In this document: piece after piece, positions 1 to 14,633 of the stretch | How the letters are laid out: each line of letters starts with the position of its first letter | How positions within the stretch are numbered: position 1 is the first letter of the stretch | Source: Candidatus Bathyarchaeia archaeon | Lineage (GTDB): Archaea; Thermoproteota; Bathyarchaeia; Bathyarchaeales; Bathycorpusculaceae | Length of the DNA stretch: 14,633 nt | Assembly (NCBI GenBank): GCA_038882975.1 | Contig: JAVZNE010000015.1 | Span: forward strand, 1-14,633 | Direction: 5' to 3' | Notes under the pieces: model-generated | Told to the model about the DNA's origin: nothing | Database searches by the model: none | What the model saw: the letters and a program-made list of their open reading frames with translations, nothing else | Made by a program: the position numbers and the translations under genes

Positions 1-106
1 CAGGCGTATGCTCAATAAGTGCTCCTATAAGCCAGCCTGCAAGTGTGAATAGGGCTATGCCGATGAATGCGAAGCTAAACTTCACCTTATCCATCACAAC
101 AATCAT
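1..106 (-). CDS. 5' part of a putative membrane or exported protein (runs off the left edge)
   Basis: Manual translation from ATG at 106 (or 94) gives MIVVMDKVKFSFAFIGIALFTLAGWLIGALIEHTP..., a basic N-region followed by a ~20-aa hydrophobic stretch. The frame is open to the edge and has a purine-rich leader (AGAGAAAGGG). Confidence 0.6.
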   Translation of the reverse strand, partial: MIVVMDKVKFSFAFIGIALFTLAGWLIGALIEHTP

Positions 107-233
107 CCCTTTCTCTATCAAACACTAGGCTGATTTAAAAGTTATAAGTTTAATCAACTTTGAAAATGCGGTTTAGTTTTAGGTAAACTTTTAATCTTCG
201 CCGCCGAATTTTCATGGTGCTGGTGTCTTTGGC
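107..233. promoter_or_regulatory. Divergent archaeal promoter region
   Basis: AT-rich spacer between divergent genes, with TATA-like elements TTTAAAA/TTATAA (134-147) and AAACTTTTAA (185-194). GGTG RBS-like motifs precede the TTG at 234. Confidence 0.45.
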
Positions 234-3026
234 TTGGTTACCTTACATCTTGACAAGATTTTTAACCCTAAAAGCGTGGCTGTTGTGGGTGCCAGTGACG
301 AGGAAGGTTCTGTAGGCTACGCCCTAATGAAAAATTTTCTGGAGGCTGGTTTTGAGGGGGAAGTTTACCCAGTAAATATCCGCAAAAAAGAGATTTTAGG
401 CGTAAAAGCCTACCAAACCGTAGAGCAGCTTCCAAAAACTGTTGATTTGGCAGTTATAGCCACTCCAGCCAAAACCGTTCCGGACGTGGTTGAGCAGTGC
501 GGCAGAGCCGGAATAAAAGGGCTAATAATTATAAGTGCTGGTTTTAAGGAGACCGGTCCAGAAGGCAAAGCCCTCGAGGATAAGATTCTTGAGATAAAGC
601 GGAAATACGATTTACGCATTATTGGACCCAACTGTTTGGGAATTATCCGCCCAAGCATACGCTTAAATGCAACGTTCATTAATAAGATGCCAAGACCCGG
701 CAACATTGCCTTCATAAGCCAAAGCGGAGCCCTCGGCACAGCCATACTAGACTGGGCTGTTCACGAAAATGTTGGCTTCAGCCACTTCGTCTCCGTAGGC
801 TCAATGATTGATGTGGACTTCGGCGATTTAATAGATTATTTTGGAACAGACCCGAAAACAAGGAGCATCCTCATGTATATTGAAGGCATAACCAACGCCC
901 GAAAGTTTATGAGCGCCGCAAGACACTTCGCCAGAACCAAGCCCATAATTGTTGTAAAGGCTGGAAAATACAGCGAAAGCGCAAGGGCAGCCGCCTCGCA
1001 TACGGGTTCGCTAACAGGCGAGGATGACGTTTATGATGCAGCGTTCAAACGTGCCGGAATAGTACGCGTAGAAGAAATAGCAGACCTATTCAACTGCGCC
1101 GAAGTTTTAGGCATGCAGCCGCTGCCTCGCGGTCCAAACCTTGCAATAATAACGAATGCTGGCGGTCCAGGCGTGATGGCTACCGACGCCCTCATAGGGA
1201 TGGGAGGCAAACTCGCAAAGCTAAGCTCCCGGACAATGGACTATCTCAACAGCATTCTTCCGCCATACTGGAGCCATGGAAACCCCATAGACATTTTAGG
1301 CGACGCCAAAGCCGACCGCTACAGAGCAGTTTTAGAAGCATGTCTAAACGACGAAAACGTTGACGGAATCCTCATCATTTACACGGCTCAAGCAGTGGCG
1401 GAACCTGTTGAAATTGCAAAGAGCTTAGTGGAGCTTTTGAAAAGCAAGGGGCAGCGGGGCAAAACAATCCTAACGTCTTTTATGGGTAAGAAGGCTGTGG
1501 AAGAAGCGAACCTCATATTTAACGCCAATGATATTCCAACTTTTTCCACTCCGGAGCAAGCGGTGAAAACCTACCTTTACATGTACCAGTATAAGCGAAA
1601 CCTCGAACTGCTCTATGAAACCCCCGAAGAATTGCCCGTGGACCTCTCTCCGCCAAAGCTTCCTATACTGGCTATTTTGAAGAGTGCAGCATTTGAAAAC
1701 CGTGAAGTGCTAACAGAGTTTGAAGCTAAAAAGGTTCTGGAGTTCTACAACTTTCCAGTTGTGAAGACTTATGTCGCCAAAGACGAGGATGAGGCTGCTA
1801 CCATCGCCTCGCGGATTGGCTATCCAGTGGTTTTGAAGATTCTTTCCCCGCAGATAGTTCATAAGACGGATGCTGGCGGCGTAATCCTCGACATTAAAAG
1901 CGAAGACGAAGTTAGAGAAGCCTTCAGAACCATAATGAAGAACGCCAAAAAATACGATCCGAAAGCCAAAATAATCGGCGTCACGGTTCAGCCGATGGTT
2001 AAGAAGCGTGGCTATGAGGTTATTTTAGGGTCAAAGAAGGACATAGTCTTCGGTCCAGTCATAATGTTTGGGATGGGCGGCATAGGCGTGGAGCTTTTCA
2101 AGGACTTCTCCATAGGCTTGCCGCCGCTAAACCAGACGTTGGCTAGACGCATGATGGAAGAAACCAAAGTCTACCAGCTTTTGAAAGGTTACCGCGGGAT
2201 GCCACCAGCCAACATTAAACGCCTAGAAGAAGTTATGGTTCTCTTCTCGCATATGCTAATAGACTTTCCACAAATAAAGGAGATTGACATCAACCCACTG
2301 CTTGTGGACGAAAAAGACGCCATAGCCATAGACGCCCGCATAATAATAGACAAAGAACTCCTATTCAAGAAGGTTGAGCCACACCAGCACTTGGTTATAA
2401 GCCCCTACCCTAAAAAGTATGAAACCTTATGGAAACTCCGAGACGGCAGAACAGTGCTGTTGAGACCCATAAAACCAGAAGACGAGCCTTTGTGGCTTGA
2501 AATGTTCAAAAACTGCTCAGAAGAGTCCATCCGCTACAAGCTTTTCCAGACCCTTAAGCACATGCCCCACGAGGTTAGAGTCCGCTACTGCAACATAGAC
2601 TATGACCGAGAAATAGCCATAGTCGCCGAACTAACAGAAAACGGCAAAAGAAAAATCATCGGAACAGCCAGAGTCAGCATAGAACTTGACGGAAAAACAG
2701 GCGAAATAGCCTTTCTGGTGGCGGATCCGTGGCAAGGCTTAGGTTTGGGAACAAAGCTCGTGGACTACGTTATAGAAATATGCAGAGAAAGAGGCCTAGA
2801 AAGCATTTATGGAATAATGCTTCCAGAAAATCGGAAAGCGATTGAGCTTATGCGAAACTTAGGCTTCCAGCTGAAGTATATGGAGGACGGCACAATAAGG
2901 GGAACCCTAAACTTAAAAGAAGAGGAACTACCAATCAAACCATTGGAAAAAGCGACAGCAATGGAAACTGCGCTCAGCGTGGAAAAGACGACAGACAAAG
3001 AGGCTGAAAAAGCAGCAACAAACTAA
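234..3026 (+). CDS. Acetate/acyl-CoA ligase (ADP-forming) family protein fused to a C-terminal GNAT acetyltransferase (Pat/PatZ-like architecture)
   Basis: CoA-binding domain (FNPKSVAVVGAS, GPNCLG), SQSGA, ASHTGSL (H256), ATP-grasp region (GYPVVLKILSPQIVHKTDAGGV, EIDINPL) and GNAT (LRPIKPED, EIAFLVADPWQGLGLGTKL). TTG start. Confidence 0.92.
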   Translation: MVTLHLDKIFNPKSVAVVGASDEEGSVGYALMKNFLEAGFEGEVYPVNIRKKEILGVKAYQTVEQLPKTVDLAVIATPAKTVPDVVEQCGRAGIKGLIIISAGFKETGPEGKALEDKILEIKRKYDLRIIGPNCLGIIRPSIRLNATFINKMPRPGNIAFISQSGALGTAILDWAVHENVGFSHFVSVGSMIDVDFGDLIDYFGTDPKTRSILMYIEGITNARKFMSAARHFARTKPIIVVKAGKYSESARAAASHTGSLTGEDDVYDAAFKRAGIVRVEEIADLFNCAEVLGMQPLPRGPNLAIITNAGGPGVMATDALIGMGGKLAKLSSRTMDYLNSILPPYWSHGNPIDILGDAKADRYRAVLEACLNDENVDGILIIYTAQAVAEPVEIAKSLVELLKSKGQRGKTILTSFMGKKAVEEANLIFNANDIPTFSTPEQAVKTYLYMYQYKRNLELLYETPEELPVDLSPPKLPILAILKSAAFENREVLTEFEAKKVLEFYNFPVVKTYVAKDEDEAATIASRIGYPVVLKILSPQIVHKTDAGGVILDIKSEDEVREAFRTIMKNAKKYDPKAKIIGVTVQPMVKKRGYEVILGSKKDIVFGPVIMFGMGGIGVELFKDFSIGLPPLNQTLARRMMEETKVYQLLKGYRGMPPANIKRLEEVMVLFSHMLIDFPQIKEIDINPLLVDEKDAIAIDARIIIDKELLFKKVEPHQHLVISPYPKKYETLWKLRDGRTVLLRPIKPEDEPLWLEMFKNCSEESIRYKLFQTLKHMPHEVRVRYCNIDYDREIAIVAELTENGKRKIIGTARVSIELDGKTGEIAFLVADPWQGLGLGTKLVDYVIEICRERGLESIYGIMLPENRKAIELMRNLGFQLKYMEDGTIRGTLNLKEEELPIKPLEKATAMETALSVEKTTDKEAEKAATN

Positions 3027-3158
3027 CATTCTCTTTATATTTTAAACTTGAATTAAGCTTAATGAAGCATATTTTTCTATTTACTCAATGAGCTAAATTT
3101 AAATTATAGAAGCTGCAATAATCTAGCTTCATTAAAATTATATATAACTGGTGAGAGA
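3027..3158 (+). promoter_or_regulatory. Terminator tract plus promoter/operator region of the mvh-hdr operon
   Basis: T-rich tract after the stop codon, TATA-like AAATTTAAATTATA (~3095-3108), several inverted repeats, and RBS GGTGA at 3150-3154 before ATG 3159. Confidence 0.55.
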
Positions 3159-4109
3159 ATGGAGAAAACCCAGAAACTGAAGTTCGCCTTTTACTGGGCA
3201 GCAAGTTGTGGCGGATGCGAAATCGCCGTTCTGGACATCAACGAGAAAATCTTGGATGTAATAGCCAAAGCAGACATCGTTTTTTGGCCCGTAGCCATGG
3301 ACATAAAATATAAGGATGTTGAAGCCATGCCCGACAAAAGCATAGACGTCTGCTTCTTCAATGGCGCTATCCGAAACAGCGAGCAAGAGTATATGGCGAA
3401 ACTGTTGAGGCAAAAGTCTAAGGTGCTTGTGGCTTTCGGCTCATGCGCTTGCGACGGCAGCGTCGTAGGCCTAGGCAACCTGTGGAACAGAGAGAAAATC
3501 TTCGAAAGAGCCTACTTCGAAACTCCTTCAACAAGGAATCCTGAAGGAGTAACGCCCCAAACAAGATTTAAAGTGCCGCAGGGCGAGCTTGAGCTTCCAG
3601 AGTTTTACGACACTGTTAAGACTTTAGCGCAAACAGTTGACGTGGACTACTTCATTTCTGGCTGTCCACCACCGGTGCCAAGGGTTATCGATGCCCTAGA
3701 AGCTATCCTAAACGGGAAACTTCCGCCGAAGGGCGCAAACCTCCTCTTCAACAAGTCGGTCTGCGATGAATGCCCAAGAGAAAAGAAAGACCGAAAAATC
3801 ACTCAGGTAAAGCGAATCTACGAGATAGAAGACGACTATAAAACGTGCTTCCTAGACCAGGGCGTAATATGCATGGGACCCGCCACGAGAGGCGGATGCA
3901 GCGCCCAATGCTTAAAGGCGAACATACCATGCACAGGATGCGGCGGACCAGCACCTAGAGTGGCAGATCAAGGTGCAGCCATGATAAGCGCCTTCGCCTC
4001 CATAGCCACGGACCCAAAAGTCATCCAGCAAGTCGTTGACCCTGTTGGAACCTTCTACAAGTATTCTCTGGCTAATTCCCTTCTAAGGAGGAGGGTGATG
4101 CGTCCATGA
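3159..4109 (+). CDS. mvhG: F420-non-reducing [NiFe]-hydrogenase small subunit
   Basis: SCGGC, GSCA, GCPP, CDEC and CFL-x4-ICMGPATRGGC-x3-C-x6-CTGC Fe-S motifs. ATGA overlap with the large subunit gene. Confidence 0.92.
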   Translation: MEKTQKLKFAFYWAASCGGCEIAVLDINEKILDVIAKADIVFWPVAMDIKYKDVEAMPDKSIDVCFFNGAIRNSEQEYMAKLLRQKSKVLVAFGSCACDGSVVGLGNLWNREKIFERAYFETPSTRNPEGVTPQTRFKVPQGELELPEFYDTVKTLAQTVDVDYFISGCPPPVPRVIDALEAILNGKLPPKGANLLFNKSVCDECPREKKDRKITQVKRIYEIEDDYKTCFLDQGVICMGPATRGGCSAQCLKANIPCTGCGGPAPRVADQGAAMISAFASIATDPKVIQQVVDPVGTFYKYSLANSLLRRRVMRP

Positions 4110-5563
4110 AAGAGATAGTTATAAACCCTATCACACGGCTCGAGGGTCACGGGAAAATAACCATATTCCTCAACGAAGAGGGCGACGTGGACGAAGCCTA
4201 CTTCCAAGTTCCAGAACTCAGAGGCTTTGAAAAGTTCTGCGAAGGCCGCAGAGCCGAAGACCTGCCCATCATAACGCCCCGTATATGTGGCGTTTGCCCA
4301 GTAGCCCACCATATGGCCAGCGCCAAAGCCCTAGACGCTGCCTTCAATGTTGAACCGCCAGAGCCAGCCAAAAAACTCCGCGAACTCATGTACTGCGGCT
4401 ACTACCTATACGACCACACACTTCACTTCTACTATCTAGGCGGGCCGGACTTCGTTGTTGGGCCAGACGCGCCACCAGAAAAACGCAATGTTTTAGGCGT
4501 CATTGAGAAGGCAGGCCTTGAAATAGGCAAGGAAGTTATAAAGCATAGGGCTTATGGCCAAAAAATAACGGAAATTTTAGGTGGAAAAGCAACCCACCCG
4601 GTAAGCGCTTGCATTCCCGGCGGATTTGCACGGCCAATCTCAGAAGAAGAGCGCCGAGAAATTGAGCGCATGGTGAGAAGCTGCCTAGAATTCGCCAAGT
4701 TCTCGCTGAAACTCTTCGACGACATAGTGCTGAAAAACACCACCTACGTGGACTTGATTAAAAGCGAGGCTTACACGCTCAAAACCTACTATATGGGTTT
4801 GGTGGACAAAAACAACAAAGTGAACTTCTACGATGGAAATGTCCGCGTAGTAGACCCCAACGGATGCGAATTCGTCAAATTCTCGCCTAAGGAGTATTTG
4901 GACGTTATTGAAGAGCGTGTGGAGCCATGGACCTACGTTAAACTTCCATACCTGAAAAAAGTGGGATGGAAAGGCTTCGTAGACGGAGCCGAAAACGGCG
5001 TTTACAGAGTCGGCCCTCTTGGAAGGCTTAATGCGGCTGATGGCATGGCAACACCCCTAGCCCAAGCCGAATACGAGCGCATGTACTCCACACTAGGCGG
5101 AAAACCAGTTCATAACACATTGGCTTACCACTGGGCAAGGCTTATTGAATTATTGTATGCGGCTGAACGCGCCCTAGAACTTGTAACAGACCCGGAAATA
5201 ACAAGCAAAAACGTTCGCAACAAACCCGGCAAACCGGGAGAAGGCGTGGGCATTGTGGAAGCCGCCCGTGGAACGCTTATCCACCATTATCAGTTGGACG
5301 AGAACGCCCTAGCCAAGAAAGTCAACCTGATTGTGGCTACTACGCATAATGTTCCCGGCATTTGCATGTCAATTAGGGATGCAGCCAAAGGCTTAATCAA
5401 GAAGGGCAAAGTGACCGACGGCATATTAAACATGATTGAAATGGCCTTTAGGGCTTATGACCCATGTTTCGCATGCGCCACTCATTTTGCCGTTGGCCAA
5501 ATGCCTTTGGAGGTGGAAATTTATGACAGCGAGAAGAGGCTCATCCAAAGAATCAAAAGGTAA
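4106..5563 (+). CDS. mvhA: F420-non-reducing [NiFe]-hydrogenase large subunit (group 3c by context)
   Basis: TRLEGHG, RGFEKF, L1 motif RICGVCPVAH, EAARGTLIHHY and L2 motif AYDPCFACATH, followed by a cleavable C-terminal extension. Adjacent to hdr genes. Confidence 0.95.
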   Translation: MKEIVINPITRLEGHGKITIFLNEEGDVDEAYFQVPELRGFEKFCEGRRAEDLPIITPRICGVCPVAHHMASAKALDAAFNVEPPEPAKKLRELMYCGYYLYDHTLHFYYLGGPDFVVGPDAPPEKRNVLGVIEKAGLEIGKEVIKHRAYGQKITEILGGKATHPVSACIPGGFARPISEEERREIERMVRSCLEFAKFSLKLFDDIVLKNTTYVDLIKSEAYTLKTYYMGLVDKNNKVNFYDGNVRVVDPNGCEFVKFSPKEYLDVIEERVEPWTYVKLPYLKKVGWKGFVDGAENGVYRVGPLGRLNAADGMATPLAQAEYERMYSTLGGKPVHNTLAYHWARLIELLYAAERALELVTDPEITSKNVRNKPGKPGEGVGIVEAARGTLIHHYQLDENALAKKVNLIVATTHNVPGICMSIRDAAKGLIKKGKVTDGILNMIEMAFRAYDPCFACATHFAVGQMPLEVEIYDSEKRLIQRIKR

Positions 5564-5588
5564 AGTTGTAAGGAGAAAAAGGAGGGAA

Positions 5589-8015
5589 ATGAAGGTGAAA
5601 ACTGTTGAAGAGGCAAAAGTTGGAGTCTTCCTATCCGACTGCGGTGGGCAAATAGCAAAAATCCTCGACTTTGAAGCCTTAACAAACTTTGTTAAGACTG
5701 TTCCAGGAGTCGCTCTTGTCGCTAGGGGAAGCGAATTCTGGCGGGGTGAAGGCCTAAAAACTATAGTAGACGCCGTTAAAACCAAGAAGATAAACCGTGT
5801 CGTCGTCGCAGAGACGATACCAAAAATAAGCGAAATAGCCATCGCAAAAGCCGTAGAAGAGGCTGGACTTAACCCGCATTTGGTGGAGGTTTTAGACTTA
5901 AAAGACCATTGCGCATGGCCTCACAGGAACACGCCGAGAGAGGCTACTGAAAAGGCTAAGGCAATGCTCCTAGCTGCCATTGAGAAGGCCAAACTTCTAG
6001 AACCAGTAGAGAAAGCCGAATTCCCAGCCCTCAAATCCATCCTTGTTATTGGCGGCGGAATAGCTGGAATGCAGGCTGCCGAAGACTTGGCGGACATGGG
6101 CTTCCAAGTTCACTTGATAGAGAAAGAGCCTTTCTTAGGCGGTTTAGCCGCTAAAGCTGTCCGTTTCTTCCCAACGGACGACTGTGCCATATGCATTCAG
6201 TCTCCAGCAACGGACCTAAAAACAGTGACCCAAACATCGAGGAAATGCGTTTACCGTTCTGGCTTCTCAGAGATTCCAAACTTGAGTGTTTTGACAAACG
6301 CTAAAGTCGTGAAGGTTGAGGGCGGCCCGGGAAACTTCAAGGTGACTGTTGAACGGAAACCCCGTTATGTGGACGAGAAAAAGTGTGTGGCATGCGACCT
6401 ATGCACAAGCGTCTGCCCAGTCGAAGTGCCAGACGAATATAACGCCAAACTCACAAAGCGGAAAGCCATCTACATAAACAAGCCTCTGGTTTACCCGCCA
6501 GCCTACGCCATAGACGTCAAAGCCTGCAAGTTCCATGAGTGCGCCAAATGCGTTGAGGTTTGCCCAACAAAAGCCGTCAATCTGGACCAGAAAACTGAAC
6601 ATGTGACACTTAACGTCGGGAGCATAATTGTGGCTACCGGCTTCCGCGAATATGACCCAAGCGTCATTAAAGAGTATCATTACGGCGAATACCCCGATGT
6701 GATAACGCATCTGGAATTGGCGAGGATGCTGGACGCTTTCGGCCCGACAGGCGGGGTGCCAGTTAAGCCTTCAGATAGAAAACCAGCAAAGCGCATTGTT
6801 TTTGTGCAGTGTGTAGGCTCAAGGGACAGACGCTGGAACCCCTACTGCTCGAGTATTTGCTGTATGATTTCGCTGAAGCACGCCACACTGATTAAAGAGG
6901 CTTATCCAGACGCCGACGTGACCATATGCTACATAGACATCCGAACAACAGGCAGGGAACACGAATATTATTATGAGAAAGCAAGGGAAATGGGCGTAAA
7001 ATTCGTTAAGGGAAGACCATCCGAAATAATCCACGATCCAGCCACAAACACACTGATTGTTGAGGTTGAAGACGAGCTTTTAAGAAGGCTCTTGGAATTG
7101 GAAGCAGACCTAGTGGTTTTAGCCACAGCCATGGTTCCATCCGAAGACGCAAAGGAGCTGGCGCAAATCCTAGGCATAGAATTGGACCAAGACGGCTTCT
7201 TTAAGGAGTATAACGCCAAGCTTAGGCCTACTGAAACAAAGCGGAGAGGCATATTCATCTGCGGAGGCGCCGTCTTTCCGAAGGACGCCCCAACGGCCTC
7301 GCTTCACGCCTATTCGGCGGCTGTTAAGGCGGCCAAATTCCTCATGAATGGCAAAATAGTCAAGGACTTGAAGGTGGCTGTTGTAAACGAGGATTATTGT
7401 GGCAACTGCCAGTTCTGCCCAGTAACATGCCCATACAACGCTATAACTCTTGAGCCGAAAGGCGATGGCCACTTTGTGGCTAAGGTTTCAGAACTCATAT
7501 GCGAGGGCTGCGGCGTCTGTGTTGGCACATGCCCAGTCGGCGCCATAGAACTCCGCCACCTAAAGCCAAGCCAAATATCAGCCCAAATAAAAGCGCTATT
7601 ATCTATTAATGGCACTTCAAAGCCGCTGGTGCTGGCCTTCAGCTGTTCAGAATGCGGCCACGCAGCCATAGACTCTTCTGGAATGGGTATGATGAGCTAT
7701 CCAGCCAATGTTAGAGTGTTGCGGGTTCCATGCACTGGCATAATCCAAGTCCAGCACATCCTAGAAGCCTTTAAAGCTGGAGCCCAAGGCGTTATGGTGG
7801 TTGGTTGCAAGCCCGACGGATGCCACTATGAAGTTGGAAGCCAAAAAGCCCAGAAGAAAGTGGAAATGGCGAAGACGCTTCTCCAAGCCTACGGCATAGA
7901 ACCAGAAAGACTTGAAATGTTTAACTTAGTCTTCATAGAAGGCGACAAATTCGCAGAAGCAGCCAAAGCCATGACCGAAAGAGTAGAAAGGCTAGGCTTA
8001 CTCCAACTAGCCTAA
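5589..8015 (+). CDS. hdrA: Heterodisulfide reductase subunit A-like flavoprotein fused to a C-terminal MvhD [2Fe-2S] domain (~808 aa)
   Basis: Start moved to ATG 5589, which follows RBS GGAGGG (5581-5586) and avoids overlap with mvhA. Motifs: VIGGGIAG (FAD), FPTDDCAIC, inserted ferredoxin, QCVGSRD-x5-PYCSSICC, C-terminal 2x[4Fe-4S], and MvhD part (FSCSEC, RVPCTG, GCKPDGCHY, GIEPERL). Confidence 0.92.
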   Translation: MKVKTVEEAKVGVFLSDCGGQIAKILDFEALTNFVKTVPGVALVARGSEFWRGEGLKTIVDAVKTKKINRVVVAETIPKISEIAIAKAVEEAGLNPHLVEVLDLKDHCAWPHRNTPREATEKAKAMLLAAIEKAKLLEPVEKAEFPALKSILVIGGGIAGMQAAEDLADMGFQVHLIEKEPFLGGLAAKAVRFFPTDDCAICIQSPATDLKTVTQTSRKCVYRSGFSEIPNLSVLTNAKVVKVEGGPGNFKVTVERKPRYVDEKKCVACDLCTSVCPVEVPDEYNAKLTKRKAIYINKPLVYPPAYAIDVKACKFHECAKCVEVCPTKAVNLDQKTEHVTLNVGSIIVATGFREYDPSVIKEYHYGEYPDVITHLELARMLDAFGPTGGVPVKPSDRKPAKRIVFVQCVGSRDRRWNPYCSSICCMISLKHATLIKEAYPDADVTICYIDIRTTGREHEYYYEKAREMGVKFVKGRPSEIIHDPATNTLIVEVEDELLRRLLELEADLVVLATAMVPSEDAKELAQILGIELDQDGFFKEYNAKLRPTETKRRGIFICGGAVFPKDAPTASLHAYSAAVKAAKFLMNGKIVKDLKVAVVNEDYCGNCQFCPVTCPYNAITLEPKGDGHFVAKVSELICEGCGVCVGTCPVGAIELRHLKPSQISAQIKALLSINGTSKPLVLAFSCSECGHAAIDSSGMGMMSYPANVRVLRVPCTGIIQVQHILEAFKAGAQGVMVVGCKPDGCHYEVGSQKAQKKVEMAKTLLQAYGIEPERLEMFNLVFIEGDKFAEAAKAMTERVERLGLLQLA

Positions 8016-8046
8016 CTAAAAACGAGGATTCATGGAGGAGCCAAAA

Positions 8047-8553
8047 ATGGCTGGAGAAAAACCCCTCGACTTTGCAAGGGAGATAACAAGCAGACTCGGC
8101 GGGGAAACAATAACCCGCTGCTACCAATGCGGCACATGCGCCAGCACATGCCCAGTCGCAAGGACAACAGAACGCTACAACCCCCGCCAAATAATAAGGC
8201 TAGCCCTACTAGGGCAAAGAGATGAGGTCCTTAAAGGCGACTCCATATGGCTTTGCGCCTCATGCTACAACTGCCAAGAACGCTGCCCCCAAAAAGTTGA
8301 GATTGCAGACGTTATATACGCCTTAAGAAACATAGCCATCAGAGAAGGCAACATACCAGCCATATACACAGAATTCGCCGCCGGACTCATGAGCGAAGGA
8401 CGCTTAGCCCCAATATCAAAATTCCTAGAAAAGAAAAGAGCCGACTACGGCTTGCCGCCGCTAAAGCCCACGGGCATGGAAGCCGTCAAAAAAATCCTGG
8501 CAGCAACGGGCTTCGATAAAGTCATGTTTAAGAAGGAAGGTGCATCACAATGA
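8047..8553 (+). CDS. hdrC: Heterodisulfide reductase subunit C
   Basis: CYQCGTCASTCP and IWLCASCYNCQERCP motifs. GGAGGAG (8034-8040) favours ATG 8047 over 8032. Confidence 0.92.
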   Translation: MAGEKPLDFAREITSRLGGETITRCYQCGTCASTCPVARTTERYNPRQIIRLALLGQRDEVLKGDSIWLCASCYNCQERCPQKVEIADVIYALRNIAIREGNIPAIYTEFAAGLMSEGRLAPISKFLEKKRADYGLPPLKPTGMEAVKKILAATGFDKVMFKKEGASQ

Positions 8554-9425
8554 CAAGCTACGCCTTGTTTTTGGGCTGCACAATACCAGCCCGCCAACCC
8601 CACTACGAACTTGCCGCAAGAAAAGCCCTAACAAAGCTTGGAATAGAACTCGTAGATATAGAAGGCGCAACATGCTGTGCCCCGCCCCCACTTCAGTCCA
8701 TAGACTTGGAAACAAGCCTTGCAATAGCCGCCTACAACATCTGCCTGGCAGAAGAAGCAGACCTAAACATACTCACACTGTGCACCGGATGCTTTGAATC
8801 CCTAACAATTGCAAACCACCTCCTTAAAGAAAAGCCGGAACTACGTGAAAAAATCAACAGAATCTTATCTAACGCCGGTAAGGAGTTTAGGGGCACAAAA
8901 GAGGTTAGGCATTACTTACAAGTCTTAATGAACGACATAGGCGTAGACCGCCTAAAACAAAGCATAGTCAAACCGTTAAACAATCTTAAGGTAGCCGCCT
9001 TCTCAGGATGCCACCTACTACGCCCAAGCGAACTCCTACGCTTTGACGATCCAGAACGCCCCCGCATATTCGACACCCTAATAGAGGCTCTAGGCGCCAA
9101 AAGCATACCATATAAGAATAAGCTTCGATGCTGTGGAGGGCTCCTAAGAGGCTATGCAGACGACGTAGCCCTAGCCATAGCAAGAGACAAAATCGTAAAC
9201 GCTTATAACGCTAGGGCGGACTGCATATCAACCCTATGCCCCTTCTGCTTCCTAACCCTAGACCTTGGACAAATGCTGATAAAAACCACCTACAAGGAAG
9301 AGTACAACATGCCAATAATCCACTACGCCGAGCTGTTAAGCCTAAGCCTAGGAGTGGAACCCAAAGAACTCGCACTAGACTTCCACAAGATAAAAATCGA
9401 CAAAGTTTTAGAAAAAATAGGCTAG
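8550..9425 (+). CDS. hdrB: Heterodisulfide reductase subunit B (two CCG domains)
   Basis: FLGC...TCCAP...CTGC and SGCH...CCGG...CPFC. ATGA overlap with hdrC. Confidence 0.93.
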   Translation: MTSYALFLGCTIPARQPHYELAARKALTKLGIELVDIEGATCCAPPPLQSIDLETSLAIAAYNICLAEEADLNILTLCTGCFESLTIANHLLKEKPELREKINRILSNAGKEFRGTKEVRHYLQVLMNDIGVDRLKQSIVKPLNNLKVAAFSGCHLLRPSELLRFDDPERPRIFDTLIEALGAKSIPYKNKLRCCGGLLRGYADDVALAIARDKIVNAYNARADCISTLCPFCFLTLDLGQMLIKTTYKEEYNMPIIHYAELLSLSLGVEPKELALDFHKIKIDKVLEKIG

Positions 9426-9502
9426 AGCACTTTACAAACTTTTTGATTTGTTAGAAAGTGTTAAAAGCTGACAGTGCGGCATATGGTTTTGAGGACATTA
9501 GA

Positions 9503-9700
9503 ATGAAGATCACAGCCCTTAAGGAGCATAAATGCTTCTGCTGCGGCGGAGTTATTAGAAAAGGTGAAGAATGCTTCGTGTTTATTGTTAATCCTGAAAA
9601 CCCAAGCAGAAGCGAGTTTGACGTCATCTACACCTGTGCAAAATGTGCCGAGGAAGAGGCTTGCCGGCGGAGGATTAAACAGAAGGGCGTGGCTGTTTAG
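9503..9700 (+). CDS. Small Cys-rich, putative zinc-finger protein (~65 aa)
   Basis: HKCFCCGGVIRKGE...YTCAKC gives two CxxC knuckles. GAGG lies upstream of ATG 9503; an alternative GTG start is at 9458. Confidence 0.65.
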   Translation: MKITALKEHKCFCCGGVIRKGEECFVFIVNPENPSRSEFDVIYTCAKCAEEEACRRRIKQKGVAV

Positions 9701-9710
9701 CGCTCTATCC

Positions 9711-10175
9711 TTAATTTCTGTAGTTTACGGTTGCCTTCAGCTTTGGAATTTCAACCTCTAAAGCCTTATTGTTGTTACACTTCATAATCATGTTTTCAAC
9801 TTGTAGCTCATCAACTGGGAGGTTAAGCCTCCAGCAGGTGTTTTCTAAACATATTTGTAAACCATCTTCAAACGTGTTTATCGTCACTTTTTGGTCTCTG
9901 CAGCGGCACTGCATCAAAACTTTAACATAATTTTCGTCTTCAAAAATGTCTATTAAGGGCTCTTCAATATGAGGCAACGGTATAAAATGCTTGGCGGTGG
10001 GACTTTCCTCAAATCTTTCCTCAATGACATACTTTCTTTTTAAGAGCCTTTCCATAGGTTCTAATGGGTTCTCGCCTTCGCTTTCCTTCTCCTTAAGGCT
10101 TTCCACCAGTTTTTTGGCTAAAACTTTGCAGAAGACGTCTATATTCCTTAAAGCCTCTTCAAAATCATCACTCAT
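9711..10175 (-). CDS. Divergent Hsp20/alpha-crystallin-like (GvpH-like) protein
   Basis: EEPLIDIFEDENYVKV and NNKALEVEIPK resemble archaeal sHSP EPLVDVF...NNGVLEI.LPK. GAGGA RBS-like motif upstream. Confidence 0.65.
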   Translation of the reverse strand: MSDDFEEALRNIDVFCKVLAKKLVESLKEKESEGENPLEPMERLLKRKYVIEERFEESPTAKHFIPLPHIEEPLIDIFEDENYVKVLMQCRCRDQKVTINTFEDGLQICLENTCWRLNLPVDELQVENMIMKCNNNKALEVEIPKLKATVNYRN

Positions 10176-10269
10176 GACGTCTTCCTCTAAGTATTATTAT
10201 TTTACATTTCATCTTATTTAACTTTGTTATTTCAAACATGACTGAATTATAGCATTAACTTTTTGAAAG

Positions 10270-11343
10270 CTATTTCTTTCCAATAGTCAATGGCAAAGTT
10301 CTAACGTGCTTAACTGCCTTGACAACATCGCCAACATACTTACCCGGATCTTCCAAGGCTCTGTTTATGGCTATTTCAGCTATTGTGGCGCCTTTGTCGG
10401 CAATCTTACTTAGGCAGGAGAGAATGGACCTTACGTAGGGGATTTCTGGGGCTTCCCTCATAAGCCTATTGGAGTCCACTTCAAGCACCTTCCTCATTTC
10501 CAGAAGCTGGTTTGCAACCTTCAAATCCCTTGTAAAAATGCATTCAATAGCCTTCTGAAGAATCGTCTGGGTTAGCTCGCTTAAATGGAATATTCTGTCA
10601 ACAACATCCTCTGGAAGCCTGTTCCTATAAACTTCCATTTCAAGAACCTCTCTAGCTAGATCTTCAGAGTAATCCGCGATAAGCTCTAAATACTGAAGGA
10701 TAAGCCTTGCAGCCGGTATGAAAAGGACGTCCACCATGCCGACCTCTTCAGCTACGGCCGGCTTCACTTGTGCTGACAATAGAAGGCGCACTGCTAAATA
10801 GTAGATTTTGTCAGCCTCGTCTTCTCTGGCTATGGCCTCCTCCACAATGTCATATTTTTTCTCCTTGAAGCCCTGCATCGCCTCAGAAAGTATTGTTGAA
10901 GCTATTAGTGCAAGCCTCCGTATGAGCATGTCAAGTTTGAACTTCGTGGAGTCTATGGAGCACTGCAAAAGTATACTTTTTGGAGTTTCTTCAAGAATGC
11001 CCAGCCCAATAAGTTTTTGAACTATCCTTCGGACCTCGTCTACATGGTTTTTGCCTATGCGGCTTGTGGAAATTATCCGTATAACATCTCGCCCCAGAAT
11101 ATAGCTTCCAACAATTATTCTTTCAAGCATTCCCGGTTCGTCACATGCATCAGCATTAACAATGTATTCTTCAGCTTCCTCTTTTTGGGCTATATGCCTC
11201 GGCATTATTTTTAGGGAGCCATCTCTCTCCGGCATTATGAACAGTAAGTCTCGCGGTTTTATGCCTTGTTCTTTAATCCATTCGTTTGGGAGCGAAACCG
11301 TCATTGTTGAGTGGCCTACTCTTTGAACTTTTCTAATTTCCAA
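10270..11343 (-). CDS. Archaeal AbrB/SpoVT-domain + PhoU-repeat regulator (phosphate uptake regulator family)
   Basis: N-terminal RKVQRVGHSTMTVSLPNEW (AbrB-like), IVGSYILGRD, LIGLGILEE, and PhoU helical repeats EDEADKIY, LELIADY and LSKIADK. TTG start. Confidence 0.85.
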   Translation of the reverse strand: MEIRKVQRVGHSTMTVSLPNEWIKEQGIKPRDLLFIMPERDGSLKIMPRHIAQKEEAEEYIVNADACDEPGMLERIIVGSYILGRDVIRIISTSRIGKNHVDEVRRIVQKLIGLGILEETPKSILLQCSIDSTKFKLDMLIRRLALIASTILSEAMQGFKEKKYDIVEEAIAREDEADKIYYLAVRLLLSAQVKPAVAEEVGMVDVLFIPAARLILQYLELIADYSEDLAREVLEMEVYRNRLPEDVVDRIFHLSELTQTILQKAIECIFTRDLKVANQLLEMRKVLEVDSNRLMREAPEIPYVRSILSCLSKIADKGATIAEIAINRALEDPGKYVGDVVKAVKHVRTLPLTIGKK

Positions 11344-11469
11344 ACGTTTCCCTCTATTTATGATATTTACTTTAACACATTTATTTATTCTATATTTTCT
11401 ATTTACGATAGATATATATCTTTCGCTTTGCTCTATATATCACGCAGATGTAAAGGAGGCTGATATGAA
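11344..11469. promoter_or_regulatory. Divergent promoter region with a near-perfect 20-bp palindrome
   Basis: CGATAGATATATATCTTTCG at 11406-11425 (one mismatched pair), a second TATATATC at 11434-11441, and RBS GGAGG before ATG 11470. Confidence 0.6.
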
Positions 11470-12060
11470 ATGTCTGAATGGAAAACCGTAAGCATAAGGC
11501 AAGAGCTAATAAAAGAAATCGAGAGACTCCTCAGAACAGGACGCTACAGAAGCATATCAGAATTTGTCTCGGAAGCCATAAGGCTGCGCTTAGAAGAGCT
11601 GATGCGGGCTGAGGGGATTCCAGCCGCAAAGCGTGAAGAGCTTTTGGCTATTCCGGAGCAGTTGCTATACACGCCGAAGCACACTTGGGCGCAAATAACT
11701 CCTGAAGGAAACATCCGTGTGGGTGTTTCAGATTACGCCCAGAGGCATCTTAAAGGCATTGCAAATATAATGACTGAACCCGTTGGGAAGGAAATAGCCA
11801 AAATGGAACCTTTCGGTGTGGCTGAAACTTGGATGTTTATGTTTGATTTATACGCGCCCGTAAGCGGCAAAATTGTTAAAGTTAACGAACAATTAAAGGA
11901 TAAGCCTTACCTGGTAAATGAGGACCCATACGGCGAGGGCTGGATAATCGAAATTAAGCCCAAAAACTCTTTGACGCTTGAGGAGGAACTCAAAAGTCTT
12001 CTAAGCTCTAGAGAATACAACAAGTGGGTTAACAAGCTTGAGGGAAGACTCCGCGAATAA
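11470..12060 (+). CDS. Ribbon-helix-helix (CopG/Arc/MetJ) domain fused to a glycine-cleavage H-protein-like domain lacking the lipoyl-lysine
   Basis: aa 1-45 WKTVSIRQELIKEIERLLRTGRYRSISEFVSEAIRLRL fit RHH. aa ~61-190 (YTPKHTW, VGVSDYAQ, LYAPVSGKIVKVNEQL, VNEDPYGEGWI) fit GcvH. The canonical ESVKA reads ETWMF here. Confidence 0.88.
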   Translation: MSEWKTVSIRQELIKEIERLLRTGRYRSISEFVSEAIRLRLEELMRAEGIPAAKREELLAIPEQLLYTPKHTWAQITPEGNIRVGVSDYAQRHLKGIANIMTEPVGKEIAKMEPFGVAETWMFMFDLYAPVSGKIVKVNEQLKDKPYLVNEDPYGEGWIIEIKPKNSLTLEEELKSLLSSREYNKWVNKLEGRLRE

Positions 12061-12095
12061 ACCCCTCCATTTCCCCCTTTTCTTTTGAAAATTTT
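12061..12095 (+). terminator. Archaeal pyrimidine/oligo-T terminator candidate
   Basis: CCCCTCCATTTCCCCCTTTTCTTTT immediately follows the stop codon. Confidence 0.5.
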
Positions 12096-12180
12096 ATGTT
12101 ATATTTATGTCAAGCTTGATTTAGATGGCTTAATATATCTGGTTTAACATTCAAATATGCTTCTAAGAAGGCTGATAGTC

Positions 12181-13899
12181 TTGACGGAAAAGCCCTCCCA
12201 AGAGGTTAGGAAACTACCACCTTGTCGAACAGCATGTCCAGCGCATGTTAATGTTCAGGCTTATGTGGCTCTTATCCAAAGGGGCAAGTTTAAAGAGGCT
12301 GTTGAAGTCATAAGGCGGGACATGCCCTTCCCAGCCATCTGTGGAAGGGTCTGCTTCAGCCCATGCGAGGATGCATGTGCACGGGTCAACCTTGACCAGG
12401 CAGTGGCTATACGCGCCTTAAAGAGGCTTGTGGCGGATATTGAGCGTGAACAGGGAAGGGTTGTCGCCGAGCCGGTGCCAAAGAAGTACAGCGAAAAAAT
12501 AGCTATAATCGGCGCTGGACCAGCCGGTTTGACAGCTGCCTACGAACTTGCAAAGTTGGGTTATCCGGTCACTGTTTTTGAGCGGATGGCTGAGCCCGGC
12601 GGCATGATGCGTTATTGCATACCGGACTTCCGCCTAGAAAAATTTGTTGTTGAAAATGAAATAGCCTACATTAAGGATATAGGCGTTGAAATTAGAACTG
12701 GCGTTGAGTTCGGCAAGGACGTGACTATTGAAAGCCTTAAGAAGGATGGTTATAAGGCAATTTTCTTTGCCATCGGCACACAATTGGGCATGAAGTTAAA
12801 TGTGCCAGGCGAGGACTTAGAAGGCGTAATAAACGCTGTAGACTTTTTAAGGGCCATAGCTCTGGGCAAGAAAATAACTGTTGGCGAAAGAGTAGCAGTC
12901 ATTGGCGGAGGCAACACAGCCATAGACGCCGCGAGGATGGCTAAAAAACTGGGCGCCAAAGAGGTTATGATTCTTTATAGGCGATCTCGCGAGGAGATGC
13001 CAGCACTCCCACACGAGGTAGAGCTCGCCGAGAAGGATGGGATAAAGTTCCATTTCTTGGTGGCTCCAAAGCAGATTATAGGCGGAAATGGAAGGGTTAA
13101 GGCGGTTGAATGTTTAAGGATGCGTTTGGGCGAACCTGACGAAAGCGGAAGGCGACGTCCAATCCCAATAGCCTTTTCAGAACACCAGTATGAGGTGGAC
13201 ATGGTTATTCCGGCACTTGGGCAGATTGTTGAAACATCTGTTTTGCCTCCAGAACTAGTAAACAAGGAGAAGCGGGGACCGCCACTGCAAGTGGACCCAC
13301 TGACATTGGAAACTAATGTTCCGGGGGTTTTTGCTGGTGGGGATGTTGCCACTGGTCCAGCAAGCATTATTGAGGCTGTTGGTGCTGGGAAGCGTGCAGC
13401 GGTTTCTATACACCGTTACTTGAGGGGTGAGGACCTGCGGAAGGATAGGGAAGAAGAGAAGATTGAGGAGACGACCTGGGTTAAGGATTGGCGGTTGTTG
13501 GACAAGAAGGAGCGTAGATACGATGCTCCAATAGAGAAGCCTCACCTGAGTTTCGAGGAGGCAAGAGAGTATCTTGAAAAGCTAAAGCGTCAAGCACGAT
13601 TTGAGGCTTTCCGCTGTCTCGGATGCGGGCCATGTGCAGAATGCCTCGCCAGCATGGACCTATGCGAGGGCGATAAGGCTGTTGTGGATGAGGGCAAATG
13701 TGTGGGTTGCAACGTCTGCGCAGTTGTCTGCCCAGTAGAAGCCGTTAAAAAGAACGAAAAGGGCATAGCCCAAGTAAACGAAGACCTTTGTAAGGGCTGC
13801 GGGCTCTGCGCTGCACGCTGTCCAGAAAGGGCCATAACTATGAAGAAGCTTTCCAACGAGCAAATTCTCATAATGGTTTCAACAGCCTTGGAGAGGTGA
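12181..13899 (+). CDS. GltD/NfnB/SudA-like FAD- and NAD(P)H-binding Fe-S oxidoreductase with an HdrA-type C-terminal 2x[4Fe-4S] domain
   Basis: PCRTACP...CGRVCFSPCEDAC, IIGAGPAG (FAD), VIGGGNTAIDAAR and YRRSR (NADP-type), GVFAGGD, EAFRCLGCGPCAEC, and two CxxCxxCxxxCP motifs. The start is TTG 12181 (preferred, after an AGGCTGA leader) or ATG 12157. Confidence 0.88.
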   Translation: MTEKPSQEVRKLPPCRTACPAHVNVQAYVALIQRGKFKEAVEVIRRDMPFPAICGRVCFSPCEDACARVNLDQAVAIRALKRLVADIEREQGRVVAEPVPKKYSEKIAIIGAGPAGLTAAYELAKLGYPVTVFERMAEPGGMMRYCIPDFRLEKFVVENEIAYIKDIGVEIRTGVEFGKDVTIESLKKDGYKAIFFAIGTQLGMKLNVPGEDLEGVINAVDFLRAIALGKKITVGERVAVIGGGNTAIDAARMAKKLGAKEVMILYRRSREEMPALPHEVELAEKDGIKFHFLVAPKQIIGGNGRVKAVECLRMRLGEPDESGRRRPIPIAFSEHQYEVDMVIPALGQIVETSVLPPELVNKEKRGPPLQVDPLTLETNVPGVFAGGDVATGPASIIEAVGAGKRAAVSIHRYLRGEDLRKDREEEKIEETTWVKDWRLLDKKERRYDAPIEKPHLSFEEAREYLEKLKRQARFEAFRCLGCGPCAECLASMDLCEGDKAVVDEGKCVGCNVCAVVCPVEAVKKNEKGIAQVNEDLCKGCGLCAARCPERAITMKKLSNEQILIMVSTALER

Positions 13900-13906
13900 A
13901 ATAGAA

Positions 13907-14633
13907 ATGGAGTCGTCTAACCCTCCAAAAATTGTTTGTTTCATGTGTAATTGGACCTTCTGCGAAGAAGAGATGCGTGTTCCTTACAATGTCAATCTTA
14001 TTCGCGTTATGTGTGTCGGGAGGATGGACCCAGCGCTTGTTCTGGAAACCTTTGCTAATGGAGTTGAGGGCGTGCTGCTTGTTGGGTGCAAACCCCCAGA
14101 CTGCCACTTTGTTGACGGAAACCTCCACGCTGAACGTGCCGTTAAAATGTTGAAGAAGCTGCTGGCTTTGACTGGACTTGAGCCTGAACGACTGAAGCTT
14201 CTGCTGGTCTCGCCATTAGAGGATAAAAACTTCAGCTATCACGCTAGAGAGTTCTCTGAAGAAGTTTGGAAGCTTGGAAATTCTCCGCTCAGCAAAGAAG
14301 AGATTATGGCCAATCTGATAGTGGCTAAGGAGGCGGCTTCAGCCTTTAGGCTTCGCGTCTTGCTGGGAAGAGAGGAAGAACTGACAGAATTCATGAACGC
14401 TTATGGCGAGAAAATAGAGGAAGAAGAATTTGACGCTTTATTGGATGATGTTGTTAGGGCTGAGTTCATCCGCTACAAAATCCACTACTTGACGAGGATT
14501 AAGCCCCGCTCTGTTAAGGAGTTAGCCCAAATTCTCGGGATAAAGCCGTCTGCTGTTTTGAGGCATATAACGAACATGAGGCGGAAGGGCATGATAACCC
14601 TAGACCACGTTGAAGGTTACACGCCCCTGTATA
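13907..14633 (+). CDS. mvhD: Extended MvhD/FlpD-family [2Fe-2S] protein with a helical linker and C-terminal winged-HTH-like domain (partial; not in the ORF track)
   Basis: Manual translation after RBS GAGGTGA: MESSNPPKIVCFMCNWTFC...IRVMCVGRMDP...GCKPPDCHFVDGN...GLEPERL...KLGNSPL...NAYGEKI...KPRSVKELAQILGIKPSAVLRHITNMRRKGMITLDHVEGYTPLY. There are 242 codons with no stop before the edge. Confidence 0.88.
   Translation, partial: MESSNPPKIVCFMCNWTFCEEEMRVPYNVNLIRVMCVGRMDPALVLETFANGVEGVLLVGCKPPDCHFVDGNLHAERAVKMLKKLLALTGLEPERLKLLLVSPLEDKNFSYHAREFSEEVWKLGNSPLSKEEIMANLIVAKEAASAFRLRVLLGREEELTEFMNAYGEKIEEEEFDALLDDVVRAEFIRYKIHYLTRIKPRSVKELAQILGIKPSAVLRHITNMRRKGMITLDHVEGYTPLY

What the first reader, a model, noticed from the sequence alone, without database searches (positions are those of the whole stretch)
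11470..12060. RHH transcription-factor domain fused to a GcvH domain that cannot be lipoylated
Seen: an N-terminal ribbon-helix-helix joined to a well-conserved H-protein fold, in which the lipoylation hairpin ESVKA has become ETWMF (Met122, codon 11833). Known: H-proteins need this Lys for lipoate, and GcvH-like LbpA proteins partner Hdr-like (sHdr) complexes. Inference: an H-protein domain repurposed as the sensing or protein-binding module of a one-component regulator. It could act as a mimic bound by GcvL/P/T, lipoate ligase or Hdr, or as a hydrophobic Trp/Met ligand or redox site. It may control the flanking redox genes. I do not know of a characterised regulator with this architecture.
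Basis: partly seen in the sequence, partly recalled or inferred. Interest (0 to 1): 0.85.

Follow-up and report, generated by a model that had tools for sequence, protein, structure and literature searches.

The report
DNA-binding protein with lysine-less H-protein domain
A small Bathyarchaeia protein joins a ribbon-helix-helix DNA-binding motif to a glycine-cleavage H-protein fold that has lost its cofactor-carrying lysine; it is probably an undescribed gene regulator, paired with a second regulator gene beside hydrogenase and heterodisulfide-reductase genes, and databases wrongly name it GcvH.

Summary
ORF 11470-12060 (+) encodes 196 aa with an N-terminal ribbon-helix-helix (RHH) segment and a clear H-protein domain (GCV_H E=5.5e-31). 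Met122 (codon 11833) sits where the lipoyl lysine should be.

It is not an assembly error or decay. All 120 listed close homologues read ETWMF. All 36 rows of a diverse family alignment lack the lysine, Trp121 is kept in 33 of 36, and no other Lys column is invariant. The genome has a separate canonical GcvH, GcvT, GcvP and two LplA-type ligases.

The fusion was found in 23 of 301 sampled Bathyarchaeia genomes, all in one order. An AbrB-PhoU regulator gene is its divergent neighbour in 20 of 20 loci. Hydrogenase or Hdr clusters follow downstream: GltD-like plus MvhD-HTH plus a second Hdr/Mvh set in 15 of 20.

A modelled RHH homodimer passed its controls (0.54 against 0.00).

Best reading: an uncharacterised RHH regulator whose H-domain is a binding module. 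DNA binding, targets and signal are inferred.

This scan has noted the same family before on other DNA.

The parts
11470..12060 (+). RHH-GcvH-like gene (196 aa, P0001), stop codon included
   Evidence: ORF and translation; GCV_H E=5.5e-31 and RHH_1 E=0.0018.
11470..11610 (+). Ribbon-helix-helix segment (residues 1-47): strand about 4-10 (WKTVSIR), helix A, turn GRYRS, helix B
   Evidence: RHH_1 scores 22.1 bits on the N-terminal 58 aa alone (cut-off 20.5) and matches 12 of 20 family members. A profile of the N-termini gives weak PDB matches to NikR RHH domains (E=0.007) and CopG/Arc/MetJ antidotes. The homodimer model has an antiparallel 4-10/4-10 strand pairing and helix B against helix B. 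Strand residues alternate polar/basic (T6, S/R8, R/K10) with hydrophobic (V7, I/V9).
11611..11661 (+). Linker (residues 48-64), variable in length across the family
   Evidence: Alignment A3 shows insertions and deletions here, for example EYLERD in the upstream paralogue type. pLDDT block 51-60 is 69.
11662..12033 (+). H-protein (GCV_H) domain, residues 65-188
   Evidence: Pfam coordinates; Foldseek matches to solved H-proteins, target-normalised TM-score 0.90-0.93 for the E. coli chains.
11824..11847 (+). Remodelled lipoylation hairpin E119-T-W-M-F-M-F-D126; Met122 codon at 11833-11835
   Evidence: Alignment to solved H-proteins. Family census over 36 rows: E119 35, T/S120 36, W121 33, M/W122 30, F123 30, Lys at column 122 in 0.
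11344..11469 (.). Divergent promoter region shared with the AbrB-PhoU gene. Two TATATAT boxes at 11413-11419 and 11434-11440 (21 nt apart), AAGGAGG at 11453-11459, and a TATTTAC motif near the AbrB-PhoU start. Candidate TATA box plus operator.
   Evidence: Sequence. The two boxes and AAGGAGG are conserved columns in an alignment of 22 loci, including loci whose proteins are only 44-60% identical. ATATATC occurs 4 times in the window, 3 of them at 11411-11441; 3 of 200 shuffles reach 4. The function is inferred.
10270..11343 (-). AbrB/MazE-type N-terminus plus PhoU-domain protein (357 aa), the conserved divergent partner gene
   Evidence: Pfam PhoU 6.4e-15 and MazE_antitoxin/AbrB 5e-4. Adjacent and divergent in 20 of 20 loci, in L054, L056 and L058-L060, and in 16 of 17 further genomes by coordinates.
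12061..12156 (+). Spacer before the next gene: C-rich/oligo-T run (about 12074-12086), direct repeat TATGTTA (12095-12101) and TATGTCA (12106-12112), TATA-like TTAATATATC (12130-12139)
   Evidence: Sequence. These elements recur in the same order in the family-f1 loci, whereas tandem-pair lineages have only 25-48 nt here. Terminator and promoter roles are inferred.
12157..13899 (+). GltD/NfnB-like NAD(P)-binding flavoprotein with a C-terminal 2x[4Fe-4S] ferredoxin domain, the usual downstream gene
   Evidence: Pfam; NCBIfam NF009410 526.6 bits; downstream of the fusion in 15 of 20 loci.
13907..14632 (+). MvhD domain fused to a winged-HTH-like C-terminus (runs off the window)
   Evidence: Pfam FlpD 4.2e-32 and HTH_5/HTH_20 1e-5. 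It follows the GltD-like gene in relatives and is followed there by a second HdrA-like/MvhD/HdrC/HdrB/MvhG(A) set.

Best explanation
The gene encodes an uncharacterised transcription regulator of the ribbon-helix-helix class. Its N-terminal 45-50 residues dimerise into the two-stranded ribbon that reads DNA. Its C-terminal domain is an H-protein fold that has been converted from a lipoyl carrier into a cofactor-free binding module. The lipoyl Lys is gone. The hairpin tip has become a conserved hydrophobic Trp-Met/Trp-Phe patch. The Glu of the canonical H-E-W motif is also replaced.

The protein most likely binds its own promoter in the 126-bp divergent region it shares with an AbrB-PhoU regulator gene. 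Together with that partner it probably controls the neighbouring hydrogenase/heterodisulfide-reductase operons. The H-domain would set its activity by binding a protein partner or a ligand that is not yet known.

Shown here: the architecture, the loss of the lysine, family-wide conservation, a separate canonical glycine cleavage system in the same genome, and conserved gene neighbourhood.

Inferred: DNA binding, the target genes, and what the H-domain binds.
For: 1. Architecture: GCV_H at E=5.5e-31 and an H-protein fold with target-normalised TM-scores of 0.90-0.93 for the E. coli chains. RHH_1 scores 22.1 bits on the isolated N-terminus, above its cut-off, and matches 12 of 20 family members. 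The N-terminal profile matches NikR and CopG/Arc/MetJ RHH chains weakly (E=0.007-0.02).

2. Modelled RHH homodimer of residues 1-58: score 0.54, best of 3 controls 0.00. That mark was reached by 20 of 30 proteins solved as pairs of one chain and by 1 of 23 solved as single chains. The runs agree in at least 94% of contacts and partner pLDDT is at least 70. The lowest-error contacts are 7:7, 6:8, 8:5, 9:5, 10:4 and 33/36/37 with 33/36/37/40, that is an antiparallel ribbon plus helix B packing. RHH dimers are solved structures, so this pass shows likeness to them and may come from memory. My own alignment was used, so the calibration counts hold only roughly.

3. Not a lipoyl carrier: Lys aligns to Met122. 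There is no Lys at that column in 0 of 36 family rows, no invariant Lys anywhere (best 31 of 36), and no Cys in P0001. Among the domains of 151 representatives, the column of T72 holds Glu in 82 of 152 rows but in only 2 of the 44 Lys-less rows.

4. Under selection as a family: 120 of 120 close homologues have ETWMF, and about a dozen clusters at 50% identity carry RHH plus a Lys-less H-domain. All 15 RHH-linked H-domain rows fall in one 29-row group (SH-aLRT 85, quick tree) that excludes the genome's own canonical GcvH.

5. An extra copy, not the housekeeping one: canonical GcvH (VESVKAV), GcvT, GcvPA/PB and two BPL/LplA genes lie elsewhere in the genome.

6. Regulatory context: a divergent AbrB-PhoU gene in 20 of 20 loci. 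In 16 of 21 further genomes that hold the AbrB-PhoU orthologue the fusion is present, against 0 of 6 genomes with only a 35-38% paralogue. Downstream there is a GltD-like flavoprotein, MvhD-HTH and an Hdr/Mvh set in 15 of 20 loci. In locus L045, and by the downstream MvhGA-like hits in L040 and L044 as well, there is instead TauE, NuoEFG-like genes and an MvhGA-like hydrogenase. In tandem-pair lineages only 25-48 nt separate the fusion genes from the GltD-like gene.

7. A promoter with two TATATAT boxes 21 nt apart is conserved over 22 loci.
Against: - No experiment and no RNA data bear on it. DNA binding is untested.
- On the whole protein, RHH_1 is below Pfam's cut-off (18.6 against 20.5 bits). 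The AlphaFold monomer draws residues 2-23 as one helix rather than strand plus helix. The best PDB profile hit of the N-terminus is a coiled-coil tetramerisation peptide (VASP, E=0.004), ahead of NikR.
- The two conserved TATATAT boxes could both be basal promoter elements rather than an operator.
- Linkage to the redox operons is not strict. Full-length MvhD-HTH orthologues occur in genomes in which the fusion was not found (for example G072, G184, G187). Second copies of the tandem pair sit among unrelated genes: PNPOx, BpsA-GNAT, HAD, Na/H exchanger. Five of 21 genomes with the AbrB-PhoU orthologue gave no fusion, one of them at a contig edge.
- Nothing identifies what the H-domain binds.
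Confidence: 0.6

Rival explanations
1. It is a non-DNA-binding accessory or adaptor subunit of the neighbouring redox complex. The H-domain docks on an Hdr/CCG-type or flavoprotein subunit as H-proteins and LbpA dock on their enzymes. The RHH segment serves only as a dimerisation module.
For: - Constant placement beside Hdr/Mvh/GltD-like genes, and probable co-transcription in tandem-pair lineages (25-48 nt gaps).
- Another Lys-less H-domain protein found in the same search (P0132, 1391 aa) fuses three such domains to FAD-oxidase, ferredoxin and two CCG (HdrB/HdrD-type) domains, so such domains can be physically part of Hdr-like enzymes.
- The neighbouring MvhD-HTH is likewise a redox-subunit fold joined to a DNA-binding-type fold.
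- A published proposal places a GcvH gene in a hydrogenase/Hdr cluster of Culexarchaeia as a possible disulfide carrier (PMC9723716, passages read).
Against: - The strand residues of the RHH keep the alternating polar/basic and hydrophobic pattern expected of a DNA-reading ribbon (K/R5 in 32, T6 in 27, R/K10 in 31 of 36 rows). That pattern is unnecessary for a mere dimeriser.
- The most constant neighbour is a regulator gene (AbrB-PhoU), not an enzyme subunit.
- The redox clusters occur without the fusion.
- Second copies lie away from redox genes.
Confidence: 0.17
2. It is still a carrier protein, modified at another residue or with another prosthetic group, and works as a specialised H-protein or LbpA-like shuttle for the adjacent Hdr system.
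For: The fold is intact and well conserved. NCBI's subfamily model NF002270 passes its cut-off (125.3 against 117 bits), which is why sources name it GcvH. LbpA/GcvH-like carriers are linked to Hdr-like systems in sulfur oxidisers (abstract of PMC6067878, seen in the listing).
Against: - No Lys at the hairpin in 0 of 36 rows. No other Lys column is invariant (best 31 of 36). No Cys in 24 of 36 rows, including this protein.
- The equivalog model TIGR00527 fails its cut-off (104.6 against 115.85 bits).
- The Glu of the H-E-W motif is replaced in all 36 rows (T, M, V, I, L or A).
- A canonical GcvH exists elsewhere in the genome.
Confidence: 0.05
3. It is an RHH antitoxin of a type II toxin-antitoxin or addiction module.
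For: Weak matches of the N-terminus to ParD-type antidote models: TIGR02606 at E=4.1e-4, ParD_antitoxin in 3 of 20 family N-termini, and CopG/Arc/MetJ antidote chains at E=0.013-0.02.
Against: All these scores are far below the family cut-offs (20.3 against 46.2 bits). No toxin-like gene is adjacent. The neighbours are AbrB-PhoU and a GltD-like flavoprotein in locus after locus. The C-terminal part is a 125-residue globular H-domain, not a toxin-binding tail.
Confidence: 0.02
4. It is an assembly error, gene-fusion artefact or decaying pseudogene of gcvH.
For: One relative (G062, locus L027) has the RHH part and the H-domain in two overlapping frames.
Against: The 120 listed homologues, all 195-202 aa long, have an identical hairpin and come from many assemblies and sources. 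Open frames without stops were found in 23 genomes. Divergent clusters down to 33-45% identity keep both domains.
Confidence: 0.01

Closest known systems
NikR (nickel-responsive regulator): N-terminal RHH plus C-terminal regulatory domain
   Same: Same build: a short N-terminal ribbon-helix-helix followed by a globular effector domain on one chain. The N-terminal profile finds Helicobacter NikR RHH domains as its best regulator match (E=0.007, residues 7-43 against 15-51). The RHH dimer is modelled with the usual antiparallel ribbon.
   Different: The C-terminal domain is an H-protein fold, not NikR's metal-binding domain. The NikR models score far below their cut-offs (13.3 bits against 119 and 11.9 bits against 83). 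The ligand or partner is unknown. That NikR's C-terminal domain binds nickel is recalled, not tested here.
GcvH, H-protein of the glycine cleavage system (PF01597, TIGR00527)
   Same: Same fold and clear sequence homology, 33-39% identity to solved H-proteins. Most fold-defining motifs are kept, such as G-x-S/T-D-Y-A and P-x-S-G.
   Different: No lipoyl Lys; the hairpin is ETWMF. The Glu of H-E-W is replaced. There is an added RHH domain. The gene is not linked to gcvT or gcvP, and the genome has its own canonical GcvH. Public records nevertheless name it 'glycine cleavage system protein GcvH'.
LbpA lipoate-binding proteins of sHdr sulfur-oxidation systems, and the GcvH gene in the Culexarchaeia Ehe/Hdr cluster
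   Same: An H-protein-type gene encoded next to heterodisulfide-reductase-type genes (abstract of PMC6067878 in the listing; passages of PMC9723716).
   Different: Those proteins are described as lipoylated, or presumed lipoylated, carriers. This one cannot be lipoylated at the canonical site and carries a DNA-binding-type domain. The neighbouring genes here are Mvh/Hdr-type with a GltD-like flavoprotein, not an sHdr sulfur-oxidation set.
GcvH-L of Streptococcus pyogenes (5a35)
   Same: A divergent H-like protein with a non-glycine-cleavage role. It is the weakest significant structural match among H-type chains (E=5.6e-6, 15% identity).
   Different: Much more distant than canonical H-proteins, and it has no RHH. 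Its described biology (lipoylation and ADP-ribosylation) is recalled, not checked here.

Membership tests
GcvH (glycine cleavage H-protein, PF01597 / TIGR00527) | H-protein fold and Pfam GCV_H match above cut-off | tested here: met
   107.5 bits against 22.2; target-normalised TM-score 0.90-0.93 to the solved E. coli H-protein chains.
GcvH (glycine cleavage H-protein, PF01597 / TIGR00527) | Lipoyl-attachment Lys in the E-S/T-V/T-K hairpin | tested here: not met
   Lys aligns with Met122. 0 of 36 family rows have Lys there.
GcvH (glycine cleavage H-protein, PF01597 / TIGR00527) | Score above the curated equivalog cut-off (TIGR00527) | tested here: not met
   104.6 bits against 115.85. The looser subfamily model NF002270 passes (125.3 against 117).
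GcvH (glycine cleavage H-protein, PF01597 / TIGR00527) | It is the genome's H-protein working with GcvT and GcvP | tested here: not met
   A canonical 139-aa GcvH (VESVKAV) is on contig C1, GcvT on C1 and GcvPA/PB on C7. None is in this window.
Ribbon-helix-helix superfamily (PF01402 RHH_1 and relatives) | Profile match above cut-off | tested here: inconclusive
   Whole protein: 18.6 bits, below 20.5. N-terminal 58 aa alone: 22.1 bits, above 20.5. 12 of 20 family N-termini match at E<=0.01.
Ribbon-helix-helix superfamily (PF01402 RHH_1 and relatives) | Homodimer with an intermolecular antiparallel two-stranded ribbon and intertwined helices | tested here: met
   Model only: score 0.54 against best control 0.00, with contacts 7:7, 6:8, 9:5, 10:4 and helix B to helix B. 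The pass may reflect likeness to solved RHH dimers. The monomer model shows no strand.
Ribbon-helix-helix superfamily (PF01402 RHH_1 and relatives) | Sequence-specific DNA binding through the ribbon | not testable with these tools
   Only indirect evidence: an alternating polar/basic and hydrophobic strand pattern and conserved repeated boxes in its own promoter.
NikR family | C-terminal nickel-binding regulatory domain; family model above cut-off | tested here: not met
   NF001884 at 13.3 bits against 119, and NF002815 at 11.9 bits against 83. Both cover only residues 6-48.
Type II antitoxins with RHH (ParD/CopG type) | Family model above cut-off and an adjacent cognate toxin gene | tested here: not met
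   TIGR02606 at 20.3 bits against 46.2. The neighbours are AbrB-PhoU and a GltD-like flavoprotein, conserved across 20 loci.
LbpA (sHdr-associated lipoate-binding proteins) | Lipoylated Lys; encoded with sHdr sulfur-oxidation genes and dedicated ligases | tested here: not met
   No Lys at the site. The neighbouring genes are the Mvh/Hdr type. No LbpA sequence or profile was available for direct comparison.

The most novel reading that the evidence does not exclude
The lysine-less H-domain is a decoy carrier. It docks, by its Trp-Met-Phe hairpin, into the site on an Hdr (CCG-type) subunit or on the GltD-like flavoprotein that normally receives a lipoyl-protein arm. Occupancy or redox state of the enzyme complex would then be read out directly as release or capture of a DNA-binding protein, with the neighbouring MvhD-HTH doing the same at the MvhD site.

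If so, the unknown disulfide substrate of HdrB in these non-methanogenic Bathyarchaeia would be a protein-bound lipoyl group. Lysine-less H-domains fused elsewhere to CCG/FAD-oxidase enzymes, TIR domains and, by earlier unchecked notes of this scan, receiver domains and a Rab GTPase would form a general class of enzyme-docking signalling modules.
Probability: 0.12. Interest if true: 0.9.

Novelty: new variant of a known kind. Interest (0 to 1): 0.62.

Why it matters
Bathyarchaeia are abundant, essentially uncultured archaea. Their Hdr/Mvh-type complexes have no known disulfide substrate and no known regulation.

This family gives a concrete, testable handle: a small soluble protein, a 126-bp candidate target region and a fixed partner regulator. 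It would be the first case of the H-protein fold used as the effector domain of a transcription factor. It adds to signs that cofactor-free H-domains are reused as binding modules near redox enzymes.

On the practical side, public annotation calls these proteins 'glycine cleavage system protein GcvH'. That inflates counts of glycine-cleavage genes in metabolic reconstructions of these archaea.

Tried and rejected
- Assembly error or decay: rejected on conservation.
- Lipoylation at another Lys: no invariant Lys.
- Thiol redox sensing by the protein itself: no Cys in P0001 and none in 24 of 36 family rows.
- Toxin-antitoxin reading: no toxin neighbour, and scores below cut-offs.
- Strict co-occurrence with the GltD-like/MvhD-HTH/Hdr cluster: rejected. 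MvhD-HTH orthologues occur in genomes in which the fusion was not found.
- ATATATC as a regulon-wide operator: only 4 matches in the window, 3 in its own promoter and 1 before the GltD-like gene; 3 of 200 shuffles reach 4. This is too little to claim a regulon.
- Expression: no RNA holder listed. Two hot-spring runs filed as metatranscriptomic, but flagged by the tool as probably DNA, hold contigs of relatives, mostly under 95% alike, over the whole stretch. Contig depths cannot rank genes, so I draw nothing from them.
The range of the family outside Bathyarchaeia is therefore open.
- The ESM Atlas look-up gave only 'Glycine cleavage H-protein domain-containing protein' clusters of Bathyarchaeota.
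- The careful phylogeny did not finish. Only the quick tree is reported, and most of its forks are unsupported.
- Literature: searches found no paper on an RHH-GcvH fusion or on a lysine-less GcvH regulator.
- A complex test of the H-domain against AbrB-PhoU, HdrB or the GltD-like protein was not possible, because the single complex-prediction job went to the RHH dimer.
Full report
**1. What is in the sequence**

The window holds an ORF at 11470-12060 on the + strand, giving 196 aa (P0001).
- Pfam finds GCV_H over residues 65-188 at E=5.5e-31. RHH_1 over residues 6-43 scores E=0.0018 and 18.6 bits, just under its 20.5-bit cut-off.
- NCBIfam's loose GcvH subfamily model passes (NF002270, 125.3 against 117 bits). 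The equivalog TIGR00527 fails (104.6 against 115.85 bits). This explains why NCBI and JGI records name the protein 'glycine cleavage system protein GcvH'.
- Against solved structures the best matches are H-proteins (E down to 4.9e-25). In the printed alignments the hairpin 'vestksvsd' of the Mycobacterium protein lies over 'aetwmfmfd', so the lipoyl Lys corresponds to Met122.
- An AlphaFold2 model built on 12 family members has mean pLDDT 83.8, and 87-96 over residues 101-190 of the H-domain. It superposes on solved H-proteins; the best-ranked, E. coli chains 3a8j_E, 3a8i_E and 3ab9, give target-normalised TM-scores of 0.90-0.93.

**2. Is the N-terminus a ribbon-helix-helix?**

- Taken alone, the first 58 residues score 22.1 bits on RHH_1, above the cut-off. 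12 of 20 family N-termini match RHH_1 at E<=0.01.
- A profile of these N-termini finds Helicobacter NikR RHH domains (E=0.007) and CopG/Arc/MetJ antidotes (E=0.013-0.02). Its top hit, however, is a VASP coiled-coil peptide (E=0.004).
- The monomer model draws residues 2-23 as a helix.
- A two-copy model of residues 1-58 scored 0.54 against 0.00 for the best of three controls. That mark was reached by 20 of 30 proteins solved as pairs of one chain and by 1 of 23 solved as single chains. The runs agree in at least 94% of contacts, and partner pLDDT is at least 70.
- Its lowest-error contacts (7:7, 6:8, 8:5, 9:5, 10:4; 33/36/37 with 33/36/37/40) describe an antiparallel two-stranded ribbon with helix B packed on helix B. 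This shows likeness to solved RHH dimers and may come from the model's memory of them. My own alignment was used, so the calibration holds only roughly.
- Along the strand the family keeps W4 (31 of 36), K/R5 (32), T6 (27), V/I7 (35), S or R at 8 (31), I/V9 (32) and R/K10 (31). This is the alternation of outward polar/basic and inward hydrophobic residues expected of a DNA-reading ribbon. That expectation is established knowledge of the RHH class, recalled rather than tested.

**3. It is a family, not an accident**

- The word-indexed search gave 1187 proteins at E<=0.001. The best 120 are 195-202 aa long, 82-100% identical, and named Bathyarchaeia/Bathyarchaeota where a name exists. All 120 carry ETWMF.
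- The exhaustive search over 50%-identity representatives gave 7900 hits at E<=0.001 and 16 at E<=1e-30. Among the best 150 plus the query, 16 of 151 carry the RHH segment.
- In an alignment of 36 diverse members (A3), none has Lys at the hairpin column. E119 is kept in 35 rows, T/S120 in 36, W121 in 33, M/W122 in 30 and F123 in 30. The best-kept Lys anywhere is K134 (31 of 36). 24 of 36 rows, this protein included, have no Cys.
- Variants of the hairpin include ESWWF, EDWLS, ETVARWPLVI, ETPGWWY and ETPAWCF.
- The column of T72 corresponds to the Glu of the canonical H-E-W motif, which I recall as contacting the loaded lipoyl arm; no call checked that role. It is T, M, V, I, L or A in all 36 rows.
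- Across 152 H-domain rows of the representatives, that column is Glu in 82, but in only 2 of the 44 rows without the Lys.
- In a quick, weakly resolved tree, all 15 RHH-linked H-domain rows lie in one 29-row group (SH-aLRT 85). That group excludes the genome's own canonical GcvH. The other 14 rows of the group are fragments or stand-alone forms that lack the Lys, except P0150, whose hairpin reads VETKTVISFD, with a Lys one position before the aligned column.

**4. The genome has its own glycine cleavage system**

- A canonical 139-aa GcvH (VESVKAV) lies on contig C1, next to a pyridine-nucleotide-disulfide oxidoreductase-like ORF.
- GcvT is on C1, GcvPA/PB on C7, and two BPL/LplA-family genes on C5.
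- The third GCV_H-type hit, on C5, is a biotin carrier (EAMKM).
- The fusion is therefore an extra, diverged paralogue.

**5. Distribution**

- In 301 genomes sampled evenly from the class, a match covering both domains was listed in 23: 11 in family f1 (the window's genome included), 8 in f2, 2 in f4 and 2 in f5. All are in the window's order.
- G062 (f4) has the two parts in separate overlapping frames.
- 403 weaker matches were not listed. The listed matches below about 1e-46 cover only the H-domain, and the ones I inspected are canonical GcvH with the Lys.
- One member of a divergent cluster is named Candidatus Baldrarchaeota by its source. I could not check its context.

**6. Neighbourhood**

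In 20 relatives' loci:
- An AbrB-type/PhoU-domain gene is the divergent upstream neighbour in 20 of 20, one of them cut by a contig end.
- A GltD/NfnB-like flavoprotein-ferredoxin gene follows downstream in 15 of 20, one of them partial.
- MvhD-HTH, HdrA-like pieces, MvhD, HdrC, HdrB and MvhG(A) then follow wherever the contig goes on.
- On the other side, an MvhG/MvhA, HdrA-MvhD, HdrC, HdrB set like that of the window appears in 9 of 20.

The five loci without the GltD-like gene are all of genus g23.
- In L045 the downstream genes are TauE/SafE, an unknown ORF, NuoE-, NuoF- and NuoG-like genes, and an MvhGA-like hydrogenase.
- L040 and L044 show MvhG/MvhA-like hits at the same distance.

In families f4 and f5, and in three named Bathyarchaeia records, two paralogous fusion genes stand in tandem in the same slot.
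- The upstream type reads ESWWF or ETVARWPLVI, has an EYLERD linker insert and a shorter loop.
- The downstream type reads ETWMF.
- Only 25-48 nt separate the pair from the GltD-like gene.
- Second copies of the pair in G118 and G223 lie among unrelated genes.

**7. The partner regulator**

- AbrB-PhoU paralogues at 24-31% identity are in all 121 genomes sampled from the order. The specific orthologue (47% identity or more) is in a subset.
- Of 21 such genomes not examined before, 16 hold the fusion. One of the 5 without it has the orthologue at a contig edge.
- Of 6 genomes with only a 35-38% relative, none holds the fusion.
- G309, which has a partial 57% match, does hold it.
- By coordinates the two genes are adjacent and divergent in 16 of these 17. 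In G348 they are on different contigs.
- In contrast, full-length MvhD-HTH orthologues occur in genomes where the fusion was not found, for example G072, G184 and G187.
- The fixed unit is therefore the divergent regulator pair, usually parked beside hydrogenase/Hdr operons.

**8. Promoter**

- The 126-bp region between the two genes (11344-11469) has TATATAT at 11413-11419 and 11434-11440, 21 nt apart, and AAGGAGG at 11453-11459.
- In an alignment of the last 85 nt from 22 loci, these three elements are the conserved columns. This holds in lineages with 44-60% protein identity, and in five loci where a small membrane-protein ORF has been inserted between the pair.
- One box is presumably the TATA box. 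The other is a candidate operator. That is inference.
- After the gene's stop there is an oligo-T run, a TATGTTA/TATGTCA direct repeat 11 nt apart, and a TATA-like TTAATATATC about 25 nt before the next start. This order is kept in the f1 loci.

**9. What the H-domain might bind**

Nothing here identifies a partner. There are three leads.
- The hairpin tip, which carries the swinging arm in real H-proteins, has become a conserved hydrophobic Trp-Met/Trp-Phe patch.
- Lys-less H-domains occur in other architectures among the hits. P0132 (1391 aa) has three of them fused to FAD-oxidase, ferredoxin and two CCG (HdrB/HdrD-type) domains. P0249 has a TIR domain before one. P0142 and P0190 are tandem doubles.
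- A published genome study proposed that a GcvH gene in a hydrogenase/Hdr cluster of Culexarchaeia might carry the disulfide for HdrB (PMC9723716, passages read). LbpA carriers are essential to sHdr systems (abstract of PMC6067878 in the listing).

These leads make docking on an Hdr-type or flavoprotein subunit a reasonable guess, but no more than that.

**10. Literature and earlier notes**

- Searches for ribbon-helix-helix with GcvH, for GcvH-like with transcriptional regulator, for Bathyarchaeia with GcvH, and for non-lipoylated H-protein paralogues found no description of this architecture.
- AbrB-PhoU proteins appear in listings of archaeal transcription-factor repertoires (listing only).
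- This scan's earlier notes hold three follow-ups of the same family in other genomes, with the same reading. They also hold notes on lysine-less H-domains fused to receiver domains, membrane anchors and a Lokiarchaeal Rab GTPase beside redox modules. They are unchecked AI notes. I reached my reading before seeing them and count them as leads only.

**11. Verdict**

The family is real, conserved, cofactor-free at the canonical site and built like an RHH regulator with an effector domain. DNA binding, targets and signal remain inferred.
- It is a new variant of a known kind (RHH regulators with a C-terminal effector domain, as in NikR), using a domain not known in that role.

Noticed in passing
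window 13907-14632 (+), and relatives L035-L060: A second fusion of a redox-subunit fold with a DNA-binding-type fold: MvhD (FlpD 4.2e-32) plus a winged-HTH-like C-terminus. It is conserved at full length in many genomes of the order, including some in which the RHH-GcvH fusion was not found.
   Followed up: partly
beyond window end 14633; seen in L035, L037, L038, L041, L042, L046-L050, L053, L054, L056, L058, L060: The window stops inside a longer conserved cluster. In relatives, MvhD-HTH is followed by HdrA-like genes (matching in three pieces), a stand-alone MvhD, HdrC, HdrB and MvhG/MvhA. This is a second Hdr/Mvh set only 33-47% identical to the first.
   Followed up: partly
protein P0132 (1391 aa, representative): Three tandem lysine-less GCV_H domains fused to FAD_binding_4/FAD-oxidase_C, a 4Fe-4S dicluster domain and two CCG (HdrB/HdrD-type) domains. 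This is a physical link between cofactor-free H-domains and Hdr-type chemistry.
   Followed up: no
protein P0249 (264 aa, representative): A TIR domain (TIR_2, 3.8e-26) fused to a GCV_H domain whose hairpin reads VESVLAASD, with Leu in place of Lys.
   Followed up: no
L041, L042, L046, L047, L049 (between the AbrB-PhoU gene and the fusion gene): In five relatives a small ORF has been inserted between the divergent pair. It begins MEKPIRS and looks like a short membrane protein. The two TATATAT boxes stay next to the fusion gene.
   Followed up: no
L027 (G062:C65), about 1492-2093 (-): One relative has the RHH part (78-aa ORF) and the H-domain (122-aa ORF, hairpin ETWLF) in two overlapping frames. 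This could be a frameshift, an assembly error or a true split.
   Followed up: no
L058:7910-8269 (-) and L060:2153-2305 (-): Beyond the AbrB-PhoU gene, a further small gene encodes an RHH N-terminus related to the family's (46-53% over about 55 residues) but without an H-domain.
   Followed up: no
window 12095-12112: A direct repeat TATGTTA / TATGTCA, 11 nt apart, lies upstream of the TATA-like box of the GltD-like gene. It recurs at the same place in the f1 relatives and is a candidate operator for one of the three local regulators.
   Followed up: partly
G000 contig C1, L001:1465-3234: The genome's canonical GcvH is followed at 4 nt by a 448-aa ORF that looks like a pyridine-nucleotide-disulfide oxidoreductase. 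This is my reading of its translated sequence; no family search was run on it. It is a possible L-protein stand-in.
   Followed up: no
public annotation of P0004-P0120: Every named homologue in the listing but one (P0073, 'hypothetical protein') is annotated 'glycine cleavage system protein GcvH' or 'glycine cleavage system H protein', although none can carry lipoate at the canonical site. The NCBIfam subfamily model NF002270 lets them pass.
   Followed up: yes
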